Of a DNA stretch of 64,000 bases, positions 1 through 64,000 are shown one piece after another; within the stretch, counting starts at the first letter, position 1; every line of letters starts with the position of its first letter. The position numbers and the translations under genes are program-made. The stretch spans positions 192,319 through 256,318 of the forward strand of contig CAKUIF010000001.1 of the NCBI GenBank assembly GCA_934660915.1, written 5' to 3'. The DNA is from an uncultured Olsenella sp. GTDB taxonomy: Bacteria; Actinomycetota; Coriobacteriia; Coriobacteriales; Atopobiaceae. A model generated the notes under the pieces. That model had not been told where the DNA came from and ran no database searches. It saw nothing but the letters and a program-made list of their open reading frames with translations.

Positions 1-2993
1 GGCTCAGGCAGCGGGGCGCCCTCGTCCTCGGAGCTGATGGTAAAGCTGAACTCGGCGGCGTTGAGGGCGCGGCCGGACAACTCCTTCTTGAACACGAAGT
101 TCTCCGCGCCAACGACGGTGACGGGCTTCGCCTCGTACTTGTTCTTGAAGTCGCAGCAGTCGCCGTCGCCGTACTTGACGTGAGCGGCAAGCTGTCCGTC
201 GCCGGAGTCGGTGACCTCGACAGTCACCTTGGACACGTGCGTGTCGTAGGTGTAGCCGGCGGGCGCGGGACCCTGCTCGGTCACGCTGAACTCATACGTG
301 CCGGCCTTGGTAAAGGTCACGTCGCCGAACGAGAAGCCCTTGGTCTCCCCGTCCTTGGCGCCCGAGACGGTGGCGGTGCCGGCGCCCTCGGCGATCTTCA
401 CCGCGTCGCCGTAGTTGCCGTCGGCAGCGAGCTTGAACGAGAAGGACGATGTCATGTCGTGACCGGTCAGGGTCTTCTGGCCCTTGATGGCGGTGTCGCC
501 CGAGAGCGTGACCTCGCCGGCCTTGTAGGTGTTCTTGAAGGTGCCGTTCTCCACCTTGGGGGTCGCGACGAGCTGGCCCTTGCCGTTGTCGGTAACTGTG
601 ATGGTGACGGTAGCCGCGTGGCCATCGTAGCTCACGCCGCCGATTGAGCCCTTGACCTCAGAGACCTCGTAGACGTAGATGCCGGCCTTATCGAAGGTGA
701 AGTTGCCGAACGAGACGGTCTGGGCGTCCTTTTTCGCCGTGGCGGTCAGGCCCTTGGAGGGTGCAGGTGCCTCGCCCTGCGGCGCGATGGCGAACACGAA
801 GGTGTCGGAGTCCTTCCAGTCGCGGCCCTCGAGCACCTTGGTCACGCTGACGCCGGTGCTGAGGGTGACGGGCTGCGCCGCATAGACGTTGGTGAAGGTC
901 GGGTTCGCGCCCTCGGTCACGGTGGCGACGAACTTACCGTCCTTCTCCTCAACGCTGACCTTGACGACGTTCTTGGTCGGGTCGTAAGTCACGCCGTCGT
1001 GGCTCTGGCCCTGCTCGGTGATGGTGAACTCATACTCGCCGGCAGCCGAGAAGGTGATATCGCCGAAGGCGGCCTTGTGGCCGTCGGTCTTCGAGTCGAT
1101 AGTGAGCTCGGTGGACTCGGGCATGGTGACGACCGAAGCGTCGCCCGCGGTCTGCTCGAGCTTGAACGTGAAGGAATCGCCGTCGGCCCAGTCACGGCCG
1201 GTGAGGTTCTTGGCCACGGTAAGGTTCGCCGCGCCGCTCAGCGTGCCCGGCCAGGTCTTGTGGGTGTTGGTCACGGTAAGAACGCCGGAGCCCGTGACGG
1301 CACCGCTGTAGGTGGGGTCATAGCCGTCGACGGCAGTCTCGACCACGGACCAGGAGATCTGACCTACGCCGGCGGGGACGACAATGTCCTTGGTCCAGCC
1401 ATCCTTGGCGGTCAGCTGGAACGGGTCGCCGTAATCCCAGCCGTCCTTCTGGAGCTGGACGGTCACAGAGTCGGGAAGCTCGGCACCGTTGGTGTTCGCC
1501 CATTCCTTCTTTACGGTCACGGTGTCGACCGGTGCCAAGAAGGTCGGGACCTCGAAGCTGTCGGACTTCTCGTCGGAAACCTGGTCGTCCTTGCCCGTCT
1601 CTTTGAGGACGGTCTTGTAGAAGACCTTGGTGCCAACCCCGTCATTGGAGGGAAGCTCAGTCGCCTCGCCCTTATTGACGGCAGCATCGTATGCCGCCTG
1701 GCTCGGCTTGACCTTGAAGGTCACCTTGTAGGTCGTGCCCTTCTCGAGCTCGCCGACGGACGAGAGGTCCCAGCTCAGGGTTCCGTCCTCGCCGATTGAA
1801 GCGGCAGGGGCGTCGGCCCAGGCCTCGCTATTCTTCTGGTAGCTCACCGACGCGGGGTCGATCGAGCCGTCAGCAGCGGTGCCCGTCACGTACTTGGAGA
1901 GCTTGTCGACGATTCTGACGTCCTTATAACCCGCGGACTTCGTGATGGTCTGGATGATGTTCGCGAAGGCAGCATTGAGCTTCTCGGAGTCCGTGCCGTC
2001 GAACGCAGAGCCGCCGGTGGTCTTCTGCGCGAAGCTGTTCATCCTTTGTTCAGCCTCGGAGCCCGTATAAACGGTAAAGAGGCCCGCGACGTTGGACGGA
2101 CGCTTGTTGGCCTCGTCGACGGCATTGTTGAAGTACTCGTCTTGGTAAGTAGTTCCGTTACCGGTGGTGTTTCCCCAGCGGTCCCTGCCATAAGTAGGCT
2201 CGCCATCAGAGAGGAAAATGACGTAGGTGGGAGTGTTGGGGTCTTCCTTTGCCTTCTCGTTCGCCTTGGTGAGGGCGTCGACCCAGTTGGTGCCTCCATC
2301 GGCTCGCAGCCCATTGACGGCGTTCTTGAAGTCGGACGCCTGACCGCCGGTGTAGTACTGGCTCGGGGTGTTTCCTCGGTCGGAGAACGTCTCGAGCGAC
2401 AGCTTGATGGTGCTGTCGTCGGATGCGATCAGCTGATCGGCAAGGCTGTTAAGGGCTTCCTTCGCGACGTCGAGGCGCGTCTTGCCCGTCTCTTTCCCAA
2501 CCTTGTGGTACATGTCGCCGGTGTACTTAACCTCTTTGCCATTTGCGTCGAGGTAGTAGTTGTAAGCGCCAAGCCCAAAAAAGCCCCAGTTTCGCTCCAG
2601 CTTGACGGGTTCACCGTCAACCATGCCGTAAGTGCCGTCCCAGTCGTACTTCTCGGTCTTCTCGAGCGAATACGTATAGACTTTGCTTTTCATCGAGCCA
2701 GAGACGTCCTGCACCACAATGACATTCGCGCTCGTCTTGGTCTCCGACAGCTCGGTGGCGCCGGTAACGGTGAGCGAGAGGTCGTAGGTGCCGTCGTCGT
2801 TAGGCGTGATGGTCTTGGTGTGGACGGGAGGATTGCTGGCGATGCCGCCTTCCCCTTCCGCGAACGCTGCGGAGGGCACGGACAGCGTCACGCACAGAGC
2901 GGCGACCAGCACGGCAAGCAGCACCGAGGCTGGTTTCCTCGGTGCCGCCAACACACCTCCGATTCGTTTTCGTTGATGCGTTTGTGGCTTCAT
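1..2993 (-). CDS. Large secreted surface adhesin, C-terminus beyond window start. N-terminal signal peptide and von Willebrand A domain (DVSGSM...SDGEPT MIDAS-like), then repeated pilin isopeptide-linkage / Cna-B-like Ig domains (recurrent G-x-Y-x-F-x-V-x-E and FSF motifs).
   Basis: Own translation of the minus strand from ATG at 2993 (RBS AAGGAG 7 nt upstream) runs open to position 1 (≥997 aa in window). N-terminus is MKPQTHQRKRIGGVLAAP... with a hydrophobic signal peptide. The VWA and repeated domains were read directly. Not in the ORF track because no stop lies inside the window. Confidence 0.72.
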   Translation of the reverse strand, partial: MKPQTHQRKRIGGVLAAPRKPASVLLAVLVAALCVTLSVPSAAFAEGEGGIASNPPVHTKTITPNDDGTYDLSLTVTGATELSETKTSANVIVVQDVSGSMKSKVYTYSLEKTEKYDWDGTYGMVDGEPVKLERNWGFFGLGAYNYYLDANGKEVKYTGDMYHKVGKETGKTRLDVAKEALNSLADQLIASDDSTIKLSLETFSDRGNTPSQYYTGGQASDFKNAVNGLRADGGTNWVDALTKANEKAKEDPNTPTYVIFLSDGEPTYGRDRWGNTTGNGTTYQDEYFNNAVDEANKRPSNVAGLFTVYTGSEAEQRMNSFAQKTTGGSAFDGTDSEKLNAAFANIIQTITKSAGYKDVRIVDKLSKYVTGTAADGSIDPASVSYQKNSEAWADAPAASIGEDGTLSWDLSSVGELEKGTTYKVTFKVKPSQAAYDAAVNKGEATELPSNDGVGTKVFYKTVLKETGKDDQVSDEKSDSFEVPTFLAPVDTVTVKKEWANTNGAELPDSVTVQLQKDGWDYGDPFQLTAKDGWTKDIVVPAGVGQISWSVVETAVDGYDPTYSGAVTGSGVLTVTNTHKTWPGTLSGAANLTVAKNLTGRDWADGDSFTFKLEQTAGDASVVTMPESTELTIDSKTDGHKAAFGDITFSAAGEYEFTITEQGQSHDGVTYDPTKNVVKVSVEEKDGKFVATVTEGANPTFTNVYAAQPVTLSTGVSVTKVLEGRDWKDSDTFVFAIAPQGEAPAPSKGLTATAKKDAQTVSFGNFTFDKAGIYVYEVSEVKGSIGGVSYDGHAATVTITVTDNGKGQLVATPKVENGTFKNTYKAGEVTLSGDTAIKGQKTLTGHDMTSSFSFKLAADGNYGDAVKIAEGAGTATVSGAKDGETKGFSFGDVTFTKAGTYEFSVTEQGPAPAGYTYDTHVSKVTVEVTDSGDGQLAAHVKYGDGDCCDFKNKYEAKPVTVVGAENFVFKKELSGRALNAAEFSFTISSEDEGAPLPE

Positions 2994-3427
2994 TTTTAGC
3001 TCCTTCTTTGCCGACGACAATGCGAACTGGGTGCTTTTGCACCTAGCTATACATGATCATCTTCGGCCAAAGTTGGCTGAAAAATGTTACCGATATATTC
3101 ACTATTTATATCGTGCGAACCAGTTAGCCTGCGGTTTTAATCTGAATTTGGATTTCTTTGTTCTCAGTTGAATGCGGAAGAGACTCACACAATGCATCCC
3201 CCTGCTGGTAAGAAGGGCAAAGTGCGCCGAATCAAGCTTTCCTACTCATACCGGGGGGCACTATTTGACATATGAGGGGGTACTATTTTTAGTTTGGGAT
3301 TTGGTATTAGTTTGAACGTACATCAACAATATCTCCACATATACAGGCTGAATTTGCGCACTTAATTGCAACTTAATAGGATGCCTCGATGCAATTGCCG
3401 TTATATACCCCCGAGGAAGAAAAAAGA

Positions 3428-3462
3428 AGGGGCGGCCCCAAAGGACCGCCCCGAATTACGTG
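3428..3462 (-). terminator. Rho-independent terminator downstream of the 3504-5093 adhesin gene
   Basis: On the minus strand: GGGGCGGTCC-TTTG-GGGCCGCCCC stem-loop followed by TTCTTTTTTCTT. Confidence 0.5.
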
Positions 3463-3503
3463 CTAGCTCATGCTATGAAGAAGATCGCGTGGCCCACGCT
3501 CCC

Positions 3504-5093
3504 CTAGCGCTCGTTGCGCTTGCAGATCACCGCGGCGCCCACGAGGGCAACGCCGGCGATGGTGGCGGCAACGGGAAGAGCCGCATTGGTGTTGTCGCCG
3601 GTCGCGGGAACGGCAGACTTGGCCTTCTTCTGAGCGGGCTTCTGGGTGTTCTCGCTGGGCTCGGCGGGCAGCTTCGCGATGGCCTCGGTCTTGGTCTGAG
3701 TCTCGAAAGCCTCGTTCTCGAAGATGGCGGTGTAGGTGCCAACACCCTCCTTCTTGGCGGTGGCAGGAGTGGTCACCTCGTAGGTGGCCTTCACGGTCTC
3801 CATCTCCACGTGGGAGGCATCGCGCTTGCAGACGCGCTTGGCGGTGCAATACCAACCGTCGTCCTGCTTAGCCCAGCTGTACTCAGGCTCACCCCAGTCG
3901 TGATTAAGTGCAGGAGACTCCTCGGACTTGGTCTGGGGCTTGAAGCACTTGTGCGTAAAGGTAGCAGTGTATGCGGTCTTGCCAGCCTCGGTGCAGGTAG
4001 CGGGCACTGTCTCGACGGAGGCCTTTACGGTCTCCTCAATCGGCCAATCGCAGTAGCCACACTTGGCGTGGCCGGTGCAATACCAGCCGTCGTCCTTCTG
4101 CTCCCAAACATAGTCGTTCTGGTCAACGAAGTTATCTTCATGCTCACCGTCGGTGTAGCTGTGGGTCTGCATCTTGCCAGCAGTCCACACGAGCTCACCG
4201 TCGATGTTGACGTCAGTACGACCGGAGTTGTTAGCAGACTTGCCGCCAAAGCCAAAGAGCTGCGAGCAAGTAGTGTTGTCGCGCTCAGCCGTGACGGTAT
4301 TATTGCCGGTAAAGTTGAGGACGTACTTATAGTTCCCCATGTTCGAATCGTTGATATTCAGTGCCTGTTTATACCAGCCCAAGAGCGCCTTCGAGTTGAA
4401 CGTGCAATTATTCACGTTAACGGTGATGTCATGCTTGCCGGCACCGGCATCGGTGTAGACGTTGATGACCTTGCCGCTGGCGTTGAAGGTGCAGCCGTCG
4501 AACGTCATGGTCGGTGAGCTGTACGTCCAGAGGGCGTAGTCACCACTCGGGGCATTGAACGTCGTGTTCTTGAACACTGCGGTCTTGTAGCCCCAGTAGA
4601 ACGTCTTGCCGTTGACGACGCAGCCATTGAGCACGGTGTTGTCGATGCGAACAAAGCCGAGATAGTCAGCCTTGGCGGAGCGCATCGTCATGTTCTCGAA
4701 TGTAACGGTACCAGCGCCGTCGAACGAATAATCGCTGTTGTACTCGGTACCGTAATAGTCCGGGTTGGGGACCTTGGCACCGATGTTCCACGCGGTCTTG
4801 TCCGTGCCAGAACCCACGAAGGTGAGGTCCTTGCCCTTGGTGTGACCCACGGAGTTCACGCCGTAGAGGGTGTAGTTACCCTCGCCGAGCTTGATGGTGT
4901 CGCCGCTCTGCGCCTCGGCAGTAGCGGTCGCCAGATCCTTGTAGGTCGCGTTGGTACGAGTGTTGGTGATACTCGCCTCGACGGCAAGTGCCGGCGTGGC
5001 GCTCACGCATACCGCGCAGGCCACGCCGAGCAGCACAGCGGCGATGCGGCTGCCCAGTGCCCTTATGGCCCCAAGGCCGTGGTTACGTTTCAT
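3504..5093 (-). CDS. Cell-wall-anchored surface protein. Signal peptide, beta-helix-like N-x-T-F-N repeat region, two Cys-rich ~75-aa tandem repeats (DDGWYCT...C...C), C-terminal VPATG sorting signal plus hydrophobic stretch plus KRNER tail.
   Basis: ORF 3504..5168. Start placed at internal Met (MKRNHGLGAIRALGSRIAAVLLGVACAV...) with GAGGGGAG RBS. The C-terminus AVPATGDNTNAALPVAATIAGVALVGAAVICKRNER looks like an LPXTG-type sortase substrate. Confidence 0.68.
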   Translation of the reverse strand: MKRNHGLGAIRALGSRIAAVLLGVACAVCVSATPALAVEASITNTRTNATYKDLATATAEAQSGDTIKLGEGNYTLYGVNSVGHTKGKDLTFVGSGTDKTAWNIGAKVPNPDYYGTEYNSDYSFDGAGTVTFENMTMRSAKADYLGFVRIDNTVLNGCVVNGKTFYWGYKTAVFKNTTFNAPSGDYALWTYSSPTMTFDGCTFNASGKVINVYTDAGAGKHDITVNVNNCTFNSKALLGWYKQALNINDSNMGNYKYVLNFTGNNTVTAERDNTTCSQLFGFGGKSANNSGRTDVNIDGELVWTAGKMQTHSYTDGEHEDNFVDQNDYVWEQKDDGWYCTGHAKCGYCDWPIEETVKASVETVPATCTEAGKTAYTATFTHKCFKPQTKSEESPALNHDWGEPEYSWAKQDDGWYCTAKRVCKRDASHVEMETVKATYEVTTPATAKKEGVGTYTAIFENEAFETQTKTEAIAKLPAEPSENTQKPAQKKAKSAVPATGDNTNAALPVAATIAGVALVGAAVICKRNER

Positions 5094-5572
5094 AAAGTAC
5101 TCCCCTCGACTTCTTTCCCGGTCTTGCGATGCCACGGTTGAGCGTCGCGTGGGCGCATCCACATCCACGTCCGTTATACCGGAGCAAACGTTGGTGCACC
5201 TTAGACCAGACCTGTTGTTCAGACTTCGCTCAGATTACCACTTTGCCTACATACGTGGGGGTACTTAATCGGTAACGAATGCAGAGGTTAGAGTAAGAGC
5301 AGGCAGTGATTCTGCAGGTTGTCACATTGCAAAAAATGTCAATACAATTTATGGGGAGGGGGTCTGACTTTATATAACTCGGTCAATTTTATTATCCGCG
5401 CTGTTGTTCAGGCTATAGTCCGCAATTAACGACTCGATTCCGCCTGCCTACATAAAGGCAGATTCGCCGGGGAGCAGACCTTAGAAGATATCTGCCCCCG
5501 GCGAATCATTTTGCTGAAGTAGATGTTTTTTGGGATCGACGCCGATCGGCGAGGCTCCCGATCCCAGACCCC

Positions 5573-6886
5573 CTACAGGAACTTGTCGAGCTCGCGATCG
5601 ACCACGGAGTTGCGCTTGACGTTGGGTTTGGCGATGAGGCGGCCGCGGTGGATGACGTGCCTCGGAGTGCGCAGCGCGCACAGGTCGTCGAGCGGGTTCG
5701 CGTCTACGACGATCATGTCGGCGTCCTTCCCCACTTCGATCGATCCGGTGACGTCGCCCACGCCGGCAAGCTGGGCATTGCGCAGCGTCGCCGTGTGGAG
5801 CGCGAAGGAGCGGGAAACGCCGACGTACTTCTCGAAGTAGCGGAGCTCGCGCCAGAAGTCGTACTGGGTAATCCAGGGGCAGCCGACGTCGTTGCCAAGC
5901 GCCACGGGAACGCCCTGCTTGAGGGCGGCCTTCGAGTTGGCGATGATTCCCTCGAAGACCATGTTGCCGTTGTACTGCTCAACCTCGCTCGCGCACGAGA
6001 CGGAGCGATCGAAGAGCGCATACGGCAGCGCCGGCGAGATCGTGGTGCAGAGGAACGAGCCGTTCTTCTTGAAGAGGCCCATGATCTCGTCGGTCGGCGC
6101 GGCGCCGTGCTCGATCGAGTCGACGCCGCCTTCGAGCGCGACGCGAACGCCCTCGGTCGACTCGACGTGCGCCGCGACGGCGAAGCCGAGCTCGTGGGCA
6201 CGGTCGCACACCGCACGCACCATGGCAGGATCCATCTTGAGCTCGCCGGGCGTGCCCTTCTCTTTGGCGTCGAGCACGCCGCCGGTGATCATGAGTTTGA
6301 TGAGGTCGGTACCCTGCGACCGCGCGACGTCGACCTGGGCCAGGGCCTCAGGGATGCTGTGGGCAGCGATGGCCACCGAGCCCGCCATGTGGCCGCCGGG
6401 AACCGAGATGCCCTGGTTTGCCGCAAGGATGCGCGGGGCGTCGAGCTTTCCGGCGGCGCCGGCGTCGCGCACGCGCGTGTCGAAGTCGCCCAGGCCGCCG
6501 ACGGTACGGATGGTGGTCACGCCGCTGTGGAGCTCGAGGCGCGCGTACTCGGCCACCAGGCGGTACGCGATCGCGCGCGTGAGGCCGTTGGCCATGACCT
6601 TCTTGACCAGCGCCTCGTTGTCGCGCTGCTTCTTTTGGGGCTTGCCGTTGCCCGCAAGGTGGACGTGCATGTTGATGAGGCCGGGGAGCAGGTAGGCGCC
6701 CTTGAGGTCAACGAACTCGCAGCCGGCAAGGTCGGTCTCGGCCATGGGTGCGACCTCCACGATGCGCCGGCCCTCGACGACGACCGCGTGGTTCTCGAGC
6801 GGCTCCATGTTCTCGGTTCCGTCGAGCACGTTGGCGTTCACGTACGCCGTCCTCTGGCTCGGCGCGGCGTTGGCGGTTTCCTTCAT
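5573..6886 (-). CDS. Amidohydrolase-family metal-dependent hydrolase
   Basis: 437-aa ORF, PGLINMHVHL metal-binding motif, GGAAGGAG RBS before MKETANAAP. Confidence 0.8.
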   Translation of the reverse strand: MKETANAAPSQRTAYVNANVLDGTENMEPLENHAVVVEGRRIVEVAPMAETDLAGCEFVDLKGAYLLPGLINMHVHLAGNGKPQKKQRDNEALVKKVMANGLTRAIAYRLVAEYARLELHSGVTTIRTVGGLGDFDTRVRDAGAAGKLDAPRILAANQGISVPGGHMAGSVAIAAHSIPEALAQVDVARSQGTDLIKLMITGGVLDAKEKGTPGELKMDPAMVRAVCDRAHELGFAVAAHVESTEGVRVALEGGVDSIEHGAAPTDEIMGLFKKNGSFLCTTISPALPYALFDRSVSCASEVEQYNGNMVFEGIIANSKAALKQGVPVALGNDVGCPWITQYDFWRELRYFEKYVGVSRSFALHTATLRNAQLAGVGDVTGSIEVGKDADMIVVDANPLDDLCALRTPRHVIHRGRLIAKPNVKRNSVVDRELDKFL

Positions 6887-7110
6887 CCTGAGCTCCTTCC
6901 CGTCGTTGAATGGGAGTCAATGATTTTTGACTTGGTCTCAACATAATAAGAGAGCCGAGCTGCCTCGCAGCGCACAAGTACTGCAGTCTGCGTCCGCGGG
7001 TTGTTAGGTACCCTTCGGCGGTATGCCGCACTACTTGCGAACGCACCGTCTTCCATGCGCACTTTAGAATGGATTCATCGGCTGGTCTTAACTCAAGGGA
7101 GGCACCTCGC

Positions 7111-7761
7111 ATGAAGAAGAGCGCATCGTCCCGGATCATCGCACTGACGTTATCGGCGGCCCTGGCCTGCGGATGCCTCCTTACAGCATGCGGCTGCAGC
7201 CGGGAGGCCGAGCAGCCGGATCTGAAGCCGGTCATCTATCTCTACCCGGAAGAAAAAGAGGACATCTCGGTCGAGTTGGACTATGCGGGCGACCTGACCT
7301 GCACATACCCCGAGTACAACGGCAAGTGGAGCGTCACCGCGCAGCCCGACGGAACGCTCACGGACGTTAGCGGCCAGACGTACAACTACCTGTACTGGGA
7401 GGGCGAGAACGACGCCGCGTACGATTTCTCCGAGGGCTTCTGTGTGGCCGGGAGCGACACCGTGGCGTTCCTCGAAAGCGCCCTCGACCAGCTGGGGCTG
7501 ACCCGCAAAGAGGCGAACGAGTTCATCGTTTACTGGCTGCCGCTTATGCAGGACAACCCCTACAACATCATCTCGTTCCAGGCCGACACCTATACGCAGG
7601 CGGCCCAGCTCCGCATCGACCCGGAGCCCGACACCCTGCTGCGCGTGTTCATGGCCTGGAAGGCCTCGGATGCCCCGGTAGACATTCCCGCCCAGGAACT
7701 CACCGCGCCGGAGCGCGCAGGCTTCACGGTAGTCGAGTGGGGCGGCAGCCGCGTCAACTAG
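7111..7761 (+). CDS. Hypothetical lipoprotein
   Basis: MKKSASSRIIALTLSAALACGCLLTACGCS signal peptide and lipobox. GGGAGG RBS. Internal start within ORF 7069..7761. Confidence 0.65.
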   Translation: MKKSASSRIIALTLSAALACGCLLTACGCSREAEQPDLKPVIYLYPEEKEDISVELDYAGDLTCTYPEYNGKWSVTAQPDGTLTDVSGQTYNYLYWEGENDAAYDFSEGFCVAGSDTVAFLESALDQLGLTRKEANEFIVYWLPLMQDNPYNIISFQADTYTQAAQLRIDPEPDTLLRVFMAWKASDAPVDIPAQELTAPERAGFTVVEWGGSRVN

Positions 7762-7782
7762 AGACGACGGCGGGATTTGACT

Positions 7783-7830
7783 TAAAAGGCCCGCGGGCGC
7801 GCCTTTTCCGGCGACACCCGCGGGCCCTTC
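7783..7830. terminator. Bidirectional hairpin terminator between the lipoprotein (+) and aconitase (-) genes
   Basis: GGCCCGCGGG...CCCGCGGGCC 10-bp stem. TTTT follows on the minus strand and TTCTTTG on the plus strand. Confidence 0.5.
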
Positions 7831-7855
7831 TTTGTACGTACTAAACCGCGAGGCG

Positions 7856-10141
7856 CTACGCGTTCTTCTGACGGTTGTAGTTGATGAGACAGCCGGCCTT
7901 GACGATGGCGCGCTCCTCAGGGGTCATGTCGGCGATGGCGAGCTTGACCTGCTCGACGGAACCGTCGGCGCGGACGACCCACGCAGCGATGTCCGAGAGG
8001 CCGCCGTCGAGCGTGGCGCGGATGCCGGGCACGAACACGTAGTCGCCGACCTCGAAGTTGGGCTCGCCCTCCATCTGGAAGGGCAGCATGCCCCAGTTCA
8101 TCACGTTGGAGCGATAGCGCTTGGTGGCGTACTCGCTGACGATGTTGGCGAGGCCGCCGATCACGCGCTGGCAGCTGGCGGCCTGCTCGCGGGCGGAGCC
8201 GTCGCCGGGCTTGACGGCGTAGACCATGCTGCCGTACTCGGTCGCCCTGGAGTCGGCCTCAACGCCCGCCGCGGCAAGCGCGCCGAACACGCCGACGAGC
8301 GCAGGGTCGGCCTCGGCGAGGTCCTCGCCGGCGACGCGGCGCTTCTCGACGGCGTCGACGGCCTTGGAGCGGCCGACGTACTCGGGGTCGCGGCGAGAGA
8401 GGGTGAACTCGGCCAGGCCGAGCGGGTTGGAGCGGTAGGAGCTCGTCTCGCCGGAGGGGATGAGCTCGTCGGTGGTGGTCACCGGGTCCATGATCTTGGA
8501 GCAGACCTTGAGCAGGATGTCCTGCGCGAGGGGCTCCATCGCGGGCCAGGGCTTGATGTTCGGGCCCTCAACCAGCGCGGCGTCGAGGTCCTCCTTGCCG
8601 AAGCCCCAGTAGACGCGCTTATCGTAGGGAGCGGAGTCGAAGTGGTACTCGCACTTCTCGTCCCAGGTCTCGTCGGGCAGGTCGGTGGCCGGGGTGAGGA
8701 CGCCGCCCGCGGCAGCGGTGGCCGCGATGGAGCGCGCGTCCATGAGCGCGACGGCCGAGAGCTGGCCGTTTCTGGGCTTGGAGCCCTCGCGGTTGGGGAA
8801 GTTGCGCGTGGTGTGGCGGATGGAGAGGCCGTTGTTCGCGGGCGTGTCGCCGGCGCCGAAGCACGGGCCGCAGAAGGCCGTGCGCACGATAGCGCCCGCC
8901 TCCATGAGATCGTAGATGTAGCCGCGGCGCGTGAGCTCGAGCGCGACCGGCTGGCTCGTGGGGTAGACCGCCAGCGAGAACTCGCCGCAGCCGATGTTGG
9001 CGCCCTTGAGCGCGCGGGCGGCCTGGACGACGGAGTCGTAGTTGCCGCCGGAACAGCCGGCGATCACGCCCTGCTGGACGTGGAGCTTGCCGTCGACGAC
9101 CTTGTCGAGCAGGCTGAAGTTGACCTTCGTGCCGCCGATGCGGGCCGCCTCGACCTCGACCTCGTGCAGGATGTCCTCGAGGTTCTCGTTGAGCTCGTCG
9201 ATAGTGAAGGCGTTCGACGGGTGGAAGGGCAGCGCGATCATGGGCTTGACCTCGGAGAGGTCGACCTCGACGCAGCCGTCGTAGTAGGCGACGTCAGCGG
9301 GCGCGAGCTTGCGGTACTCGTCGCCGCGGCCGTGCTCGGAGAGGAACGCGTGGGTGTCCTCGTCGGTGGCCCAGATGGACGAGAGGCAGGTGGTCTCGGT
9401 GGTCATGACGTCGATGCCGTTGCGGTAGTCGGTCGTCATGCTCGCGATGCCGGGGCCCACGAACTCCATGACCTTGTTCTTGACGTAGCCCTTGGCGAAG
9501 ACCGCGCGGACGATGGCGAGCGCCACGTCGTGCGGGCCGACGCCGGGGCGCGGGGCGCCCTTGAGGTAGATGGCGACGACACCGGGGTAGGCGACGTCGT
9601 AGGTGTCCTGCAGCAGCTGCTTGGCCAGCTCGCCGCCGCCCTCGCCCACGGCCATGGTGCCCAGGGCGCCGTAGCGGGTGTGGGAGTCGGAGCCGATGAT
9701 CATCTTTCCGCAGCCGGCGAAGTTCTCGCGCATGAAGGAGTGGATGACCGCGATGTGGGGCGGAACGAAGATGCCGCCGTACTTCTTTGCGGCGGAGAGG
9801 CCGAAGACGTGGTCATCCTCGTTGATGGTGCCGCCGACGGCGCACAGCGAGTTGTGGCAGTTGGTGAGCACATAGGGGATCGGGAACTTCTCCATGCCCG
9901 AAGCGCGCGCCGTCTGGATGATGCCGACGAAGGTGATGTCGTGGCTCGCCATGGCGTCGAAGCGGATCTTTAGCATATTGGGATCGCCCGAGGTATTGTG
10001 CGCCTGGAGGATGGAGTAGGCGATGGTGCCGCGGCGGGCCTCCTCGGCCGCGGTGGCGATGCCAGCCTCGGCCGCCTGGCTCGCGGGGATGACCTCGTCA
10101 CCGTTGCGCAGGAAGACGCCCTCGTCGTACAGCTTGACCAT
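7856..10141 (-). CDS. Aconitase-family Fe-S hydro-lyase (aconitate hydratase-like, 761 aa)
   Basis: IGSDSHT and CGPCFG-type aconitase Fe-S cluster motifs in the 761-aa ORF. RBS GGGGGAGAG. Confidence 0.78.
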
Positions 10142-10344
10142 TAAAACCCCGCTCTCCCCCGGGCCTCCCCGGGACTCGTGCCTTCGCGGCGCCGGGGCCG
10201 GCGCGCGCAGATAAACGTGAATCCATTATCCACAACGAGTTTGCGCGCGGGTTTCCAAACCGTCGCGCGCGACGGATGCGATACGATTCCGACGGAAAAC
10301 CACGAGGGCGGGCCCGTGCGCCCGCCGCGCAAGGAGCGCCGAAG

Positions 10345-10509
10345 ATGAGCAGAGAAGAGAAGCGCCACCCCAACCTGCCGCCGATCCCAAAGAAGCTGGG
10401 AGGCGGGCGCGCGGGCTTCGGCGGCATCGCCGCAAAGAAGGGCATGGGCCCGAACAAGGCCTGCGGCCACAAGGGCGGCATTTGCCGCCAGGGCTCGAAG
10501 CGGGGCTGA
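10345..10509 (+). CDS. Small basic Gly/Lys-rich protein (54 aa) translationally coupled to ybaK
   Basis: AAGGAG RBS 8 nt before ATG at 10345. Product MSREEKRHPNLPPIPKKLGGGRAGFGGIAAKKGMGPNKACGHKGGICRQGSKRG. Stop lies 1 nt before the ybaK GTG start. Confidence 0.35.
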   Translation: MSREEKRHPNLPPIPKKLGGGRAGFGGIAAKKGMGPNKACGHKGGICRQGSKRG

Positions 10510-10510
10510 C

Positions 10511-11047
10511 GTGGCGCAGCAGCAGACCTGGGAAGACACCCGGACGATCCCCGGCACCCTTACCAAGCAGGACATCTACGACCTGCTCGACGCGCGCGGC
10601 ATAGAATACGAGGCGGTCGAGCACCCGCCGGTGTGCTCCGTCGAGGAGGCCGACGCGCTCGCGAAGCTGCCCTTCGCCGAGCACGAGGCAAAGAACTTCT
10701 TTCTGCGCGATCCCAAGCACCGCGAGTATTACCTGGTCACGGTCCCCGACCACAAGAAGGTCGACCTCAAGCGCGTGCAGGCGGAGCTGGAAAGCAAGCG
10801 CCTGAGCTTCGCGTCGGCAGACGACCTCGCCGAGAAGATCGGCATCTACCCGGGTGCCGTCACGCCCTTCGCCGCGCTCAACGCCGAGGGCGGCAGCATC
10901 CGCGTGGCGCTCGACGCCGACTTCGTGCGCTGGGGCTGGATCGGCTGCCACCCCTGCAGCAACACCGCGAGCGTGCACCTGCGCGTGTCCGAGCTGATCG
11001 CGCTTCTGGGCGACGCGGGGCACGAGGTCGAGGTCATCGAGCTGTAG
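10511..11047 (+). CDS. ybaK: YbaK/ProX-family aminoacyl-tRNA deacylase (Cys-tRNA(Pro) editing)
   Basis: 178-aa ORF with GTG start. YbaK-domain sequence (FFLRDPKHREYYLVTVPDHKKVDLKR...IGIYPGAVTPFA). Confidence 0.78.
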   Translation: MAQQQTWEDTRTIPGTLTKQDIYDLLDARGIEYEAVEHPPVCSVEEADALAKLPFAEHEAKNFFLRDPKHREYYLVTVPDHKKVDLKRVQAELESKRLSFASADDLAEKIGIYPGAVTPFAALNAEGGSIRVALDADFVRWGWIGCHPCSNTASVHLRVSELIALLGDAGHEVEVIEL

Positions 11048-11089
11048 GGGTGCGCCCGCCGGCAGCGGGCCGGGCGATCCGCCGCGAGG

Positions 11090-11398
11090 CTACAAGGCCG
11101 CGGCCGCGCTTCCCCACGGGCGAATCTTCGCGAGCTCAGGCGCCAAGGTGCGCTTTACGATCTCGGTGTCGTAGGCGGCCTGCGCGCGAAGCCAGTAGCC
11201 GTCGGAGAGGCCAAGGAACTTGCAGAGCCTCAGGTCGGTGTCGGCCGTGACCCTTCGCTTGCCAAGGACAATCTGCCCGATGCGCTGAGCGGGGATGCCC
11301 GTTTCCTTTGCAAGGCGATACTGCGAGATGCCCATCGGCTCGAGGAACTCCTCCTTGAGCAGCTCGCCCGGGGTAACGGGAGCGATTCTATTGTCCAT
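11090..11398 (-). CDS. HigA-like XRE-family HTH antidote/regulator (no higB partner seen)
   Basis: 102 aa. HTH ISQYRLAKETGIPAQRIGQIVLGKRRVTADTDLRLCKFLG. GAGGAGG RBS. Confidence 0.72.
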   Translation of the reverse strand: MDNRIAPVTPGELLKEEFLEPMGISQYRLAKETGIPAQRIGQIVLGKRRVTADTDLRLCKFLGLSDGYWLRAQAAYDTEIVKRTLAPELAKIRPWGSAAAAL

Positions 11399-11491
11399 GG
11401 TGCCTCCTCTGTTATCTATATGCTAACATGAGAACAGATGTTCCTACTAGTAGTATTTGTTTGTTATTCTCTTTAGGCGAAGGAGCTTGCT

Positions 11492-12424
11492 ATGAACATA
11501 TTGGTTTTGGTCCCGGCAAACGATGAGCACAAGGCGACGCTCGAGGCGGCGGCTCCGGAGGCGAGCTTTACGTACACGAGCCCCGACACCGCGACCGACG
11601 AGGAGGTGGCCGCGGCCGACGTCATCGTGGGCAACCTCGCCGCAGATCGCCTGGGCGCGGCGGCGCGCCTGCGACTCATTCAGCTGAACTCGGCCGGCTA
11701 CGACAACTACACCGCGGCGGGCACCCTGCCTGCGGGTGCTGCGCTCTGCTGCGCCACGGGCGCATACGGGCAGGCAGTCTCGGAGCACCTCTTTGCCTCC
11801 GTCCTTGCCGTCATGAAGAAGCTCCCCGGCTACCGCGACCTGCAGCGCGGCCGTCGATGGGGCGACCTCGGCGAGGTCTGCTCCCCCGCCGGCGCAAACG
11901 TGCTCGTGCTCGGCGCGGGCGACATCGGCACGCACATCGCGGCGCTCTTCGCGGCCGTCGGGTCCCACGTCACCGGCGTGCGCCGCAGCGTTGTGGCGGC
12001 CAAGGCGCCGTTCGAGCGCATGGCGACCATGGACGAGCTGGCGGAGCTGCTGCCCGAGGCCGACGTCGTGGCATCGGTTCTGCCGAGCACGCCCCAGACG
12101 CACGGACTTGCCGACGCGGGCTTCTTTGCCCGGATGAAGGAGGGGGCCATCTTTGCGAACGCCGGCCGCGGCGACCTCGTCAACCAGTCGGCACTCCTCT
12201 CGGCGCTGCAGTCGGGCCACCTCGCGGGCGCGGCGCTCGATGTGTGCACGCCCGAGCCGCTGCCCGGCGACGACGCGCTGTGGACCGCGCCGAACCTGCT
12301 GCTCACCCCGCACATCTCGGGCTTCTACCACCTGCCCGTGACGCTCGACAACATCGTGGCGATCGCTGCGGAAAACATCCGCGCCCTTCTTTGCGGCGAC
12401 GAGCTGCGCAACCGCGTGCTCTAG
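11492..12424 (+). CDS. D-isomer-specific 2-hydroxyacid dehydrogenase, NAD-binding
   Basis: 310 aa. Rossmann motif VLGAGDIGTHIA. Family-typical C-terminal catalytic region. Confidence 0.8.
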   Translation: MNILVLVPANDEHKATLEAAAPEASFTYTSPDTATDEEVAAADVIVGNLAADRLGAAARLRLIQLNSAGYDNYTAAGTLPAGAALCCATGAYGQAVSEHLFASVLAVMKKLPGYRDLQRGRRWGDLGEVCSPAGANVLVLGAGDIGTHIAALFAAVGSHVTGVRRSVVAAKAPFERMATMDELAELLPEADVVASVLPSTPQTHGLADAGFFARMKEGAIFANAGRGDLVNQSALLSALQSGHLAGAALDVCTPEPLPGDDALWTAPNLLLTPHISGFYHLPVTLDNIVAIAAENIRALLCGDELRNRVL

Positions 12425-12495
12425 GCGGCCGGAGGCGGGCAGGGCTCGGGGTGGCCGGTCCTTCTTGCCCGTAGGTCCTTCTTGCCGCCAAAACA

Positions 12496-12569
12496 ACCGA
12501 TTAGCAACCGAAAACGGTGCATACGCCCTACCAGAGGTCCGTATGCACCGTTTTCGGTTGCTAATCGAC
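12496..12569. repeat. Hairpin repeat family R1 copy 1 (29-bp perfect arms CCGATTAGCAACCGAAAACGGTGCATACG)
   Basis: Perfect inverted repeat seen directly. Preceded by CCTTCTTGCC...GCCGCCAAAACAA leader shared with copy 2. Confidence 0.85.
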
Positions 12570-12722
12570 CAACAAGCGCATACCCCACGCCAATTTTTCA
12601 TCCCATATAACGACAAGGCAAAGACGACCTTGCGATCGCGCCGCCCGAGGAATGGTCCATTCCCGGGCGGCGATTGCTGTTCAAAGGTTGAACAGCAAAG
12701 GTTGAATCGAGGAGGTGAGCGC

Positions 12723-13397
12723 GTGGGCGATCAGCATGGATGGACGATTTCGCAGGTAGAGGACCTCATTGGCCTTCCTAGGCGCGATATTCAGCGTTGC
12801 TGCTACACCGGCAAAGGCGGCGTCGCGCTCCTCTTTCCTACCGACAGCACTTGGGGCCGCCGCGCCTACTCCGCCGATGACCTCGCGCGCCTGTACCTCG
12901 TTGCCCGCATGAAAGACCGGGGCATGAGCCTGCCCGAGATCAAGCGGGAGCTCGACGGCAGCGAGGCGGCGGGAAACGGCGACGACGTTCTTCTGGGCGA
13001 CTGCGCATCCCGCCTTGCCGAGGCACGCGAGCAGGTTGAGAGCCTGCTTTTGTCCGCCCAGGTGCTTCTATGTGCGGACAACCCCCGTGCAATTAAGTCT
13101 TTGATTTCTGACTATATTTACCGGTCGGCAGGAGCCAAGCTCGGCTGCTCAGGCCTCCTTGAGCGCCTTGAGCTATTCGATTTCGACAACACATCATCCG
13201 AGCTGCGGATATTTACGCTTCAGCTGCTCGACACTCCCGGCTTTGCCTTAGCGATCGAGCTCTGGCTTGGCACCGGCAGCGCCGAGCGGCTTGTCGATAG
13301 CCTAAGCAAGAAGGTCCCCGACTCCACCGCGATCTGCCGGTCTCAAAGCGAAGTGCAATATAGCCCTCGCTGTTCAACCATTGAACAGATACGTTAG
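12723..13397 (+). CDS. MerR-family transcriptional regulator
   Basis: GAGGAGG RBS then GTG at 12723. N-terminal HTH WTISQVEDLIGLPRRDIQRCCY. The upstream part of ORF 12465..13397 overlaps the R1 repeat and is rejected. Confidence 0.6.
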   Translation: MGDQHGWTISQVEDLIGLPRRDIQRCCYTGKGGVALLFPTDSTWGRRAYSADDLARLYLVARMKDRGMSLPEIKRELDGSEAAGNGDDVLLGDCASRLAEAREQVESLLLSAQVLLCADNPRAIKSLISDYIYRSAGAKLGCSGLLERLELFDFDNTSSELRIFTLQLLDTPGFALAIELWLGTGSAERLVDSLSKKVPDSTAICRSQSEVQYSPRCSTIEQIR

Positions 13398-13609
13398 AAG
13401 TCGATAAATGAGCCAACGGGGACATCGAGCGCTCGCGCAATCTTGCAGAGCACGTCGATGCCAACATCAGCACGGCCACCCTCTAGTTTCCAGAGGTATG
13501 ACCGGCTCGTGCCCGTCATGAGCGCAAGCTGCCGCTGAGAAATGCCTCGCTGTTCCCGCTCATGGCGAATATTGGAGCCTAAGCTCCTCTTTTCGGCTTC
13601 GTTGTCCAT
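13394..13609 (-). CDS. XRE-family HTH transcriptional regulator (71 aa)
   Basis: ISQRQLALMTGTSRSYLWKLEGGRADVGIDVLCKIARAL helix-turn-helix. Confidence 0.75.
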   Translation of the reverse strand: MDNEAEKRSLGSNIRHEREQRGISQRQLALMTGTSRSYLWKLEGGRADVGIDVLCKIARALDVPVGSFIDF

Positions 13610-13720
13610 AAGAAGAAGCGTAGGTATGCAATACTCGGCTATGGCTCTTTATAGAGAGCCATAGCCGAGGGCATTACTGAACAAACAGGCTCGCAACCGA
13701 AAAGTATTCAAAGGAGAACC

Positions 13721-15019
13721 ATGCGAATAATCAGACACGGAATCCTAGCGTCACTCATCTTTGCTTTCGCGCTGGCCCTCCCAATGGCAGCACGCGCGGA
13801 AGATCAGGTTTACTATCTCGGCTCGACCGTCAACGCTGGAACTGATGACGGGTATTCGAAGGACGGCGCCCTGACCGAAAAAGACCCTCATTACGGCTGG
13901 AGCCTTGGTCGTTTTTACGTCACCGGCTTCACAAACATACAGCGCGAGGGCAACAAGGTCACCTTCCTCAAAACAGCCGGCGACGACATCAAGCTGAAAT
14001 TTCGTCTTGGCCAGGAAATTGACCAGCTCAACGGTGATGAAGCATTAACAATCAACGATGATTCGAACGGCTACGATCAGCGTTTTGGAATCACCAAGTC
14101 GGACACCGGGTTCGGCCGCGGCACCCTCATCATCCGCCAAACCGATTACCAAAACAACGAATCAGCCCCGCAGGTTTTCGTCAATTACCTCGACGGGGTC
14201 CAAAAAGACGCTGAGACCGATGTCTCCTCGTTCGCCGAGGGCGATTACGAGGTCGTGCTCGACTACGAAATAAAGAAGGACGCGCGCAAGACCCCGGGCA
14301 TTGGCCCCATTCCGAGCATTTCCATCCTGCCGGAATACGGCAACTACACCATTCGGTTCAGCTTCTCCGTCCGCAACGGCAATACCATGGTCTTTCTCCT
14401 TGACTCAGAAACCGGCTCGGAGCTTACCAACAGTTCCGTTACAGAGAATGGCTTTACCGTCGACTTTGCCAAATCTCGCTACCTTGACATCTTCGTCAAG
14501 CGCTCGGTGCTCTCCGACAACGGTCAGGAGCTTGTCGACATCCGATCGAACGAGCCCGCGAGCGACGGGAAGAGCTACACGGACCCGGGCATCTACACCA
14601 TCACGGCAGTCAACCCGAGCACGAGCCAGACTACCGAGAAGGTCATTTATGTAGGCAACGACCCGCTGCTCAAATGCTATGCGATCACCGGATACTCCCT
14701 GGAGCAGATTCAGGACATGCTCGACCAGGGGGCCACCGTTAACGAAGACGGCTCCATCGTGTGGCCAACGCCTGATGACTCCGAAAAGGCGGGAACGGGT
14801 GAGACCACTCCTCAAGCAGAGCGGGACGACTCCAAGGGAAGCATGCCCTTCTTGCCGATCGCGCTCGTTGTGATCGTGGCAATCGCGGGCGTTGCTTTCG
14901 TTGCGAATAAGCGTCGGATAGCGGCTACAAACCGGGACGCGGACGCTCAGGCCAACATGGAATCAACCGGAATCGGCGCCTCGAACAACCCAGAGGGAGA
15001 TGCCCGAAATGAGGAGTAA
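13721..15019 (+). CDS. Secreted protein with N-terminal signal peptide and single C-terminal membrane anchor (432 aa, unknown function)
   Basis: MRIIRHGILASLIFAFALALPMAARA signal. C-terminal FLPIALVVIVAIAGVAFVANKRR. Noticeably lower GC than flanking core genes. Confidence 0.6.
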   Translation: MRIIRHGILASLIFAFALALPMAARAEDQVYYLGSTVNAGTDDGYSKDGALTEKDPHYGWSLGRFYVTGFTNIQREGNKVTFLKTAGDDIKLKFRLGQEIDQLNGDEALTINDDSNGYDQRFGITKSDTGFGRGTLIIRQTDYQNNESAPQVFVNYLDGVQKDAETDVSSFAEGDYEVVLDYEIKKDARKTPGIGPIPSISILPEYGNYTIRFSFSVRNGNTMVFLLDSETGSELTNSSVTENGFTVDFAKSRYLDIFVKRSVLSDNGQELVDIRSNEPASDGKSYTDPGIYTITAVNPSTSQTTEKVIYVGNDPLLKCYAITGYSLEQIQDMLDQGATVNEDGSIVWPTPDDSEKAGTGETTPQAERDDSKGSMPFLPIALVVIVAIAGVAFVANKRRIAATNRDADAQANMESTGIGASNNPEGDARNEE

Positions 15020-15722
15020 AGCAATTGCCATCCCCTTGTGCCTCGCGCTGGCGCTTCAAGGCTGCGGAGTTCCCGCTCAAACAGGAAATAGTTCCGACCC
15101 CGCAACGTCGCAAGAGTCTGCGCAACCCGTCACCGACAACGAACAAAAGATGTCAGACGCCAGCTTTATCAAGAAGCTCGAAGACGACATCTACCGATCA
15201 ATCGTCGACGACCTCGACGAAGACGGCAATCGCAAGGATCTTCAGGTCCAGGACGTGAAGGCTGTATATCTTTCCAAGGAGTACCTCGAGCAGTACACGT
15301 ACAACACCAAGGAAACCAAATTCTTTGGGACTACGCTCGGCGAGCTTGAAAAGAAGTTCGATAAACAAAAGTACGTTTTCGACATCGATGAGAACGGCAG
15401 GACGGTTTCCCATGCCGTCGACGATTTCGACAATACCTTCGATGAGGTCACGCAAGCCGCACTCTTGGGCACCGGGGTGATTCTCATCAGCGTGACCATC
15501 GTTTGCGTCACCGGCGGCGCACCAGTAACCGCGCTCGTTGCCTGCACAGCCAACAGCGCGACCGCGATCACGGCGAACCAAGCTCATCTTGCGCTTCTTG
15601 CCGCCAGCAGCGCCATCGCCATCTTTGATGACGGAGACGTCGGAGACGCGGCCAAGGATATCGCTTTCGACACGGGAAGCGACTTCGTCATGCAGGCAAT
15701 CGGCGGCAACGCCGTCGCTTAA
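15009..15722 (+). CDS. Lipoprotein with C-terminal hydrophobic region (unknown function)
   Basis: MRSKAIAIPLCLALALQGCG lipobox. GGAGGGAG RBS. Overlaps the previous gene by 11 nt. Confidence 0.55.
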   Translation: MRSKAIAIPLCLALALQGCGVPAQTGNSSDPATSQESAQPVTDNEQKMSDASFIKKLEDDIYRSIVDDLDEDGNRKDLQVQDVKAVYLSKEYLEQYTYNTKETKFFGTTLGELEKKFDKQKYVFDIDENGRTVSHAVDDFDNTFDEVTQAALLGTGVILISVTIVCVTGGAPVTALVACTANSATAITANQAHLALLAASSAIAIFDDGDVGDAAKDIAFDTGSDFVMQAIGGNAVA

Positions 15723-15755
15723 CACGAAGCAACCATTTAAACGGAAGGGAACTAC

Positions 15756-16427
15756 ATGGACGCAGGCAAAACCAAGGCGATCATGAACAAGAAGCTCGGG
15801 TTCTTTCTGACCAAACCGAAGATTTTGATTTACGGCATCGTTATCGGACTCGTCGCAGGCATCGTCGGCATATCAAGCCTTTTTCATGCCGGCGAGCAGC
15901 GGTATCGCCAAGCGAACACGCTGAGCCCCTCGATCGTCTTTTCTCGCATCGTGTCGAGCAATGAGTTGGTAAGCGCCACGCAACAGTACTCAGTCGTGGA
16001 TAAGTCGGTCGACGACAACGTGCTGCTCGGGATCATCCACATCCCCTTTACCGAGAACAGCTTCTGGTACCGCTACTGCGGGACCATCAAGGTCGGCGTC
16101 GACTTGAAGAAAGCAAGCTACGAGACGTCGGCGGACGGCCGCACCATCACCATTTCCCTCGAGCAGCCGTACATCATCTCCAACACGCCCGATATGGATA
16201 AATCCGGCGTCCTCGAGGAACACAACAACATCTTCAACCCCATTCACGTCGAGGACGTGGACGCCTTCCAACGAAAGTGCATCGAGGATACCGAGAAGGA
16301 AATCGCGAAGGGCGGCATCTTCGACGAGGCAAAAGCCAACACCGAGGAAAACATCAGGCAGATGTTCAACTCCGCTCTTGGCGACTCTTACACAATCGAG
16401 TTCGACTGGCGCGACGCCACGGAATAG
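15756..16427 (+). CDS. Small membrane protein with one N-terminal TM segment (tentatively DUF4230-like)
   Basis: N-terminal TM (ILIYGIVIGLVAGIVGISSLF). The DUF4230 assignment is by size and architecture only. Confidence 0.5.
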   Translation: MDAGKTKAIMNKKLGFFLTKPKILIYGIVIGLVAGIVGISSLFHAGEQRYRQANTLSPSIVFSRIVSSNELVSATQQYSVVDKSVDDNVLLGIIHIPFTENSFWYRYCGTIKVGVDLKKASYETSADGRTITISLEQPYIISNTPDMDKSGVLEEHNNIFNPIHVEDVDAFQRKCIEDTEKEIAKGGIFDEAKANTEENIRQMFNSALGDSYTIEFDWRDATE

Positions 16428-16437
16428 GAGAGATTTA

Positions 16438-16536
16438 TGAACATCGGTAAGAACGTGATTATCATCGCAGCAGCCGCCATCATCGCTTTTCTCGTCTTCT
16501 TCTGGCTCAACAACTCCGTTCTGTGCTGGGGATGAC
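16438..16536 (+). CDS. 32-aa hydrophobic peptide (MNIGKNVIIIAAAAIIAFLVFFWLNNSVLCWG)
   Basis: GGAGAG RBS 6 nt upstream. Lies 10 nt after the previous gene. Below the ORF-track length cutoff. Confidence 0.35.
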
Positions 16537-16600
16537 CGAGGCGGACGGGAACCGAGCAGGGCGGGCCGCCCTTCTTGCCGGCCCTTCATGCCGCCAAACA

Positions 16601-16676
16601 ACCGATTAGCAACCGAAACCGGTGCAAAAAGCTGGAAAGAAGGGCTTTTGCGCCGGTTTCGGTTGCTAATCGACCG
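16601..16676. repeat. Hairpin repeat family R1 copy 2
   Basis: ACCGATTAGCAACCGAAACCGGTGCAAAA / TTTTGCGCCGGTTTCGGTTGCTAATCG arms. Loop contains GAAAGAAGGGCTTTTGC. Same leader CCTTCTTGCCG...GCCGCCAAACAA as copy 1. Confidence 0.85.
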
Positions 16677-16806
16677 GCGAGACAACGCGCGGACGCGGTG
16701 CGCACCAGTGTCGATTTTCCCCGGCAAACTGACAAACAGGTAACAAGAAGCCCCCTCCGGCCGGGTACTCAGTCATAATCGGGCACGTAAAACCGCAAGA
16801 TTAGGA

Positions 16807-17706
16807 GTGCCCATGCCTCAATCCCCCATCGCCCTCATCGCCTTCGACCTCGACGGGACCGTGTTCGGCTCGCCGACGAACCAGGTCGTCTCGCCGCGCG
16901 TCTGCGCCGCCTTCCAAGCGGCCCACGACGCCGGCGCGCTCATCACCGTCGCGTCCGGCCGCCCGTTCTGGATGCTCGGCACGCAGATCCCCGCCGCGCC
17001 GTGGCTCGACTTCGCCATCAGCTGCAACGGCGCGCGCGTCGCCGGCACCCACCGAAGCGACCTCGACTTCGACGCGAGCTTCCCGCGCGCGCTCGCCGAG
17101 GACACCCTCGCCTCGATCGCCGAGCTCGGCGGCACCGTGAGCATCCACACCGACGCCGAGTCGCTTATGGAGACGCGCCACTGCACGCACCTGCTCGACG
17201 ACTTCGAAGAGCGTAAGGCCGAGGCGAGCGCGAACGGCGCCGAGGCCGCAGACGCCGACCGCGGCAACCCGATCGACGAGCTCCTTTCCATCTTCGGCGG
17301 CGTGGGCGTGGACTCCGCGCTCGACGCCTTCCTTGCCCGCCCCGCCCAGCAGCTCGACAAGGTCGATTGCGCGATGCCCTCCCGCAATGCGGCAGACGCC
17401 CTCGAGGCGCGCCTGAACAAGCTCGGCGGCATCGGCATCGCCCGCCTGGACTCGAAGAACTTCGAGCTCACGAGCGCTGCGGCCTCCAAGGGCGCGGCGG
17501 CCACCGACCTTTGCCGCGAGCTCGGCATCGACCCGGCCCGCGCCGTCGCGTTCGGCGACTCCGCCAACGACCTCAGCATGTGCGGGCGCGCCCTCACCTT
17601 CGTTGCCATGGGCAACGCGACCGACGAGGTCAAGGCCGCTGCCGACGACGTGACCGCCACCGTCTGGGACGACGGCGTCGCCCAGTGGATCGAGGGGCGC
17701 CTGTAA
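16807..17706 (+). CDS. Cof-type HAD-superfamily hydrolase
   Basis: IAFDLDGTV motif I. 299 aa. Confidence 0.8.
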   Translation: MPMPQSPIALIAFDLDGTVFGSPTNQVVSPRVCAAFQAAHDAGALITVASGRPFWMLGTQIPAAPWLDFAISCNGARVAGTHRSDLDFDASFPRALAEDTLASIAELGGTVSIHTDAESLMETRHCTHLLDDFEERKAEASANGAEAADADRGNPIDELLSIFGGVGVDSALDAFLARPAQQLDKVDCAMPSRNAADALEARLNKLGGIGIARLDSKNFELTSAAASKGAAATDLCRELGIDPARAVAFGDSANDLSMCGRALTFVAMGNATDEVKAAADDVTATVWDDGVAQWIEGRL

Positions 17707-18657
17707 ATGGACGACCTGCTCTTCTCGCTCAACGCGACGCTGCCGATCTTCATCATGATGATGCTCGGCTACTTCCTCCGGCGCGTCGGCATCGTTACGC
17801 AGGAGTTCGCCGACGCCGCGAACACGTTCGTCTTCAAGATCTGCCTGCCCCTCGTCTTGTTCGACGACCTCTACCAGATGGACATCGCCGCGGCGTGGGA
17901 CGGCGGCTTCGTCGCGTTCTGCGCCGCCGCGACGCTCGGCAGCATCGCGCTGTGCTGGCTCGTCTCGCGCGCGTTCGGCCAGCAGCCTTGGCGCGGAGAG
18001 TTCATACAGGCGTCGTACCGCTCCGGGGCGGCGTTTTTGGGCATCGCGTTTCTTTTGAGCATCTACGGCGAGGCGGGCGCCGCGCCACTCATGGTCATCG
18101 GCGCCGTCCCCATCTACAACGTGAGCGCCGTCGTCATCCTCGAGCTCATGCGGCCGGGCAAGAAGGGCTGCGGCGTGAGCGGCGAGCTCATCCGCAGCAC
18201 AATCAAGGGCATCGTCACGAACCCCATCATCCTCGGCATCGTCGCGGGCGTCACCTGGTCGCTGCTTCGCATCCCCATGCCCCAGGTGCTCGGCACCGCC
18301 GTGGCCGACGTCGGCGGCATCGCCACCCCGCTCGGGCTCATCGCGCTCGGCGCGTCGTTCAGCTTCCGTCGTGCGTTCGCGGTCGGGACGCCGTCGATCG
18401 TCGCGTCGGCCATCAAGCTCGTGGGGCTCGAGCTGGTCTTCTTGCCACTGGCGCTCGCGGCGGGATACACCGGTCAGAAACTCGTCGCCGTCATGATGAT
18501 GCTCGGCCTGCCCTCCACCGTCAGCGGCTACGTCATGGCGCGCAACATGGGCTACGAGGGAGCGGTCAACTCGAGCGTCGTCATGCTCACGACGCTCCTG
18601 TCGTCGGTGACCATCACGTTTTGGCTGTGGCTGCTCAAGTCACAGGGGCTGGTGTAG
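17707..18657 (+). CDS. AEC-family (auxin efflux carrier / malate permease-like) transporter
   Basis: 316 aa. Polytopic membrane protein with an AEC-like N-terminus. Start abuts the stop of the HAD gene. Confidence 0.78.
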   Translation: MDDLLFSLNATLPIFIMMMLGYFLRRVGIVTQEFADAANTFVFKICLPLVLFDDLYQMDIAAAWDGGFVAFCAAATLGSIALCWLVSRAFGQQPWRGEFIQASYRSGAAFLGIAFLLSIYGEAGAAPLMVIGAVPIYNVSAVVILELMRPGKKGCGVSGELIRSTIKGIVTNPIILGIVAGVTWSLLRIPMPQVLGTAVADVGGIATPLGLIALGASFSFRRAFAVGTPSIVASAIKLVGLELVFLPLALAAGYTGQKLVAVMMMLGLPSTVSGYVMARNMGYEGAVNSSVVMLTTLLSSVTITFWLWLLKSQGLV

Positions 18658-18717
18658 GCGCGCAGCGGAGACTGCCGCGGCCCGCCGTCCGGCGTCCGCC
18701 GTTCCGACACGCGTTGA

Positions 18718-18830
18718 ACTCTCACACATATAACGATGTTTTATCTTCCTACGTAAAAAGTCGGTGGACGGCGGTTTTTGGGTTGGCAACGGCGCTTTGC
18801 GCTGCATAATGGAGTGCAACCGTTTTTTCA
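18718..18830 (+). promoter_or_regulatory. xpt 5' leader: candidate purine-riboswitch-like aptamer plus intrinsic terminator/attenuator
   Basis: AUAUAAC...UUCCUAC...GUAAAAAGU elements partly resemble the purine riboswitch core. A downstream hairpin followed by GTTTTTTC lies 40 nt before the xpt start. Not verified. Confidence 0.25.
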
Positions 18831-18864
18831 GACACCCACGCCCAAACCACCCGGGAGGTTGCGC

Positions 18865-19443
18865 ATGAAGGAGCTCGAGGACCGTATACGCAAGGACGGA
18901 ATCGTTCGAGAGGGCAACGTCCTCAAGGTCGACAGCTTCCTCAACCACAAGTGCGACGTCGCGCTTTACGACCAGATGGGCGCCGAGTGGGCCCGTCTTT
19001 TTGAGGGCAAGAAGGTCGACAAGATCCTGACCATCGAGTCTTCCGGCATCGGCATCGCCTGCGTGGCCGCCACCCACTTCAACAACGTTCCCGTGGTGTT
19101 CGCCCGCAAGACCGAGTCCAAGAACCTCGACGGCGAGCAGTACCGCACCCAGATCAAGAGCTACACCAAGGGCCGCACCTACGAGGTCATCGTCGCCAAG
19201 CGCTTCCTCGAGCGCGGCGAGCACGTCATCATCCTCGACGACTTCCTGGCCATGGGCTGCGCCCTCAACGGCCTGCTCGAGATCTGCGAGGAGGCAGGCG
19301 TCGTGGTCGAGGGCATCGGCATCGCCATCGAGAAGGGCTTCCAGCCCGGCGGCAAGGACCTGCGCGAGCGCGGCTACCAGGTCGAGTCCCTCGCCGTCGT
19401 CAACAGCATGGACGCCGCGACGGGTCAGATCGAGTTCGCGTAG
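18865..19443 (+). CDS. xpt: Xanthine phosphoribosyltransferase
   Basis: [29 protein letters not shown]...[11 protein letters not shown] PRTase motif. GGGAGG RBS. Confidence 0.85.
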
Positions 19444-19467
19444 CGTCTAGGCAAGCATCACCAACAT

Positions 19468-19503
19468 CCGGGCGGGTCGGGGAAATCCTCGGCCCGCTTT
19501 TTG
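19468..19503 (+). terminator. Candidate xpt terminator (imperfect GC stem plus T6)
   Basis: GGGCGGGTCGGGGAAATCCTCGGCCCGC followed by TTTTTT. Confidence 0.45.
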
Positions 19504-19587
19504 GGACAAAAGGGACGGGGTATTCTGTCCCAACTTGTGGAGACGCTCCACATCTTGGGACAGAATACCCCGTCCCTTTTGTCCCAA
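19501..19587. repeat. Perfect 33-bp inverted repeat with palindromic 21-bp spacer (nested or cruciform-capable palindrome)
   Basis: TTGGGACAAAAGGGACGGGGTATTCTGTCCCAA - CTTGTGGAGACGCTCCACATC - exact reverse complement. Each arm itself ends in TTGGGACA/TGTCCCAA. Confidence 0.9.
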
Positions 19588-19594
19588 CTTACGC

Positions 19595-19622
19595 TTGACG
19601 TATGAATAGATGCTCATATAAT
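19595..19622 (+). promoter_or_regulatory. Sigma-70-like promoter for the arsR-HMA-ATPase operon
   Basis: TTGACG - 16 nt - [16 protein letters not shown] before ATG at 19648. Confidence 0.5.
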
Positions 19623-19647
19623 CATTTTTAAGCGAAAGGAGCCCGAT

Positions 19648-19983
19648 ATGTGTGAAGAGCCCAAAGGCCCCATCCCCGTCGGAGAGGCACTCGAGGAGCT
19701 GCCGGACGAGGAGCTGCTCTACGACCTCGCCGACCTCTTCAAGGTCTTCTCGGACACGACCCGCATAAAGATCCTCTTTGCCCTCATGGGACGCGAGCTG
19801 TGCGTCGCCGACATCGCCGAGGCCACCGGCTCCACCCAATCGGCCGTCTCCCACCAGCTGCGCACGCTCAAGCAGGCTCACCTCGTCAAGTTCGAGCGCG
19901 ACGGCCGCAACATCGTCTACTCGCTCGCCGACAACCACGTCTACACCATGCTCAACCAGGGCATGAGCCACATCTGCGAATAA
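19648..19983 (+). CDS. ArsR/SmtB-family metalloregulator (CadC/CzrA-like)
   Basis: 111 aa. ArsR-type HTH region (TRIKILFALMG...SAVSHQLRTLK). N-terminal Cys2 and C-terminal HICE motif. Confidence 0.8.
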   Translation: MCEEPKGPIPVGEALEELPDEELLYDLADLFKVFSDTTRIKILFALMGRELCVADIAEATGSTQSAVSHQLRTLKQAHLVKFERDGRNIVYSLADNHVYTMLNQGMSHICE

Positions 19984-20032
19984 GGTCGGGACGGACGCCC
20001 GTGCCCGCCCCCAGCATTAGAAAGGCATTGCC

Positions 20033-20251
20033 ATGAAGAAGTCCTTCAAGCTCGACGAGATCGACTGCGCCAACTGCGCCCGTGAGCTCGAAGACGAGCT
20101 CGCGAAGCTCGACGGCGTCAAGTCCGTGTCCGTGAACTTCATGACCCAGAAGCTCACCCTCGAGGCCGACGACGCCGAGTTCGACGCCGTGCTCGACCGC
20201 GTCGTCGACTTCACCGCCGACGCCGAGCCCGACTGCGAGATCATCCGCTAA
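20033..20251 (+). CDS. Stand-alone heavy-metal-associated (HMA) domain protein, CadA-N-terminus-like
   Basis: 72 aa with DCANCA metal-binding motif (CANCA as in CadA MBD). Confidence 0.72.
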   Translation: MKKSFKLDEIDCANCARELEDELAKLDGVKSVSVNFMTQKLTLEADDAEFDAVLDRVVDFTADAEPDCEIIR

Positions 20252-20352
20252 TCAGCCCTCCCCTGCCGCCGGCGCCCGCGCGGCAGGGGCTTTTCGCACC
20301 GTAATCTATGAACGGTTGCTCATACATTCAGAATTTTGGAGATGAACGCACC

Positions 20353-22287
<1,935 letters not shown>

Positions 22288-22342
22288 GCGCGCGGCGGCC
22301 GGCCGGCGGACCACCGGACAAGCATCGTGCGAGCAGATCGCC

Positions 22343-22380
22343 CCCGGGCTTCTATGTAAAGAAACCCGGGACGTTTTTTG
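22343..22380 (+). terminator. Rho-independent terminator after the ATPase gene
   Basis: CCCGGGCTTCTATGTAAAGAAACCCGGG stem followed by ACGTTTTTTG. Confidence 0.6.
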
Positions 22381-22575
22381 TTACCGAAAAAAAGGGAAGC
22401 CCTCGCCGGAGAAAGGGGAAACGGCGAGGGCTACAAGGAAAGAAGGTATTTATCTTGTTCCCGCTGTTGTCCGGCTCAAACACCCGAAAGTTAAGTCCAC
22501 ATTCCCGCCACGTCCCCTCCACGCCCGCAACACAAACCCGCGAATCCAGTCAGGCAAAAATGACTGCCAAATCAG

Positions 22576-22619
22576 ACAGGCTGGAAATGCAGCTATTTCA
22601 GCCTGTCTGATTTGGCAGG
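22576..22619. repeat. Hairpin of the CAGACAGGCTG repeat family (R2), upstream of ygiQ
   Basis: GCCAAATCAGACAGGCTG...CAGCCTGTCTGATTTGGC. The same 17-mer recurs at 45692-45710. Confidence 0.6.
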
Positions 22620-22663
22620 CCGAACGCTACCATGGTGTGCATACGCCAAAAAGAAGGAGCCCC

Positions 22664-24673
22664 ATGACCCACGCCCGCCGCCAAGACAAGCCGACCCCGC
22701 AGCGCCCGCCGCGCGAGGCGTTTCTCCCCGTCTCCCGAGCCGATATGGACGCCCGCGGCTGGGACCAGTGCGACTTCGTCTACGTCTGCGGCGACGCCTA
22801 CGTCGACCACCCGAGCTTCGGCATGTCCATCATTTCCCGCACGCTCGAGGCCCACGGCTACAAAGTCGGCATCATCTGCCAGCCCGACTGGCACGACCCG
22901 AAGAGCATCTCGGTCCTGGGCGAGCCGCGCCTCGCCTTCCTAGTCTCTGCCGGCAACATGGACTCCATGGTCAACCACTACACCGTGGCCAAGCGCCGCC
23001 GCGGCAAGGACTTCTACACCCCCGGCGGCCGCATGGGCGCCCGACCCGACCACGCCGTCGTGGTCTACTCCAACCTGATCCGACGAACCTACAAGCACGT
23101 CCCCATCGTGCTCGGCGGCATCGAGGCGAGCCTGCGGCGCCTGGCGCACTACGACTACTGGTCCGACTCGCTCAAGCGCTCCGTCCTTCTTGACTCCGGC
23201 GCCGACCTGCTCCTGTACGGCATGGGCGAGCGCTCCATCGTCGAGATGGCCGAGGCCTTGGACGGCGGCATCCCCATGGACCAGGTCACCTGGATCGCCG
23301 GCTCGGCGTACAAGGCGCGCTCGCTCGACGACGTCTACGACTACGAGCTTCTTCCCAGCTACGACGAGCTGGTCGCGGACCGGCTCAACTACGCGCGGAG
23401 CTTCGCCGTGCAGTACCGCAACATGGACTCGATCTCCGCGAGCCGCCTCGTGGAGCCCTACCCCAAAGACAACCTCTACGTCGTCCAGAACCCGCCGTCG
23501 GCGCCCCTCTCGACGCCTGAGCTCGACGCCGTCTACGAGCTGCCCTATGCGCGCGCCTGGCACCCGGACTACGACGCCGCGGGCGGCGTGCCGGCGTTCG
23601 ACTTCGACGAGGTCCGCTTCTCGATAGCCGCCAACCGCGGCTGTTTCGGCGAGTGCAGCTTCTGCGCCATCACCTTCCACCAGAGCCGCGTCGTGCAGGT
23701 GCGCAGCCACGACAGCGTCATGGCCGAGGCCCGCGCCCTCACGCAGGACCCGACCTTCAAGGGCTATATCACCGACGTAGGCGGCCCCACCGCCAACTTC
23801 GGGCGCTCCGCCTGCGACAAGCAGGCCACCCGCGGCGTGTGCTCGAACCGCCGCTGTATGTGGCCCGAGCTCTGCCGCAACATGGTCGTCGAGGAGGACT
23901 CCTACGCCGACCTCCTGCGCGACCTGCGCCAGCTCCCCGGCGTAAAGAAGGTCTTCGTGCGCTCCGGCGTCCGCTTCGACTACGCCTTGGCCGACAAGTC
24001 CGACAAGTTCCTCAACGAGCTCATTCGCCACCACGTGAGCGGCCAGCTGCGCCTGGCCCCCGAGCACGTGAGCGACACGGTGCTCGCCGCCATGGGCAAG
24101 CCCAAGCGAGCCGTCTACGAGGCGTTCTGCCGCCGCTTCGAGCGCGCGACGAAGGCCGCCGGACTCGAGCAGTACGTGGTCCCCTACCTCATCAGCTCCC
24201 ACCCCGGCTCCACGATGAAGGAGGCCGTCGAGCTCGCCGAGGCCGTGCGCGACATGGGCTACATGCCCGAGCAGGTGCAGGACTTCTACCCCACGCCCTC
24301 GACCATGAGCACGTGCATGTTCTACACCGGCGTCGACCCGCGCGACATGCAGCCCATCTACGTGCCGCGCGACCCGCACGAGAAGGCGATGCAGCGCGCG
24401 CTCATCCAGTACCGCAAGCCCGAGAACTGGAAGCTCGTCCACGAGGCGCTCATGCGCGCCGGCCGCCAGGACCTCATCGGCTTCGGCCCCAAGTGCCTGA
24501 TCCGGCCCTACCCGCCCAAGCCCTCCGCCGCGGGCGGACGCGCCGGCGCAAAGAAGGGCACGGCCAAGAAGGGCTCCGGCTCGCAAGCCCCCGGCACAAA
24601 GAAGGCCACCTCCGGAAAGAAACCCGCCGCAGGTCAGCGACGCAAGCCGAGCGGCCCTCACAAGGCCAAGTAA
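22664..24673 (+). CDS. ygiQ: YgiQ-family (UPF0313) radical SAM protein with Lys/Ala/Gly-rich C-terminal tail
   Basis: N-terminus DFVYVCGDAYVDHPSFGMSIISRTLEAHGYKVGII and CFGECSFC radical-SAM cysteine motif. AAGGAG RBS before ATG at 22664. Confidence 0.8.
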   Translation: MTHARRQDKPTPQRPPREAFLPVSRADMDARGWDQCDFVYVCGDAYVDHPSFGMSIISRTLEAHGYKVGIICQPDWHDPKSISVLGEPRLAFLVSAGNMDSMVNHYTVAKRRRGKDFYTPGGRMGARPDHAVVVYSNLIRRTYKHVPIVLGGIEASLRRLAHYDYWSDSLKRSVLLDSGADLLLYGMGERSIVEMAEALDGGIPMDQVTWIAGSAYKARSLDDVYDYELLPSYDELVADRLNYARSFAVQYRNMDSISASRLVEPYPKDNLYVVQNPPSAPLSTPELDAVYELPYARAWHPDYDAAGGVPAFDFDEVRFSIAANRGCFGECSFCAITFHQSRVVQVRSHDSVMAEARALTQDPTFKGYITDVGGPTANFGRSACDKQATRGVCSNRRCMWPELCRNMVVEEDSYADLLRDLRQLPGVKKVFVRSGVRFDYALADKSDKFLNELIRHHVSGQLRLAPEHVSDTVLAAMGKPKRAVYEAFCRRFERATKAAGLEQYVVPYLISSHPGSTMKEAVELAEAVRDMGYMPEQVQDFYPTPSTMSTCMFYTGVDPRDMQPIYVPRDPHEKAMQRALIQYRKPENWKLVHEALMRAGRQDLIGFGPKCLIRPYPPKPSAAGGRAGAKKGTAKKGSGSQAPGTKKATSGKKPAAGQRRKPSGPHKAK

Positions 24674-24808
24674 GCTGCAGCCCTCGTGTGGATAGCCGGC
24701 GTAAGGACTTCTTGCCCTCGCCTGCGCTGCGCAACCATGGCAAACTAGGTTCTCGGCCGCCACGGCTCCATGAAACTCCGAGCACCCCTTGAATTGAGGC
24801 ATCACCAC

Positions 24809-25228
24809 ATGATCCGCGACATCGTCCGCTCCCCCATGCTGCTCCGCACGCCGAGCGAGCCCGCGGTCGAGCACTCCTCGCTCGACGCCGCCGTGGGCCA
24901 AGACCTTCTGGACACGCTCGCCGCCCATGCCGACGAGTGCGTTGGCATGGCCGCGAACATGATCGGCCAGCACAGGCGCATCATCGTCGTGGCCAACGGC
25001 GCACGCCACATGCTCATGCACAACCCCGAGATCCTCGAGGCCGCCGGCCCCTACGAGACCGAGGAGGGCTGCCTCTCGCTCGAGGGCACCCGCCCCTGCA
25101 AGCGTTACCGGCGCATCAAGGTGCGCTACCTCGACGAATGCTGGACCGAGCGCACCTTCACCTTCACGGGCTACGTCGCCGAGATCATCCAGCACGAGAT
25201 CGACCACTGTAACGGCGTTCTCATTTAG
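24809..25228 (+). CDS. def: Peptide deformylase
   Basis: EGCLS and QHEIDHCNG motifs. Internal start in ORF 24770..25228. Confidence 0.78.
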   Translation: MIRDIVRSPMLLRTPSEPAVEHSSLDAAVGQDLLDTLAAHADECVGMAANMIGQHRRIIVVANGARHMLMHNPEILEAAGPYETEEGCLSLEGTRPCKRYRRIKVRYLDECWTERTFTFTGYVAEIIQHEIDHCNGVLI

Positions 25229-25271
25229 CGGTGCGGGCCCACGGGGCAAGAAGTACTTCTCTCTAACTCCC

Positions 25272-25330
25272 ATGCGGCGGACGCATCCGACCGGTTTTCG
25301 GCCCAGATGCGTCCGCCGCATGGGAGTTAG
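25272..25330. terminator. Bidirectional hairpin terminator between def (+) and ddl (-)
   Basis: CCATGCGGCGGACGCATCCGACCGGTTTTCGGCCCAGATGCGTCCGCCGCATGG, about 20-bp stem. Confidence 0.7.
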
Positions 25331-25349
25331 TCAGTTTTTGAGCCAGCGG

Positions 25350-26405
25350 CTACTCGGCGAGCCTGGCGATGATGAGGTCCTGGAGGGCGTCGCCCAGCTC
25401 GTGGCCGGCAACGCGCATCATCTGCGGGAAGCGGCTGTAGTAGGTGAGGCCCGGCGTGGAGTTGACCTCGTTGAAGACGACCTCGCCCTCGGGCGTGACA
25501 AAGAGGTCCACGCGCGCGAAGCCCTCGCAGCCGAGCGCCTCGTACACGCGCTTGCCGGCCTCCTTGACGCGGGCGAGCAGCTCCGGCTCAAGGTCGGAGG
25601 GGCAGCGGAGCTCGGTGTTGGCGCCCGGGTCCTTCTCGAGGTGGATGCGGAAGAACCCGTCGCCCTTCACGACGATCTGGTCGACCTCGCCCATGTGGAT
25701 GCCGTGGACGGTGTCGCCAACGACGGCGCAGCCCACCTCGTCGCCGACGATGGCCTCCTCGACCGCGACCTTGTTGTCGAGCGAGAACGCCGTGGTGAGC
25801 GCCTTCTGGTAGCTCGCCTCGTCGGTTGCCTTCGAGACGCCGATCGACGAGCCGCCGCGCGCCGGCTTGACGAAGACGGGGAAGCCGCCGCAGGCCTTCA
25901 CGGCCGCCAGGGCCTCGGACACGGTGGAGCCGCGGTAGAGGACCTCGCACTTGGGCGAGCGGACGCCGGCGGCCGCGGCGAGGCGGTGGCTCGCGTCCTT
26001 GTCCATGCAGACGGCACTCGCGAGCACGCCGCAGCCGACGTAGGGGATGCCACAGGTCTCGAGCGCGCCCTGGAGGGTGCCGTCCTCCCCGCCCTGGCCG
26101 TGGAGGACGGGAAGCGCCACGTCGACGGGCAGCGGCTTTATGCCCCCATCATGGATAACAAAGAAGCCGCCGGCCTTCTCGCCCATGCCGGGGATGAGCG
26201 CGATCTTCTCGACGTCATGGGTGTGCCATCTGCCGGTCACGTCGGCGGGGTCGCCCGTGTAGTGGAGCCACTCGCCTTCCTTCGTGATGCCGATGAGCGT
26301 GAGCTCGAAGCGGCCGGCGAGCGCGCGGATGACGTTGTCGGCGGACTTGCAGGAGACGTCGTGCTCGGTGGAGATTCCGCCAAAGAGAATCGCGACCTTG
26401 ATCAT
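25350..26405 (-). CDS. ddl: D-alanine--D-alanine ligase
   Basis: MIKVAILFGGISTEHDVS N-terminus and ATP-grasp core. Internal start of ORF 25350..26489. Confidence 0.85.
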   Translation of the reverse strand: MIKVAILFGGISTEHDVSCKSADNVIRALAGRFELTLIGITKEGEWLHYTGDPADVTGRWHTHDVEKIALIPGMGEKAGGFFVIHDGGIKPLPVDVALPVLHGQGGEDGTLQGALETCGIPYVGCGVLASAVCMDKDASHRLAAAAGVRSPKCEVLYRGSTVSEALAAVKACGGFPVFVKPARGGSSIGVSKATDEASYQKALTTAFSLDNKVAVEEAIVGDEVGCAVVGDTVHGIHMGEVDQIVVKGDGFFRIHLEKDPGANTELRCPSDLEPELLARVKEAGKRVYEALGCEGFARVDLFVTPEGEVVFNEVNSTPGLTYYSRFPQMMRVAGHELGDALQDLIIARLAE

Positions 26406-26544
26406 GGGGAGACCTTTCTGCGTCGTTAGCCAATTCCGTTTCATGATACGCCACGGGTGCGCAGCCGCGGTTTTTGGACCCCGACGCACCGCCTGGGCGC
26501 CCGTATTTGTCGGCGCACGGCCGTCTGTCCGAGCTTTCTTGCCT

Positions 26545-26670
26545 TAGTGGGTGAACAAAACGGCACCCTGCGAAGTATCGCAAAATCAGCCAACGCATCT
26601 ACCTGCGGTTTTGCAAGATGCATCGCAATGGATACTCGCCCTAACCGCATTTTGTTCACCCACTAAGGAG
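26545..26670. repeat. MITE-like element with 19-bp perfect terminal inverted repeats (TTAGTGGGTGAACAAAA) and ~90-bp internally palindromic core
   Basis: Read directly. Sits between the ddl start and the marR end. Confidence 0.7.
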
Positions 26671-26737
26671 TTTTTGCGGCGGCACGCCGAAAAGCACAGC
26701 CAAACGCATGGTCGCGGCCGCTCGTCCGGCAGAAATG

Positions 26738-27196
26738 CTAGTCGCCGTACTCGCTCTGCGCGCCGAGGCTCGCGGCGACCCGGCCAAGCAGGTCGACGAG
26801 CTGGCCTTTCTCGCGCTCGTCGAGGCACGACAGCGCTGCCGCGTTCCACTCCTCCATGAGCGAGACGACAAAAGAGAACGCCTCCGCGCCCCCGTCGGTG
26901 AGGTACAGGAGGTTCGAGCGCCTATCGGTCGGGTTGGGGCGCCGGTCCATAAGGCCCGCCTCCACGAGCTTGGCAACGGATCTGGTGGAGTATCCAACAT
27001 CGACGCAGAGAGCATTGTTCATCTCGGTCTGCGTGCACCCCTCGTGCGTTCCCACGTAAAGCACGAAGTACATGAGGCCCTGCGTGAGCCCGACCTCCTT
27101 GAGCCGCGCGGCGCAGTTGGCCTGGAAATGATGGCGAAGTCCCGTGACGAGGAGGGCAAACTGCCGTTTTTTGGTTGTCTCCTCAAGATTGCTCAT
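26738..27196 (-). CDS. MarR-family transcriptional regulator
   Basis: Winged-helix region LTQGLMYFVLYVGTHEGCTQTEMNNALCVDVGYSTRSVAKLVEAGLMDRRPNPTDRRSNLLYLT. Confidence 0.75.
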   Translation of the reverse strand: MSNLEETTKKRQFALLVTGLRHHFQANCAARLKEVGLTQGLMYFVLYVGTHEGCTQTEMNNALCVDVGYSTRSVAKLVEAGLMDRRPNPTDRRSNLLYLTDGGAEAFSFVVSLMEEWNAAALSCLDEREKGQLVDLLGRVAASLGAQSEYGD

Positions 27197-27344
27197 TCCC
27201 GGAACCCCGGAGCTCGCCATTCTTTCCACCCCCACAAAGAAGGGCGCACCGACCGGCGGGCGCGCCCACGATACCAGCGGGGCCTATCTTAACCGAATGA
27301 GCCCAGCCCCCTTGCGGCGCCCGCCGCCCTCTCTGGAACGCGCG

Positions 27345-28235
27345 TCACGCCCAGACGGTCATGGCAAGCGTCGCGGCGACGATGAGGGCAAGCCCCGCGG
27401 CGGCGCGGCGGCTCAGGCGCTCGCCGAGGACGAGGCGCGCGAAGGCGATCGACACGAGGATCGAGAGCTTGTCGATCTGCACGACGACACTCACCTGCCC
27501 CGCTTGCACCGCATAGTAGTAAAAGAGCCACGACGCGCCCGTTGCCACGCCCGAGGCGCAGATGAACCCCAGCTCGCGGCGGTCAATCGTGTGCACGAGG
27601 CCGAGCTTGCCGCGGCACGCGACGATGGCCCACGCCATGACGAGCACAAAGCACGTGCGCACGGCTGTGGCCAGGCTCGAGTCCACGTGCTCGATGCCGA
27701 CCTTGGCGAGCACCGAGGTCAGCGCCGCGAAGACCGCGGAGAGGACGGCGAGCACAAGCCAGCGGCGCCCGCCCTCGGCGGCGCCTTGGGCTTCTTTCCG
27801 CTCAATCATGAGGAACGTCCCCGCGAGGATCACCGCCGTCGCCGCGAGCTTGACCGCGAGGTGGCTCGTCTCGCCGAACAGGACGATGGCAAGAAGGACC
27901 GAGAGCGCCGTCGACGACTTGTCGATGGGCACGACCTTGTTCACGTCTCCGGCGGCGAGCGCGGCGAAGTAGCAAATCCAGCTCGCGCCCGTAGCCAGAC
28001 CGGAGAGCCCCAGGAAGAAGTACGAGCGTGGGGTGATGGCCGCGAGCGCCGCCGGCACATCGCCCACCGAGATCGCCGCCATGAGCCAGCTGAAGGCGAG
28101 CACGACGGTCGTTCGCACCGCCGTGGCCACGTCGGAGTCCGTGTGCTCGATGCCCATCTTTGCCAGAATCGACGTCACGCCCGCGAACAGCGCCGACGCC
28201 GCCGCGGCAAGTATCCAATCCATATCGGTCTCCAA
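27345..28235 (-). CDS. EamA/DMT-family transporter (two EamA repeats)
   Basis: 296-aa 10-TM protein. Two homologous halves, each with an ILAK(M/V)GIEH(T/V)DS segment. Confidence 0.75.
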   Translation of the reverse strand: METDMDWILAAAASALFAGVTSILAKMGIEHTDSDVATAVRTTVVLAFSWLMAAISVGDVPAALAAITPRSYFFLGLSGLATGASWICYFAALAAGDVNKVVPIDKSSTALSVLLAIVLFGETSHLAVKLAATAVILAGTFLMIERKEAQGAAEGGRRWLVLAVLSAVFAALTSVLAKVGIEHVDSSLATAVRTCFVLVMAWAIVACRGKLGLVHTIDRRELGFICASGVATGASWLFYYYAVQAGQVSVVVQIDKLSILVSIAFARLVLGERLSRRAAAGLALIVAATLAMTVWA

Positions 28236-28295
28236 AAGAACGCCATCTCGCCGCTACCATAGTAGGCCTGTCAATTAGCCCCGACCCGCAAGGAT

Positions 28296-29480
28296 ATGCT
28301 CGTGACCTCGCTGCTTTTGCCCGTGATCTACCTCACGTTCGTCTCGCTCGGCCTGCCCGACTCGCTGCTCGGCTCGGCCTGGCCCGTCATGTACCCGGAG
28401 CTCGGCGCGCCCGTGGCGGCGCAGAGCGCGCTCAGCATGCTCATCAGCGCGTGCACCATCGTCTCGAGCCTCGCCACGGCCAAGCTCGTGCGCCGCTGGG
28501 GCACGGGCCGCCTCGTCGCGGCGTCGGTCGGCCTCACCGCGGCGGCGATCCTGGGGTTCTCCGCCTGCAAAGAGTTCTGGCAGCTCGTGGCTCTCACCGT
28601 CCCCTATGGCCTCGGCGCCGGCGCCATCGACTCCTCGCTCAACAACTACGTGGCCATCCACTACGGCCCGCGCCACATGAGCTGGCTGCACTGCTGCTGG
28701 GGCATCGGCACGAGCGTAGGGCCCGTTGCCATGGGCTGGGCGCTCGCGGGACCCATGAGCTGGCACGGCGGGTACCTCGTCATCGGTATCGCGCAGGCCG
28801 TCATCACGGCGGTGCTCTTCTGCTCGCTGCCCTTGTGGAAAAGGAGCGCTGGAGAGAAGGACGAGGGCGAGTCGGCGTCGAACGGCGCGGCCGAGAAGCC
28901 CGGCTACGGCGCGCTGCTGCGCCTGCCCGGCGCAGGCGCGGTCATCGCGTCCTTTGGCTGCTACAGCGCGCTCGAGTCGTCGTGCGGCCTTTGGATCGCG
29001 AGCCTGCTCGTGCTCGCGCGCGGCGTCGGCGAGGCCCAGGCAGCCTCGATGGTCGCGCTCTTTTACCTGGGCATCACGGCGGGGCGCTTTCTGGCGGGAG
29101 TCGTCGCCGACCGCATCGCCGGGCCGCAGATGATTCGCATCGGGCAGGGCGTCATCGCCCTGGGCATCGCGGCGCTCGCCGCGGGCGGCAGCGACACGGC
29201 GGTGCTCTCGATCGCCATCGCGCTCATCGGCCTTGGGTGCGCGCCCATCTACCCGAGCATCGTCGCGCTGACCCCGTCGCGCTTCGGCGAGGCGGCCTCC
29301 CAGGGCATGGTCAGCCTTCAGATGGCCTGCGCGTACGTGGGGTCGACCTTCTTTCCGCCCGTATGCGCGCTCGTGGTGGGCGCCGGTGGGGCCGCGTTTC
29401 TGCCATCGCTCTACGCCGCCGTGCTCGCCGCGATGATTGTGCTCGCCGAGCTCGCCAACCGCCGCTGCCGCGCGGAATAA
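28296..29480 (+). CDS. MFS transporter
   Basis: 394 aa, 12-TM pattern. MFS-like loop RRWGTGRL. Confidence 0.78.
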   Translation: MLVTSLLLPVIYLTFVSLGLPDSLLGSAWPVMYPELGAPVAAQSALSMLISACTIVSSLATAKLVRRWGTGRLVAASVGLTAAAILGFSACKEFWQLVALTVPYGLGAGAIDSSLNNYVAIHYGPRHMSWLHCCWGIGTSVGPVAMGWALAGPMSWHGGYLVIGIAQAVITAVLFCSLPLWKRSAGEKDEGESASNGAAEKPGYGALLRLPGAGAVIASFGCYSALESSCGLWIASLLVLARGVGEAQAASMVALFYLGITAGRFLAGVVADRIAGPQMIRIGQGVIALGIAALAAGGSDTAVLSIAIALIGLGCAPIYPSIVALTPSRFGEAASQGMVSLQMACAYVGSTFFPPVCALVVGAGGAAFLPSLYAAVLAAMIVLAELANRRCRAE

Positions 29481-29750
29481 CGGGACCGTCGGTAAGACCG
29501 GCGAACCACTGCGCCAGAATCGCCGACCGTCGGTAAGACCGGCTGCCCGCTGCGCCAAAACCCGGGAGCGTCGGTATCCGCAGCCGGGTTTCCACGCGCT
29601 GATAATACCGACGCTCCCCGATTCCCGCGCACAGCACGGGCCGCCTTACCGACGGTCGAGGTTTTAGGCGCAGACCCTACCGACGCTCCCGGTTTCTCGC
29701 GCAGCCGGCGTCGCGATTTACCGACGCTCTCGTTATCCCGCGCAGCCGGC
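29481..29750. repeat. Degenerate ~41-bp repeat array: 3 forward units (ACCGTCGGTAAGACCGG...CTGCGCCA..) then 4 inverted units (..GCGCAG...TACCGACG.TC)
   Basis: Read directly in the MFS / isochorismatase intergenic region. Not CRISPR (mixed orientation, no conserved repeat/unique spacer alternation). Confidence 0.8.
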
Positions 29751-29816
29751 GGCAATCGCGCCGATGTCCCGTCATTTGGCAAGAAGGGCCTCGCCCGCCG
29801 GCGCCCCCGCAGGCAC

Positions 29817-30347
29817 TTACAGGACGGCGACCTGGCAGCTGCGCATGGTGGCCAGAGCCGCCTCGTGACTCGCGGGCGTGACGCCGGCGCACAGCTTGAC
29901 CTCCACGCGCATCGGGACCTCGGGCAGCATGGCCTTGATCAGCAGCGCGTTGCTCACCACGCAGATGTCGGTGCACAGCCCCGCAAGCTCGATCGAGTCG
30001 ATGGGGCGCTCGGCGTTTCTTTCCACGAGCCACGCCGCGAGCTCGGCGGAGCCGAAGGTCGGCTTATCGAAGACGGGCGCGCCGAGCCCCTCGGCCACCT
30101 CCGCAACCGCGGGCACGAGCTCCCAGCCGGCCGTCCCGCGCACGCAGTGAGTCACGGGGAGGTTCCTGCCCTCCTGCGTCTGCAGGTAGTCCTCGGTGTG
30201 CGTGTCGCGGGTAAAGACGACCGTCCCCGCGAAGTCACGCGCACGCGCCGCGACGCCCTCCACGATGGCCTGAGCCTCGGGCGTGCCGAGCGCCCCGTCC
30301 ACGAAGTCGTTCTGCATATCGATGACAATCAGGTAATCGTTGGGCAT
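29817..30347 (-). CDS. pncA: Isochorismatase-family hydrolase (nicotinamidase/pyrazinamidase PncA-like)
   Basis: VIDMQNDF, catalytic Cys in LAGLCTDICV, K in FDKPTFG. Confidence 0.72.
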   Translation of the reverse strand: MPNDYLIVIDMQNDFVDGALGTPEAQAIVEGVAARARDFAGTVVFTRDTHTEDYLQTQEGRNLPVTHCVRGTAGWELVPAVAEVAEGLGAPVFDKPTFGSAELAAWLVERNAERPIDSIELAGLCTDICVVSNALLIKAMLPEVPMRVEVKLCAGVTPASHEAALATMRSCQVAVL

Positions 30348-30664
30348 CTGTCCTCCCGGATCCGACCGATTTTCGTTGCAACGATGGTACCTTAGCCGAC
30401 CCGCCGCGACGTGCGCAGGCGGGCTCGCGGCCGCTATCCCCGGCGGCTCCGGCGGACAATTTCAGCGGCAAATCGACGCGAGAATTAGATAAACATTTTT
30501 TATCGTATGCACTTTCCGGCAACCGGGATGCCGGTTGGCTCCGATGTACTCCAGAAAACACAACGCAGAGCATGTGAGGAAATTAAATAAGGCCTTTGAC
30601 CTGTTGTAAAATCATATTTTCTTCCTGCACCACATATTGTAAGAAGCGCGACCGAGGAGGACCC

Positions 30665-31516
30665 GTGCTCAAATTCGAGCAGTATGCTCGCCCAGCCACC
30701 GCGAAGGAGGCCTACGACCTTCTGCAAGAAAACCGTCTTGCGACCGTCATAGGCGGAATGATGTGGCTTCGCCTCTCCGACCGAACCATCCCGGTGGGAA
30801 TCGACCTTTCCGGCTGCGGCCTGGACCAGATCGAGGAGACCGACGACGCCTTCATCATCGGCGCCATGGTCACGCTCGGCCAGCTCGAGAACCACGAGGG
30901 CTTCGCGCGCATGACGCGCAACGTCTTCACTGACGGCGTCCACGACATCGTGGGCACGCAGTTCCGCAACCTCGCCACGGTCGGCGGCTCCGCCTATGCG
31001 CGCATGGGGTTCTCCGACATCGTCGTCGCCCTTCTTCCCCTCGACACCTGGGTGGAGTTCACCGGCGCCGGCACCATGCGCTTCGCCGACTTCGTCAACG
31101 GCGGCGCGGCGCGCGACGTGCTCGAGCGCATCATCGTAAAGAAGCACGACTACCGCGCGAGCTTCCAGTGCCTGCGCAATTCCGCCACGGACTTCTCGAC
31201 GCTCAACGTCTGCGCCGCGCTGTGGGACGACGAGTGGCACCTGGCCGTGGGCGCGAGGCCCAAGAAGGCCAAGTTCCTCGAGGGCGACGACCTCAGCCTG
31301 CCGCGCGAGTTCACCCCCGACGAGCTCGCGGCGGCCTGCGAGCGCGCCCGCTACCTCAACTACGGCACCGACCGCCGCGCCAGCGCCGACTACCGCGCCG
31401 AGCTCGCCGAGATCCTTTCCCGCCGCGCCATCCTTACCGCCGCGAACCAGCTCGACGTCGAGTCCGAGCTCCGCCTGGCCGCCGAGGCCGCCAAGCCCAA
31501 GGGGGTCTCCGCATAA
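30665..31516 (+). CDS. Xanthine-dehydrogenase-family FAD-binding subunit (CoxM/XdhB-like)
   Basis: GAGGAGG RBS and GTG start. FAD-binding PCMH-type domain (ATVIGGMMWL...GTQFRNLATVGGS). Confidence 0.75.
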   Translation: MLKFEQYARPATAKEAYDLLQENRLATVIGGMMWLRLSDRTIPVGIDLSGCGLDQIEETDDAFIIGAMVTLGQLENHEGFARMTRNVFTDGVHDIVGTQFRNLATVGGSAYARMGFSDIVVALLPLDTWVEFTGAGTMRFADFVNGGAARDVLERIIVKKHDYRASFQCLRNSATDFSTLNVCAALWDDEWHLAVGARPKKAKFLEGDDLSLPREFTPDELAAACERARYLNYGTDRRASADYRAELAEILSRRAILTAANQLDVESELRLAAEAAKPKGVSA

Positions 31517-34371
31517 TGAACGTCACCTTTACGCTCAACGGACGCCAGGTCACCGAGGACGTCGCGCCCGACCAGACTCTCTTTGCGTGGCTTCGCGCCC
31601 ACCACATCTCGTCCGTCAAGTGCGGCTGCGAGACGAGCAACTGCGGCCTGTGCACCGTGTGGCTCGACGACGAGCCGGTGCTGTCGTGCTCCATGCTCAT
31701 GGCCCGCGTCGACGGCCACGCCGTGACCACCCTCGAGGGGGTCGGCGCAGAGCGCGAGCTGTTCGCCCGCTGCCTCGCCGAGGAGGGCGCCGAGCAGTGC
31801 GGCTTCTGCTCCCCCGGCCTCGAGATGGACGTGCTCGCCCTCGACCGCAAGCACCCCGACGCCGACGACGAGACCATCCGCCGCTTCCTTTCCGGCAACC
31901 TCTGCCGCTGCTCCGGCTATGCCGGCCAGATGCGCGCCATCCGCCGCTTCCTCGGCCGCCACAAAAACCCGGGCGGCAAGCTCTCCGAGCGCTCCGAGTC
32001 CGCCGTCGCCATGGAGAAGCAGGTCAAGGCCGCAAGCAAGGGCGTCACGTCCTCCGACCGCGGCAGCTCGCTGTCCCGCCCCGTCGTAAAGAAGGACGCC
32101 GCCGCGCTTCTTGCCGGCAAGCCCGCCTTCACCGACGACCTCGCGCCCGACGACGCGCTCATCGTCAAGCTCATCCGCAGCGGCCAGGCCCACGCCCGCG
32201 TGACCAAGGTCGACACCTCCCGCGCCCTCGCCGTCCCTGGCGTCGTCGCCGTCTACACCCCCGAGGACGTGCCGCACAACCGCTTTACTCTGGCCGGCCA
32301 GTCCTTCCTCGAGTGCTCCCCCTACGACACCGTGATCCTCGACGACGTGGTCCGCTACGTCGGCGACGAGGTCGCCATGGTCGTGGCCGAGACCGAGGAG
32401 GCCGCGGCTGCCGCCGTCAAGCTCGTCAAGGTCACCTACGAGAAGCTGCCCGCCATCCTCAACATGGACGAGGCCCTCGACAACCCGATCGTGATCCACC
32501 CCGAGGACGACTGGTCCTACGGCGCCGACCGCACGGGCGACCCCAAGCGCAACCTCGTGGCCCACGACGTCCACGAGCACGGCGACGTCGAGGCGGCGCT
32601 CGCAGACTCCGACGTCGTGCTCGAGCGCGAGTACCACACCCAGGCCGCCGAGCAGGCCATGATGGAGACCATGCGCTCCTACGCCTACACCGACGCCTTC
32701 GGCCGACTGACCGTCGTGGCGTCCACGCAGGTGCCCTTCCACATCCGCCGCCAGGTCGCCACCGCCCTCGGCATCCCCAAGAGCCAGGTCCGTGTGATCA
32801 AGCCTCGCGTCGGCGGCGGCTTCGGCGCAAAGCAAACCGGCTGCAACGAGGTCTTCGCGGCCTTCGCCGCCCTGAAGACGGGCCGCCCCTGCAAGTGCAT
32901 CTACACCCGCGCCGAGACGATGAGCTGCTCGAACTCTCGCCACGAGATGAAGATGCGCGTGAGGATCGGCGCAAAGAAGGACGGCACCATCACCGCCATC
33001 GACCTCTACGCGCTTTCCAACGCCGGTGCCTACGGCTACCACGGCACGACCACCATCGGCCTCGTGGGCGCAAAGTCCCTGCCGATCTACAACCGCGCCG
33101 CGAGCCGCTTCAGCTACGACGTCGTGTACACGAACATGATGCCCGGCGGCGCGTACCGCGGCTACGGCGCCACGCAGGGCTGCTTCGCCGTCGAGTCCGC
33201 CGTCAACGAGCTCGCCGACGAGCTCGGCATGGACCCCTGCGAGGTCAGGCTCAAGAACCTCGTCAAGGAGGGCGAGACCCTCTGGCAGCTCGGCGAGGAG
33301 CCCCTGCGCAGCTGCCGCATCGACGAGTGCCTCGAGCGCGTCATGCACCTCACCGGCTGGAAGCGCCGCCCGCTCGTCGAGGACCTCGGCGACAAGGTCC
33401 GCTCCCGCGGCGTGGCCCTCACCATGCAGGGCTCCGGCATCTCGAACGTCGACATCGCCAACGTCGACATCACCCTCGAGGACGACGGCTTCTACGTGCT
33501 CAAGATCGGCGCGACCGACGTGGGCACCGGCGCCGACACTATCCTCGCCCAGATTGCGGCCGAGGTCCTCGGCTGCGACGTCGACCACGTAATCACCAAG
33601 GGCGTCGACACCGACACCTCCCCCTTCGACACCGGCGCCTACGCATCTTCGGGCACCTACACGACGGGCGGCGCCGTGGTCTTTGCGGCCAACGACCTCG
33701 TCGAGAAGATCCGCGCGCAGGCAGCAACGTGGTGGGGCATCGACGTCGACGACGTCGAGTTCGACTCCGGCCTCGTGCAGACCGCCGACGGCAAGAAAAA
33801 GATGACCGTCGCCGAGATGGCCAACCGCGCCATCGGCTTCGGCCTCAACCCGGGCATGCTCTCGGGCCACGGCTCCAACACCCAGCCGCAGTCTCCCCCG
33901 CCCTTCATCGCCGCCGTGGCCGAGGTCGAGGTCGACAAGGAGACCGGCAAGTACGAGCTCACCGACTACGCCGCCGTCGTCGACTGCGGAACCGTCATCA
34001 ACACGAACCTCGCCCGCGTCCAGGTCGAGGGCGGCCTCGTCCAGGGCATCGGCATGGCCATGTGCGAGGACGTGAACTACGACGCAAAAGGCAAGATGCG
34101 CACGGACTCCTTCATGCAGTACAAGATCCCGACCCGCATGGACGTGCCGGACGTCCGCGTCGAGTTCATGCCGAGCTACGAGCCCACCGGCCCCTTCGGC
34201 GCGAAGTCCATCGGCGAGGTCGTCATCAACACCCCGTCGCCGGCCATCGCGAGCGCCGTCGCGCACGCCACGGGCAACTACGTCCGCTCGCTGCCGATCA
34301 CGCCCGAGAAGGCGCTTCACGGCGATGCGGAAGTCGCCCCTGCCCCGCGCAACGCAGCCAAGCCCGAGTAA
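31516..34371 (+). CDS. Fused [2Fe-2S] small-subunit plus molybdopterin-binding large-subunit xanthine-dehydrogenase-family oxidoreductase (951 aa)
   Basis: N-terminal CGCETSNCGLCTV...CGFCSPG...CRCSGY 2Fe-2S motifs followed by a molybdopterin-binding large-subunit domain. ATG overlaps the previous stop (TAATG). Confidence 0.8.
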   Translation: MNVTFTLNGRQVTEDVAPDQTLFAWLRAHHISSVKCGCETSNCGLCTVWLDDEPVLSCSMLMARVDGHAVTTLEGVGAERELFARCLAEEGAEQCGFCSPGLEMDVLALDRKHPDADDETIRRFLSGNLCRCSGYAGQMRAIRRFLGRHKNPGGKLSERSESAVAMEKQVKAASKGVTSSDRGSSLSRPVVKKDAAALLAGKPAFTDDLAPDDALIVKLIRSGQAHARVTKVDTSRALAVPGVVAVYTPEDVPHNRFTLAGQSFLECSPYDTVILDDVVRYVGDEVAMVVAETEEAAAAAVKLVKVTYEKLPAILNMDEALDNPIVIHPEDDWSYGADRTGDPKRNLVAHDVHEHGDVEAALADSDVVLEREYHTQAAEQAMMETMRSYAYTDAFGRLTVVASTQVPFHIRRQVATALGIPKSQVRVIKPRVGGGFGAKQTGCNEVFAAFAALKTGRPCKCIYTRAETMSCSNSRHEMKMRVRIGAKKDGTITAIDLYALSNAGAYGYHGTTTIGLVGAKSLPIYNRAASRFSYDVVYTNMMPGGAYRGYGATQGCFAVESAVNELADELGMDPCEVRLKNLVKEGETLWQLGEEPLRSCRIDECLERVMHLTGWKRRPLVEDLGDKVRSRGVALTMQGSGISNVDIANVDITLEDDGFYVLKIGATDVGTGADTILAQIAAEVLGCDVDHVITKGVDTDTSPFDTGAYASSGTYTTGGAVVFAANDLVEKIRAQAATWWGIDVDDVEFDSGLVQTADGKKKMTVAEMANRAIGFGLNPGMLSGHGSNTQPQSPPPFIAAVAEVEVDKETGKYELTDYAAVVDCGTVINTNLARVQVEGGLVQGIGMAMCEDVNYDAKGKMRTDSFMQYKIPTRMDVPDVRVEFMPSYEPTGPFGAKSIGEVVINTPSPAIASAVAHATGNYVRSLPITPEKALHGDAEVAPAPRNAAKPE

Positions 34372-34403
34372 CGGACACGGCCTGACTCATTTGCTCGCAA
34401 CGC

Positions 34404-34438
34404 ACCCCGCCGACAGCTTACGGCGGGGTGCGTTTTCG
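34404..34438 (+). terminator. Rho-independent terminator after the oxidoreductase operon
   Basis: CGCACCCCGCCG-ACAGCTTA-CGGCGGGGTGCG followed by TTTTCG. Confidence 0.6.
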
Positions 34439-34587
34439 TATAGGTATTCCGTCACGCAGCCGGGCCGAGACCCGCCGCCCGCCGATTGCAAGCCCGCCCC
34501 ATTGCCCTCGGACTGTGCGAGAAGAACTATGCTCAGGAGACCCCGATAAGCGCATCCGTCAACCCGGACGAACGAAGGAGCCTCCTA

Positions 34588-35078
34588 TGGATATCAACGA
34601 AGCATATGAGAACCTTGGCTACAAGAAGGTCTTCGCCTCCCTCGACGGCTCCGATTTGCAGTACGACGTCCTTGCGCGCGCCATCGTCATCGCGTCGAAC
34701 AACCACGCGGAGCTCTACGTCGGCCACGTGATCGACGCGACGGTTTTCGAGGGAACCGGAATCAGCATCGGCTCCGTTGTTCCCAAGCTCGAGCAGGCCT
34801 TCCGTGACCAGATTGCGCCGCTCATCGACGACGCCGCGGCGAATCCGCGCATCCCGAACGTCGAGGTGCAGATCAAGGTCGGCCGCATCCGCGAGACGCT
34901 CAAGGAAAAGATGATCGACGTGATCGAGCCTGACGTCATCGTCTGCGGCGCGCGCGGGCTCTCGAGCATCAAGTACGCGCTTTTGGGATCCATCTCGACG
35001 TACCTGCTGCGCAACTGCACCTGTGACATCCTCGTGGTCAAGCGCCCGGCCATCGCCGGTGCGAGCAAGCCGCTGTAG
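34588..35078 (+). CDS. uspA: Universal stress protein UspA family
   Basis: 163 aa. C-terminal VIVCGARGLSSI...GSISTYLLRNCTCDILVV Usp motif. Confidence 0.78.
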
Positions 35079-35093
35079 GAGAAGGCAGGCGAG

Positions 35094-35495
35094 CTACTGC
35101 GCGAGCGCGATCGCCTCGACGTAGCCAGTCTCGTTGGTTACCGAAACAAGAATCGAAGACACGCCGGCGCCCGCGAAGACCTCCGCGAGCGCACCGTCCA
35201 TGACGACCTCGGGCTGGCCCGTAGGCGCATCGAGGCACTCGACGCTGCGCAGGTCGAAGCCTTCCTGAGTGAGCGGCGCTACCGCCTTGAAGACGGCTTC
35301 CTTGACGGCAAAGCGCCCGGCGAGGTACTGGCAGGCGTCGTGCCTGCCGCGCGCCTGGGCAAGCTCGGCAGGCGTAAAGGTCCGCTCGACGAAGGCGCAA
35401 GGAGCTGCCTGCGACGCGTCGAACCCCTCGCAAACCTGCCGGAACTCCGTCAAGTCGACCAAATCTATGCCCACACCTAAAACCAAGTCCGTCAT
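35094..35495 (-). CDS. acpS: Holo-[acyl-carrier-protein] synthase
   Basis: 133 aa. GIDLVDL and FAVKEAVFKA motifs. Confidence 0.8.
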   Translation of the reverse strand: MTDLVLGVGIDLVDLTEFRQVCEGFDASQAAPCAFVERTFTPAELAQARGRHDACQYLAGRFAVKEAVFKAVAPLTQEGFDLRSVECLDAPTGQPEVVMDGALAEVFAGAGVSSILVSVTNETGYVEAIALAQ

Positions 35496-35606
35496 CCCTC
35501 TTGATCGCGAACCAACTGGTTAATAATAGCCGCAACCCATAGCTGCCGACATACAAGTCAATTGCAAACCAAAGACGGCAACACGGCGCTTGATTCAAAT
35601 TACTGA

Positions 35607-35730
35607 GCGAAGTCGGTATCCTTTTTCGAAAACCTTGGGTAGACCAGCACAGATACTTGCTAAACAGCAGGGTTTTGATACTTTATCGATACCTCTACTC
35701 AGGGTTTTGAAATTCAGATACCGACTTCGC
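35607..35730. repeat. Hairpin repeat family R3 copy A (~36-bp imperfect arms GCGAAGTCGGTATCCTTTTTCGAAAACCTTGGGTAG, ~52-nt loop)
   Basis: Read directly. The 5' arm is near-identical to the 5' arm of copy B at 36845. Confidence 0.8.
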
Positions 35731-35774
35731 ATGTTATTTGCTCTTTAGCGCCCCTCAGACCGAGAGGACATCGC

Positions 35775-36833
35775 ATGGAAACGGTTTTCAGCGGCCCGTC
35801 GGCCTTCAAATACTATCGAACACCACCGCAGGTCCTTGCGCTCTGCCACGAACTGCCCATGTCGCAGGACCGCGCCACACGCACCGCCTTCCCCAACCAC
35901 CCGACCGCAAAAGCCGTGCTCGGGCAGACGGTGCATACGCTCGTGACGAGCAAATCCGAGCAAACAGGGGCCAAGTACGTAAAGCAGCACCTATGGAAAG
36001 GGCCGCGTCCCTCAGTCGACATATTCGAAGACCCCGTGATCGGCACGCTGACCTCGCCGTTATTCACCCTCTTGACCCTGGCGCGCGACTACAACGCCAT
36101 CGAAGTCGCCATGGCAATGTATGAGTTATGCGGCAAGTTCTCGGTTTACGCACCGTCCCCGGAGATCGAAACGTTGCTTCCGTCCCCGCAAGATGCTCAA
36201 CGGCTCGGATTCGGTTGGAACCGAGTGACGGGAACCGACGGACGACCGAGTTCGTTATGGATCCGCGAGCCGATCATCGAGCTCGGCGACCTCAAGGGAT
36301 TCGTCGACGAGATCAAGGGGATGCGCGGATCTACGACGTTTGCAAAGGCTGCCGATATGGTGCTCGGCGTCGTCCGCTCCCCGCTCGAGGCGAGCACCGC
36401 GATGCTCCTCGGGCTGCCTCGCTCAAAGGGCGGGTACGGTCTTAGCATCCAAACCGACAAGGTTATCCGACTCGGAGCGAGCGCAAGGGCAATGGTCGGC
36501 AAGGATTACCTCGTCGCAGATATCTATGTTGAGTCAAAGGATGGCAGGCACGCGCTCGACATCGAGTGCCAAGGAGAAACCGTTCATTCGGGTATCGGCG
36601 CACGAATCTCCGACGCGGACCGTGCGTGCGCCATCGAGGCGTCGGGCGTCGACATCCTCTATTTGACCGAACGCCAACTGAAGGATGCCGACAACCTCGC
36701 GCTCTTTATCGAATTGGTCGAGGGAAGGCTCCACGAGAAGATGCCTGCGAGGACAGAGCGTATGAAAAACACCGAGCAAGAGCTCCGCTACCACCTTTTC
36801 CAGAATTGGGAAACCCTTTGCGGCGTCTCCTAG
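35775..36833 (+). CDS. Hypothetical protein (352 aa). C-terminal region resembles a DUF559 / Vsr-like (PD-(D/E)xK-fold) domain, N-terminal ~230 aa unknown.
   Basis: C-terminal ALDIECQGETVHSGIGARISDADRACAIEASGVDILYLTERQL resembles the DUF559 consensus as I recall it (EvDG..H....D..R...L...G..vlR.t). Lower GC than the flanks. Recognition by memory only, not verified. Confidence 0.5.
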   Translation: METVFSGPSAFKYYRTPPQVLALCHELPMSQDRATRTAFPNHPTAKAVLGQTVHTLVTSKSEQTGAKYVKQHLWKGPRPSVDIFEDPVIGTLTSPLFTLLTLARDYNAIEVAMAMYELCGKFSVYAPSPEIETLLPSPQDAQRLGFGWNRVTGTDGRPSSLWIREPIIELGDLKGFVDEIKGMRGSTTFAKAADMVLGVVRSPLEASTAMLLGLPRSKGGYGLSIQTDKVIRLGASARAMVGKDYLVADIYVESKDGRHALDIECQGETVHSGIGARISDADRACAIEASGVDILYLTERQLKDADNLALFIELVEGRLHEKMPARTERMKNTEQELRYHLFQNWETLCGVS

Positions 36834-36844
36834 ATCAATTACTG

Positions 36845-36972
36845 TGCGAAGTCGGTATCCTTTTTCGAAAACCTTGAGTAGCCAATCAAAAACAGGCGGC
36901 AAAACCCCAGGAAATGAGGTTCTGCCGCCTGTTATACTCGCACTTCCTGAATTAGGATACCGACTTCGCGCA
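36845..36972. repeat. Hairpin repeat family R3 copy B (17-19-bp arms, nested inner hairpin, T6 tail)
   Basis: TGCGAAGTCGGTATCCTTTTTCGAAAACCTTGAGTAG ... AGGATACCGACTTCGCGCA followed by GTTTTTT. Likely also terminates the upstream gene. Confidence 0.8.
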
Positions 36973-37010
36973 GTTTTTTGCCGATGACGCTGGAAAACCC
37001 GAGGAACCGA

Positions 37011-37865
37011 CTACTTCGCGCCCGCAAAAGCCAAGGCGAAGGAGCCGGGGCCGCAGTGCGAGGTGATCACGTTGTGCGACTCGTACCAGCGAATCGACTT
37101 GAAGCCGAGCTCGCGAGCGTGCTCCTCGGCGGCGCGCTGAATGGCGTCGGGCAGACCCGCGGAATGCAGGAGGTAGACAACGTCGGTGTCGTAGTCGCCC
37201 TGCAGCGCCATATGGTCCATGAGGCCGATGGCAGCTTTCTCCATGTTGCCGCGCAGCTTCTTGGTCGCCACGAGCTTGCCCTCGAGCAGCTCGATGATCG
37301 GCTTGATGCGAAGCAGGGTTGCCCCGACGAACGCCGCGTTGGAAAGACGGCCACCCGCTCGCAGGTAGCCGAGGTCGCCGGGCACGAAGCCCATGCGCAC
37401 ACGGCTCGCGAGCTCCTCGGACCATGCCATGAGCTCCTCGACCGAGATGTCGGGGTTCTCCGCGAGGTGGCGGGCGGTCTGCGTGACGACGAAGCCCTGG
37501 CCGATGGTCACGTGACGGGTGTCGAACATGTGAACGTAGTCGCGCCCCTCCGCAGCGGTGCGGGCGGACTCGTAGGAGCACGTGGTCACGGAAGAGTAGG
37601 CGATGTAGAGGATCTGGGCGTTCGGGTGCTCGGCGTGGACGCGGTCGAGAACCACGGAGAAGTCGCCCGGGGTGCAGCCGCTCGTGCGCGGGAGCACACC
37701 GAGCTGGCGGCACTCCTCGAGCATCTCGGCGGGCGGGAGCTCGCCATCGTCGATAGTCTTCTGGCCGATGGAGACGTGCATGGGCACGATCTCGATGCCG
37801 AGCTCGGCCGCCTCGGCGGCAGGGACGTCGGAGCCGGACTCGGCAATGATGACGATTTCACTCAT
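37011..37865 (-). CDS. DegV-family fatty-acid-binding protein
   Basis: 284 aa. Conserved DegV motifs (IVTDSTSD-like SEIVIIAESGSD...). Confidence 0.8.
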   Translation of the reverse strand: MSEIVIIAESGSDVPAAEAAELGIEIVPMHVSIGQKTIDDGELPPAEMLEECRQLGVLPRTSGCTPGDFSVVLDRVHAEHPNAQILYIAYSSVTTCSYESARTAAEGRDYVHMFDTRHVTIGQGFVVTQTARHLAENPDISVEELMAWSEELASRVRMGFVPGDLGYLRAGGRLSNAAFVGATLLRIKPIIELLEGKLVATKKLRGNMEKAAIGLMDHMALQGDYDTDVVYLLHSAGLPDAIQRAAEEHARELGFKSIRWYESHNVITSHCGPGSFALAFAGAK

Positions 37866-38132
37866 GATATTTGCCTTTCTGCGCAGGTCATGTATTGTTT
37901 TGAACTATGGTCAAAGATTCTGACCGCAGTTTGAGCAGGTAAACGCATCGATGCAATCATACGACCGCCTTCTGTTCAAAACGCAATCTTCACAGGCTTC
38001 ATTAAGCTCCGTACACAAAAGCAAAGCTCAATTTCTATCAACGAAATAACGCCAGCCTCCTTGGCCCTCAGCCGAACAGCTAGGGGTACGATTGCAAAGG
38101 CAAAACCGTCACCACCTGCAGGTCGGAGTCAC

Positions 38133-39866
38133 ATGTTCAAGCTCAGGCGCTATCTGCGCGGGCACTACCTCGAGTGCGTGCTCGCGCCCACCTTCAAGGG
38201 CCTGGAGGCCATCCTTCAGCTCATTGTCCCCATCATCATGTCGCAGGTCATCGACGTCGGCATCGCGAGCGGCGACAGCGCCTACATCCTCATGCACGCA
38301 GGCGCGCTCGTCCTTCTTGCCTTCTTCTGCTACGCCGTCTCGATCGTGGCGCAGTACTTCTCGTCAAAGCTCGCGGCGCAGTTCGGCGCAGCAGTGCGCG
38401 ATGACCTGTTCCGCCACGTGATGACGCTCTCGCGCGAGGACATCGACCGCATCGGCCGCGCCTCGCTCGTCACGCGCATGACCAACGACACCCAGCAGAC
38501 CCAAGACGGCCTCAACCTGTTCTTCCGCCTGATTCTGCGCTCCCCCTTCATCATCGTCGGCTCGGTGATCGCCGCCTTCCTCGTCGACGGCTGGGAGGGC
38601 GCCGTGCTGCTCGTGTCCACGACAATCACGGTCGCGCTCATCCTCTTTTTCATGGGCATCACCACCAAGCGCTACCGCAAGACCCAGCGCGCCCTCGACG
38701 ACGTGCAGCTCAAGTGCTCCGAGAACCTCGAGGGCGCCCGCGTGCTGAGGGCTTTTTGCCAGGAGGACTCCGAGATCTCGACTTTCCACGAGGTGTCCGG
38801 CACGGTCCGCGACCTGCAGCTTTCGGCAGGAGACCTGAGCGTGATGGTCAATCCCCTCACCTACCTCGTCGTGAACCTCGGCCTCATCGCCCTTCTGTGG
38901 GTGGGCGGCCTGCAGGTCAACGTCGGCAACCTCACGCAGGGCCAAGTCGTGGCGCTCGCGAGCTATGTGAGCCAGGCGCTTGTCGAGCTCCTCAAGCTCA
39001 CGTGGCTCATCACCACCATCGCCAAGGCCCAGGGCTGCGCCACGCGCATCAACGAGGTGTTCGCCACGAAGCCCACGCAGGCGGACGGCAAGCTCGACGC
39101 CGCCGCATCCGCCATCGCCGGCGCCCCGGCGGTTGTCCTCGACGACGTGAGCTTCGTCTACCCCGACGCCGCGGGCGAGTCGCTCTCGCACGTGAGCCTC
39201 AAGCTCGAGGACGGCCAGACGCTCGGCGTGATCGGCGGCACCGGCTCCGGCAAGTCGACGCTCGCCTCGCTCCTCATGCGCTTCTACGACGCCACGTCCG
39301 GCCGCGTGCTCGTGGGCGGCCAAGACGTGCGCGACCTCACGCAGCAGAGCCTGCGCCAAGAGGTCGCCCTCGTCGAGCAGGGGCCGCAGCTCTTCTCGGG
39401 CACCATCGCCTCGAACCTCCGTTGGGGAGACGCCGACGCGACCGACGACGACCTCCTGCGCGCCGTCGAGACCGCCCAGGCGACCGACGTCGTCGAGGGC
39501 AAGGGCGGGCTTGCCGCCGAGGCCGAGCAGTTCGGCCGCAACTTCAGCGGCGGCCAGCGCCAGCGCCTTGCCATCGCGCGGACCCTCGCCAGGCGCCCCC
39601 GCGTGCTCATCCTCGACGACGCGAGCTCCGCGCTCGACTTCGCCACCGACTCGAAGCTCCGCCGCGCGATCCGTCGCGACTTCGCCGACTCCGCCGTCAT
39701 CCTCATCTCGCAGCGCGTGGCGGCGGTCCGCTCCGCCGACCAGATCCTCGTGCTCGACGGCGGCCGTCAGGTCGGCCTCGGCACACACGAGGAGCTGCTG
39801 AAGAACTGCGAGGTATACCGCGAGATCTGCGACTCCCAGCTCACGAGCGAGGAGGCCCACCGATGA
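38133..39866 (+). CDS. ABC transporter permease/ATP-binding protein (exporter type, fused TMD-NBD)
   Basis: Walker A GGTGSGKST, signature FSGGQRQRL, Walker B ILILDDASSALD. Start at MFKLRRYLRGHY inside ORF 38061..39866. Confidence 0.8.
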   Translation: MFKLRRYLRGHYLECVLAPTFKGLEAILQLIVPIIMSQVIDVGIASGDSAYILMHAGALVLLAFFCYAVSIVAQYFSSKLAAQFGAAVRDDLFRHVMTLSREDIDRIGRASLVTRMTNDTQQTQDGLNLFFRLILRSPFIIVGSVIAAFLVDGWEGAVLLVSTTITVALILFFMGITTKRYRKTQRALDDVQLKCSENLEGARVLRAFCQEDSEISTFHEVSGTVRDLQLSAGDLSVMVNPLTYLVVNLGLIALLWVGGLQVNVGNLTQGQVVALASYVSQALVELLKLTWLITTIAKAQGCATRINEVFATKPTQADGKLDAAASAIAGAPAVVLDDVSFVYPDAAGESLSHVSLKLEDGQTLGVIGGTGSGKSTLASLLMRFYDATSGRVLVGGQDVRDLTQQSLRQEVALVEQGPQLFSGTIASNLRWGDADATDDDLLRAVETAQATDVVEGKGGLAAEAEQFGRNFSGGQRQRLAIARTLARRPRVLILDDASSALDFATDSKLRRAIRRDFADSAVILISQRVAAVRSADQILVLDGGRQVGLGTHEELLKNCEVYREICDSQLTSEEAHR

Positions 39867-41650
39867 GCGCAAAGAACACCGCCGCCGCGCCTGCCGCGGC
39901 TGGAAAGAAGCACCAGGACGACCAGACCATCCGCCGTATGCTCGGGCTCTTTGCGGGCAGGCGCGCCATGCTTTGCGCCCTCATAGCCCTCGTCGTCGTG
40001 GTCACCGTGGGCACCCTCACCCTGCCCACGCTCACAGGCGGGGCCGTCGACTGCATGGTGGGCGCGGGAGCCGTCGACTTCACGGCCTTGGCCGACGTCG
40101 CCCGCCTCATGGCGCTCACCGTCTGCGTGACCGCCGCCGCCCAGTACGCGCTCGCGCTCGTGACCAACCGCCTCGCCTACGACGCGGCATTCGACCTGCG
40201 TTGCCAGGCCTTCGACCACCTCCAGCGCATGCCGCTGTCCTACATCGACTCCCACGAGCACGGCGAGGTCGCGAGTCGCATCGTCAACGACGCCGACCAG
40301 CTCACCAACGGCTTCGTCATGGGTTTCCAGCAGCTCCCTACCGGCGTCTTGACCATCGTTGTCACGCTCGTGTTCATGTTCCGCCTGAACCCGCTGATCG
40401 CCGGCGTGGTTACCGTGCTCACGCCCTTCTCGGTCTGGATGGCAAAGTTCATCTCGAGTCACGCGAGCAAGCATTTCGCGGGCCAGACCCAGCTGCGCGG
40501 CGAGCTCACGGGCCTCGTCGAGGAGATGATCGGCGGCGTGGGCACCATCGAGGCGTTCGGCGTCGCCGACGAGGTCTGCGGCCGCGTGCGTGACATCGAC
40601 GCCCGCCTCGCGCAGGAGAGCTACAAGGCGGTGTTCTTCTCGTCGCTCGCCAACCCGACCATGCGCTTCATGAACTCGCTCGTCTACGCCGCCATCGGCA
40701 TCTTCGGCGCGTTCGTCGTGCTCGGCGGCGGCATCACCGTGGGCGGCCTCTCCGCCTTCCTCCAGTACGCCGACCAGTACGCCAAGCCGTTCAACGACAT
40801 CACCGGCGTGGTCACGGAGCTGCAGAACTCCGTCGCCTGCGCGCGCCACCTCTTTGAGCTCATCGACGAGCCGCTCGAGGAGCCCGACGCCGAGGGCGCC
40901 CTCGAGCTCGGCCGCGTCGAGGGCAAAGTCGCGCTCGACGACGTGACCTTCTCGTACGCGCCCGGCCGCCCGATCCTGGAGCACCTCGACCTTTCCGCCG
41001 AGCCCGGGCGCCGCATCGCGCTCGTCGGCCACACCGGCTGCGGAAAAACCACCCTCATCAACCTGCTCATGCGCTTCTACGACGTCGACTCCGGCAGCGT
41101 GACGGTGGACGGCCACGACGTGCGCGGCATCACGCGCGCGAGCCTGCGCGGCAGCTGGGGCATGGTCTTGCAGGACACCTGGGTAAGGCGCGCGACGGTG
41201 CGCGAGAACATCGCCATCGGCCGTCCCGACGCCACCGACGACGAGATCGTCGCCGCCGCCAAGGCAGCCTACGCCGACGAGTTCATCCGCCGCATGCCCC
41301 GCGGCTACGACACCGTGCTCGACGGCTCCACGAGTCTGTCCGCCGGCCAAAAGCAGCTGCTGTGCATCGCCCGCGTGATGGTCGCCCGTCCGCAGATGCT
41401 CATCCTCGACGAGGCCACGAGCAACATCGACACGCGCACCGAGCTCCTCGTCCAACGCGCCTTCGACAACCTCATGCACGGCCGCACGAGCTTCGTCGTG
41501 GCGCACCGCCTCTCGACCATCCGCGACGCCGACGCGATCTGCGTCGTCGATCACGGCCGCATTGCCGAGAAGGGCACGCACGAGGAGCTGCTCGCCCGTG
41601 GCGGGATCTACCGCGACATCTACGAGAGCCAGTTCGCGCCGGCGGAGTAG
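39863..41650 (+). CDS. ABC transporter permease/ATP-binding protein (heterodimer partner)
   Basis: ATGA overlap with the previous gene. GHTGCGKTT Walker A, LSAGQKQLL signature, ILILDEATSNID Walker B. Confidence 0.8.
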   Translation: MSAKNTAAAPAAAGKKHQDDQTIRRMLGLFAGRRAMLCALIALVVVVTVGTLTLPTLTGGAVDCMVGAGAVDFTALADVARLMALTVCVTAAAQYALALVTNRLAYDAAFDLRCQAFDHLQRMPLSYIDSHEHGEVASRIVNDADQLTNGFVMGFQQLPTGVLTIVVTLVFMFRLNPLIAGVVTVLTPFSVWMAKFISSHASKHFAGQTQLRGELTGLVEEMIGGVGTIEAFGVADEVCGRVRDIDARLAQESYKAVFFSSLANPTMRFMNSLVYAAIGIFGAFVVLGGGITVGGLSAFLQYADQYAKPFNDITGVVTELQNSVACARHLFELIDEPLEEPDAEGALELGRVEGKVALDDVTFSYAPGRPILEHLDLSAEPGRRIALVGHTGCGKTTLINLLMRFYDVDSGSVTVDGHDVRGITRASLRGSWGMVLQDTWVRRATVRENIAIGRPDATDDEIVAAAKAAYADEFIRRMPRGYDTVLDGSTSLSAGQKQLLCIARVMVARPQMLILDEATSNIDTRTELLVQRAFDNLMHGRTSFVVAHRLSTIRDADAICVVDHGRIAEKGTHEELLARGGIYRDIYESQFAPAE

Positions 41651-41705
41651 CGGAAGGCACTTCTTTGCAAACGCGGCGCGGAGCGCTCTTTCCCCCGCCG
41701 TCACA

Positions 41706-41781
41706 GCGCAAGCTCCCTCCTGTTTCGACCATTTTTACCCGGAAATGGGGCCGCAAATGGGTCAAACAGGAGGGAGCTTGT
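41706..41781. terminator. Bidirectional hairpin (20-bp arms AGCTCCCTCCTGTTTCGACC / GGTCAAACAGGAGGGAGCTT) between convergent genes
   Basis: Read directly. 32-nt loop. Confidence 0.5.
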
Positions 41782-41844
41782 TGATTGCCGGGCTCGGGGA
41801 TTCCAGCGTCTGGCAAGAAGGACCCTGCCGGCGCTTCCCGCCCG

Positions 41845-43272
41845 CTACTTGCCGCCGGCGTCCTTCTTTGCCGCGGCGGCTTTGCCAGCGGCGATCTTTG
41901 CCTCGATGTCCACCTTCGGGACGGGCGCCGAGGACTTGACGACGGTCTTCGCGCCGCGCGTCGTCACGGTGGCGCCGGCGACGGCGGGCGCGGCGGGCTT
42001 CTTTCTAGCCTTGGGCTTGACGGTCACGCCGCCCCTGGGCGCGCGGGCCCCGCCCTTGGCAGCAGAGCCGGCCGTGAAGGAGCCCGTGTCGATGAAGGAG
42101 CGGATGCCGCCGGTAAAGCCGTCCCAGAAGCCGTGCCAACGGTGGTAGATCGAGGTGCCGCCGTTGGAGCGCATGCCCATGCACGGCGCGGCGATGAGGA
42201 CCGGCAGCAGGTACTCGATGGCTCGCCAGATGATGAAGCCGGCGGCGAGGTGGCTGCCGTACATGTCCTTGAAGAGGTACGCGAAGCCGACCTCGGCGCC
42301 GCCCGTGCCGCCCGGCAGCGGCACTGCGTTGACCAGCAGCTCAAGCATGGAGCCCGACGCCGTGCACAGCAGAAGGTCCGCCGGCTCGCCGAACGAGCGC
42401 AGCACGAAGTACGGCAGCGCGTACATGCAACCGAGCTGGAGCAGGGTGACCACCATGGTCAGGCACATCTCGAGCACGTTGGCGGCAGAGCTCTTGAAGT
42501 CGCGCGAGAAGACCTCAATCTGCGTGTTCACGAACTTATACCACTCGTTGTACTTCTCCTCCTTGATCCAACGGTGGCGGTGCGCCAGCTTGAGCGCCCA
42601 GTTGCAAATGGCCATGACGGGCTTGGGCAGCAGGCACATGGCCATGATGGCCGCGAGCTGCACGACCTTGAAGCCAAAGAGGAAGATGCCGATGAGGGTC
42701 ACGTCGCCGAACGTCTCGTAGAAGTAGCCGCCGCAAAAGAGCAGCATGATGGCGGCGAATACGCCCTCGCCGGCCTCGTAGAGCACGAAGCGGGTGAAGT
42801 TCAGGGCGCCCGCCTCGCCCACCGAGAGCCCGGCGCGCGTGAGGCGGAAGATCTGGGCCGGCTGCGCGCCCACGCCGGAGGGCGTCATGCGCATGAAAAA
42901 GACGCCGGAGGCCTCGACGCTCATGAGGTCGCGGATACCCACGGGCGAGTCGGGGTCGTGGATAACCGACAGCACGTAGGCGAGGACGCCAAAGACGTAG
43001 TAGAAGAGGAAGCAGACGACGCCCGCGACAATCCACCTGACGTCGACGCCGGCGAGCGACGTCACGAACTCGTCAACCTGCCCGGTAAAGACCAGGTAGA
43101 CCGCATAGGCGATCATCACAAAGAAGAGGAAGACGAGGGTCTTGCGGGCCTGGCCCATCGACTCCTTATCGGCCTCGTCGCCCTCCATGATCGAGATCTT
43201 CTTCTTGGTCGTCTTTCCGCCGGCGACCTTGAGGGCGACCTTCTTCTTTGGCTTCTTGAGCTCGTCTGCCAC
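41845..43272 (-). CDS. UPF0104 / lysylphosphatidylglycerol-synthase-TM-domain family membrane protein with Lys/Ala-rich termini
   Basis: 475 aa, multi-TM. N-terminal KKPKKKVALKVAGGKTTKKK. Flippase-like / LPG synthase TM-region-like core. Confidence 0.65.
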   Translation of the reverse strand: MADELKKPKKKVALKVAGGKTTKKKISIMEGDEADKESMGQARKTLVFLFFVMIAYAVYLVFTGQVDEFVTSLAGVDVRWIVAGVVCFLFYYVFGVLAYVLSVIHDPDSPVGIRDLMSVEASGVFFMRMTPSGVGAQPAQIFRLTRAGLSVGEAGALNFTRFVLYEAGEGVFAAIMLLFCGGYFYETFGDVTLIGIFLFGFKVVQLAAIMAMCLLPKPVMAICNWALKLAHRHRWIKEEKYNEWYKFVNTQIEVFSRDFKSSAANVLEMCLTMVVTLLQLGCMYALPYFVLRSFGEPADLLLCTASGSMLELLVNAVPLPGGTGGAEVGFAYLFKDMYGSHLAAGFIIWRAIEYLLPVLIAAPCMGMRSNGGTSIYHRWHGFWDGFTGGIRSFIDTGSFTAGSAAKGGARAPRGGVTVKPKARKKPAAPAVAGATVTTRGAKTVVKSSAPVPKVDIEAKIAAGKAAAAKKDAGGK

Positions 43273-43371
43273 GCGATGCCCCTCTGTTGCGGTTACGGTA
43301 CGAATCTAGCCATGACATTCTATTCTACCCCAGCGGGATAGGGGCCCAACAAAGCGCGCGCCTCCCGGCGG

Positions 43372-43442
43372 CGATTAGCAACGAAAACCGGTGCAAAACG
43401 CCGCGAAGAAGGGCTTTTGCACCGGTTTCGGTTGCTAATCGA
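43372..43442. repeat. Hairpin repeat family R1 copy 3 (opposite orientation to copies 1-2)
   Basis: GCGATTAGCAACGAAAACCGGTGCAAAACGCCGCGAAGAAGGGCTTTTGCACCGGTTTCGGTTGCTAATCG. Downstream GGCAAGAAG...CTTCTTGCC tail. Confidence 0.85.
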
Positions 43443-43524
43443 TGGATGGGGCGGCAAGAAGCCCTTGGGCGGCTGGCGTGGCGGCACTTCTTGCCAGTCT
43501 TCCTTTATCGACGCTGCTTTGCCG

Positions 43525-44325
43525 CTAGAGATTTCCCGGTTCGAACTCGTCGATATACGCCTCGATAACGGCGGATCCGGCATCCGACGACGACTGCGGG
43601 TAGCTGAACTGGATGCCGTTGACGTAATCGCCACCCACGTACTGCTTGGCGTAGCACTCGGTACCGTCCTCCTCGACCCACGACGCGACGGCCCAGGTGC
43701 TTCCCATGGCTTTGTACGAGACGTCGTGGGCTGAGGCGTACGAGTCGAGCACGGAGGAGGGCGTCTCGCTAAGGGCGTTGGCGCTGCCCCACACGCGGAC
43801 CTCAATGCCGGATGAGGGCTCTCGGAAGGTCACTCCGTCGCCGTTATCGGAAGCGTCGACGAGCTTGTAGCTCGCAGGGAGCGCGACCTTGTAGCCGTAG
43901 CGATCGTTCATATATGTAAGCTTTCCGGAGGCAACGGTCACGTCGCTTTGCGCGGCAAAGAGCGCGTCGTCTTGGTCGAAGCCGGGTTCTTGGGCGGCAT
44001 CGCCCGAGCCAGAGACCGCGCCCGAGCCGTTCGCCTCCGCCGTTGCCGTATCCTGGGCTGTGCCCGCACCGGACCCGGCCTGCGATTGCGCGGGCTGCGA
44101 CTGTGAAGGCAGCGTCGAGCTAAGGCATATGAAGGCGAAGGCGCCGACTGCCATGACCACGAGGGCGCCTGCGACCACGGCGATTATCTGCACAACGCTC
44201 GGGTGCAGGGGCGTCGAGGACTTTTGTCGGATCTTTCCCGTGGGAAAATCGTCCTGCTGCGCGCCGCACTCCGGGCAGTACTGCGCCCCGTCTTCCAGCT
44301 CGTGCCCGCAGTTCATGCAATACAT
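43525..44325 (-). CDS. Zinc-ribbon (CxxC...CxxC) N-terminal domain membrane protein with Ser/Gln/Ala-rich linker and extracellular domain
   Basis: MYCMNCGHELEDGAQYCPECG then a TM segment (IIAVVAGALVVMAVGAFAFI). Start at internal Met of ORF 43525..44373. Confidence 0.6.
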   Translation of the reverse strand: MYCMNCGHELEDGAQYCPECGAQQDDFPTGKIRQKSSTPLHPSVVQIIAVVAGALVVMAVGAFAFICLSSTLPSQSQPAQSQAGSGAGTAQDTATAEANGSGAVSGSGDAAQEPGFDQDDALFAAQSDVTVASGKLTYMNDRYGYKVALPASYKLVDASDNGDGVTFREPSSGIEVRVWGSANALSETPSSVLDSYASAHDVSYKAMGSTWAVASWVEEDGTECYAKQYVGGDYVNGIQFSYPQSSSDAGSAVIEAYIDEFEPGNL

Positions 44326-44440
44326 GGCCGACTCCGATCCCTTCTTTGCCTGTTCGTTCCAACAGTAGCGCAAACGATTATTGGAGGAGACCCCGCAGAC
44401 AACAACGGCGCCTTATCCGTCATAGTTGGCTTCGCGGGAG

Positions 44441-44510
44441 GATTAGCAACGAAAACCGGTGCAAAGAGCCGCAAAGAAGAGCTTTTGCGCCGGTTTCGGT
44501 TGCTAATCGA
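44441..44510. repeat. Hairpin repeat family R1 copy 4
   Basis: GATTAGCAACGAAAACCGGTGCAAAGAGCCGCAAAGAAGAGCTTTTGCGCCGGTTTCGGTTGCTAATCG. GGCAAGAAG x2 downstream. Confidence 0.85.
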
Positions 44511-44562
44511 TGAGCGGGATGGCAAGAAGGGCCCCGCAAGCGGGCAAGAAGTGCCAGCCCGG

Positions 44563-45630
44563 CTACGGGAGGATAATCCCGCCGCCGAGGCACTCGAGGC
44601 CGTCGTAGACCACGGCCGACTGCCCGGGGGCCACACGGCGCTGCGGCGTATCGAAGCGGACGGTCGCCGAGGCCCCGCCTTGCGCCGCCTCGAGCACGCA
44701 AGGAACGAGTTCTCCCGTGTGCCGCGTGCGGACGACGTACTCCCCCGCCGCCGGCGGCTCGCCCGCGATCCAGCGGCAGTCGCCGAGCGCGAGCTCGTCC
44801 GTGAACAGCGCGGGGCTCATGCGGTCGGCGGTCACGTAGACGGTGTTCGTCTGGACGTCCGTGCGCACGACGTAGCGCGCGGGTCCGCCGCCCAGGTCGA
44901 GCCCGCGGCGCTGCCCCACGGTAAAGAGGAACGCGCCGTCGTGGTGCCCGAGCACGCGCCCGGTCTCGAGCTCCACGACGTCGCCCGCGCGGCGCTCGAG
45001 CGTGTCGAGCAAAAACGTGCGGATGCCCACGGGGCCGATGAAGCAGATCCCGTCGGAGTCGGGCTTTGCCTCCAAGCCGAGGCCGCGCTCCGCGACCATG
45101 CGCCTGACCTCGGTCTTGTTCGGTATGTCGCCGATGGGAAAGAGGGTCTTCGCGAGCACTTCTTTGCCAACGCGCCACAGGAAGTAGGTCTGGTCCTTGT
45201 GCTCGTCGGCGGCACGCAGCAGGCGCGTCCGGCCGTCGGCGTCCGTATCGACGCGCCCGTAGTGGCCCGTGGCCACAAAGTCCGCGCCCGCGGCGAACGC
45301 CTTGTCGGCGAAGGTGCCGAACTTGACGGTCTGGTTGCACATGACGTCGGGGTTCGGCGTGAGGCCGTGGGCGTAGGCGTCGACGAGGTAGTCGACGACG
45401 GTGGCCTTGTACTCGGCCTCGCAGTCCCAGACCTCGAGGTCGATGCCCAGGCTCACCGCGACGCGCTCGGCGTCCGCAAGGTCGTCGGCCCAAGCGCACT
45501 TGAAGCCCGGCAGGTCGCGCGACCAGTTGCGCATATAGACCGCCGTCACGTCATGGCCCGCCTCGCACAGAAGCGCGCACGCGAGCGCGGAGTCGACGCC
45601 GCCGGATAATCCGGCGTACACCTTGGCCAT
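44563..45630 (-). CDS. mnmA: tRNA-specific 2-thiouridylase MnmA
   Basis: MAKVYAGLSGGVDSA PP-loop. 355 aa. Confidence 0.85.
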   Translation of the reverse strand: MAKVYAGLSGGVDSALACALLCEAGHDVTAVYMRNWSRDLPGFKCAWADDLADAERVAVSLGIDLEVWDCEAEYKATVVDYLVDAYAHGLTPNPDVMCNQTVKFGTFADKAFAAGADFVATGHYGRVDTDADGRTRLLRAADEHKDQTYFLWRVGKEVLAKTLFPIGDIPNKTEVRRMVAERGLGLEAKPDSDGICFIGPVGIRTFLLDTLERRAGDVVELETGRVLGHHDGAFLFTVGQRRGLDLGGGPARYVVRTDVQTNTVYVTADRMSPALFTDELALGDCRWIAGEPPAAGEYVVRTRHTGELVPCVLEAAQGGASATVRFDTPQRRVAPGQSAVVYDGLECLGGGIILP

Positions 45631-46919
45631 CAGGCCTCGCCCCCCTTCGGGTCGGCTGAGTCAGACAGGTCGTTTTGGCTTGCCAAATCAGACAGGCTGA
45701 ATTGACAGGCAGCGAGGCCAACGCGGACTGCCTCGGCGCGGACGGAGCGGACGATGGCGGCCGCGGCGTAGTCGACGTCCTCCTCGGTCGTCTGTCGCCC
45801 GAGCGTGAGGCGCAGGCTGCCCGCGGCGACCTCGGCCGGGGCGCCCATGGCGGCGAGCACGTGGGAAGAGCGCATCTTGCTCGCGGCGCACGCCGAGCCC
45901 GTGCCCACGCTCACGCCCTCGCGCTCGAGCGCGATCACGAGCCGCCTGGCCTCGAGCCCCGGGAAGCTCACGTGAAGAAGCCCGGGAAGCCGCAGCTTCG
46001 CTGCGCGCGGGCCGGACACGACAGCCCAGTCGAACTCTGCGCACACCGCGCGCTGCAGCCGGTCGCGAAGCCCCGCGAGGCGGCGCGCCTCCGCCTGACG
46101 ACGCGCGCCCGCGAGCTCGAGTGCCTTCGCGAACCCGACGACGCCGGCGACGTTCTCGGTGCCCGAGCGAACGCCGCCCTCCTGCCCGCCGCCGAGCACG
46201 AGCGGCCGCAGCGCCACGTCGTCGGAGGCCCACAGCAGGCCGACCTGCTTGGGCCCGTAAATCTTCGCCGCCGAGATGGTAAGAAGGTCGCACCCCAGCG
46301 TGCCGACGTTGACGGCGAGGGCGCCCGCGGCCTGCGACGCGTCGGTGTGCAGCCAGATCGGGGCCGTCTCCCCCGCCGCCAGGCGGCGCTCGCGCTCCGC
46401 GGCGACCACACGCGCAATCTCGCGCACGGGCTGTACGGCCCCCACCTCGCCGTTGGCGAGCTCGACCGAGACGAGCCTCGTCGCAGGCGTGATGGCCGCC
46501 GCCACGTCGGCCGCGCGCACGCGCCCGTCCGCACCGACGCCCACGACCGCGCACCCGCCGCCCACAGCCGCGGCGCACGCGAGCACGCTCTCGTGCTCGG
46601 CCGCGTCGATGACCACGTGGGCCCCGTCTCCCGCCGCCGCGAAGGCCAGGTTGTTCGCCTCGGTGGCGCCGGCCGTGAAGGTCACGTTGCCGGGACGCGC
46701 GCCGATTACGTGCGCGACGGCCGCGCGGGCGGCATCGACGTCCGCACGCACGGCGCGGGCGGCGGCGTACGGCGCGCTCGGGTTCTCGAACTTCTCGCTG
46801 AAATACGGGAGCATCGCCGCGACGACCTCGGGATCCATGGGCGTCGCGGCGGCATAGTCCAGGTATACGGAGCGGCGGGCGCACCCCTGCCCCGCGCCCC
46901 ACTCGGAATGATTCGTCAC
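45630..46919 (-). CDS. Cysteine desulfurase (NifS/IscS family, PLP-dependent)
   Basis: GTG start at 46919 (GAGGGA RBS). VYLDYAAATP N-terminus. PLP Lys in SAAKIYGPKQVG. ATGA overlap with mnmA. C-terminal ~28 aa are encoded by an R2 repeat (see findings). Confidence 0.78.
   Translation of the reverse strand: MTNHSEWGAGQGCARRSVYLDYAAATPMDPEVVAAMLPYFSEKFENPSAPYAAARAVRADVDAARAAVAHVIGARPGNVTFTAGATEANNLAFAAAGDGAHVVIDAAEHESVLACAAAVGGGCAVVGVGADGRVRAADVAAAITPATRLVSVELANGEVGAVQPVREIARVVAAERERRLAAGETAPIWLHTDASQAAGALAVNVGTLGCDLLTISAAKIYGPKQVGLLWASDDVALRPLVLGGGQEGGVRSGTENVAGVVGFAKALELAGARRQAEARRLAGLRDRLQRAVCAEFDWAVVSGPRAAKLRLPGLLHVSFPGLEARRLVIALEREGVSVGTGSACAASKMRSSHVLAAMGAPAEVAAGSLRLTLGRQTTEEDVDYAAAAIVRSVRAEAVRVGLAACQFSLSDLASQNDLSDSADPKGGEA
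45655..45720. repeat. R2-family tandem CAGACAGG repeats embedded in the cysteine desulfurase 3' end
   Basis: GAGTCAGACAGGTCGTTTTGGCTTGCCAAATCAGACAGGCTGAATTGACAGGCAG. Shares a 17-mer with 22577-22593. Confidence 0.5.
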
Positions 46920-47827
46920 TTGGGGTCCCTCGCGTCGCCTATCTTCAGGTTCTCGAACCGGCCGGCTATGAAATCGTCGGTGTAGTTCGTGTCCACCCAC
47001 CGCTCGAAGGCGTTCGCGGGCGGCACGCCGAGGTCGCGCGCGGTCTTTCGGTTGAAGCACACGAGCGTCATGCCGATGTCCGCCACCAGGTACACCGCCA
47101 CCAGCGTCACAAAGAGAACCTGCCGGCGCGAGGTGGGCATACCGATCTGGTAGAGCAGCTTGGGCATGATGACCCGCGTCCACACGATGCCGAGCAAACC
47201 CCAGAAAAAGAGGAACCGCCACGCCACCCACTGCGTGATGTGGTCCGGCAGGTGCAGGTACGTCCACGACTCGGCGTTGAAGAGCACTTCCATGGCCCAG
47301 CCGGTGACCTGCTCGAGGCCGCCGCCGATTGCCGCGGAGATGAGGAAAATCTGCCACGTCTTTGCCCCGTGTCGGCGCATCTGGAAGCACAGCACAGTAA
47401 GAAGGACCGCGCCCGTGCCGTACAACGGGCTGAAGGGCCCCCACACCAGGCCGACGCGGTTCTCGGTGAGGCCTGCGGTCACGAGCATCCAGATCTCCTC
47501 GAGCAAAAGCCCCGCCATGCAGCCGACGAAGAAGATGATGATGACCTGGTACCAACTGAGATTCATGTTGTCGAGATACTCGTCGACGGCATCGTTGGTG
47601 GCCTGCCAGCGGGCGAACACGCGGGCCAGGCCACGCTTCCGGCTCGCGCGCGCCATCTCGCGCTCGAGCGCGTCGTCGGACTCGACCATCGCGCGCACGG
47701 CGGGCTCGAGGCTCTCCTCGTCAATGCTTTGGCCGCGCTGCAGCCACTCGGAGAAGTAGACGATCACTCGCACGAAGCCGCGCACGATCTCGATGAAAAA
47801 GACAAGCAGCAGAAGGGTATAGAGCAT
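46916..47827 (-). CDS. Polytopic membrane protein of unknown function
   Basis: 303 aa, ~6 TM. 4-nt overlap with the desulfurase start. Confidence 0.55.
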   Translation of the reverse strand: MLYTLLLLVFFIEIVRGFVRVIVYFSEWLQRGQSIDEESLEPAVRAMVESDDALEREMARASRKRGLARVFARWQATNDAVDEYLDNMNLSWYQVIIIFFVGCMAGLLLEEIWMLVTAGLTENRVGLVWGPFSPLYGTGAVLLTVLCFQMRRHGAKTWQIFLISAAIGGGLEQVTGWAMEVLFNAESWTYLHLPDHITQWVAWRFLFFWGLLGIVWTRVIMPKLLYQIGMPTSRRQVLFVTLVAVYLVADIGMTLVCFNRKTARDLGVPPANAFERWVDTNYTDDFIAGRFENLKIGDARDPK

Positions 47828-47927
47828 AGGCTCGGCTCCAACCGACGCGTTTTGCGGACATGCCTATGGTAGCGCAGGCAGCGCCGTGGCACGAAAAAGG
47901 GCACCCCGAAGGGTGCCCGTCATTTCC

Positions 47928-48001
47928 TGGAGGCGAAGCCCGGATTCGAACCGGGGGTGAGGGCTTTGCAGGCCCCTGCCTTACCACTTGGCCACTTCGC
48001 C
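47928..48001 (-). tRNA. tRNA-Cys (GCA)
   Basis: GGCGAAGTGGCCAAGTGGTAAGGCAGGGGCCTGCAAAGCCC...CTTCGCCTCCA. Cloverleaf and anticodon-loop CCTGCAAAG read by hand. CCA encoded. Confidence 0.85.
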
Positions 48002-48040
48002 ATATGAAAGAGGCCGGAGTGACCGGCCTCGGTGCTCACA

Positions 48041-48116
48041 TGGAGCGGGCTACGGGGTTCGAACCCGCGACCTCCACCTTGGCAAGGTGGCGCGCTACCA
48101 ACTGCGCTAAGCCCGC
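48041..48116 (-). tRNA. tRNA-Gly (GCC), copy 1
   Basis: GCGGGCTTAGCGCAGTTGGTAGCGCGCCACCTTGCCAAGGTGGAGGTCGCGGGTTCGAACCCCGTAGCCCGCTCCA. Confidence 0.85.
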
Positions 48117-48269
48117 AAGCGCAAGGGATAATATACGGGAAGCTTCAGCCTTGCGCAAGCCCAAATTTCAAATTCGTTGGAAAAAAATTTGGGGAGCTGA
48201 GCTTCACACGGAACGGAGCACGGCCGATCTGCACGAAATTGCAGCTTGGGGCCTATATCTATCCGCATC

Positions 48270-48478
48270 ACAGTGTTCACGCTTGACGTCGAGCCCACAT
48301 CCCACCCTTCCGCAGTGTCCATGCTTGGAGCAGAGCCCATCTCTCCCCGTCCCGCAGTGTTCCAGAGCACTGCGACGGATACCAATGTGGGCTCCGGGCA
48401 ACTTCTCAACACTATACCGCGGGGAGATGTGGGCTCCAGCAGAGCGGGAAACACTGCGGCTTCGGTAAACCTGGGCTC
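48270..48478. repeat. Degenerate ~28-bp repeat array between the two tRNA-Gly genes: 2 forward units (GAGCCCA..TC.C.CC...CCGCAGTGTT) then 3 inverted units (AACACTGCG...GTGGGCTC)
   Basis: Read directly. Same forward-then-inverted architecture as the 29481-29750 array, but a different sequence. Confidence 0.75.
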
Positions 48479-48526
48479 GCGGCGATCGCCCGCCCTTGGC
48501 AAGAAGCGCGCACACGCCCATGCGCA

Positions 48527-48562
48527 ATTAAAAAAGCGGTCGACCCGAAGGTCGACCGCCTG
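48527..48562 (-). terminator. Rho-independent terminator downstream of tRNA-Gly copy 2
   Basis: Minus strand: GGTCGACC-TTCG-GGTCGACCGC then TTTTTTAATTG. Confidence 0.6.
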
Positions 48563-48569
48563 CAATTCA

Positions 48570-48645
48570 TGGAGCGGGCTACGGGGTTCGAACCCGCGAC
48601 CTCCACCTTGGCAAGGTGGCGCGCTACCAACTGCGCTAAGCCCGC
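48570..48645 (-). tRNA. tRNA-Gly (GCC), copy 2 (identical to copy 1)
   Basis: Identical 76-nt sequence to 48041-48116. Confidence 0.85.
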
Positions 48646-48825
48646 GTGACGCAAGAAGAAACTATACACGACCATCCAAAGGCGCGCAAGAACTTTTTTT
48701 CGACTTTCTTTGACGAGGGCGCAATACGACAATGAGCACACGTTGCCGCCTTTCCTACGAGTAGGATAGCGGCACCGGCATGTGAGCCAACCGCTCGTCA
48801 ATCGCCATGCTTTGGAGGCCGCACA

Positions 48826-50751
48826 TTGAGCACGGGAGCCACTCAAGAGTCTGATCGTACAGCGCTTTTGCTGCGGCAAGCTCCATTGTTGCTCGCCATG
48901 TGCTTTCCCCTTGTGCCTCACCATTACGCATTCGTCGAGTTCTCCGTTCACGTCATGTGCGCGCCTTTGGCCTTCTCTCCGATTGCCGTCGCTTTTGCCT
49001 TTGCGCTTGTATCCAGCCCAAGAGTCCGGCATTCCGGCTTCCTTAGGCTCAGCTCCAAGTTTCTTCTTGCCTCTGCCCTGATTCTCATAGGATGCGACAT
49101 CGCCTATGCTGCCTGGAGGCTCGGCTATGACATCCAGATACCGATAGCATTCCTGCAGCCCATAGACGTCTTTGCTCAATCGTTTCTCTTAACATCGAGC
49201 GCCTTCATGTCCGCATGCAGAGCAATCGAAAACGACCTTCCTCGCGATTCAAACCAGAACACAAATGCCGCGACCTTCGCGTTCGCGCTTGGCGCCCTTC
49301 TTCCCCGAGTGCTCGGCTTGCTCAGTTATGCATTTCAAGGCTCAATTCCCGGGCAAATCGCCGTGTGTCTCGTCTCCGGGGCGACCGGATACTGCCTGCT
49401 CAATAGATTCAATCGATGCGCCAGCAATTCCGACCCCTTAATCACGGCGCCCCGCTCCGCTTTGCTCGGGCTCTTGTTCTCTTCCGCATTCGACGAGCTC
49501 ATGCTGACCGCCCTGTGCAGCGCGCAGGTCAATCTCGACTCTCAAAGCGCCGTCGCGCTCAGAGGCGCTGCGCTCGGCTACGCCATAGCCTTCGCCGCTT
49601 ATATCCTCATCGCTTTGCTTATAAGTCTCATTCTTTGGCTACTCCTGCGCGCTCGGCCGCGGGATGGCGGAGGCGTTTCGAGCGAGACCTCGGCACCAAC
49701 TCATAATCTCGAATCACTCAGCGAGCGCCAACGGCAGGTTTTGACCATGGCCTCCAGTGGCCTGTCCGATGCTGAAATCGCCCAGTCTCTTGGCCTGACG
49801 CCCGGCACCGTAAGCAACCATAAACGTCGAGGCCTCGAACGACTCGGTCTTTCCGGAGTCGCCGATCTCCGCGAGAACGACCGCGCCCAGGACGCGCAGG
49901 CCGTTGCCGAGCTTCCGCCGCGGCGCCCCGTCGCCAAGGTGATCCTCGGGATCGGCATCGCAGCGCTTATCTGCATTGCGCCCTTTATCCCCCTCGCTCC
50001 CGACATCGCATATTGCCTCGCTCTTTTCCTTGGCCTCATTACGTGCCTTGCCTCAATGATCCTGCCTCAATCGCAATCGCGCGGGTTCACGGATCGGCAG
50101 AACAAAGAAGTTCAGGAGCTGCAGTCAAACGTTTGCGCTTTCTCCTTTGTCCTCGGCATAGGGATTGCCCTGTGCTGGTCCTTCTCTAGCACTGTCACCG
50201 CCATTGCGGTCTGCGCATCGCTTTTTCTCATGGTCGGCGGAGGTTTTTCTGGTCGGATCGCGACCAAGGGCACCCCGAGCCCCCATAGCAGCGGCCTCCG
50301 AATCGCGGACGATACGACCCTTTCCACGGCCCTTGCGTTTATGGCGGCGGGGTTGATTCTCGCCGCGCACGCATCTCAGCTTCTCGGCATGCTGCCCGCT
50401 ACAGCGTCACGCTGCCATCTCGTAACCCAACTATGCGTTGCCATCACGGCCGTGAGGCTAACCGGAATTCTGATACGCCTCGGTCGAGTCAACGCCGCCA
50501 GCGAAGCGCCCGTGGACGTCTCGACGCATACAAAGGTCTTCCTTAGATCAAAGGGCGTCGGAGACCTGGAGGCCGAGGTTCTCACGCTCTCGGCACAGGG
50601 CTACACAAGACCTCAGATCTGCGACCTGCTTCACATCGCCGCGGGCACCGTGAACAGCTGTCGAGCCTCCGCCTACAAGAAACTCGGCATCCACAGCAAG
50701 GGCGAGCTCCTCGAATTGCTTGCGGAAACCGCAGATAAAGACTGTCGTTAA
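48826..50751 (+). CDS. Membrane-embedded LuxR-family regulator with two tandem modules (each ~6 TM plus C-terminal LuxR-type HTH)
   Basis: HTH 1 LSERQRQVLTMASSGLSDAEIAQSLGLTPGTVSNHKRRGLERLG (aa ~296-340). HTH 2 LTLSAQGYTRPQICDLLHIAAGTVNSCRASAYKKLGI (aa ~590-628). Hydrophobic segments precede each. Lower GC than the core. Confidence 0.7.
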   Translation: MSTGATQESDRTALLLRQAPLLLAMCFPLVPHHYAFVEFSVHVMCAPLAFSPIAVAFAFALVSSPRVRHSGFLRLSSKFLLASALILIGCDIAYAAWRLGYDIQIPIAFLQPIDVFAQSFLLTSSAFMSACRAIENDLPRDSNQNTNAATFAFALGALLPRVLGLLSYAFQGSIPGQIAVCLVSGATGYCLLNRFNRCASNSDPLITAPRSALLGLLFSSAFDELMLTALCSAQVNLDSQSAVALRGAALGYAIAFAAYILIALLISLILWLLLRARPRDGGGVSSETSAPTHNLESLSERQRQVLTMASSGLSDAEIAQSLGLTPGTVSNHKRRGLERLGLSGVADLRENDRAQDAQAVAELPPRRPVAKVILGIGIAALICIAPFIPLAPDIAYCLALFLGLITCLASMILPQSQSRGFTDRQNKEVQELQSNVCAFSFVLGIGIALCWSFSSTVTAIAVCASLFLMVGGGFSGRIATKGTPSPHSSGLRIADDTTLSTALAFMAAGLILAAHASQLLGMLPATASRCHLVTQLCVAITAVRLTGILIRLGRVNAASEAPVDVSTHTKVFLRSKGVGDLEAEVLTLSAQGYTRPQICDLLHIAAGTVNSCRASAYKKLGIHSKGELLELLAETADKDCR

Positions 50752-50850
50752 AACCGCATATCCCCTCGACACCAAACGTCGCGGCCTCCATAGATAGACT
50801 CCTTCTCGATCGTTTGCGCCCAATTGGAGCCCCGAGAGAACGGAGGCGCG

Positions 50851-51495
50851 ATGCTGGTCGAAATGAGGGATTACACGAAGACGCTCCAGGGCGTCACCGT
50901 GCTGGACAAGGTAAATCTCGCATTGGAAAGCGGGAAGATCTACGGCGTCAAGGGAAAGAACGGCTCGGGCAAAACGATGCTTTTGCGAGCATTGGCCGGC
51001 CTGATCTATCCGACGGCCGGCTCCCTTCTTATCGATGGCAAGCCGCTCGAAAAAGGCCATTTTCCTCCGAGCGTCGGTGTGCTCATCGAGACCCCTTCAT
51101 TTGTGCCGAACAGAACCGGGCTATCGAACCTCCTGGAGATCTCCGAGATCAAGGGCTTGATATCGGACCAAACGGTGGCCCGTGCGCTTCAAGCCGTCGG
51201 CCTCGACCCCAAAGACCGCAGGCCGGTCAGAAAGTACTCGCTGGGAATGCGCCAGCGACTTGGAATAGCCTGTGCGATCATGGAGCGGCCCTCGCTTCTG
51301 CTTCTGGACGAGCCGGTGAACGCCCTCGATCCTGCCGGCGTCGAGATGGCATGCAGGCTCTTTGCCGACGCAAGGCGCCACGACGCGATCGTCGTCATAG
51401 CCTGTCACGACTCGGAGGAGCTCGAGGAGCTCTTCGACGAGCGCATCGACCTTTCAGACGGCAGAATTGTCGGGAGGCGAAGCCCCCATGAATAG
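50851..51495 (+). CDS. ABC transporter ATP-binding protein (ABC-2 / lantibiotic-immunity-like NBD)
   Basis: Walker A GKNGSGKTM, signature YSLGMRQRL, Walker B LLLLDEP. Start could be 50824. Confidence 0.75.
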   Translation: MLVEMRDYTKTLQGVTVLDKVNLALESGKIYGVKGKNGSGKTMLLRALAGLIYPTAGSLLIDGKPLEKGHFPPSVGVLIETPSFVPNRTGLSNLLEISEIKGLISDQTVARALQAVGLDPKDRRPVRKYSLGMRQRLGIACAIMERPSLLLLDEPVNALDPAGVEMACRLFADARRHDAIVVIACHDSEELEELFDERIDLSDGRIVGRRSPHE

Positions 51496-52072
51496 GCGCA
51501 AGAAGAAAACTAGGGCAGTCCTTGCTGCACTTCTTGCGGCCCTGACAGCCTTCCTCTACGTCCACCGTTTCAAAGAAGTGAACGCCGGAATCAATTACTC
51601 AGTCAAGAATGCCCAAGTCGGAGAGCCCGTCCAAGCCAATCTAAGCGGCGCATCCACCGGCTCGCTTTCAACTATTACGGTCGTAAGCGCTCGCGAACTC
51701 ACGCCAGACGAGCTCGCCGAACTCTCGGCCCGGCCTTCCCTCGAAGGCTATCTGGGCAATGACGCCCATATCGTGCTCGTCTTCATCGCCACCGATGATA
51801 ACGAGGCGAGCACGGCGGCGGCAACGACCGGCGTCTATCTCCAATCCGGGGTCACCTCCTGGCAATGCGACCCGATGATCGGCATCGAGCTGGCGGAAGA
51901 TCCGCTGTCCACGATTGAGTCCGACGGAGCCGTCATCACTCTGGCGTATTTGGTCTCTCCCGCCCGATCCGGCGGGCAGGCCTGGGTTGGCCTGAACAAC
52001 AAGGGCTTCTCTTTGGTCACCTCTACGTGGCCTCAACGGGTGTCCGTCGAGCTTGGGAGGATTGAACCGTGA
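51488..52072 (+). CDS. Membrane-anchored protein of unknown function (N-terminal TM, extracytoplasmic domain)
   Basis: MNRRKKKTRAVLAALLAALTAFLYV. 8-nt overlap with the ABC ATPase stop. Confidence 0.5.
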   Translation: MNRRKKKTRAVLAALLAALTAFLYVHRFKEVNAGINYSVKNAQVGEPVQANLSGASTGSLSTITVVSARELTPDELAELSARPSLEGYLGNDAHIVLVFIATDDNEASTAAATTGVYLQSGVTSWQCDPMIGIELAEDPLSTIESDGAVITLAYLVSPARSGGQAWVGLNNKGFSLVTSTWPQRVSVELGRIEP

Positions 52073-52890
52073 TCATTTACGAGCTGAGGCGCGCTTTTAC
52101 CGGATATGGGTTCAGGATTGCCCTTTTTGCCGCGCTCTGCCTTTCGGCGCTACAGATTTGCTTCGTACCGCTGCAGTACTGCATCGGTGATGCATGGGGC
52201 CCATGGAGGTCAGGCGCATACGGCATGCCACCGTCAGTCTGGGCCTCCTGGATAGGCGGCACCCCGCAGTCCGTCTGGTCGGTTCTTTTCTATTACCTCG
52301 TGCCGCTCCTCTGCTGTGCCCCGTTCGCCTCTTCAGCCTGCACAGACCTCAACGGAGGTTTGGCCCCCGTGCTCGCCTCGCGTTCGAGCGCACGCGAGTA
52401 CGTGTTCTCCAAGATGCTGGCAAGCTGCGCCTCCGGGGTGTTCCTTTTTGTGGTCCCCCAGGTCTTAAACCTGCTTGCCACCATGCTGCTCGTGCCCTTG
52501 ATTCCCCCAGACCCCGTTACGTTGCTGTTCCCCATCACCTACCGGGCCGCCGCAGCCGAGCTGTACTATTCCTCTCCCCTGTTCTACACGCTGCTCTTCT
52601 TGGCAGTCGGATCCGCTTTCGTCTGTCTCCTGAACTGTGTTTGCATCGCCTGCTCGAGTCGGTTGCGGTCCCGTCTGCTCATCTCGTTTTTGCCGTTTTT
52701 GGGGTGCATGCTGCTGAATTTCCTCCTAGACACGATTGGCCTAGCCCGCTACTCCCCCGAAAATATCCTGAGCCCTTACCAGCAATACCCGGGAATGAAC
52801 GTCGGCCTTGTGTTCGCGCTTCTCGCTCTTTTGCTTGCCGTGGTTGTGGGGTACGCGGCAATCAAATCGCAAAGGGCTGATGTCTTGTGA
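52069..52890 (+). CDS. ABC-2-type permease-like membrane protein 1
   Basis: GTGA overlap with the previous gene. ~6 TM segments. Confidence 0.6.
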   Translation: MIIYELRRAFTGYGFRIALFAALCLSALQICFVPLQYCIGDAWGPWRSGAYGMPPSVWASWIGGTPQSVWSVLFYYLVPLLCCAPFASSACTDLNGGLAPVLASRSSAREYVFSKMLASCASGVFLFVVPQVLNLLATMLLVPLIPPDPVTLLFPITYRAAAAELYYSSPLFYTLLFLAVGSAFVCLLNCVCIACSSRLRSRLLISFLPFLGCMLLNFLLDTIGLARYSPENILSPYQQYPGMNVGLVFALLALLLAVVVGYAAIKSQRADVL

Positions 52891-53717
52891 GGTCGCATGG
52901 CAAGAGGCGCCGACCTCGGATATCGAGGGCCTTGGCGCTGGCCCGCCACTTTGCGCGGCCCGGGCGCATGGCCTCGCGCGGGTTCATGATCGCGTTCGCC
53001 GTCTTCGACTCTGCGGCAATCGCGCTGTCATCGAATGCGCACGGTTATTCCTCGGCTTCTCCGCTCGATGCTATTTTGCTCCTGTTCTACGGCGAGCCCG
53101 AGCACGCGCCGTCCTCACGCTTTTATTTGACCATCCCCATAACATGGCTCATGGGTCAGGCCCTCTTCTTTGCTTTTATCGCTTGCGCGCTCTTTTGGGC
53201 CACCGGCGGCCGAGGAAAGCAATACCTGCTGCGGGCCGGGTCCTCAAGGACATGGTGGTCCTCCCTATACCTAGCCGTGTTGGCGATGACGCTTGCGCGC
53301 TTCCTCATATCCCTAGCGGTTTGCGCGGCCTTCCCAGCCGTTTCACATTTGCTCAGTATCGAGCCGGGCACAGGCGAGCTCTCCCCTGTTTGCTCATTAG
53401 GATTCTCGGCCCAAGTCGCGCTGCATATGGCCCTCTCGGTCTTGCTGCCGCAAATCCTGCTTGCCCAGCTCTTGGCTTTCTTGTCCCTTTATATGGGAGC
53501 GTTCTGGTCGTTCGCATGCGCCGCGGCGTTTTCCGCCCTCTCGGCGCTCGCGCCGGGCGCCTTGCTCTTTGGTGACTGGAGCATGCTCGCCAGAAACGCG
53601 ATTTGCCGTTCCGGAGGCCTGAGCCCAGTGGTCATCGAAGCGTTTTCCTTTCTTCTTTGCGCGTTGCTCTGGGCAATCGGCGCCCTCAAGGTGACGTCGC
53701 GCGTCGAGCTTATGTAG
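52887..53717 (+). CDS. ABC-2-type permease-like membrane protein 2
   Basis: ATGA overlap with the previous gene. ~6 TM. Start may be internal Met MASRGFMIAF. Confidence 0.55.
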   Translation: MRSHGKRRRPRISRALALARHFARPGRMASRGFMIAFAVFDSAAIALSSNAHGYSSASPLDAILLLFYGEPEHAPSSRFYLTIPITWLMGQALFFAFIACALFWATGGRGKQYLLRAGSSRTWWSSLYLAVLAMTLARFLISLAVCAAFPAVSHLLSIEPGTGELSPVCSLGFSAQVALHMALSVLLPQILLAQLLAFLSLYMGAFWSFACAAAFSALSALAPGALLFGDWSMLARNAICRSGGLSPVVIEAFSFLLCALLWAIGALKVTSRVELM

Positions 53718-53743
53718 GAACCCGTCTCAACCATCGGAGCCGC

Positions 53744-54574
53744 ATGTTGTCTCACGAAAAGAAGCTATTAAGGTCTTGCCGCGCAAACCGAGGCCTGGTG
53801 TTATCCCTGCTGATTATCTCCGCAATCGTCGTTCGGTATAACCAGACGGGATTTGCGCTGTCTCTACCTGCGAGAAGCCGCCCGTCCCCCATTGACTTCC
53901 TGATCTTTGATATGGGGACGGATGGTCAGTTGAGCATCGCCTGGCTCCTTGCCCCGCTTTGTTCGATGGCACTTGTGTCTTTGGCGCTTGGCCCCGAGGC
54001 GCACGAGATGGCGCTTCTTGGCCATGGCTCGCTGCGAAGGCTATGGCTTTCCGAGCTGATCGACGCCATCTTGGCAGCCGCGCATGTATCGGTCGCCGTA
54101 TTTCTCATTTCCTTGTTCTGCGGGTTTGCAGCGGCGGACGCTCACAGCGCCGGAGCCGCCAGCAGCGTCTTCGCAATGATGACGGGGCAGGAAATAAACC
54201 CGAGCGCAAGTCAGGTATTTGTTGCGCTCGCTTGCTTGGCTCACTTGTTGTCGGTGACCTTCTTTGTAACGCTGATATATCTGGGCACAAGAAGAATTAC
54301 CGTGAGCCGGCTGGGCTCATTCGCCTTAACCCTTGTGCTTCTGCTTCCGAGCGTCACGGATGGAAACTCGTTTGTAAGCGACCTTTTGCGGAACCTCCCC
54401 GGCATCGCATTCGTCGAGAACCCCATCCATGCTTTCGTCACGTTCCAGAGCGTCGATTGGCAGCGATGGCTTGGCGGCGAGGCCCCGCATCTTTGGTTTT
54501 TGCCCCTGATGTCCCTGCTGTTAGCCGCAGTCGTGTACGGACTCTCAAATCGGCAAGAAGTGCCTTGGCGGTAA
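53744..54574 (+). CDS. ABC-2-type permease-like membrane protein 3
   Basis: GGAG RBS. ~6 TM. Internal start in ORF 53603..54574. Confidence 0.55.
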   Translation: MLSHEKKLLRSCRANRGLVLSLLIISAIVVRYNQTGFALSLPARSRPSPIDFLIFDMGTDGQLSIAWLLAPLCSMALVSLALGPEAHEMALLGHGSLRRLWLSELIDAILAAAHVSVAVFLISLFCGFAAADAHSAGAASSVFAMMTGQEINPSASQVFVALACLAHLLSVTFFVTLIYLGTRRITVSRLGSFALTLVLLLPSVTDGNSFVSDLLRNLPGIAFVENPIHAFVTFQSVDWQRWLGGEAPHLWFLPLMSLLLAAVVYGLSNRQEVPWR

Positions 54575-54625
54575 GGACCGTCAAAAAGCTCTCGCCATCC
54601 GTACACCCAGCAAAGAAGCTCCGAT

Positions 54626-55423
54626 CTAGCCCGCCAAAGACGAGAGCCGCTCCGCGCCCGCAGGCTGTGCCGAGTACATCTTCACCAGCCGGACGACGGT
54701 GCCGGAACCCGAGGTCTTGGGGCCGATGGTCACCGAGTCGGCCAAAAGCCGCATGAGCTTGATCCCGCGCCCGCGCTCGGCGAACGAGTCTTCTCCGGCA
54801 TCGGCGGCAGCCCCACCCTCGCCGGCGCAACCGCAGCCGCCCGGCAAGAAGCCCTCGCCGCAGTCTGCCACGTCGACCACGACGCGGTCCGCGTACGCCG
54901 CGACCGTAACCAGCACTCCATCGGCGCAGGTGTGGTCCACGGCGTTGCCCACGGCCTCGCCCGACGCGAGGTTCATGTCAAAGAGGTCGCCGTCGGAGAG
55001 TGGCAGCTCGGCGATCATGCGCTGCAGGCGATTGCGTGCGCAGTCGAGCTTGTCTTTATCCACCCGAAACGTCGTTCGCCACTCGGGCAGGGTGTTCGCG
55101 GGGAGCTCCGGCACCTCAGTAGAGTCGCCCGCGCGCGTGACAGGCACGAGGTCCGCCATCCGCATGACGACGAGCGCCCGGTACACTCTGTCGGCCACGT
55201 TGGTGAGGGAAATGAGCCCGCCCACTTGGCGCATGCGGCGCATCTCGCGCAGGATCATCCCGAAGCCGGCCGAGTCGGCGTAGGAGGCGTTGGCCATGTT
55301 GAGCACGACGCGGCGGCAACCGGAGTCGATGAGCTCGTCGACGAGCTCGCGCACCTTGGGCGCCGACCTCACGTCGAGGTCGCCGTCCACGCTCACCTGC
55401 GCTATGTTCGTCTTCGTCGTCAT
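54626..55423 (-). CDS. Fused anti-sigma-factor antagonist (STAS, RsbV/SpoIIAA-like) plus anti-sigma-factor serine kinase (HATPase_c, RsbW/SpoIIAB-like)
   Basis: N-terminal STAS domain with a conserved Ser context (LNMANASYADSAGFGMI). C-terminal GHKL region (GEAVGNAVDHT...DCGEGF...GRGIKLM). Confidence 0.68.
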   Translation of the reverse strand: MTTKTNIAQVSVDGDLDVRSAPKVRELVDELIDSGCRRVVLNMANASYADSAGFGMILREMRRMRQVGGLISLTNVADRVYRALVVMRMADLVPVTRAGDSTEVPELPANTLPEWRTTFRVDKDKLDCARNRLQRMIAELPLSDGDLFDMNLASGEAVGNAVDHTCADGVLVTVAAYADRVVVDVADCGEGFLPGGCGCAGEGGAAADAGEDSFAERGRGIKLMRLLADSVTIGPKTSGSGTVVRLVKMYSAQPAGAERLSSLAG

Positions 55424-55488
55424 ATCCAGAGCATGCCCAGCAAGAAACCCCGCTAAACACGCAGTTTGCCCAGGGGGCACAAATTGGC

Positions 55489-57732
55489 CTACCCGAGCGC
55501 GTCGAAGCGCAGCGACACCATGGCCACGTCGTCCTCGAGCTTGTGTCCTGTGAACTCCTCGACGGTGCCCAACAAACGGCTCAGGAAGCCCTCATACGGC
55601 TTTTGGGGGTCGCTCTCGCGCATAACCATGTCGCGCAGCCCCTGCTCGCCGAAAAATGCCCCCGCAGGATCACGGGCCTCGGTCGTGCCGTCGGTGTACA
55701 GCAAAAGCACGTCGCCCTCGCCGATGTCGATCGAGCCGTCGCGGTAGGCGATGTCGTGGAAGGCGCCTACGACGCCCGACTGCACGTCCAGAAGCGTCAT
55801 CTCCTGGCCGCCCGCGCGCACGAGCAGCGCCGGCGGGTGCCCCGCGGAGCAGTACGTGATGGTCGATGCTGCGAGGTCGATGATACCCACAAACAGCGTG
55901 GCAAAGGTCTCGACGCGCGAGAACCCCAGGAGGAACTCGTTTAAGCTCCGCACCATGCGCGCCGGCGCGAGGCCTTCCCAGGCGTAGGCTCCGAGCGCCG
56001 TCTTTACCGCGGCGGAGACCGAGGCGGCCTCGACGCCCTTGCCCGAGACGTCGCCCATGATCACGCAGGCGCGGCGATCGGGCAGGCAGATCAAGTCGTA
56101 GAAGTCGCCGCCCACGAAGGCGGACGCAGTGGCCGACGAGTAAACGCCCTGGGCGTCGATGCCCTCCACGTGCTGGAGCTCGTTTTTCATCCCCGACTGG
56201 AGGGCCTGCGAGATGCGCCGGTTCTCGTAGCGGGTCTTCTCGCCCTCTAGGACGTCGCGCAGGCACGAGGCCAAACGCGCGAGGAAGGCGAGGTCCACCT
56301 CGTCGAACGGCTCGGCGCCGTCCGGGCGAAGCATGAGGCAGGCACGCCGCGCGCCCACCGCCTCGCCGCCGTCGACCAACACCGCCTCGCACGGCTCGCC
56401 GAGCTCGCGCAGGCGCTCGCGCACCTCGTCTCCGGGCATGAGCGGCACGACGGACACGCCGTCGATCGCATGCCCCTCGCACAGCTCGTCGATGTCGCAG
56501 TCGAACTCCTGGCGCCCCGTGAGGGGAAGCGTCGCCGCGAGCTTTCCCGGCTCGACCTCCACGTCGACGAAGGCCGCATCCAGCTCGCTGGCAGCCTCGC
56601 GCATCATCTGAAGGATTGCCTCGAGCGGCTTGTCGGAGTCCCCCAGACCAAGGGCCTTCTCGCGCAGCTCCGTGAGGATCTCGTCGAGGCGCGCCGAGCG
56701 CTGCGAGCGCATGGTCGCGAAGGCGCCGACGAGCTGGACCGCCAGGTAGTGAGCAACGGAGTCGAGCAGGCGCGCGTCCTCTTTGTCGACCGGGTACTGG
56801 CGTTTCCAGCCCACCTCGATGATCGAGATGACCTCACCGTCGAACCACACCGGCACGGCGATGAAGCTGGTAAAGGGCGGCAGGAGCTTTGACTGGATCT
56901 TTATGACCTCGCGCGTGTCCTCGTTGACCACCTCGCGCGAGGCCAGGCGCCCCGCGCGCAGGGAGTCGCCCGTCGGCGGCGCCACGCGCAGGCGCACCGC
57001 CTTTCCGGCGCGCGTCGCGAGCGTCTCGACCGTGCGCCCGAAGTGCATGAAGCGCGGAACCCGGGCCGCGTCGATATCGCCCGCCAGGCCGCGCAGGTGG
57101 AAGCCGTCGGCGCCTGCGAGGTAAACGACCGTGCCGTCCGCGTCGAGCGTCTGGTAGAGCTGCTCGAGCACGCGCGAGAAGAGCTCGCCCACGTCCGGCG
57201 CGTCAAGCGTGTCGAGGACGATGTTGAAGGCGCCCGAGAGGCGCTTGTTCGCGCGCTTGAGGTCGTCGACCGTTCGGTCGTGCTCTCGGGCGTCGGCGAG
57301 CCCCTCGTCGGTCGCGTGGGCCACGAGCAGATACGTCTCGCCGGGCGCCACCACCGACTCGCAGCGGATCGTCACGGCGCGAAGGGCGCCGTCGAGGCCG
57401 CGGCACATGGCGGGCACCGAGGAGCCGTCGAGCGCGAAGGGCAAATCCTCCACCGAGGACGCGATGCCCGGCGCCGTCGACGCGTCGGCGTCGTCGAGGT
57501 CGGGAAAGAGGCCCTGCACGTAGAGCCCCGCCACGTCGACGCCGTCGGCGGCCAGAAGCTCGGACGCCTCCCCGTTGGCAAGAAGCACCCTGCCCGTCCC
57601 GTCAAAGACGAGCACGCAGTCGCTCGTGAGCTGCAAAAGGCGCGAGAAGGTGCCCGCGAGGCTCCCCTCCCCGATTCCTTCCATATGACGCCTCGAGAGC
57701 GCCGTCTTGGACCTCGCCATGCGCGCGGCCAA
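55489..57732 (-). CDS. PAS/GAF-domain-containing PP2C-family serine phosphatase (RsbU/SpoIIE-like)
   Basis: C-terminal PP2C motifs (GGDFYD, GDVSGKG, LLLYTDG) and N-terminal sensory domains. 747 aa. Confidence 0.75.
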   Translation of the reverse strand: MAARMARSKTALSRRHMEGIGEGSLAGTFSRLLQLTSDCVLVFDGTGRVLLANGEASELLAADGVDVAGLYVQGLFPDLDDADASTAPGIASSVEDLPFALDGSSVPAMCRGLDGALRAVTIRCESVVAPGETYLLVAHATDEGLADAREHDRTVDDLKRANKRLSGAFNIVLDTLDAPDVGELFSRVLEQLYQTLDADGTVVYLAGADGFHLRGLAGDIDAARVPRFMHFGRTVETLATRAGKAVRLRVAPPTGDSLRAGRLASREVVNEDTREVIKIQSKLLPPFTSFIAVPVWFDGEVISIIEVGWKRQYPVDKEDARLLDSVAHYLAVQLVGAFATMRSQRSARLDEILTELREKALGLGDSDKPLEAILQMMREAASELDAAFVDVEVEPGKLAATLPLTGRQEFDCDIDELCEGHAIDGVSVVPLMPGDEVRERLRELGEPCEAVLVDGGEAVGARRACLMLRPDGAEPFDEVDLAFLARLASCLRDVLEGEKTRYENRRISQALQSGMKNELQHVEGIDAQGVYSSATASAFVGGDFYDLICLPDRRACVIMGDVSGKGVEAASVSAAVKTALGAYAWEGLAPARMVRSLNEFLLGFSRVETFATLFVGIIDLAASTITYCSAGHPPALLVRAGGQEMTLLDVQSGVVGAFHDIAYRDGSIDIGEGDVLLLYTDGTTEARDPAGAFFGEQGLRDMVMRESDPQKPYEGFLSRLLGTVEEFTGHKLEDDVAMVSLRFDALG

Positions 57733-57759
57733 CCTTTCGTCCGGGGCCGCGCGAAGGTG

Positions 57760-58182
57760 CTAGCCGACCTCGTAGAGGTCCTTGGCCTCCAAAAACGCAA
57801 GGCCGCTATCGCGCAGCTTGATCTCCAGCGGCTCGCCGGTGGCCTTGATCACGTCCACCGTGCGGTCGCCCATGGAGCAAGTGTAGGCGTATTCGACGTT
57901 GAGGTCACACGACGCGAGGCGGTCGAGAAGGTGCCCCAACGCGCCGGGGACGTTTTCCACCTCGGCGGCGACCACGCGGGCACACATGGCGTTGTAGCCG
58001 CGCTCACGCAGCATCTGGGCGGTCGCGCGAGGCTTGTCGCAGATCACGCGGATTATGCCGAAATCAACCGTCTCGGCGACCATGAGGGCGTGGATCTGAA
58101 TGCTCTTCTCGCCGAGCAGGTGGCACATGGCGGCGAGCTTTCCAGGGCCGTCGGGCAAGCACACGGTGAGCTGATCGATCAT
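57760..58182 (-). CDS. ACT-domain protein (small-ligand-binding regulatory domain)
   Basis: 140 aa from internal Met MIDQLTVCLPDGPGKLAAMCHLLGEK. Two ACT-like halves. Confidence 0.6.
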   Translation of the reverse strand: MIDQLTVCLPDGPGKLAAMCHLLGEKSIQIHALMVAETVDFGIIRVICDKPRATAQMLRERGYNAMCARVVAAEVENVPGALGHLLDRLASCDLNVEYAYTCSMGDRTVDVIKATGEPLEIKLRDSGLAFLEAKDLYEVG

Positions 58183-58336
58183 GAGGAGGCTCCCTTCGTC
58201 TGGACTTTTCCCCATCCTAGGGCGTCGGCAAGAAGGGCTAAAGATTGCGAAACGCGCGGGTTTCGACTTTGTTCGCTTCCAGACACACGGTGCGATTTCT
58301 TGTAACAAGAAGGACCGTGGTAATGAGCATCTATAC

Positions 58337-58368
58337 CAAAAGAGGGTCTCCGAAGAGACCCTCTTGAA
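58337..58368 (-). terminator. Rho-independent terminator downstream of tRNA-Leu
   Basis: Minus strand: AAGAGGGTCTCTTCGGAGACCCTCTT then TTGG, with a T-rich tail. Confidence 0.55.
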
Positions 58369-58372
58369 TTTC

Positions 58373-58461
58373 TGGTGTCGGAGGCGGGACTTGAACCCGC
58401 ATGACCTTTAACAGTCACTAGCACCTCAAGCTAGCGCGTCTGCCAATTCCGCCACTCCGAC
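58373..58461 (-). tRNA. tRNA-Leu (GAG), long variable arm
   Basis: GTCGGAGTGGCGGAATTGGCAGACGCGCTAGCTTGAGGTGCTAG...GGTTCAAGTCCCGCCTCCGACACCA. Folded by hand. Confidence 0.8.
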
Positions 58462-58556
58462 TTGCTGCGCTTTCGCGCGAGAAAGAATATAACATCCCCC
58501 GCAAGTACTACGCAAGCCCCAATTTTAAAAAATTTTGGCGGGCCGCAAATTTGGGC

Positions 58557-59129
58557 CTAACCCAGGAGCATCTCGTAGATCTCGTCCTCAGCTCCGTCGG
58601 CGAATCCCCAGTTACCGTCAGCGTCCTTCTCAACGGAAAGGGTGAACTCGACGTCGCGCATCTCGGCGTTGTCCGTGATGTCCATGAAGAGCTGACCGCC
58701 CATCTTGAGCAGATCGTCCTCCGTCACGTTCGTGGGATCGACCTCGGAGAGCTTCGCCTGGAACTGATCCGCGAAATCGGTCACGATCCGCTCCAGCGAC
58801 TTGCAGGACGCCTTCATCTGAACCGTGCCGGTGCCCTCCTTCTCGTCGACTTCAATCTCCCCCACCTCATAGTCGAAGCCGGCAAAGTAGCTCTTGAGGT
58901 AGTCCTTCATGTCGATGCCGAGCTCGGTGAAGGCAGAAGCCTCCTCATCGTCCATCTCGGAGGTCATCTCGTCGATGAGCGAGTCGTCGAGGTTCTTGAT
59001 CTTGTCGAACTCCGCCGTCACGCCCTCGCGGATAACGTCCTCGGCCTTCGGCCCGCCGCAACCGGCGAGCACGAGCACCGCCGCAGCCAAAACCGCCATC
59101 AACCCGAACACAAAGCCCTTCTTTTTCAT
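58557..59129 (-). CDS. Acidic lipoprotein of unknown function
   Basis: MKKKGFVFGLMAVLAAAVLVLAGCGG lipobox. 190 aa, Asp/Glu-rich. Confidence 0.65.
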   Translation of the reverse strand: MKKKGFVFGLMAVLAAAVLVLAGCGGPKAEDVIREGVTAEFDKIKNLDDSLIDEMTSEMDDEEASAFTELGIDMKDYLKSYFAGFDYEVGEIEVDEKEGTGTVQMKASCKSLERIVTDFADQFQAKLSEVDPTNVTEDDLLKMGGQLFMDITDNAEMRDVEFTLSVEKDADGNWGFADGAEDEIYEMLLG

Positions 59130-59256
59130 ACGCCTCTCCTCCTATCGAGACAACATCAATGATTCTTTAATTCTAACTGAAAGAAAGTTTTATATGGAGG
59201 TTAAGGCGTTCTCTAACACGTTCAAGGCTCCTCATGAGCTCATCGTACGGTTGTGC

Positions 59257-59369
59257 CATGAAAAAGACCCGCCCCTTTGTCTCTGGCGCAGTTCCGCACA
59301 AGCCGGACGCGACCTAACGTCGCGTCCGCGCGAGCAGGACTGTTTGAGCACAGAGACAAAGGGGCGGGT
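59257..59369 (-). terminator. Long-stem hairpin terminator downstream of oppF
   Basis: GACCCGCCCCTTTGTCTCTG ... CAGAGACAAAGGGGCGGGTC (20-bp arms, inner hairpin). TTTTT on the minus strand. Confidence 0.5.
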
Positions 59370-59394
59370 CGCTCAAGCAGGAATGCCTTGCAGA

Positions 59395-60420
59395 CTACAG
59401 CTCGATCGAGCTCTCCTTGATCGGGTTGGGCGCCGCGAAGTGGCAGGCGCAGAAGTGGCCGGGCTCAACCTCACGGAACTCAGGGCGCTCGGCGGAGCAC
59501 TTCTCGCACGCCATGGGGCAGCGCGTGTGGAAGCAGCAACCGGACGGCGCGTCGATCGGCGAGGGTGGATCGCCCGCGAGGATGATGCGCTTGCGGGTAG
59601 CCTGAATGTCCGGGTCGGGCACCGGGACGGCGGAGAGCAGCGACTGCGTGTACGGGTGGTACGGCGTGTCGTAGAGCGTCTTCCAGTCCGAGTACTCCAT
59701 CATGTTGCCCAGGTACATAACGCCGATATTGTCGGAGATGTGCTGTACGACCGAGAGGTCGTGGGCGATGAAGAGGTACGCAGTGCCAGTCTCCTTCTGA
59801 AGGTCGTTGAGCAGGTTCAGGACCTGGGCCTGGATGGAGACGTCGAGTGCCGAGACAGGCTCGTCGCAGATGATGAGCTTGGGCTTGAGCGCGAAGGCGC
59901 GGGCGATGCCGACACGCTGGCGCTGGCCGCCGGAGAACTCGTGCGGGTAGCGGTTGATGTGCTCGGGGTTGAGGCCGACCATGTCAAGAAGCCCGCGGAC
60001 GTACTTCTCGCGCTCCGCGGGGTCGGTCATGACGCCGTGGATGATGAGCGGCTCGGAGACGATCTCGCCAATGGTCATACGCGGGTTCAGCGAGGCGTAG
60101 GGGTCCTGGAAGATGAACTGCATGTTGCGGCGCATCTCCTTGAGCTCCTTCTTGGACATCTTCGCGACGTCCTTGCCCTCAAACAGAACGGTGCCCGAGG
60201 TTGGGTGCGTGAGGCGCATGATGCAGCGGCCGGTGGTGGACTTGCCGCAGCCGGACTCGCCGACGAGGCCGAAGGTCTCGCCGGGATAGATGTCGAAGCT
60301 CACGTCGTTGACGGCGTGGACGCTCTTCTTGGAGAAGCGCTTGCCGAAGACGCCGGACTCGACGGGGAACTCCTTGCAGAGGTGCTGCACCGAGAGCAGC
60401 GGGGTGCGGGTTTCGGTCAT
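59395..60420 (-). CDS. oppF: Oligopeptide/dipeptide ABC transporter ATP-binding protein (OppF/DppF-type)
   Basis: Walker [10 protein letters not shown], signature [10 protein letters not shown]-terminal Cys-rich Opp tail. Confidence 0.85.
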
Positions 60421-61518
60421 TTAGGCCTCAGCTCCCTTCTGGGTGCGGGAGTTCTCGGGGGCGTTCTTCGCAACGAACGACTCGTCGGCGGCGTAGTGGC
60501 AGCGAGCGAAGTGGCCCTCGGAAACCTGGACGCGAACAGGCTTCTCGGCGCGGCACTTGTCCGTGGCGTACGGGCAGCGCGGGGCGAAGGAGCAGCCGGC
60601 GGGAACGTGGACGAGCGACGGCGGGTTGCCCTCGATCGGGGTGAGGGGCTTCTTCTCGCCGGTCTCGGCCTTGGGGATAGAGCGCATGAGGCCCCAGGTG
60701 TAGGGGTGGTGCGGCTCGTAGAAGATCTCGTCGGCGGTGCCCATCTCGACGGGAGAGCCCGCGTACATGACCATGATCTTGTCGGCGACGTCGGCCACGA
60801 CGCCGAGGTCGTGGGTGATCATGATGATGGCGTTGCCGTTCTTCTCCTGCATCTCCTTCATGAGCTCGACGATCTGGGCCTGGATGGTGACGTCCAGGGC
60901 CGTGGTCGGCTCATCGGCGATGAGGATATCCGGGTCGCAGGCAAGCGCCATGGCGATCATGACGCGCTGGCGCATGCCGCCGGAGAACTGGTGCGGGTAG
61001 TCCTTGACGCGCTGCTCGGGGTTGGGGATGCCCACAAGGCCGAGGAGCTCGATGGCGCGCTGGGTCGCCTGCTCCTTGGTGTAGCCGCGGTGCAGGCGCA
61101 GACCCTCGCCGAGCTGACGGCCGATGGTGTAGACCGGATTGAGCGAGGTCATCGGGTCCTGGAAGATCATGGCGATGTCGTTGCCGCGGATGTGCTGCAT
61201 CTCCTCGTCCGACATCTGGAGCAGCGACTTGCCGCGGTAACGGACGTCGCCGCCCTCGATGCGGCCCGGGGGCATCTCGATGAGGCCCATGATGGTCAGC
61301 GAGGTCACGGACTTGCCGGAGCCGGACTCGCCGACGACGCCCAGGGTCTCGCCGCGGTCGAGCGTGTAGCTCACGCCGTCGACGGCCTTGACCACACCGT
61401 CCTGGGTGTGGAAGTACATCTTGAGGTCATCGACCTCGAGCAGGTGGGAACCCTCGGGAACCGGCTGGTTCTTGAGGTCCTTGCTCGGATCGTAGGTGGT
61501 GTTCTTCTTTCCAAACAT
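60421..61518 (-). CDS. oppD: Oligopeptide/dipeptide ABC transporter ATP-binding protein (OppD/DppD-type)
   Basis: GESGSGKSV, signature FSGGMRQRV, Walker [13 protein letters not shown]. Confidence 0.85.
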
Positions 61519-61520
61519 GA

Positions 61521-62450
61521 CTATGCGTCCTTCATCTTGACGTCGAGGGCATCACGCAGGCCGTCGCCCAGAAGCGTGAAGGCGAGGACCGTGGTGAGGA
61601 TGGCGAGGCCCGGCATGATCATGAGCCACGGCTGGGTGGCCAAATACATCTGGCCGTCCGAGATGAGGTTGCCCCACGACGGGTCGGGCGGGACGACGCC
61701 CATACCCAGGAAGGAAAGCGAGCTCTCCGTAAGGATGGCGCCGCCGATGTTCATCGTGGCGTACACGACGATGGAGGCAACGGAGTTGGGCAGGATGTGG
61801 CGGGCGACGATGCGGAGGTCGGAGGCGCCCATGGCGCGGGCGGCGTCGACGTAGTCGTTCTCCTTAACGGTAAGGATCGCGCTTCGGAAGACGCGGGCGA
61901 TCGACGGCCAGCCAAGGATACCGATGGCGATGAAGACGTTCTGGATGCCGTTGCCCAGAACCGCGATCATGGCGATGACAAAGAGGGTGTACGGGAAGGC
62001 CATGAAGATATCGGCCAGTCGCATGATGATGGTGTCCCAGATGCCGCCGTAGTACGCGGCGATGGCGCCCATGATGAGGCCGAGGACGGTGGAGATGGCG
62101 GTGGCCAGCACGCCGACGGCCAGCGAGACGCGAGCGCCGTAGACCACGCGGCAGAGCACGTCGCGTCCAAGGGTGTCGGTGCCGAAGGGGTGCTCAAGCG
62201 ACGGGGCCAGGCGCGAGTTCGCGGTCATGGTCGCGGAGTCGGCGGTCGTCGGGTCGCCCAGAACGGACGGAGCCCACAGCGGGGCCGAAACCGCAATGAT
62301 CAACATGAAGATGATCCAGATGGCGCCCGCCATGGCGAGCTTGTTCTTCTTCAGGCGCTTCCAGGCGTCGCTCCACAGGGTACGGGAGGGAGCCACCTCA
62401 GCCTCAGCGGCGTCGTTCTTCTCGACGTCGACGTTGTTGTTCTCAGACAT
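61521..62450 (-). CDS. oppC: Oligopeptide ABC transporter permease (OppC/DppC-type)
   Basis: 309 aa. N-terminal tail then 6 TM. Confidence 0.8.
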   Translation of the reverse strand: MSENNNVDVEKNDAAEAEVAPSRTLWSDAWKRLKKNKLAMAGAIWIIFMLIIAVSAPLWAPSVLGDPTTADSATMTANSRLAPSLEHPFGTDTLGRDVLCRVVYGARVSLAVGVLATAISTVLGLIMGAIAAYYGGIWDTIIMRLADIFMAFPYTLFVIAMIAVLGNGIQNVFIAIGILGWPSIARVFRSAILTVKENDYVDAARAMGASDLRIVARHILPNSVASIVVYATMNIGGAILTESSLSFLGMGVVPPDPSWGNLISDGQMYLATQPWLMIMPGLAILTTVLAFTLLGDGLRDALDVKMKDA

Positions 62451-62463
62451 TCAGCGCACCTCC

Positions 62464-63504
62464 CTACTGCTCGCTCTTGGGCGCGCCAAAGCGGATCCTG
62501 GGGTCCAGGAACGCGTAGGACACGTCGACAAGAAGGTTAATGACCATAACAAGGATGACGATGACCGTGACGGAGCCCAGAACGATGGGCCAGTCGCGCT
62601 GCGAAATCGCGCGGTACGTCTCGTAGCCGACGCCCGGCCAGTTGAAGACGGTCTCGGTCAGGATCGCGCCGGCCATCATGGCGCCGAAGTCGTTGCCGAT
62701 GTAGGTGACGACGGGGATGAGGGCGTTCTTGAGCGCGTGGTGCCAAATGACGTCACGGCGCGAGAGGCCCTTGGCGCGGGCGGTGCGGATGTAATCCTGG
62801 TTCATGACCTCGAGCAGCTGCGAGCGCATGATGCGGGCGGAGTACGCCGTGGAGACGGAGGCGAGGGTGACCGCGGGAAGAATGTAGTAGACCCAGCTCT
62901 GGAACTCGGAGTACGGGCTGAAGTCAGCCGAGATCGGAAGATAGAACGCGCTACCAGTGGCGTTCTTGAGCACGACACCGAAGAACAGCTGCAAAAGCAT
63001 ACCCAGCCAGAACGCCGGCATAGCGACCAGGATGGAGGTGATGAGCGTGACGAGCACGTCCCAGAACGAGTAGCGCTTGATTGCCGAGACCATACCCGCG
63101 CCGATGCCGACGACCGTCTCCAATATGATGGCGACTATTGCCAGCTTGATCGTGTATGGATACTTGGCCGCCAGGATGTCGGAGACCTGCTGGCCCTTGC
63201 GCTGGTAAGAAGTGCCCAGGTCGCCGTGGAGAAGGCCGTTGATGTAGAGCACGTAGCGCTTCCACATCGGCGTCTCGATGGTGTTGCCGTTCTCATCAAA
63301 GATCGGGCTGCCATCGTCGTTCGTCTCGATCAGGTGGTAGCTTGCCCTCAGCGTGATCTCGGTCTGGGGGTCGAGCTTCTTCTCGCCCGCCATGAGCTTG
63401 ATCGGGTCGCCGGGAACAATGTTCTCCATCGCAAAAAGGATGAGCGTCACACCGAGGAAGACCGGTATGAACTGGAGAACACGCTTGAGGATGTACTTTC
63501 CCAT
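62464..63504 (-). CDS. oppB: Oligopeptide ABC transporter permease (OppB/DppB-type)
   Basis: MGKYILKRVLQFIPVFLGVTLILF N-terminus. 346 aa. Confidence 0.8.
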   Translation of the reverse strand: MGKYILKRVLQFIPVFLGVTLILFAMENIVPGDPIKLMAGEKKLDPQTEITLRASYHLIETNDDGSPIFDENGNTIETPMWKRYVLYINGLLHGDLGTSYQRKGQQVSDILAAKYPYTIKLAIVAIILETVVGIGAGMVSAIKRYSFWDVLVTLITSILVAMPAFWLGMLLQLFFGVVLKNATGSAFYLPISADFSPYSEFQSWVYYILPAVTLASVSTAYSARIMRSQLLEVMNQDYIRTARAKGLSRRDVIWHHALKNALIPVVTYIGNDFGAMMAGAILTETVFNWPGVGYETYRAISQRDWPIVLGSVTVIVILVMVINLLVDVSYAFLDPRIRFGAPKSEQ

Positions 63505-63697
63505 GTTTTCCCCTCTAGATTCCTACAGATACGGGCGCTGTGCCCTCATCCGCCTTTCGAAGCGATCCCTTCCGCCGCGATGAAAGGTAGATGAGGACGC
63601 GGCCCCCAAACACAAGAGACGCGCCATGCGGGGCACCGGCATTTTAACCGGTGCCCCGCACACGCTTCTCAGGATTTAGGCGTTCGCCTGCAAGCGA

Positions 63698-64000
63698 CTA
63701 GGCGCGCAGGGAGGCGTGACCGAGGTCAGCGATGCCCTGGGCGTTGTAGTAGAGCTCGTTGACGCGATCGGACGCAACGTGCTGGTGAGCGTAGAACATG
63801 ATCGGGATGATCGGCATATCGTCGGCGACCATCTGGTTGATCTTGCGGAACGCGTCCTTGCGGTCGTCCTCGTCAACAATCTTGCGGGCGTCGTCGATGG
63901 CGGCGTCGACCTCAGGGTTGTTGTAGCGGGAGTAGTTGTTGTCCGCGGTGGAGTAGAAGTTCGGGAAGATGAAGTTGTCGAGCGTCGGGTAGTCGGCGAT
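63698..64000 (-). CDS. oppA: ABC transporter substrate-binding protein, family 5 (OppA-like), C-terminal fragment (5' end beyond window)
   Basis: Own translation: ...NNPEVDAAIDDARKIVDEDDRKDAFRKINQMVADDMPIIPIMFYAHQHVASDRVNELYYNAQGIADLGHASLRA*. Not in the ORF track (no in-window start). Confidence 0.7.
   Translation of the reverse strand: MADYPTLDNFIFPNFYSTADNNYSRYNNPEVDAAIDDARKIVDEDDRKDAFRKINQMVADDMPIIPIMFYAHQHVASDRVNELYYNAQGIADLGHASLRA

What the first reader, a model, noticed from the sequence alone, without database searches (positions are those of the whole stretch)
12470..12575. Intergenic hairpin-repeat family R1 (GATTAGCAACCGAAACCGGTGCA arms), four copies in 64 kb, with polarity
Copies at 12496-12569, 16601-16676, 43372-43442 and 44441-44510 share 25-29-bp arms that are nearly perfect inverted repeats. 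Copies 2-4 also share a loop core (A)AAGAAGGGCTTTTGC. Each copy carries an asymmetric ~40-bp leader CCTTCTTGCCG...GCCGCCAAACAA. It lies upstream of copies 1-2 and, reverse-complemented, downstream of copies 3-4, so the element is ~120 bp and oriented. The copies bracket accessory, lower-GC DNA rather than core genes. They lack T-tracts, so they are not ordinary terminators. This looks like a lineage-specific MITE/REP-like element, possibly recognised by a recombinase or tyrosine-transposase (REP/RAYT-like) that is not in this window.
Basis: seen in the sequence. Interest (0 to 1): 0.6.

Follow-up and report, generated by a model that had tools for sequence, protein, structure and literature searches.

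The report
Small intergenic palindrome repeat family
Four copies of a 70-base, near-perfect hairpin-forming repeat really are present, but they are an ordinary lineage-specific intergenic palindrome family that spreads locally by recombination, and their supposed "leader" is a separate 9-base word that is over-represented throughout this genome.

Summary
The four hairpins are real: 12498-12567, 16603-16672, 43372-43441 and 44440-44510. The arm matches 8 times against 0 expected, and the folds are -36 to -53 kcal/mol.

The family is confined to a narrow Paratractidigestivibacter (formerly Olsenella) clade, with about 8-9 sites across relatives. It is absent from phage, plasmid and viral collections and matches no Rfam family.

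It is gained and lost. Copy C is missing in same-species contigs, and copy D is deleted in two contigs, leaving a solo half-arm. There is no target duplication and no transposase nearby. New copies sit 0.1-4 kb from their closest relative and carry that relative's flank, which fits recombination or gene conversion better than transposition.

The "120-bp oriented unit" fails. The loop orientation relative to the leader differs between copy B and copies C/D.

The leader reduces to CTTCTTGCC, the window's commonest 9-mer (28 copies against 0.4 expected). It is mostly sense-oriented after gene ends and is used in genes against codon bias.

Verdict: a new member of a known kind (REP/MITE-like intergenic palindromes), failing the REP, MITE and attC membership tests. 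Its function was not tested here. The polar 9-mer is the more unusual thing seen.

The parts
12498..12567 (.). R1 copy A. A 70-bp palindrome with 28-nt perfectly complementary arms and a private inner loop (ATACGCCCTACCAGAGGTCCGTAT). It lies after the 2-hydroxyacid dehydrogenase gene (11492-12424 +) and 155 nt before a MerR-like gene (12723-13397 +).
   Evidence: I23; -52 kcal/mol; 87 bits
16603..16672 (.). R1 copy B. It lies after the DUF4230 gene (15756-16427 +) and a small 32-aa ORF (16437-16535), and 135 nt before the HAD hydrolase gene (16807-17706 +).
   Evidence: -50.5/-44.6 kcal/mol; 92 bits
43372..43441 (.). R1 copy C. It lies between the Zn-ribbon gene (43525-44325 -) and the LPG-synthase-TM gene (41845-43272 -). 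It is present only with the window's allele of the Zn-ribbon gene and absent in L016 and L045-L056.
   Evidence: 88 bits
44440..44510 (.). R1 copy D. It lies between mnmA (44563-45630 -) and the Zn-ribbon gene. It is conserved in three allele groups and deleted in L046/L048, where a solo GTTGCTAATCG remains.
   Evidence: 81 bits
12461..12486 (+). Two tandem copies of the genomic word CTTCTTGCC (12461-12469 and 12478-12486).
16571..16592 (+). The word CTTCTTGCC (16571-16579) plus a one-mismatch copy CTTCATGCC (16584-16592). This is the "leader" of copy B.
43453..43495 (.). An inverted pair of the word (GGCAAGAAG 43453-43461, CTTCTTGCC 43487-43495) that forms a hairpin after the Zn-ribbon gene. 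It is also present in relatives that lack copy C, so it predates the hairpin.
44521..44551 (-). Two copies of the word (44521-44529 and 44543-44551, read on the - strand) after mnmA, flanking a CUUG-tetraloop mini-hairpin.
12568..16602 (+). Variable segment between copies A and B. It holds the MerR-like gene, two unknown genes (13721-15019 and 15000-15722), DUF4230 and the 32-aa ORF. GC is about 0.55-0.59. It lacks 13293-15739 in L001/L017 and is wholly absent in L177/L179/L181.
43525..44325 (-). Zn-ribbon protein gene between copies D and C. It is hypervariable within the species: 53-90% nucleotide identity against 97-99% in the flanks.

Best explanation
R1 is a low-copy, clade-restricted family of 70-bp near-perfect palindromes. 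Each has two 24-30-nt arms whose outer 11 bp, (C)GATTAGCAAC, are almost invariant. The copies sit in intergenic DNA of Paratractidigestivibacter.

New copies arise rarely and locally. A nearby copy is copied together with a few tens of bases of its flank into another intergenic region, by non-reciprocal recombination or template switching. The event is seeded on short shared sequence, notably the abundant word CTTCTTGCC. Neighbouring copies homogenise each other by gene conversion, and copies are lost by palindrome deletion.

Shown: the repeat itself, its clade restriction, gain and loss, the absence of target duplications, local kinship of copies, homogenisation, and maintenance of pairing.

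Inferred: most copies lie between co-directional genes just after a gene end. Read-through RNA would therefore carry a 27-30-bp duplex of -36 to -53 kcal/mol. This would most plausibly act as a 3' end barrier or processing site (an RNase III-type substrate, or a terminator without a U-tract) that uncouples neighbouring genes, as described for other co-transcribed intergenic repeats. The element may equally be near-neutral.

The "leader" is not part of the element. It is a separate genome-wide polar word.
For: Reality and restriction:
- establish the four copies.
- Among species-representative genomes, only one related genome (Olsenella sp. UMGS304) carries the arms.
- 23 of 27 metagenome hits belong to the same high-GC clade.
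- There are no hits in viral contigs, plasmids or phages.
- The model finds none in relatives whose 2-Hacid_dh is 64-76% identical.

Gain and loss:
- Site C is empty in L016 and in L045-L056. This includes the L051-L056 contigs, which are 97-99% identical in the flanks.
- Site D in L046/L048 keeps only GTTGCTAATCG.

Copying with flank, and local kinship:
- C shares the unique right arm GGTTTTCGTTGC and the flank CTTCTTGCC-G(C/T)CCCATCCAT with D-type copies.
- A and B share CCTTCTTGCCGCCAAA(A)CAAC.
- Site H carries two hairpins 104 nt apart.

Homogenisation:
- In L001, A and B are 88% identical over 130 nt and share derived bases. A_L001 against A_window is only 73%.

Pairing:
- 93% of cells are paired in 25 distinct hairpins, and 6 pairs change on both sides. 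Whole-arm variants such as CCGAAAACGG/CCGTTTTCGG stay complementary.

Position:
- 5-6 of 8 sites lie between co-directional genes and one between convergent genes.
- Where R1 is absent, relatives have another long hairpin (L177) or a canonical terminator (L185) in the same slot.

Background: co-transcribed intergenic repeats at gene 3' ends that affect mRNA stability are described in PMC3184786 and PMC3733652.
Against: - No expression data exist, so the RNA role is inference only.
- G.U against C.A asymmetry does not track the transcribed strand: B is more stable on the sense strand, D on the antisense strand. This gives no support for selection on one RNA strand.
- Site G lies between divergent genes, about 95 nt upstream of an asparaginase start.
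- The near-invariance of the outer 11 bp (about 1% deviation in 50 arms) is stronger than a purely structural role needs. It may mean an unidentified protein recognises the ends. Gene conversion can explain it only in part.
- Only one clean gain (C) was reconstructed.
Confidence: 0.55

Rival explanations
1. R1 is a miniature transposable element (MITE, or REP/REPIN-like) mobilised in trans by a transposase encoded elsewhere in the genome.
For: - Presence/absence polymorphism exists.
- The termini are the most conserved part, as in transposase-bound ends.
- The copies are intergenic and mostly downstream of genes, as for REPs (PMC3733652).
Against: - There is no target duplication, and the filled site C replaces about 15-25 nt of the empty site.
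- There is no GTAG or CGTC tag (against PMC3733652).
- Only about 4-6 copies occur per genome.
- Each new copy lies 0.1-4 kb from its closest relative and shares that relative's flank.
- No transposase lies beside any site.
- There are no matching ends in plasmids, phages or viral contigs.
Confidence: 0.15
2. The hairpins are recombination sites (att- or attC-like) that bound exchangeable gene cassettes. This would explain why pairs in direct orientation bracket variable DNA.
For: - A-B and C-D each bracket variable DNA in direct orientation.
- The A-B segment is absent in L177/L179/L181.
- The right edge of the divergent Zn-ribbon allele coincides with copy C.
- Synteny changes at the hairpin in L013, L015 and L024.
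Against: - The Zn-ribbon gene is present without copy C in all other lineages.
- The three-gene operon of the A-B segment occurs in L185 with no R1 at all.
- The 2.4-kb indel has breakpoints at 13293 and 15739, not at hairpins.
- There is no integrase or recombinase nearby.
- Copy A has no extrahelical bases, and the RYYYAAC/GTTRRRY cores are not matched.
- Contigs often break inside R1, so the synteny breaks may be assembly artefacts.
Confidence: 0.08
3. R1 is a binding site for a sequence-specific protein (a regulator or nucleoid protein) or a cis-regulatory RNA that controls the downstream gene.
For: - The outer 11 bp of both arms are nearly invariant across about 8 sites and several lineages, although the flanks differ by 8-22%.
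- 6 of 8 sites lie 70-160 nt upstream of a gene start, including the divergent site G.
Against: - The downstream genes have no common theme: MerR-like, HAD hydrolase, LPG synthase, Zn-ribbon, MFS, asparaginase and PhoH.
- The half-sites lie 50 bp apart.
- Site F is convergent.
- Copies are dispensable in close relatives.
- There is no Rfam match.
Confidence: 0.12
4. The hairpins are simply transcription terminators that happen to share sequence.
For: - They sit after gene ends.
- They are very stable stems.
- Relatives have a terminator or another hairpin in the same slot.
Against: - No T-run follows them, while canonical hairpin-plus-T-run terminators are used at other gene ends in the same window.
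- Independent terminators would not keep identical 24-nt arms.
- Site G is between divergent genes.
Confidence: 0.1

Closest known systems
REP / BIME and REPIN elements (RAYT-associated repetitive extragenic palindromes)
   Same: Both are intergenic, palindromic and mostly downstream of ORFs between co-directional or convergent genes. Both are plausibly co-transcribed and lineage-specific (PMC3733652).
   Different: R1 is one 70-bp palindrome with 24-30-nt arms rather than 20-40-bp units. It has no GTAG or CGTC tag. It has only a handful of copies per genome rather than tens to hundreds. No RAYT was seen, and spread appears local and recombinational.
Bacterial MITEs that fold into long hairpins (Correia/CREE of Neisseria, ERIC of enterobacteria)
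   Same: Both have terminal inverted repeats with conserved ends and fold into long RNA hairpins when co-transcribed. Both lie in the 3' regions of genes and show strain-to-strain presence/absence (PMC3184786).
   Different: R1 has no target-site duplication (Correia and ERIC have TA). It is half their size, has far fewer copies, and its filled and empty sites are not cleanly related.
Integron attC sites
   Same: Both are imperfect palindromes at the 3' ends of genes, and pairs flank variable genes.
   Different: The core sites are not matched, copy A has no extrahelical bases, there is no integrase or array, and cassette content varies independently of the hairpins.
DNA uptake sequences of Neisseriaceae and Pasteurellaceae (comparison for the CTTCTTGCC word only)
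   Same: It is a 9-10-mer at about 0.45 per kb. It is accommodated in genes against codon bias, appears as inverted pairs in terminator-like hairpins, and has a one-base "dialect" (CTTCTCGCC) in a related species (PMC3630211, PMC2817400, PMC1939737).
   Different: The word is strongly co-oriented with transcription (24 of 28). No uptake specificity or competence is known for this group. Nothing about uptake was tested here.

Membership tests
REP/REPIN (RAYT-associated) | 20-40-bp palindromic unit with an unpaired GTAG or CGTC tag at one end (PMC3733652) | tested here: not met
   All 25 distinct hairpins start (C)GATTAGCAAC, paired to the very end. There is no GTAG or CGTC tag.
REP/REPIN (RAYT-associated) | High copy number (tens to hundreds per genome) | tested here: not met
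   The only species-representative genome with the arms has 4 sites matching the strict pattern. About 8-9 distinct sites occur across all clade contigs.
REP/REPIN (RAYT-associated) | A RAYT (Y1 transposase) gene flanked by the repeats | tested here: inconclusive
   None was found among the neighbours of the 8 sites or in the 64-kb window. The whole genome could not be scanned.
REP/REPIN (RAYT-associated) | Extragenic, predominantly after ORFs between unidirectional or convergent genes | tested here: met
   7 of 8 sites meet this. Site G lies between divergent genes.
MITE | Terminal inverted repeats | tested here: met
   The arms are 24-30 nt and 93% paired.
MITE | Target-site duplication flanking the element | tested here: not met
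   Filled against empty site C shows no duplication and about 15-25 nt replaced. No consistent direct repeats flank A-D.
MITE | A parent IS with the same ends | tested here: inconclusive
   No single arms occur elsewhere in the window. There are no hits in plasmids, phages or viral contigs. The whole genome was not available.
Integron attC / gene cassette | R''/R' core sites RYYYAAC ... GTTRRRY (definition from general knowledge, not checked against a paper here) | tested here: not met
   The corresponding heptamers are TAGCAAC and GTTGCTA, and they lie 3-4 bp inside the stem.
Integron attC / gene cassette | Extrahelical bases marking the recombined strand (definition from general knowledge) | tested here: not met
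   Copy A is 28/28 complementary (I23). C and D have a 2x2 mismatch, not bulges.
Integron attC / gene cassette | Array of co-oriented sites next to an integrase, with cassettes gained and lost at the sites | tested here: not met
   There is no integrase. The gene is present without site C, the operon is present without R1 in L185, and the indel breakpoints lie off the hairpins.
Intrinsic (Rho-independent) terminator | Stem-loop followed by a U-tract | tested here: not met
   No terminator-like site is called at any copy, and the tails read ATCGACC, ATCGATG and similar. Canonical terminators occur elsewhere in the window.
Described RNA families (Rfam 15) | Score at or above a family's gathering threshold | tested here: not met
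   Only tRNAs pass the threshold. R1 gives 27-35 bits to a plant miRNA hairpin model whose threshold is 69 bits.

The most novel reading that the evidence does not exclude
The most novel reading not excluded has two parts.

First, CTTCTTGCC, with its dialect CTTCTCGCC in a sister lineage, may be a selected, transcription-polar genomic signal of a kind not described for Coriobacteriia. It could be an uptake-sequence-like recognition word, or a termination or RNA-fate signal.

Second, R1 may be a recombination module that uses this word as its homology anchor. R1 pairs would then mark places where alleles and accessory genes are swapped, analogous to Neisseria intergenic mosaic elements together with DUS.
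Probability: 0.1. Interest if true: 0.7.

Novelty: new member of a known kind. Interest (0 to 1): 0.3.

Why it matters
R1 adds one more lineage-specific intergenic palindrome family, here in a little-studied group of gut Actinomycetota.

It is a fairly clean case in which copies appear to spread by local copy-with-flank recombination and homogenise by gene conversion rather than by transposition.

Practically, the palindrome breaks metagenome assemblies: contigs start or stop inside it.

The more consequential by-product is the polar 9-mer. It occurs about once per 2.3 kb, is written into genes with rare codons, and clusters after stop codons. If it proves to be an uptake, termination or RNA-fate signal, it would be new for this phylum.

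Tried and rejected
- Rfam at gathering thresholds and at permissive E-values returned only tRNAs and sub-threshold miRNA-hairpin look-alikes.
- A viral-contig scan with one arm (17-mer with Ns) gave only single chance hits and was uninformative. The two-arm pattern gave zero hits.
- Plasmid and phage BLAST gave no match.
- Four AT-rich metagenome hairpins (L011, L012, L020, L026) matched the degenerate two-arm pattern. They come from unrelated low-GC contexts and were treated as chance palindromes.
- The promoter scan found nothing tied to the hairpins.
- PHROGs and NCBIfam scans of the A-B segment gave no sign of a phage or integrative element.
- The cassette/att reading was rejected because gene content varies independently of the hairpins.
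- Strand choice from G.U against C.A asymmetry gave no consistent answer.
- The synteny breaks at site H (L013, L015, L024) were not used as evidence, because contigs frequently end inside R1.
- A literature search for the 9-mer itself found nothing.
- One batch folding call failed on a length limit and was redone in a script.

Full report
**Observation**

- The 23-nt arm matches 8 times at up to 3 mismatches, against none in 100 shuffles.
- Copy A has 28/28 complementary arms.
- Predicted hairpin energies are -36 to -53 kcal/mol on either strand.
- A covariance model built from 25 distinct family members scores the four copies at 68-92 bits and nothing else in the window above 28 bits.
- No T-run follows any copy. 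Canonical hairpin-plus-T-run terminators are present at other gene ends in the same window.

**Context**

All four copies lie between co-directional genes, after a gene end:
- A lies after a D-2-hydroxyacid dehydrogenase gene and before a MerR-like gene.
- B lies after DUF4230 and a 32-aa ORF, and before a HAD hydrolase gene.
- D lies after mnmA and before a Zn-ribbon protein gene.
- C lies after that Zn-ribbon gene and before an LPG-synthase-TM gene.

**Who has it**

- Among one genome per species, the arms occur only in "Olsenella sp. UMGS304". Its locus L001 is syntenic with window 9.4-19.5 kb at about 92% identity.
- Sources name close protein homologues Paratractidigestivibacter.
- A two-arm pattern scan of metagenomes gave 27 loci. 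23 are from the same high-GC clade, and 4 are unrelated AT-rich hairpins treated as chance.
- Together these define about 8-9 sites (A-H) and 25 distinct sequences.
- The family is absent from viral contigs, plasmids and phages. It matches no Rfam family.
- It is not found by the model in relatives whose dehydrogenase is 64-76% identical.

**Anatomy and conservation**

- The outer (C)GATTAGCAAC of both arms is almost invariant. Inner arm positions vary, and pairing is kept: 93% of cells are paired and 6 pairs change on both sides.
- Whole-arm variants remain complementary, for example CCGAAAACGG with CCGTTTTCGG in copy A and CGAAAACCGG with CCGGTTTTCG in D of L045.
- Which strand carries G.U rather than C.A does not follow the direction of transcription. 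There is thus no sign of selection on one RNA strand.

**Gain, loss and kinship**

- Copy C is present in every contig that carries the window's allele of the Zn-ribbon gene. It is absent in L016 and in the two other allele groups. These include contigs that are 97-99% identical to the window in the flanks, so the site is polymorphic within the species.
- The filled site has no target duplication. About 15-25 nt of the empty site are replaced by GCCCCATCCAT, the hairpin and CC.
- Both that flank and the unusual right arm GGTTTTCGTTGC are those of site D, 1 kb away. The inverted pair of CTTCTTGCC beside C is present in the empty sites too, so it predates the hairpin.
- Site D is deleted in L046/L048, leaving a solo GTTGCTAATCG. 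This is a palindrome deletion rather than an empty site.
- A and B share the 21-nt flank CCTTCTTGCCGCCAAA(A)CAAC.
- In L001, A and B are 88% identical over 130 nt and share derived bases, whereas A of L001 is only 73% identical to A of the window. This indicates gene conversion between copies 1.6 kb apart.
- Site H carries two hairpins 104 nt apart.
- No transposase or recombinase lies beside any site.

These facts fit local copy-with-flank recombination plus homogenisation better than transposition.

**The "leader"**

- Only the 9-mer CTTCTTGCC, 10-11 nt from the hairpin, is shared by all four copies.
- Read leader-first, the loop of B reads AAGAAGGGC and those of C and D read GCCCTTCTT. There is therefore no rigid oriented 120-bp unit.
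- The 9-mer is the commonest 9-mer in the window: 28 copies against 0.41 expected.
- Fourteen copies are intergenic. 13 of those are sense-oriented 10-140 nt after a gene or tRNA end, often in tandem or as an inverted pair.
- Within genes, 8 of 22 Leu-Leu-Ala tripeptides are spelled CTT-CTT-GCC, although CTT is only 13.7% of Leu codons (about 0.2 expected). The antisense reading Gly-Lys-Lys is not enriched.
- Orientation flips with gene blocks inside the window (24 of 28 co-oriented), so it follows transcription. I infer this does not reflect replication direction.
- The word is equally frequent in UMGS304-like loci, at 27 per 54.5 kb.
- 9 of 11 copies are intact in an orthologous 88-93% identical contig.
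- A more distant relative (L181) instead has CTTCTCGCC 9 times in 15 kb. These include an inverted pair with a T-run, and two copies at orthologous positions in the P-type ATPase gene. Other relatives show no enrichment.
- I could not explain this word. The uptake-sequence analogy (PMC1939737, PMC3630211, PMC2817400) fits its density, codon cost, inverted pairs and dialect, but not its polarity.

**Variable DNA between copies**

- The A-B segment has lower GC and lacks 13293-15739 in L001/L017. It is absent in L177, L179 and L181, where the dehydrogenase is followed directly by other genes.
- Its three-gene operon occurs in L185 without any R1.
- The Zn-ribbon gene between D and C is hypervariable: 53-90% identity against 97-99% in the flanks.
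- R1 is therefore associated with variable DNA, but the hairpins are not the junctions of the variation. This argues against an att- or attC-like role.
- Where R1 is missing, relatives have another long hairpin (L177) or a canonical terminator (L185) in the same slot. This is positional support for a 3' end role.
- Site G lies between divergent genes, so that role is not universal.

**Comparison and verdict**

R1 works like the intergenic palindromic repeats reviewed in PMC3733652 and PMC3184786. It fails the tested membership features of three families:
- REP: no tag and low copy number.
- MITE: no target duplication.
- attC: no core sites, no extrahelical bases, no integrase.

It is a new member of a known kind and of modest interest.

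**Caveats**

- No expression data are available.
- No complete genome was available to search for a mobilising enzyme.
- Only one gain was reconstructed.
- Contigs often break inside R1. The apparent synteny breaks at site H were therefore not used as evidence.

Noticed in passing
window-wide, e.g. 12461, 12478, 16571, 20473, 21172, 24708, 25245, 29778, 41812, 43453, 43487, 44521, 44543, 48498, 58227; also L181:1284-1307: CTTCTTGCC is the commonest 9-mer in the window (28 copies against 0.41 expected). 24 of 28 copies are co-oriented with transcription, and they cluster just after gene ends. It spells 8 of 22 Leu-Leu-Ala tripeptides using the rare CTT codon. It is equally frequent in a sister species, and a more distant relative has the one-base variant CTTCTCGCC at orthologous positions. 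The function is unexplained (uptake-sequence-like, or a termination or RNA-fate signal).
   Followed up: partly
window 19501-19587: A second long palindrome with 42-nt arms, 95% complementary (TTGGGACAAAAGGGACGGGGTATTCTGTCCCAA...). Copies also sit at the ends of contigs L001 and L008, so it is another repeated hairpin family.
   Followed up: no
window 22564-22618, 25264-25329, about 41690-41790; L177:7970-8050: Several unique long, near-perfect hairpins without T-runs lie in 3' intergenic regions. In a species that lacks R1, one occupies the slot of R1 copy A. Long hairpins after genes appear to be a general habit of this clade.
   Followed up: partly
window 43525-44325 (-): The Zn-ribbon protein gene is hypervariable within the species: 53-90% nucleotide identity against 97-99% in the flanks, with three allele groups at 70-74% amino-acid identity. 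It gives a weak match to a type VII secretion-associated domain.
   Followed up: partly
window 13293-15739; L185:10038-12678: A 2.4-kb indel relative to L001/L017 carries two genes of unknown function. Together with DUF4230 they form a three-gene operon, which is also found in a more distant relative next to a cas9-like gene.
   Followed up: partly
window 16437-16535: A small 32-aa hydrophobic ORF (MNIGKNVIIIAAAAIIAFLVFFWLNNSVLCWG) lies after DUF4230 and is conserved in L185. It is probably a real small membrane protein gene.
   Followed up: no
window 35607-35730 and 36832-37010: Inverted repeats containing GCGAAGTCGGTATCC flank a 384-aa ORF (35679-36833) that has no Pfam or NCBIfam hit. This may be an insertion-sequence-like unit.
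   Followed up: partly
window 29509-29729: A cluster of inverted repeats built on CGTCGGTA(A/T) units (76-nt and 52-nt arms) lies between convergent genes.
   Followed up: no
window 48041-48116 and 48570-48645: Two identical tRNA-Gly(GCC) genes lie 529 nt apart, next to tRNA-Cys. A CTTCTTGCC word lies in the spacer between them.
   Followed up: no
L040, L041, L043 (starts); L183, L184 (ends): Public metagenome contigs repeatedly start or end inside an R1 hairpin. The palindrome breaks assemblies, so apparent synteny breaks at R1 in short contigs should be distrusted.
   Followed up: partly

What the first reader, a model, noticed from the sequence alone, without database searches (positions are those of the whole stretch)
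19501..19587. Perfect 33-bp inverted repeat with palindromic spacer immediately upstream of the metal-efflux operon promoter
TTGGGACAAAAGGGACGGGGTATTCTGTCCCAA / CTTGTGGAGACGCTCCACATC / TTGGGACAGAATACCCCGTCCCTTTTGTCCCAA. The 33-bp arms are exact reverse complements. Each arm is itself terminated by the inverted octamers TTGGGACA/TGTCCCAA, and the 21-bp spacer contains GTGGAG-ACG-CTCCAC. That is 87 bp of hierarchical dyad symmetry ending 8 bp before a good -35/-10 pair (TTGACG-16-TATAAT) for the arsR-HMA-cadA operon, and right after the xpt terminator. Perfect palindromes of this length are rare, because they are unstable in most bacteria. It may be a high-affinity multi-dimer operator (four TGTCCCAA half-sites), an insulator or terminator between xpt and the metal operon, or the footprint of a mobile hairpin element.
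Basis: seen in the sequence. Interest (0 to 1): 0.55.

Follow-up and report, generated by a model that had tools for sequence, protein, structure and literature searches.

The report
Mobile hairpin repeat doublet, not an operator
The 87-bp palindrome is real, but it is two back-to-back copies of a short hairpin repeat that is scattered through this gut bacterium's genome and linked to a transposase-like gene, which makes it an ordinary kind of selfish DNA and not a special control site for the metal-resistance genes.

Summary
Window 19501-19587 is an 87-nt palindrome with exact 33-nt arms and an inner GTGGAG/CTCCAC dyad. It is present in 10 other independently assembled strains, so it is not an assembly artefact. 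The preferred interpretation (a multi-dimer ArsR operator) is not supported.

The 87 nt is exactly two 42-nt units, TTGGGACAAAAGGGACGGGGGATTTTGTCCCAA-n-TTGTGGAG, joined tail to tail around ACG. This unit is a dispersed repeat:
- It occurs in about 23 stretches of one sister genome (MAG UMGS304).
- Pooled genome and metagenome loci gave 170 elements, which cluster into about 37 genomic sites.
- It occurs as singles, as 87-nt or 98-nt inverted doublets, and in clusters.
- The copies are extragenic and often abut stop codons.

The same units flank, in inverted orientation, a single-copy 247-aa HUH/Y1 transposase gene. That gene is RAYT/TIRYT-like: Pfam Y1_Tnp, with NCBIfam's REP-associated tyrosine transposase model as its best match. 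Homologues at 41-49% identity carry their own flanking inverted repeats. Two of the three contain AAAAGGGAC and two contain GGGGACGG, both of which occur in the window unit.

The conserved regulator site is a different dyad between -35 and -10 (19601-19618). This is a new member of a known kind (REPIN / TIRtron repeats). Any local function remains untested.

The parts
19501..19542 (+). Repeat unit 1. A 33-nt hairpin-forming core at 19501-19533 (TTGGGACAAAAGGGACGGGGTATTCTGTCCCAA) is followed by the 9-nt family tail CTTGTGGAG. The head points outward towards the xpt terminator.
   Evidence: It has 2 mismatches to the 33-mer family consensus. The consensus was derived from 52 units, with positions 2-32 nearly invariant, a sharp 5' boundary, and the TTGTGGAG tail in about 70% of copies.
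19543..19545 (.). The 3-nt centre (ACG) between the two tails, which forms the apical loop of the long hairpin.
   Evidence: This is where most of the polymorphism among strains lies.
19546..19587 (-). Repeat unit 2 in inverted orientation. The tail is 19546-19554 (GATGTGGAG on the minus strand) and the core is 19555-19587. The head points outward towards the arsR promoter.
   Evidence: The same '+-' doublet with a 21-nt spacer (87 nt overall) recurs at 4 distinct genomic sites. A 98-nt version with a 32-nt spacer occurs at 6 sites.
19470..19502 (+). Context: the xpt intrinsic-terminator-like hairpin (GGGCGGGTCGGGG-AAAT-CCTCGGCCCGC) plus a T run whose last two T's are the first two bases of the element.
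   Evidence: RNA fold. The simple terminator scan did not flag it. It is retained in all strains, with some variation.
19595..19622 (+). Context: the promoter of the arsR-HMA-ATPase operon (-35 TTGACG at 19595-19600, -10 TATAAT at 19617-19622). It encloses the conserved dyad TATGA-N8-TCATA (19601-19618), which is the likely true ArsR/SmtB operator.
   Evidence: 11 of 12 promoter match. In one search, TTGAC, TATGA, TCATA and AATCA are invariant in 8 loci from 6 lineages. That this dyad is an operator is an inference from the usual ArsR/SmtB arrangement.
18865..19443 (+). Context: xpt-like phosphoribosyltransferase gene (192 aa) upstream.
   Evidence: Pfam Pribosyltran. Gene calls in orthologous loci.
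19648..22287 (+). Context: arsR-family regulator (19648-19983), HMA metallochaperone (20033-20251) and P-type ATPase (20308-22287) downstream.
   Evidence: Pfam HTH_5, HMA, E1-E2_ATPase and Hydrolase.

Best explanation
The palindrome is a non-autonomous mobile element of the REPIN / MITE type. It consists of two copies of a 42-nt repeat unit (a 33-nt hairpin with an 11-bp stem and 11-nt loop, plus a TTGTGGAG tail) joined tail to tail. This is the same head-out orientation in which single units flank the family's Y1 (HUH) tyrosine transposase gene, so the doublet looks like that 'TIRtron' with the gene removed.

Shown: the unit is a dispersed, extragenic, nearly invariant multi-copy repeat in this lineage and its sister lineage. 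It occurs as singles, doublets and clusters. It flanks a single-copy transposase gene that sits at a fixed position and has intact catalytic residues. The doublet sits between the xpt terminator and the arsR promoter in all sampled strains and in the sister lineage, while one related lineage has only a single unit at that site.

Inferred, by analogy with E. coli TnpA_REP and IS200/IS605 TnpA: the transposase recognises the hairpin in single-stranded DNA, probably together with the conserved AAAAGGGAC(GG) motif and the tail. It cuts and rejoins next to the hairpin, which copies units or doublets into new extragenic sites.

At this locus the element is most likely a passenger. The operon's regulation is carried by the conserved dyad inside the promoter. 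Any effect of the palindrome (blocking read-through from xpt, stabilising the xpt 3' end, displacing upstream promoter DNA) would be incidental and is untested.
For: Dispersed repeat family:
- The 20-mer TTGGGACAAAAGGGACGGGG hits 29 stretches in species-representative genomes. About 23 of them are on many contigs of one MAG (UMGS304) that is 92-94% identical to the window, often at contig ends.
- It hits 113 stretches in metagenome contigs.
- 52 units give the consensus TTGGGACAAAAGGGACGGGGGATTTTGTCCCAA-n-TTGTGGAG, with a sharp 5' edge.
- 170 elements cluster into about 37 sites: 15 sites with singles, 4 with 87-nt doublets, 6 with 98-nt doublets, plus clusters.
- 32 of 36 elements lie between high-GC3 ORFs, many 0-20 nt from a stop codon.

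Associated transposase:
- In L036 a 247-aa ORF flanked by inverted units matches Pfam Y1_Tnp at 45 bits (cutoff 23) and NCBIfam REP-associated tyrosine transposase at 57.7 bits, E 1e-15, against IS200 at 16.6 bits.
- The HUH motif, the catalytic Tyr and a C-terminal HTH-like segment are conserved in 35 homologues.
- The best PDB profile hit is E. coli TnpA_REP, 4ER8.
- The gene is in the same chromosomal context in 24 contigs, and in L050 it is flanked by three units.
- Homologues at 41-49% identity in other genomic contexts carry their own 32-53-nt flanking inverted repeats, at similar distances from the gene. L052 and L053 contain AAAAGGGAC. L053 and L054 contain GGGGACGG.

This locus:
- The window's G21T unit variant also occurs beside the transposase gene (L050) and at other sites (L126, L117).
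- The xpt-arsR site is polymorphic between lineages: a doublet, a single unit in L167, and a doublet with a flipped centre.

Literature: REP dimers can fold separately or as one large stem-loop. TIRYT/TIRtron repeats form dimers and clusters (PMC3733652, PMC6006769, PMC3116915).
Against: - No transposition event, excision footprint or clean empty site was observed.
- No biochemical data exist for this transposase clade.
- The window itself holds only this one copy in 64 kb, and the transposase gene is not in the window. Multi-copy status in the window's own genome is therefore inferred from a sister MAG and from metagenome contigs.
- The NCBIfam RAYT score is below the curated cutoff (57.7 against 80).
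- The unit lacks the classical 5' GTAG tag.
- Quentin et al. 2018 (PMC6006769) found no REP-like sequences next to subclass 2.1 genes, the subclass this protein resembles.
- Near-identity of copies could partly reflect gene conversion and not recent transposition.
Confidence: 0.85

Rival explanations
1. The element was co-opted locally. The palindrome is kept at this site because it acts as an insulator or read-through barrier between xpt and the metal operon, as a stabiliser of the xpt mRNA 3' end, or as a cruciform that modulates the promoter 7 nt upstream of -35.
For: - It is fixed in all 11 sampled strains (94.5-100% identity) and in the sister lineage.
- Every polymorphism in the 87 nt is either in the apical loop or keeps the arms paired. 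Two stem positions changed on both sides and 100% of cells are paired.
- It is a very stable hairpin on either strand.
- REPs in other bacteria are reported to affect mRNA stability and termination (PMC3733652 background).
Against: - The covariation is weak statistically: 36 of 500 shuffles reach it. It can also arise from intra-palindrome repair or conversion from other family copies, because the variants toggle between the family consensus and a lineage variant.
- xpt already has its own terminator, and the palindrome has no U tract on either strand.
- A related lineage has only one unit at this site (L167).
- Other species have unrelated sequence there while the promoter and operator stay invariant.
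Confidence: 0.12
2. The palindrome is a multi-dimer operator in which four TGTCCCAA half-sites are bound by the adjacent ArsR-family repressor.
For: It lies close to the promoter and has four regularly spaced inverted octamers.
Against: - It lies wholly upstream of -35.
- It is not conserved with the regulator, because orthologous loci with 80-92% identical ArsR lack it.
- A different dyad, TATGA-N8-TCATA between -35 and -10, is invariant in all lineages.
- The same octamers occur at about 37 unrelated sites next to unrelated genes.
Confidence: 0.02
3. The palindrome is an assembly or sequencing artefact (a fold-back chimera).
For: Assemblies do break or mis-join at this repeat. UMGS304 is broken inside it (L021, L028), and L146 and L162 look chimeric.
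Against: The identical architecture was assembled independently in at least 10 metagenomes made with different assemblers, with strain-level polymorphisms inside it. It is also present at this site in L084 and L091.
Confidence: 0.01

Closest known systems
REPINs (REP doublets forming hairpins) mobilised by RAYTs (Bertels & Rainey 2011, PMC3116915; PMC5581495)
   Same: - Two short palindromic repeat units in inverted orientation, separated by a short spacer, folding into one long hairpin of about 90-110 nt.
- Dozens of extragenic copies plus single-unit remnants.
- A single-copy Y1/HUH transposase at a fixed chromosomal position, flanked by the same repeats.
- Arms that stay complementary.
   Different: - The host is a Gram-positive gut actinobacterium (Coriobacteriales/Atopobiaceae), not a gamma-proteobacterium.
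- There is no 5' GTAG tag.
- The protein is longer (247 aa, with a C-terminal HTH-like segment) and scores below NCBIfam's RAYT cutoff.
- Copy number is modest, at tens per genome and not hundreds.
- Doublet spacers come in several classes (21, 32, 38 nt and others).
TIRtrons / TIRYT (TIR-associated tyrosine transposases; Di Nocera et al. 2013, PMC3733652), probably equivalent to TnpA_Y1 subclass 2.1 (Quentin et al. 2018, PMC6006769)
   Same: - A RAYT-like Y1 gene flanked by inverted repeats at conserved distances (about 100-170 nt upstream, 0-16 nt after the stop).
- Repeats with a G-rich GGGGWSAS-like motif (here TGGGACAA, AGGGACGG, and GGGGACGG in homologues).
- Some repeats are self-complementary and form moderately abundant families of singles, dimers and clusters.
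- The protein carries a C-terminal HTH-like extension.
   Different: - Membership of subclass 2.1 was not tested phylogenetically.
- The motif matches the published consensus only 6-7 of 8.
- Quentin et al. reported no REP-like sequences near subclass 2.1 genes, whereas here the flanking repeat is a clean hairpin that forms REPIN-like doublets.
- No paper in the searched library links REP elements with this clade.
E. coli REP/BIME elements with TnpA_REP (PDB 4ER8)
   Same: - Extragenic palindromic units close to the 3' ends of genes, arranged in alternating orientation.
- The transposase profile's best solved relative is 4ER8.
   Different: The similarity to 4ER8 is weak (E 0.002). E. coli doublets are heterodimers (Y/Z) with bulged stems and a GTAG foot. 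Here the doublets are near-perfect homodimers.
ArsR/SmtB-family operators (imperfect 12-2-12-type dyads overlapping the promoter)
   Same: The sequence has dyad symmetry and lies next to an arsR-family gene.
   Different: The palindrome is outside the promoter, is far longer, is not conserved with the regulator, and is repeated genome-wide. The conserved dyad at 19601-19618 fits this family better.

Membership tests
REP / REPIN-RAYT system | A short (20-40 nt) palindromic unit able to form a stem-loop. | tested here: met
   The 33-nt consensus folds as an 11-bp stem with an 11-nt loop, -9.4 kcal/mol as DNA, z = -4.8. The window's own arms have one stem mismatch (-5.5 kcal/mol).
REP / REPIN-RAYT system | Many dispersed copies per genome, located in extragenic space. 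| tested here: met
   About 23 stretches in MAG UMGS304. About 37 distinct sites across related genomes and metagenomes. 32 of 36 elements lie between high-GC3 ORFs. Caveat: the window itself has a single copy in 64 kb, and no closed genome could be scanned.
REP / REPIN-RAYT system | Units paired in inverted orientation with a short spacer, forming one long hairpin (REPIN). | tested here: met
   The window 87-mer folds as one hairpin. '+-' doublets with 21-nt or 32-nt spacers recur at 10 sites.
REP / REPIN-RAYT system | A cognate single-copy Y1/HUH transposase gene flanked by the same repeats. | tested here: met
   L036 1727-2470 is flanked by units at 1592(+) and 2475(-). L050 has units at 1866(+), 2752(-) and 2794(-). 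Pfam Y1_Tnp scores 45 bits against a cutoff of 23. The gene has the same neighbours in 24 contigs. The gene is not inside the window.
REP / REPIN-RAYT system | The transposase is an equivalog of classical RAYT (NCBIfam NF047646 curated cutoff). | tested here: not met
   57.7 bits, E 1e-15, against a cutoff of 80. It is still the best NCBIfam model, well ahead of IS200 at 16.6 bits.
REP / REPIN-RAYT system | A conserved GTAG (GT[AG]G) tetranucleotide at the 5' foot of the hairpin. | tested here: not met
   The consensus has no GTAG. A conserved tail TTGTGGAG (which contains GTGG) lies 3' of the hairpin, and the conserved GGGACGG motif lies in the loop.
REP / REPIN-RAYT system | Mobility: the transposase binds or cleaves the hairpin, and new insertions arise. 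| not testable with these tools
   Only indirect signs are available: near-identical copies at unrelated sites, single/doublet polymorphism at the same site, and a lineage-specific G21T variant at several sites.
TIRtron / TIRYT (TnpA_Y1 subclass 2.1) | A Y1 gene flanked by terminal inverted repeats at conserved distances. | tested here: met
   Four clade members in different contexts (L036/L050, L052, L053, L054) have a left repeat about 100-170 nt upstream of the start and a right repeat 0-16 nt after, or overlapping, the stop.
TIRtron / TIRYT (TnpA_Y1 subclass 2.1) | A long protein with a C-terminal HTH-type domain (Bac_DnaA_C / HTH_23 / HTH_28-like). | tested here: inconclusive
   The C-terminal segment GLSxRQIERLTGIGR is conserved in 35 homologues. 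Pfam hits to HTH_23, HTH_28 and Xre-like HTH are only sub-threshold, E 0.005-0.05.
TIRtron / TIRYT (TnpA_Y1 subclass 2.1) | Flanking repeats carry the GGGGWSAS motif. | tested here: inconclusive
   Near matches only: TGGGACAA and AGGGACGG in this family, and GGGGACGG, AGGGACAG and GGGGTCGG in homologues' repeats. The published figure could not be inspected.
TIRtron / TIRYT (TnpA_Y1 subclass 2.1) | Phylogenetic placement inside subclass 2.1. | not tested
ArsR/SmtB operator | A dyad overlapping the regulated promoter and conserved together with the regulator. | tested here: not met
   The palindrome ends 7 nt upstream of -35 and is absent from orthologous loci in other species. The conserved dyad is TATGA-N8-TCATA inside the promoter.
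Intrinsic terminator | A GC-rich hairpin immediately followed by a U tract. | tested here: not met
   The palindrome is followed by CUUACGC on the plus strand and by AAAAAGCGGG on the minus strand. No terminator-like site was called. The separate hairpin at 19470-19497 plus the T run fits xpt termination.

The most novel reading that the evidence does not exclude
This family may be an active, vertically inherited REPIN-like population run by a subclass 2.1 (TIRYT-type) Y1 transposase in a human-gut actinobacterium. Genomic surveys reported no REP-like partners for that subclass. In addition, the doublet at xpt-arsR may have been retained by selection, for hairpin integrity or for an insulator or promoter-proximal role, and not merely tolerated. 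Three observations hint at this: both arms co-vary among strains, the centre is flipped between sister lineages, and the element is fixed across at least 5% sequence divergence.
Probability: 0.15. Interest if true: 0.5.

Novelty: new member of a known kind. Interest (0 to 1): 0.3.

Why it matters
For annotation, the result removes a false lead. The palindrome should not be treated as a metal-operon operator, and the probable operator is the conserved dyad inside the promoter.

For mobile-element biology, it provides a clean case in a Gram-positive gut lineage of a hairpin repeat family with REPIN-like doublets attached to a TIRYT / subclass 2.1 Y1 transposase. That class has no biochemical characterisation, and its link to dispersed repeats has been reported only sparsely. 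The near-invariant 33-nt hairpin, the conserved loop motif (GGGACGG) and the tail (TTGTGGAG) give concrete substrates for in vitro work.

In practice, these repeats break and mis-join metagenome assemblies of this clade.

Tried and rejected
- Rfam scan of the whole window at gathering thresholds found only four tRNAs and nothing at the palindrome.
- Searching the window for further copies of the 33-mer (up to 3 mismatches) or of the octamer found none outside the element.
- Sequence search of the transposase against the PDB found no hit. A profile of 35 homologues gave only a weak best hit to 4ER8.
- tblastn of the transposase against the window found nothing.
- The simple terminator scan called nothing in 19300-19750.
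- The covariation test on 11 strains gave 2 compensated pairs, but 36 of 500 shuffles did as well, so I do not claim selection.
- A first k-mer clustering of insertion sites was spoiled by family sequence in the flanks. I redid it with masking and BLAST.
- I looked for a clean empty site in the closest outgroup (L011, ArsR 92% identical). Its intergenic region is unrelated, so insertion boundaries and target duplication could not be defined.
- An integron attC site was considered from memory. I dropped it because the units are sequence-conserved and not associated with cassettes.
- A literature search for REP elements in Coriobacteriia, Olsenella or Collinsella found nothing relevant.

Full report
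OBSERVATION. Window 19501-19587 is an 87-nt palindrome. The 33-nt segments 19501-19533 and 19555-19587 are exact reverse complements. With the inner GTGGAG/CTCCAC dyad the arms extend to 42 nt at 95% complementarity around a 3-nt centre. Each 33-nt arm is itself a hairpin. The 33-mer and its terminal octamer occur nowhere else in the 64-kb window, and chance expectation for the 33-mer is zero. The region folds far better than shuffled controls, as RNA (z = -13.7) and as DNA (-48.5 kcal/mol, z = -16.4). An xpt-like phosphoribosyltransferase gene ends at 19443 and is followed by its own GC-rich hairpin and T run (19470-19502). A TTGACG-16-TATAAT promoter lies at 19595-19622. Then come arsR, an HMA protein and a P-type ATPase. 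The palindrome ends 7 nt, not 8, before -35.

NOT AN ARTEFACT. The ArsR protein is encoded identically on hundreds of human-gut metagenome contigs. Ten of them (94.5-100% identical to the window over 6.3 kb, with L010 identical) all carry the same 87-nt structure between xpt and arsR. Within those strains the only variable positions are in the apical loop or at two stem positions where both arms changed together (C-G / U-A with U-G intermediates, and U-A / G-C). All stem cells remain paired. With six distinct haplotypes this is only suggestive, because 36 of 500 shuffles reach it.

IT IS NOT CONSERVED WITH THE REGULATOR. I fetched orthologous arsR-HMA-ATPase loci from relatives whose ArsR is 80-92% identical. 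All share an invariant promoter core, TTGAC-r-TATGA-N8-TCATA-y-AATCA. This is a dyad between -35 and -10, which is where ArsR/SmtB repressors normally bind (established knowledge of that family). Nothing upstream of -35 is conserved. The palindrome is absent from these relatives. L011 has unrelated direct repeats there. L014-L017 have arrays of a different alternating inverted repeat, CTCGCnCAAAGTCACG. The operator reading of the palindrome is therefore not supported. The window's probable operator is 19601-19618.

IT IS A DISPERSED REPEAT. An exact 20-mer from the arm (TTGGGACAAAAGGGACGGGG) hits 29 stretches among species-representative genomes. About 23 of them are on many contigs of one MAG (uncultured 'Olsenella' sp. 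UMGS304), frequently at contig ends. That MAG is 92-94% identical to the window wherever the two overlap, and its assembly is broken inside this very palindrome (L021/L028). A metagenome scan added 113 stretches. Fifty-two units give the consensus TTGGGACAAAAGGGACGGGGGATTTTGTCCCAA-n-TTGTGGAG. Positions 2-32 are almost invariant, the 5' boundary is sharp, and the tail is present in about 70% of copies. The window's 87 nt is exactly two such 42-nt units, tail to tail, plus ACG.

Pooled over the genome and metagenome loci, 170 elements fall into about 37 distinct genomic sites:
- 15 sites carry single units.
- 4 sites carry 87-nt doublets.
- 6 sites carry 98-nt doublets with a 32-nt spacer.
- The remaining sites include other spacings, head-to-head pairs and tandem clusters.

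Thirty-two of 36 elements lie between high-GC3 ORFs, many within 0-20 nt of a stop codon. The four apparent exceptions are upstream extensions of stop-to-stop ORFs or antisense ORFs.

THE ASSOCIATED GENE. In UMGS304 contig 1, two units in inverted, head-out orientation (L036 1592+ and 2475-) enclose a 247-aa ORF. It matches Pfam Y1_Tnp above threshold (45 bits against 23). Its best NCBIfam model is 'REP-associated tyrosine transposase' (57.7 bits, E 1e-15, below the equivalog cutoff of 80), with IS200 at only 16.6 bits. The HUH motif (NHVHL), the catalytic Tyr (RYxxxNP) and a C-terminal GLSxRQIERLTGIGR segment are conserved across 35 homologues. The C-terminus gives only sub-threshold HTH_23/HTH_28-type hits. 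A profile of the family finds E. coli TnpA_REP (4ER8) as its best solved relative, weakly (E 0.002). A 92%-identical orthologue (P0122) sits in the same chromosomal context in 24 contigs, with PFK divergent upstream, and is flanked by three units. Many close homologues sit on contigs of about 900 bp, which is what repeats on both sides of a gene would produce in an assembly. Homologues at 41-49% identity, in different genomic contexts and including a Butyrivibrio-labelled one, are flanked by their own 32-53-nt inverted repeats at similar distances from the gene. L052 and L053 contain AAAAGGGAC. L053 and L054 contain GGGGACGG. In the window's family the corresponding sequence, AAAAGGGACGG, covers the 3' end of the 5' stem strand and the start of the hairpin loop.

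COMPARISON WITH WHAT IS KNOWN. This is the anatomy of REP/REPIN-RAYT systems (PMC3116915, PMC5581495). More specifically it matches the 'TIRtron/TIRYT' variant described by Di Nocera et al. (PMC3733652). Those are RAYT-like genes flanked by inverted repeats sharing a GGGGWSAS motif. Some of the repeats are self-complementary and form moderately abundant families of singles, dimers and clusters. Quentin et al. (PMC6006769) equate TIRYTs with TnpA_Y1 subclass 2.1 (long proteins with a C-terminal HTH) and report finding no REP-like sequences next to them. In the present family the flanking repeat is a clean hairpin that forms REPIN-like doublets. No paper in the searched library links REP elements with Coriobacteriia, Olsenella or Collinsella. 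Classical defining features not met are the 5' GTAG tag and the NCBIfam RAYT cutoff. I therefore file it as a new member of the known REPIN/TIRtron kind, not as a classical RAYT-REP system.

DYNAMICS AT THIS SITE. The doublet is present in all sampled strains and in the sister lineage (L084). In L084, however, the centre reads TATGTGGAGCCGCTCCACAAG against the window's CTTGTGGAGACGCTCCACATC. The CTTGTGGAG tail has swapped sides, as expected from inversion by recombination between the arms or from re-insertion. Another lineage (L167) has only one unit at this site, next to the xpt terminator. The window's unit variant (G21T) is also found beside the transposase gene (L050:2794) and at other sites (L126, L117), which indicates a lineage-specific subfamily. 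These are indirect signs of turnover. No transposition event was observed.

MECHANISM. Shown: a repeat family, a doublet architecture, and association with an intact Y1/HUH gene. Inferred by analogy with TnpA_REP and IS200/IS605 TnpA: the enzyme recognises the hairpin in single-stranded DNA and cuts and rejoins beside it, which copies units or doublets to new extragenic sites. Local function is probably none. An insulator, RNA-stability or promoter effect is possible but untested (about 0.12).

VERDICT. The operator interpretation is rejected and the mobile-hairpin interpretation is upheld. The finding is ordinary in kind, with modest interest as a well-defined new family in a gut actinobacterium.

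Noticed in passing
window 19595-19624: A conserved dyad, TATGA-N8-TCATA, sits between the -35 and -10 hexamers. TTGAC, TATGA, TCATA and AATCA are invariant in 8 loci from 6 lineages down to about 75% identity. It is the likely true ArsR/SmtB operator of the metal operon.
   Followed up: partly
L014:1920-2200, L015:1850-2160, L016, L017 (the xpt-arsR intergenic region of a related species): The same intergenic region, 620-690 nt long there, holds arrays of a different alternating inverted repeat (CTCGCnCAAAGTCACG / CGTGACTTTGnGCGAG, with 16-bp stems). This is followed in L014 by GC-rich direct repeats (GCGCCCGTCACGCTCGCGG...). It may be another REP/BIME-like family occupying the same landing site. 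Its genome-wide copy number was not checked.
   Followed up: partly
L011:1990-2110 and 2200-2320: In the closest outgroup the xpt-arsR spacer (562 nt) contains three direct copies of ...CACACTTTnCGATTAGGGCCACG... and two inverted partial copies (GCCCTAAGCGAGT...GCGCAGCG). This is yet another repeat set at the same locus.
   Followed up: no
L084:10310-10396 compared with window 19501-19587: The centre of the palindrome is flipped between sister lineages (the CTTGTGGAG tail is on opposite sides). This is consistent with inversion by recombination between the perfect arms.
   Followed up: partly
L146:5565-5730 and L162:9868-10030: In these contigs the repeat joins the arsR promoter, or the reverse complement of the arsR coding region, to the flank of a different repeat site. 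These are either chimeric assemblies at the repeat or real repeat-mediated rearrangements.
   Followed up: no
L108:509-620: A head-to-tail tandem array of three 40-nt copies (ACGGGCACG + unit) shows that the family also forms direct clusters.
   Followed up: no
family consensus; window 19501-19533: The 33-nt unit has no stop codon in any of the six reading frames. Spurious or extended ORFs therefore read straight through it (as seen in the ORF lists), and an intragenic insertion could be tolerated.
   Followed up: no
L037, L045, L049: Units identical to the consensus (0 mismatches) also occur once each in records labelled Tractidigestivibacter scatoligenes SK9K4 and 'Olsenella uli DSM 7084 isolate CC00563'. 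The latter shares its flanks with a Collinsella-labelled MAG (L049). This suggests either horizontal spread or mislabelled or contaminated assemblies.
   Followed up: no
one search hit list (P0123, P0125-P0127 and many others): Many homologues of the Y1 transposase are known only from contigs of about 900 bp. This is the pattern expected when a gene is bracketed by repeats that break assemblies, so this gene class is probably under-represented in binned genomes.
   Followed up: no
window 47931-48645 and 58376-58461 (minus strand): Four tRNA genes are the only Rfam matches in the window at gathering thresholds.
   Followed up: no

Follow-up and report, generated by a model that had tools for sequence, protein, structure and literature searches.

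A lineage-specific mirror-array repeat between paired tRNA-Gly genes of Olsenella-like bacteria

The array located between two identical tRNA-Gly(GCC) genes belongs to a lineage-specific family of hairpin-forming repeats found between genes in Olsenella-like bacteria. As judged from sequence comparison, the tRNA genes themselves are an old, vertically inherited tandem pair without an integration scar, and the neighbouring block of LuxR and ABC genes is a compositionally foreign, lineage-specific insertion that was acquired separately from both the tRNA pair and the array. The explanation that we favour, and regard as probable, comprises vertically inherited tRNA paralogues, a dispersed mirror-array repeat in the spacer between them, and a separately acquired LuxR/ABC block. 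The features are collected in Table 1, in which, as in the text, positions are those of the window, i.e., the whole 64,000-nt stretch of DNA that was analysed.

Table 1. Features of the tRNA-Gly region and of the second array in the window.
Feature	Position	Strand	Description	Basis
Mirror (foldback) array	48249-48478		230 bp, 42-nt register; n forward, then n inverted units	
Forward 29-nt units	48249-48277 (degenerate), 48291-48319, 48333-48361		Plus-strand reading	
Inverted units	48366-48394, 48408-48436, 48450-48478		Plus-strand reading	
Terminator-like hairpin	47899-47918		Follows tRNA-Cys	
tRNA-Cys(GCA)	47928-48001	minus	Last gene of the Gly-Cys transcription unit	ARAGORN; Rfam
Gly-2, proximal tRNA-Gly(GCC)	48041-48116	minus		ARAGORN; Rfam; copy comparison
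Promoter-like element of Gly-2	48130-48158	minus	TTGCGC (48153-48158), 17-nt spacer, TATATT (48130-48135)	
TTGGCAAGAAG	48496-48506		One occurrence of GGCAAGAAG/CTTCTTGCC, a word over-represented across the genome; not array-specific	
Intrinsic terminator of Gly-1	48534-48561	minus	12-bp stem, then T-run	Kept in relatives
Gly-1, distal tRNA-Gly(GCC)	48570-48645	minus	Identical to Gly-2	ARAGORN; Rfam
Promoter-like element of Gly-1	48661-48689	minus	TTGCGC, 17-nt spacer, TATAGT	Conserved in genomes without the island
Lineage-specific low-GC3 block	48826-54574	plus	5.8 kb	Composition; Pfam; comparison with relatives
Second mirror array	29481-29760		41-nt register; 3 forward + 4 inverted units; CTGCGCC-N12-GCGTCGGTA	

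Each unit of the array between the tRNA genes consists of a 28–29-nt repeat and a 13–14-nt spacer, and carries two conserved boxes, GAGCCCA and GCAGTGT, both of which alternate every ~21 bp; the 28-nt unit reads GAGCCCACATCTCCCCGCnCCGCAGTGT. The earlier note had placed two forward and three inverted copies at 48270–48478. The array is real but larger, spanning 48249–48478 with three units in each orientation, the additional forward one (at 48249) being degenerate. The pattern GAGCCCA-N13-15-GCAGTGT, with at most one mismatch per box, matched four times within the array and nowhere else in the 64 kb. All six units diverge from one another about equally (18–22 matches over 27–29 aligned positions, ~62–81%). 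Among 35 distinct units from nine sequences, the divergence is concentrated mid-unit, with positions 12–20 variable and position 10 invariant. The boxes GAGCCCA (positions 1–7) and CGCAGTGT (positions 21–28) are 83–100% conserved in these 35 units, figures that are inflated by the selection of the units through their boxes.

Several other identities were considered for the array and rejected. A 107-codon ORF runs through it, and a repeated peptide was ruled out by the 41-nt register of the sister arrays. A CRISPR-like array is at odds with the inversion of half of the units, with 13–14-nt spacers that are similar within an arm, and with the lack of cas domains in the Pfam-scanned ORFs. A DnaA-box cluster (TGTGGGCTC resembles TGTGGACAA) was dismissed since other array types are without CCACA. 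As for the origin of the array, neither a single inverted duplication of one arm nor nested self-insertion is supported in its simple form, since the spacers of one arm are not complementary to those of the other and the central loop of the 48.3-kb type is too short. None of the simple origin models explains this non-complementarity.

A metagenome scan for two consecutive units returned eight contigs, of which six correspond to this tRNA-Gly spacer in further strains (L045, L048, L049, L050, L051 and L052). Because orthologous arrays occur in six independent metagenome contigs, the array is no chance pattern. L045 and L050 have 3+3 units (forward + inverted), and their array is 91% identical to that of the window, compared with 92–98% for the adjoining non-array DNA. 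L048, L049 and L052 likewise have 3+3 units, with one window unit missing and a new, mutually complementary inner pair, and L051 has 4+3. In the species-representative loci described below, L001 carries a single unit where the window has six, and L009 and L010 have no array.

The remaining two contigs (L046 and L047), together with L067, carry the same box type directly downstream of lysS, before a convergent DeoR gene, as 3+3, 3+2 and 3+1 units, respectively; the variants seen among strains are thus 1, 3+1, 3+2, 3+3 and 4+3. Since the family is also found downstream of lysS and between other genes, the 48.3-kb array is not bound to the tRNA duplication. The lysS-locus arrays probably belong to the same species as the window, given the shared box type; L047 and L049 also share the OLRJ01 accession prefix. 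One L047 unit combines parts of two L046 units, a chimera such as unequal recombination would produce. The lysS loci of other Olsenella-like genomes had plain terminators and no array.

Two further arrays are present on one contig of a different species (L005), in a 41-nt register, with 3+4 and 4+4 units and boxes GAGCCCT...GCCCAGTAA, which can be aligned with GAGCCCA...GCGCAGTGT of the window. One of them lies directly after the distal tRNA-Gly terminator, matching the position in the window. The second, which is conserved in L003, is flanked by an LPG-synthase-like gene and a gene for an ABC exporter. Each repeat type was found at two or three loci in the contigs and loci compared, and two arrays are present in the 64-kb window. 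The box type is common to different loci within a genome and differs between species, and it is chiefly this pattern that speaks for a trans-acting recognition factor or for recent spread within genomes.

In the window, no transposase, RAYT or other partner gene for the arrays was found. No target-site duplication was evident at the array borders, and the empty sites in relatives are too diverged for comparison. No match was obtained by BLAST when the tRNA spacer was compared with phages, or the 29.5-kb array and a MITE-like element with plasmids; the two-unit pattern had zero matches among viral contigs, and Rfam at a permissive E-value gave nothing relevant. In full-text literature searches, such arrays did not turn up for Olsenella or Coriobacteriia, which weakly suggests that they are previously undescribed.

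When single-stranded, each array folds into a single long hairpin, in many cases with a perfect hairpin at its centre. Against shuffled sequences, the z-scores were −10.2 for L046, −9.3 for the 29.5-kb array, −9.2 for L005 and −6.2 for L048. The L046 units F1 and I3, and likewise F3 and I1, are mirror pairs whose complementarity extends through the variable middle of the unit. The window copy reached −2.8 with DNA parameters and −3.2 with RNA parameters, and because this folding is weak (z about −3), a structural role of this copy is doubtful. Its location between a terminator and a promoter makes a role at the DNA level, or no role, more likely at the 48.3-kb site than a role as RNA.

According to the favoured explanation, a copy of a non-coding mirror-array repeat, dispersed and lineage-specific, would have settled in the inter-tRNA spacer. 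Such arrays would lodge downstream of terminators and gene 3′ ends, could extrude as a long imperfect hairpin, and would gain or lose 42-nt units by recombination between neighbouring units, with the boxes staying constant across the loci of a genome. We infer that the boxes are recognition sites for a putative trans-acting protein, i.e., a transposase/recombinase or another DNA-binding protein; in that case, the element would be a non-autonomous MITE/BIME-like repeat with foldback arms. Within the favoured explanation, we put forward this non-autonomous element, recognised through its two boxes, as a tentative proposal to which we give slightly less than even credence.

The main rival to a box-recognised element is that the arrays are purely local palindromic minisatellites, shaped by slippage and hairpin-templated repair, with neither a trans-acting protein nor mobility. 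We consider this unlikely, as we do its corollary that the similar registers reflect a structural optimum near four helical turns. Boxes that are far better conserved than the repeat interior would not be expected from neutral slippage. Nor does a local process fit the sharing of boxes by different loci in one genome (both arrays of L005; the tRNA and lysS loci) and their difference between species, although it would agree with the variation between strains by whole 42-nt units, the chimeric unit in L047, the perfect hairpins at array centres, the spacers that are alike within an arm and not between arms, and the lack of a partner gene. A cis-regulatory platform of phased protein sites for the Gly/Cys promoter or the LuxR genes is very unlikely. 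The ~21-bp alternation would put the boxes on the same helix face, and the array lies ~90 bp upstream of the Gly-2 promoter-like −35 element (48153–48158) and ~350 bp from the LuxR ORF; however, L001 combines the same promoter and LuxR block with just one unit, L009 and L010 are without an array, and elsewhere the family is found at a distance from promoters, after lysS or between convergent genes.

In terms of known systems, the arrays most resemble REP/BIME, BOX or MITE repeats with foldback-type arms. The BOX elements of Streptococcus pneumoniae have a boxA-boxB(n)-boxC layout, with direct tandem units between short inverted ends. At the ends of Tn7, Mu and IS21-type elements, 20–30-bp sites have one orientation at one end and are inverted at the other; they are irregularly spaced and flank kilobases of cargo, including the transposase. 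No TG/CA termini or target duplications were seen in the arrays. The arrays share with MITEs a length of 130–290 bp, a non-coding nature (the 41-nt register of related arrays excludes coding) and terminal inverted repeats; no related IS was found.

REP/BIME clusters and REPIN-RAYT systems occur in Enterobacteria and Pseudomonas. REPINs are short, species-specific extragenic repeats whose sequence co-varies across the loci of a genome (PMC3116915, PMC3337134), and GTAG/CGTC-tagged REPs have also been described (PMC3733652). Like REP/BIME repeats, the arrays are extragenic, typically at gene 3′ ends, and species-specific, their inverted copies form hairpins, their sequence likewise co-varies between the loci of a genome, and their copy number varies. 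They differ in their non-palindromic unit, in orientations that come in blocks (F F F I I I) instead of alternating, and in a fixed 41/42-nt register with spacers. Moreover, GAGCCCACATCTCCCCGCnCCGCAGTGT has no internal palindrome or GTAG head, the 29.5-kb type has CGTC but no conserved stem within the unit, and no RAYT gene was found in the window. The BrickBuilt MITE of Porphyromonas gingivalis has an internal minisatellite with direct units between inverted ends (PMC4596501). The arrays are similar to BOX and BrickBuilt in being small, non-coding, intergenic and species-restricted, with a variable number of units and inverted-repeat ends, and differ in that their tandem units themselves form both inverted arms. 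The nearest architectural analogues are the FB/Galileo foldback transposons of Drosophila, kilobase-scale elements with inverted arms of tandem subrepeats and, for Galileo, a P-like transposase (PMC3573991). The arrays also have inverted arms of tandem subrepeats, variable arm length and little or no centre; unlike FB/Galileo, they are bacterial, 130–290 bp long, and have no known transposase.

The tRNA genes that flank the array were recognised by ARAGORN and by Rfam (66–71 bits for tRNA-Cys and both tRNA-Gly genes). The duplicated, identical tRNA-Gly(GCC) beside tRNA-Cys, pointed out in the earlier note, is therefore real, and both copies are full length, as was also stated there. Gly-1 and Gly-2 are 100% identical over 78 nt (48039–48116 and 48568–48645), i.e., the tRNA and 2 nt beyond it, where the identity ends; the upstream flanks match at 22 of 75 positions. 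The 453 bp that separate the genes contain, in the tRNA sense, the Gly-1 terminator, the array and the Gly-2 promoter-like element. The latter lies ~14 nt upstream of Gly-2 and is conserved in L001, L008, L009, L010 and L005, although it scores below a strict consensus scan. We regard the TTGCGC-17-TATAxT elements before both genes as promoter-like because of their conservation in relatives. Each gene thus appears to have its own promoter-like element, and Gly-1 seems to have its own terminator as well.

For the comparison with relatives, 44 loci from species-representative genomes were fetched via the membrane-protein gene adjoining tRNA-Cys (46916–47827), and were compared by a tRNA scan of all 44 loci and by nucleotide alignments. 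By that membrane protein, the closest loci are those of an uncultured Olsenella (L001, 97% amino-acid identity) and O. uli DSM 7084 (L008, 89%); L005, the different species mentioned above, has 87%, and L009 is a Paratractidigestivibacter. These matches place the window in an Olsenella-like member of the Atopobiaceae (Coriobacteriia). Most Atopobiaceae loci have one Gly-Cys pair, ~4 kb from tRNA-Leu(GAG). Two tRNA-Gly copies are present in the Olsenella/Paratractidigestivibacter group (L001, L008, L009 and L010), with spacers of 134 to ~270 nt, and also in L004, L005 and L045–L052. In L009 and L010 the pair is present, the island is absent, and the STAS/kinase gene directly adjoins the distal copy. 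In these two loci and in L005, the STAS/anti-sigma-kinase gene is followed within ~50–100 nt by the Gly-1 promoter-like element and the distal tRNA-Gly. In L004 and L005, an opp-type ABC operon of 6.2–6.5 kb lies exactly between both copies; the assignment in L005 is based on 66–72% nucleotide similarity to the window at 59.4–62.8 kb and on ORF sizes.

The copies are thus full length, conserved irrespective of the neighbouring cargo, equipped with apparently separate signals and set in diverged flanks, which is what ancestral tandem paralogues would look like. Their identity reflects constraint on the tRNA, by selection or gene conversion, and no recent duplication. The earlier note had suspected an integration scar, and would have taken the duplication as ancestral if relatives had both copies without the island; this is the arrangement in L009 and L010. 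An identical tRNA pair beside a foreign-looking block therefore need not mean an att scar, and for annotation it is the comparative context that decides.

The lower GC of the LuxR/ABC block, noticed earlier, is borne out by GC, GC3 and Pfam. GC is 0.58–0.60 at 48–54 kb versus 0.64–0.74 in the flanks, and GC3 is 0.65–0.74 versus ~0.9 for neighbouring genes. In addition to an ABC ATPase and four ORFs that match nothing in Pfam, the block encodes a 641-codon ORF with two membrane-domain-plus-GerE/LuxR HTH modules. It occurs in L001 and L008 at ~87% nucleotide identity, and in L052, which shares the 9.7-kb Leu-Gly spacing; it is absent from L005, L009, L010, L014 and L015, and its presence is confined to the O. 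uli-like lineage. The block sits between the stop codon of the STAS/kinase gene (54626–55480, minus strand) and the Gly-1 promoter, 5′ of the tRNA, and in the empty-site genomes the Gly-1 promoter-like element comes directly after the kinase gene. It was probably acquired horizontally upstream of the distal tRNA promoter, with any signature of site-specific recombination no longer visible.

Pfam detected no recombinase, integrase or transposase among ~48 window ORFs, including every ORF in 38.7–63.5 kb. This agrees with the earlier statement that the window lacks an integrase, and the search suggested for the DNA beyond 54.6 kb found none among the ORFs up to 63.5 kb. Incomplete copies of the tRNA 3′ end are absent from the window, since the last 23 nt of tRNA-Gly, with up to three mismatches, matched both full genes only, and a direct repeat of them is absent from the far island boundary. 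No word of at least 9 nt common to both island borders was found. Like tRNA-targeted islands and prophages, the locus has a foreign, variably present block beside tRNA genes and has the tRNA sequence twice; unlike them, it lacks both an integrase and a truncated repeat of the tRNA 3′ end, the block is upstream of the tRNA promoter, and the tRNA duplication is older than the island and exists without it. It is most improbable that the duplicated tRNA-Gly marks site-specific integration, with the array as an att-arm remnant and the LuxR/ABC block as cargo, as the variably present low-GC3 block beside the tRNA genes, the opp operon exactly between the copies in L004/L005 and the superficial resemblance of forward and inverted sites to integrase arm-type sites would invite one to think, since both copies are full length with unrelated flanks, L009 and L010 have the pair but not the island, which in the window lies 5′ of the tRNA promoter, tRNA and border repeats are lacking, as is an integrase among the Pfam-tested window ORFs, and the same array family occupies loci unrelated to tRNA genes.

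No other 9-mer is as frequent in the window as CTTCTTGCC, a word that is also common in coding DNA. Copies of TTGGCAAGAAG beside both window arrays had been considered as an array-specific flank or tRNA anticodon mimic, which was ruled out by this frequency. Sister lineages have the one-base variant CTTCTCGCC instead. Such dialects could reflect DNA uptake with a sequence bias, or some other recognition system that acts genome-wide, in this actinobacterial gut lineage. For a genome-wide recognition signal (uptake, recombination), none being known in the group, the lineage-specific 9-mer offers a lead that can be tested cheaply. It is possible, if rather doubtful, that Atopobiaceae have both an undescribed class of foldback arrays, whose boxes co-evolve with a dedicated putative protein, and DUS/USS-like 9-mer dialects (CTTCTTGCC versus CTTCTCGCC). 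The putative box-binding protein may be a transposase/recombinase or a chromosome-organising factor, and if a cognate protein exists, the arrays would define a new bacterial mobile-element or DNA-organisation system. As strain-variable, hairpin-forming repeats of common gut and oral Coriobacteriia, mirror arrays are possible strain-typing markers; they will also mislead CRISPR and tandem-repeat finders, and break short-read assemblies.

The second mirror array of the window lies between convergent MFS and isochorismatase genes. The earlier note had likened it to the 48.3-kb array, and the two do share one architectural class; their homology is uncertain. The topology of the 29.5-kb array is opposite to that of the 48.3-kb type, with its CTGCG ends pointing outwards. 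It is absent from more distant species, and a look-up with the window isochorismatase returned identical strains only. L063, the isochorismatase of which is 95% identical, has kept the array as 4+3 units. Two MITE-like elements of ~130 nt, at 35603–35732 and 36841–36975, have a terminal inverted repeat, ACTGCGCGAAGTCGGTATCC, to which the 29.5-kb unit is similar.

The region of the tRNA-Gly pair is a hotspot where genes are gained. Exactly between their two tRNA-Gly copies, two related species carried a complete oligopeptide ABC operon of the opp type (in L005, labelled from nucleotide similarity and ORF sizes), and the opp genes of the window, at 59.4-62.8 kb, shared ~66-72% identity with this operon. 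No integrase-sized extra ORF was seen in either inter-Gly operon block. Genes were possibly gained here via homologous recombination on the 76-nt repeats.

The tRNA-Gly spacer of O. uli DSM 7084 (~9370-9450 in L008) contained six tandem 14-nt units (CTTGAGCCCGCGGG-like) instead of the 42-nt mirror array, the foldback repeat of forward and then inverted units that occupies the spacer in the window. A GAGCCC-like box was present in every 14-nt unit, and the unit spacing equals one third of the 42-nt register. Differing repeat arrays lay beside or near the tRNA-Cys/Gly locus in other Atopobiaceae (see the table); their types included direct units of 52 nt, units of ~21 nt that occurred both forward and inverted, TTTCTCGCCAAG-containing units of 31 nt, and a mirror array of 2+2 units at a 41-nt spacing. 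In the low-GC3 LuxR/ABC block of the window, the "LuxR" gene (48826-50751) was a single 641-codon ORF of two tandem modules with no stop codon in between, each consisting of a membrane region of multiple spans and, after it, a GerE helix-turn-helix.

Other repeats bracketed genes elsewhere in the window. Of the four copies of a near-perfect ~70-nt hairpin repeat (CGATTAGCAACCGAAAACGGTGCA...), one pair flanked a low-GC3 block at 12.5-16.4 kb (MerR, DUF4230 and unknown ORFs) and another flanked a zinc-ribbon gene (43525-44373), as if the pairs marked cassette limits. Two MITE-like elements shared the terminal inverted repeat ACTG(C/T)GCGAAGTCGGTATCC, to which the unit of the 29.5-kb array (the second mirror array of the window) was similar. 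The ORF between them (35775-36833) had a GC3 of 0.74 and no Pfam match.

The top-ranking 9-mer of the 64-kb window was CTTCTTGCC/GGCAAGAAG, counted 28 times; its 8-mer core occurred 32 times, versus a mean of 3.2 for composition-matched 8-mers. The copies showed no strand skew in the window. Intergenic DNA, 18% of the sequence, held 12 copies, among which inverted pairs were frequent at gene 3' ends. In sister lineages, CTTCTCGCC replaces this word: the densities of CTTCTTGCC/GGCAAGAAG and CTTCTCGCC were 0.44 versus 0.08 copies per kb in the window, and 0.06 versus 0.49 in L057-L060. This lineage split looks like the "dialects" of DUS/USS type. Glu-Lys codons may be the source of part of the 9-mer signal in other genera.

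Two further genes, one of the ArsR family (19648-19983) and one for a P-type ATPase, had a palindrome just upstream, possibly a structure with operator or terminator function.

Locations of repeats and inter-Gly operons in the window and in related genomes
Feature	Location	Detail
opp-type operon	L004 125-6346; L005 3107-9674	
Arrays, other Atopobiaceae	L036 3885-4356; L041 8870-9100; L029/L030/L032 near 9240-9490; L009 13270-13480	
Hairpin repeat	window 12498-12567, 16603-16672, 43372-43441, 44441-44508	~70 nt
MITE-like elements	window 35603-35732, 36841-36975	~130 nt
9-mer, example copies	window 12461, 12478, 16571, 24708, 25245, 29778, 41812, 43453, 43487, 44521, 44543, 48498	
Palindrome	window 19501-19587	42-nt arms, 95% complementary, 3-nt loop

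Follow-up and report, generated by a model that had tools for sequence, protein, structure and literature searches.

Two neighbouring genes on the minus strand of the window (the whole stretch of 64,000 nt analysed here) probably form a partner-switching module in which the switch is one polypeptide. Its STAS domain would be phosphorylated by the kinase domain of the same chain, a PP2C phosphatase encoded next door would reverse this, and the partner would be encoded elsewhere. A preliminary description had seen at this place a module of the partner-switching type: one chain combining an antagonist (STAS) domain with a GHKL Ser-kinase, a neighbouring gene for a sensor phosphatase of the RsbU/SpoIIE type, and no sigma factor nearby. 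These observations were all confirmed. The interpretation attached to them was supported in part; an output through the neighbouring ACT-domain protein and an implied rarity of the fusion did not stand.

The fused gene is located at 54626..55423 (minus strand) and encodes a protein of 265 aa. The ATG at 55423, already chosen in the preliminary description, is the start indicated for most homologues by alignment, and the GTG at 55480 is an alternative in-frame start giving a 284-aa ORF (54626..55480, minus strand). In the 284-aa ORF, Pfam places STAS (PF01740) at residues 18-114 (E 4.9e-15; 55.6 bits, cut-off 22.6) and HATPase_c_2 (PF13581) at residues 140-267 (E 7.6e-16; 58.7 bits, cut-off 27.4). 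The ORF also exceeds the cut-off of the NCBIfam model TIGR00377, 'anti-sigma factor antagonist' (72.6 bits against 53.45). The only match pointing to an ordinary sensor histidine kinase is a weak one to the generic HATPase_c model (E 3.4e-06), while the N-terminal half is STAS above curated thresholds and no HisKA/DHp domain was found in the ORF by Pfam. A sensor histidine kinase was rejected, since the 114 residues before the ATPase consist of the STAS domain and an 18-residue linker, with no HisKA match.

The STAS domain comprises residues 1-97 (55133..55423, minus strand) according to phmmer and Foldseek. By phmmer it matches RsbV (6M36, E 8.8e-10) and SpoIIAA (1TH8, E 1.1e-08), and against these two antagonists Foldseek gives TM-scores relative to the target of 0.76-0.85. 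Being part of a 265-aa two-domain protein, it differs from a stand-alone antagonist of ~110 aa. Translation and alignment point to Ser51 (codon 55271..55273, minus strand), in the motif Y-A-D-S-A-G-F, as the predicted phospho-acceptor. In the alignment its counterparts are the Ser of RsbV 'DSTG' and the leading Ser of SpoIIAA 'DSSG', which entry 1TID has changed to Ala, and it supplies the phosphorylatable Ser of D-S-x-G at the start of helix 2 that marks the antagonist family. This position is a Ser in all 119 close fused homologues and in 67 of 77 distant ones, and D50 is invariant in the close set. The preliminary description would have been wrong had the N-terminal domain lacked a Ser/Thr and the protein aligned with histidine kinases; instead, Ser51 is invariant and a DHp domain is absent from the Pfam annotation.

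The RsbW/SpoIIAB-type GHKL (Bergerat-fold) Ser-kinase/anti-sigma domain comprises residues 115-250 (54674..55081, minus strand) and was assigned by HATPase_c_2, motifs and Foldseek. Its N box (E156-N160-H164), G1 box (D187-x-G189-x-G191) and G2 box (G218-x-G220) are intact and no DHp/HisKA accompanies them, as is typical of kinases of the RsbW/SpoIIAB type; the ATP lid (196-213) is modelled with low confidence. Among 119 close homologues, E156, N160, H164 and R130 on helix 1 are invariant, and D187 and the G1/G2 glycines are kept in 118-119. The catalytic residues of both halves are mostly kept in the 77 distant fused proteins as well. The conservation of Ser51 and the ATP-binding residues in the close homologues reflects selection on both catalytic halves. 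Foldseek relates the domain to SpoIIAB, RsbW and UsfX (TM-score relative to the target 0.66-0.74), and BLASTP against a SpoIIAB sequence sets A129-R130 opposite A19-R20. In SpoIIAB, R20 contacts both SpoIIAA and sigma-F. The NCBIfam equivalog levels were not reached, either for RsbW (NF003144, 31.9 against 145 bits; TIGR01924, 23.1 against 155) or for SpoIIAB (TIGR01925, 25.6 against 135 bits), and these scores lie so far below the cut-offs that anti-sigma function is not transferable by homology.

The two domains are joined by 18 residues between query positions 97 and 115 (55082..55132, minus strand; length count, alignment and model). In this linker, L107 and P113 are invariant in the homologue alignment, and the AlphaFold2 confidence (pLDDT) is ~80. 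The fusion is considered real because the STAS-then-kinase order is shared by 119/120 close homologues and by 77 of the best 150 50%-identity cluster representatives, the linker has 18 residues in 148/210 fused homologues, and the AlphaFold2 model is compact (pLDDT 82.4, pTM 0.69). A frameshift or assembly artefact merging separate rsbV and rsbW genes is refuted by the recurrence of the single chain in nearly all close homologues, from many independent assemblies and with a linker of fixed length; such an artefact, or a histidine kinase, is left with a negligible probability.

The second gene (55489..57720, minus strand), identified from its ORF, Pfam, homologues and synteny, encodes a sensor PP2C phosphatase of 743 aa. 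Its start is more likely the ATG at 57720, the TTG at 57732 (ORF 55489..57732) also being possible. Pfam finds SpoIIE/PP2C (PF07228, E 5.6e-47, 160.6 bits against 25) and GAF (E 2.5e-11), with PAS below threshold (20.8 against 23.1 bits), and 383 full-length homologues are named 'GAF domain-containing SpoIIE family protein phosphatase'. In the PP2C/PPM catalytic domain (residues 521-739; 55504..56160, minus strand), delimited by invariant columns and homology to 3KE6, the metal-binding residues D539, D557 (in G-D-V-S-G-K-G), D677 (in T-D-G) and D730-D731 do not vary among 18 sequences. The closest solved relatives of this domain are Rv1364c, RssB and SpoIIE, the nearest in sequence being Rv1364c (3KE6, E 1.8e-18; by Foldseek, rmsd 3.2 and 28% identity). 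The sensor region (56329..57660, minus strand; AlphaFold2 and Pfam) comprises a PAS-like domain (21-136), a helix, GAF (177-305), a long helix (313-361) and a GAF/PHY-like domain (365-464). Its resemblance to PAS-GAF-PHY modules lies in domain order only (Foldseek TM 0.25-0.4, 12-16% identity). In the AlphaFold2 prediction, for which the pTM of the phosphatase is only 0.39, one more long helix (474-509) connects this region to the PP2C domain. The protein has the metal-binding Asp residues of the RsbU/RsbP/SpoIIE type, a GAF sensor domain by Pfam and, in a prediction of that low pTM, the other sensor domains and the long helix. A long helix linking the sensor to the PPM domain has been proposed as the general means by which RsbU-type phosphatases are activated (PMC12143880).

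The phosphatase-fusion pair is conserved across the order Coriobacteriales. In 85 of 90 related loci, a sensor-PP2C gene immediately precedes the fusion gene; the two share a strand and are mostly 46-280 nt apart, with one gap of 1061 nt. The pair spans Olsenella to Collinsella and extends to unrelated metagenomic lineages, in which other sensors are used (PAS-PAS-SpoIIE, HAMP-GAF-GAF-SpoIIE). This upstream position, the recurrence with other sensors, the invariant metal-binding Asp residues and the kinship of the PP2C domain with that of Rv1364c, which acts on a STAS domain of its own chain, argue for a functional link between fusion and phosphatase. From Olsenella to Collinsella, the pair keeps a constant position between tRNA-Leu and a tRNA-Gly/Cys cluster, suggesting vertical inheritance; the module would then be an old piece of the Coriobacteriales chromosome, neither mobile nor recently acquired. 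The host of the pair in the window is an Olsenella-like gut bacterium. Plus-strand ORFs overlapping the module genes (e.g. 54699..55283 and 57043..58305) are of the type expected in high G+C sequence, and none of them is required to explain any observation.

An ACT-domain gene and a tRNA adjoin the pair, as the preliminary description had noted. The former (57760..58182, minus strand) encodes a 140-aa protein with a pair of ACT domains (Pfam ACT_8, E 6e-17), which matches PDB 2F06, a 'conserved hypothetical protein' (E 1.8e-13). It is the first gene of a probable operon; it shares its strand with the PP2C gene, whose start follows after 39 nt, and the interval contains no convincing terminator. 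Upstream of it, tRNA-Leu(GAG) (58373..58461, minus strand; ARAGORN) is a conserved neighbour of the module: in 57/63 loci, the PP2C gene lies no more than 1.5 kb downstream of the tRNA. Directly after the tRNA, sequence and folding reveal a hairpin with a 10-bp stem and a UUCG loop, followed by a U run (58338..58365, minus strand; -21.1 kcal/mol, z -3.8). This hairpin looks like an intrinsic terminator at the upstream edge of the ACT-PP2C-fusion unit, and a hairpin/U-run element likewise follows the tRNA-Leu in Collinsella aerofaciens. The preliminary description had proposed the ACT protein as partner or output of the switch, which would fit the short distance and the position upstream of the PP2C gene, kept in 19 of 63 assessable loci. 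All 19 loci belong to Atopobiaceae (44-92% identity). In the other 44, including every Collinsella locus, the ACT gene is absent and the PP2C-fusion pair is retained; the ACT gene is therefore at most accessory to the module. Moreover, ACT domains are small-molecule-binding modules, and nothing ties them to GHKL or STAS binding, so that a role of the ACT protein as partner or output is highly improbable.

A sigma factor gene was sought by tblastn with SigB and SigF of B. subtilis and with RpoE and regions 2-4 of RpoD of E. coli; each of these queries recovered the rpoD gene of locus L090, which served as positive control. No gene of the sigma-70 family turned up, either in the 64-kb window, where the best match (E 0.058) fell on a MerR regulator gene, or within 10 kb of the module in 85 related Coriobacteriales loci.

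The module may work as follows, where we infer the phosphorylation of Ser51, its reversal by PP2C and the binding partner. With ATP, the kinase domain would phosphorylate its own STAS domain at Ser51, in cis or, within a dimer, in trans; that the phosphorylation is intramolecular is a reasonable inference. The phosphorylated STAS would disengage, so that the kinase domain could capture a partner on its vacated binding face; the likeliest partner would be a sigma factor or a STAS-tagged protein whose gene lies elsewhere in the genome. Sensing of a ligand or a metabolic cue by the PAS/GAF domains would, through the helical linker, switch PP2C on and lead to dephosphorylation of Ser51. The tethered STAS, at very high local concentration, could then re-dock on the kinase domain and the partner would be released. 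The fusion would also set the antagonist:kinase ratio at 1:1, which would leave the relative activities of phosphatase and kinase as the sole determinant of the output.

In none of the Coriobacteriales loci examined was a sigma gene found close to the module, which would also be expected if the STAS domain itself were the output. In that case the dephosphorylated STAS would bind a non-sigma effector (an enzyme, a transporter or another regulator), as do SypA, HsbA and an Anabaena STAS protein, with the fused kinase as a dedicated off-switch and PP2C turning the output on. Two reports describe such targets: a phosphatase/STAS pair of Anabaena controls a glycosyltransferase (PMC13555669), and SypA/SypE is a documented partner-switching-like module with a non-sigma target (PMC10120452). 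The kinase domain scores far under the RsbW and SpoIIAB equivalog thresholds, which also fits. However, R130, which corresponds to R20 of SpoIIAB, is invariant. This shows that the partner-binding helix is kept, although a need for STAS docking alone would lead one to expect the same, and in SipA and Rv1364c it is the kinase-like domain that is the reported sigma-factor contact. We therefore regard a STAS output as rather unlikely and prefer a kinase domain that holds and releases the partner.

The literature search found a single experimentally studied protein of STAS-then-RsbW architecture, namely SipA (AMIS_54230) of Actinoplanes missouriensis, the anti-sigma factor of sigma-SsdA (Tezuka et al. 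2023, PMC10733313). By its published description, SipA resembles the fusion in carrying an N-terminal STAS and a C-terminal RsbW-like HATPase domain in a chain of similar size (~245-265 aa for the two; SipA 243 aa, with STAS at 6-103 and the RsbW-like domain at 158-239). Its orthologues were found by the authors only in Micromonosporaceae and one Nonomuraea, and its RsbW-like domain binds the SipA STAS domain (PMC10733313). In contrast to the present module, SipA is encoded beside its target gene, ssdA, for a SigB/F/G-type sigma factor with its own C-terminal STAS; here, no adjacent sigma-like sequence occurs within 10 kb in the window or the Coriobacteriales loci. SipA also lacks a phosphatase partner, and phosphorylation was not part of its study. 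In the authors' model, the two domains are constantly associated, with the target on the opposite face, and therefore do not form a competitive switch (PMC10733313); this one characterised protein of the same order thus argues against a competitive switch here.

The fusion could accordingly act as SipA does, without phosphorylation: the domains would stay associated, the other face of the RsbW-like domain would hold a separate STAS-bearing protein, such as a sigma factor with a C-terminal STAS, and PP2C would act on that protein or on something unrelated. Domain order and size agree with this, as does the binding of the SipA RsbW-like domain to its own STAS and that of sigma-SsdA, on opposite faces in an AlphaFold-Multimer model (PMC10733313). 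Yet Ser51 and every ATP-binding motif are invariant in the fusion family and the PP2C gene is a near-universal neighbour, whereas SipA has no phosphatase partner; nor did tblastn find a gene for a STAS-bearing sigma factor next to the module in the window and the Coriobacteriales loci. Residues 33-65 of SipA in the authors' model file are SLLKCLAEQPEALLIDLARLHVEQPLALAVFTT; in a by-eye alignment on the beta-3 strand, SipA Q56/P57 appear to fall where the Coriobacteriales fusion family has the D50-S51 phospho-acceptor pair. BLASTP gave no alignment between this piece, which is short and divergent, and the fusion. A SipA-like mode is thus improbable, and a phosphorylation switch is preferred.

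In Bacillus, antagonist and kinase are separate proteins, encoded in one operon with their sigma factor. The present module shares with RsbU/RsbP-RsbV-RsbW-SigB and SpoIIE-SpoIIAA-SpoIIAB-SigF a D-S-x-G STAS, a Ser-kinase of the GHKL family in which the boxes N, G1 and G2 are present, and a phosphatase of the PPM class that carries an N-terminal sensor and a helical linker. It differs from them in the fusion of antagonist and kinase and in that no sigma gene was found nearby, and its scores are far below the equivalog cut-offs of RsbW, SpoIIAB and SpoIIAA. The same three activities, with antagonist and kinase sharing one chain, are found in Rv1364c of M. tuberculosis, a PAS - PP2C - RsbW-like kinase - STAS protein that is reported to autophosphorylate and autodephosphorylate its own STAS and to bind SigF (PMC7693655; PMC12143880). 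In Rv1364c, however, the phosphatase is fused rather than encoded separately, the kinase precedes the STAS, and the sensor region is smaller than the PAS-like, GAF and GAF-like region here; specific similarity is confined to the PP2C domain (3KE6, 28% identity, as above). With SipA (PMC10733313) in the same order, Rv1364c (PMC7693655) in the order kinase-STAS, and the numerous cluster representatives, the fusion is not as rare as had been implied; the architecture has precedents in SipA and Rv1364c, and this kind of switch is already known. The best Foldseek match of the fusion model is LvrC of Leptospira interrogans (PDB 9QIH, E 4.3e-09), described as a receiver-domain-regulated anti-sigma factor (PMC13269768). 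LvrC likewise joins an N-terminal phospho-acceptor domain to an RsbW-like Bergerat-fold domain. Its N-terminus, however, is a receiver whose Asp is phosphorylated by a histidine kinase, in contrast to the STAS Ser predicted to be phosphorylated by its own kinase here, and the domain arrangement differs from that of the fusion model (Foldseek rmsd ~21 A, TM 0.35-0.40).

The gene at 55423..54626 on the minus strand encodes a 265-aa protein in which a STAS domain (Pfam, E 4.9e-15) precedes an RsbW-type kinase domain (HATPase_c_2, E 7.6e-16). The preliminary description had placed and interpreted this gene, together with the sensor phosphatase gene upstream of it, as a partner-switching module. 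Its coordinates and domain calls are correct, because Pfam matches to STAS, HATPase_c_2, SpoIIE/PP2C and GAF were obtained and the fusion protein passes the NCBIfam model for the anti-sigma-factor-antagonist superfamily (72.6 vs 53.45 bits). The NCBIfam equivalog models for RsbW and SpoIIAB were also applied, and the protein falls far under their cut-offs. A homologue search of 5.8 billion proteins returned 404 relatives, and of the best 120, all but one (119) have the two domains arranged in this order within 243-285 aa. Most homologues start at the Met of ATG 55423 in the alignment, and of 210 fused proteins 148 share a linker of 18 residues. It is a genuine fusion, and selection acts on it. 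Public annotation names its homologues either 'anti-sigma factor antagonist' or 'serine/threonine-protein kinase RsbW', each of which covers just half of the protein.

Ser51, within the motif Y-A-D-S-A-G, aligns with the phospho-acceptor Ser of RsbV and SpoIIAA. This residue, Asp50, Arg130 and the N-box residues Glu156, Asn160 and His164 are invariant in all 119 close homologues, and the G1 box (Asp187-x-Gly-x-Gly) and G2 box (Gly218-x-Gly220) are kept in 118-119 of them. Arg130 lies opposite Arg20 of SpoIIAB by BLASTP. The AlphaFold2 model of the fusion protein (pLDDT 82.4, pTM 0.69) is confident except in the ATP lid and the C-terminal tail. Its STAS half matches SpoIIAA and RsbV with TM 0.76-0.85, and its kinase half matches SpoIIAB, RsbW and UsfX with TM 0.66-0.74. 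The best structural match of the whole chain is LvrC, in which a receiver domain is joined to an RsbW-like one. A redox switch was also considered, involving Cys36 (55316-55318), just before strand 3 of the STAS domain, and Cys188 (54860-54862), inside the G1 box as D-C-G-x-G, which are conserved in 108 and 112 of the 119 close family members, respectively. Within this close family each cysteine has been lost independently of the other, which gives no support to a coupled redox pair; across all sequences, their association tracks relatedness.

The phosphatase gene (57720..55489, minus strand) encodes 743 aa and ends 65 nt before the fusion gene. Its product matches SpoIIE/PP2C (E 5.6e-47) and GAF in Pfam, with PAS just under the threshold. 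There are 383 full-length relatives, named 'GAF domain-containing SpoIIE family protein phosphatase' at NCBI, and the metal-binding Asp residues of the PP2C domain are invariant among the aligned relatives. Among solved structures, the nearest relative is the PP2C domain of Rv1364c (3KE6; E 1.8e-18), on which the model superimposes in Foldseek with an rmsd of 3.2 A at 28% identity. The AlphaFold2 model (pLDDT 74, pTM 0.39) predicts the order PAS-like domain, helix, GAF, long helix, second GAF-like domain, long helix and PP2C domain. This predicted layout is the one proposed for activation of RsbU-type phosphatases, in which a dimeric helical linker serves as the activation device (PMC12143880). 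The middle domain (residues 365-464) has no match in Pfam. For the sensor part (56329-57660), the top Foldseek matches are bacteriophytochrome PAS-GAF-PHY modules (E about 1e-13); with TM 0.25-0.4, 12-16% identity and the low pTM of the model, they are read as shared domain order only, and a phytochrome-like photosensor was rejected.

The source of the window is closely related to Olsenella uli; its fusion protein shares 99% identity with the one from a Coriobacteriia MAG and 93% with the O. uli DSM 7084 protein. When one genome per species was scanned, at least 529 candidate stretches encoding fusion relatives were found, and the best 80 of these are all Coriobacteriales-type loci, with identities of 44-99% in Atopobiaceae and 39-40% in Collinsella. 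In 85 of 90 loci, the gene immediately upstream on the same strand encodes a homologous sensor-PP2C protein. Four loci (L044, L046, L008 and L034) have no upstream PP2C match, the upstream genes of L046 being a MoxR-type AAA ATPase gene and a VWA protein gene; these are exceptions, or else short or mis-binned contigs. The surroundings of the pair are also conserved: in 57 of 63 loci, from Olsenella to Collinsella, tRNA-Leu(GAG) lies no more than 1.5 kb upstream, and in 51 of 54 a tRNA-Gly(GCC)/tRNA-Cys(GCA) cluster follows downstream within 1.5 kb. The pair has thus been kept between these tRNA genes, and the locus is therefore old and vertically inherited. In Coriobacteriales, the fusion architecture is a conserved chromosomal fixture with the sensor-phosphatase gene as its near-obligate neighbour. 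Three loci come from bins labelled Bacteroidaceae, Acutalibacteraceae and Prevotella sp. CAG:279 (L024, L035 and L052) and have Atopobiaceae-type neighbours, namely opp genes with 82-90% identity and tRNA-Leu; these contigs are probably mis-binned.

In the window, tRNA-Leu(GAG) is located upstream of the module at 58461..58373 (minus strand), and the tRNA-Gly(GCC)/tRNA-Cys(GCA) cluster downstream at 47928-48645, on the same strand as the pair. Between the fusion gene and this cluster lies a convergent plus-strand block of about 5.7 kb (48826..54574), which encodes a 641-aa multi-pass membrane LuxR-type regulator with two GerE helix-turn-helix regions, an ABC ATPase and membrane proteins; four of its ORFs have no Pfam match. 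Its G+C content is 0.58-0.60, vs 0.66-0.70 in the module. The block is common to the window and O. uli, whereas most other loci have the tRNA-Gly/tRNA-Cys cluster within 1.5 kb, and it looks like an insertion beside tRNA genes. On the other side, between the opp ABC operon and tRNA-Leu, a minus-strand gene (58557-59129) encodes a predicted lipoprotein of 190 aa, very acidic and with a signal peptide ending in Cys, for which no match was found in Pfam.

A profile search outside Coriobacteriales gave 27,514 matches at E <= 0.001; among the best 150 cluster representatives, 77 have the STAS-then-kinase order and five the reverse order. In three distant lineages, a sensor-PP2C gene with PAS-PAS-SpoIIE or HAMP-GAF-GAF-SpoIIE architecture is immediately upstream of the fusion. 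In two related metagenomic contigs (L088 and L089, 1-8800), the HAMP-GAF-GAF-SpoIIE and fusion genes are paired some 4-7 kb downstream of rpoN (sigma-54) and, likewise, of genes for a PAS histidine kinase and an NtrC-type regulator. In an Armatimonadota contig (L090, 8001-13483), a fusion gene without a PP2C neighbour lies about 3.5 kb upstream of dnaG-rpoD. Either proximity, to rpoN or to dnaG-rpoD, could be chance. Other arrangements were seen in four metagenomic proteins (P0144, P0171, P0190 and P0229), among which are a cation-efflux transporter with C-terminal STAS and HATPase_c_2 domains, a protein with three STAS domains followed by HATPase_c_2, a 1438-aa protein with the order HATPase_c_2, HAMP, SpoIIE, HTH and three STAS domains, and a fragment in which the end of a SpoIIE domain runs into a STAS domain.

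Partner switching is a textbook means by which bacteria toggle stress and developmental programmes, and to our knowledge nearly all that is known of it was learned from systems in which antagonist, kinase and sigma factor are separate. Compared with the Bacillus paradigms, antagonist and kinase are fused here and a nearby sigma gene is missing; compared with Rv1364c, the phosphatase has a gene of its own and the domains come in the opposite order. By domain order, the closest described protein is SipA of Actinoplanes, which has 243 aa with a STAS domain at residues 6-103 and an RsbW-like domain at 158-239 (PMC10733313). The 2023 description presented this single-chain arrangement as unique to a few sporangium-forming actinomycetes; according to its authors, a domain structure of this kind had not been reported, and orthologues occurred only in Micromonosporaceae and one Nonomuraea (PMC10733313). 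The STAS-then-RsbW architecture is now found to be common and is less unusual than the preliminary description implied, SipA having in any case been described already. In contrast to SipA, the fusion family has a phosphatase partner and lacks an adjacent gene for a STAS-tagged sigma factor. In addition, the family keeps the D-S acceptor, whereas SipA appears to have Q56/P57 at that position, according to an alignment made by eye on the beta-3 strand; SipA residues 33-65, taken from the model file of its authors (SLLKCLAEQPEALLIDLARLHVEQPLALAVFTT), were too short for BLASTP to align. The Coriobacteriales fusion is thus wired unlike SipA, with a retained phospho-acceptor and a paired sensor phosphatase. 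Literature searches found no study of STAS-then-kinase fusions besides that of SipA, and nothing on Rsb-type proteins in Coriobacteriia. RsbW3 of M. smegmatis was considered as another STAS-kinase fusion and rejected, being an RsbW homologue of 194 aa whose N terminus is extended by 30 residues.

Judged from its sequence, the fusion is predicted to be a SipA-type relative that is phospho-competent and coupled to a PP2C, and it is fixed throughout one order of gut and oral bacteria; Collinsella and Olsenella are frequent in the human gut and mouth. The partner-switch interpretation stands, as comparison shows both catalytic halves and the acceptor Ser to be conserved and the phosphatase gene to be a near-obligate neighbour. 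In the mechanism that we infer, the kinase domain would phosphorylate Ser51 in the STAS domain of its own protein, either in cis or between the two chains of a dimer; once the PAS/GAF sensors are triggered, the PP2C domain would take the phosphate off Ser51, and the unphosphorylated, tethered STAS domain would re-dock on the kinase domain and displace whatever it held. [quoted passage not shown] The mechanism is predictable from known parts and opens no long-standing question. The pair extends the recent report of SipA as unique and offers a compact, simple two-protein system for asking how antagonist-kinase fusion alters the input-output behaviour of a partner switch, and what such switches control in organisms without an obvious cognate sigma factor.

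That no sigma factor gene is nearby was confirmed by tblastn, which detected no sigma-70-family gene in the 64-kb window or within 10 kb in 85 Coriobacteriales loci, using SigB, SigF, RpoD regions 2-4 and RpoE queries, which ECF-type sigma factors might escape. As a positive control, every query recovered rpoD of the Armatimonadota locus. The partner could be a sigma factor whose gene lies elsewhere, a protein with a STAS tag, as in the case of SipA, or a non-sigma target. The ACT-domain protein, previously suggested as an output, is disfavoured: its gene (140 aa, a pair of ACT domains; 58182..57760, minus strand) is found between tRNA-Leu and the PP2C gene in just 19 of 63 loci, none of them from Collinsella. 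A Paratractidigestivibacter locus has no full ACT gene and carries, upstream of the PP2C gene, an ACT-like remnant of 27 residues (L010, 7053-7133; 67% identity, E 5e-06), suggesting that the gene was lost there rather than gained elsewhere.

Directly after tRNA-Leu in the window, and upstream of the ACT gene, is a strong minus-strand hairpin with a 10-bp stem and a UUCG loop, followed by a U run (58365..58338), and the same arrangement is found in Collinsella aerofaciens (L083, 7300-7580). In the latter, the PP2C start codon (ATG at 7575) is only about 25 nt past the U run of the tRNA terminator, leaving no obvious room for a promoter of the module's own. Read-through from the strong tRNA-Leu promoter may drive expression of the module. 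If so, the dose of the single-chain switch would track tRNA demand, i.e. growth rate. It seems improbable that the pair is an order-wide core growth or nutrient regulator of Coriobacteriales, perhaps expressed by such read-through, whose target is not an alternative sigma factor; the candidate targets would then be the housekeeping sigma factor or a non-sigma protein. A similar A/T-rich stretch and a CTTGCA/CTTGCG motif precede both tRNA-Leu and the downstream tRNA-Gly.
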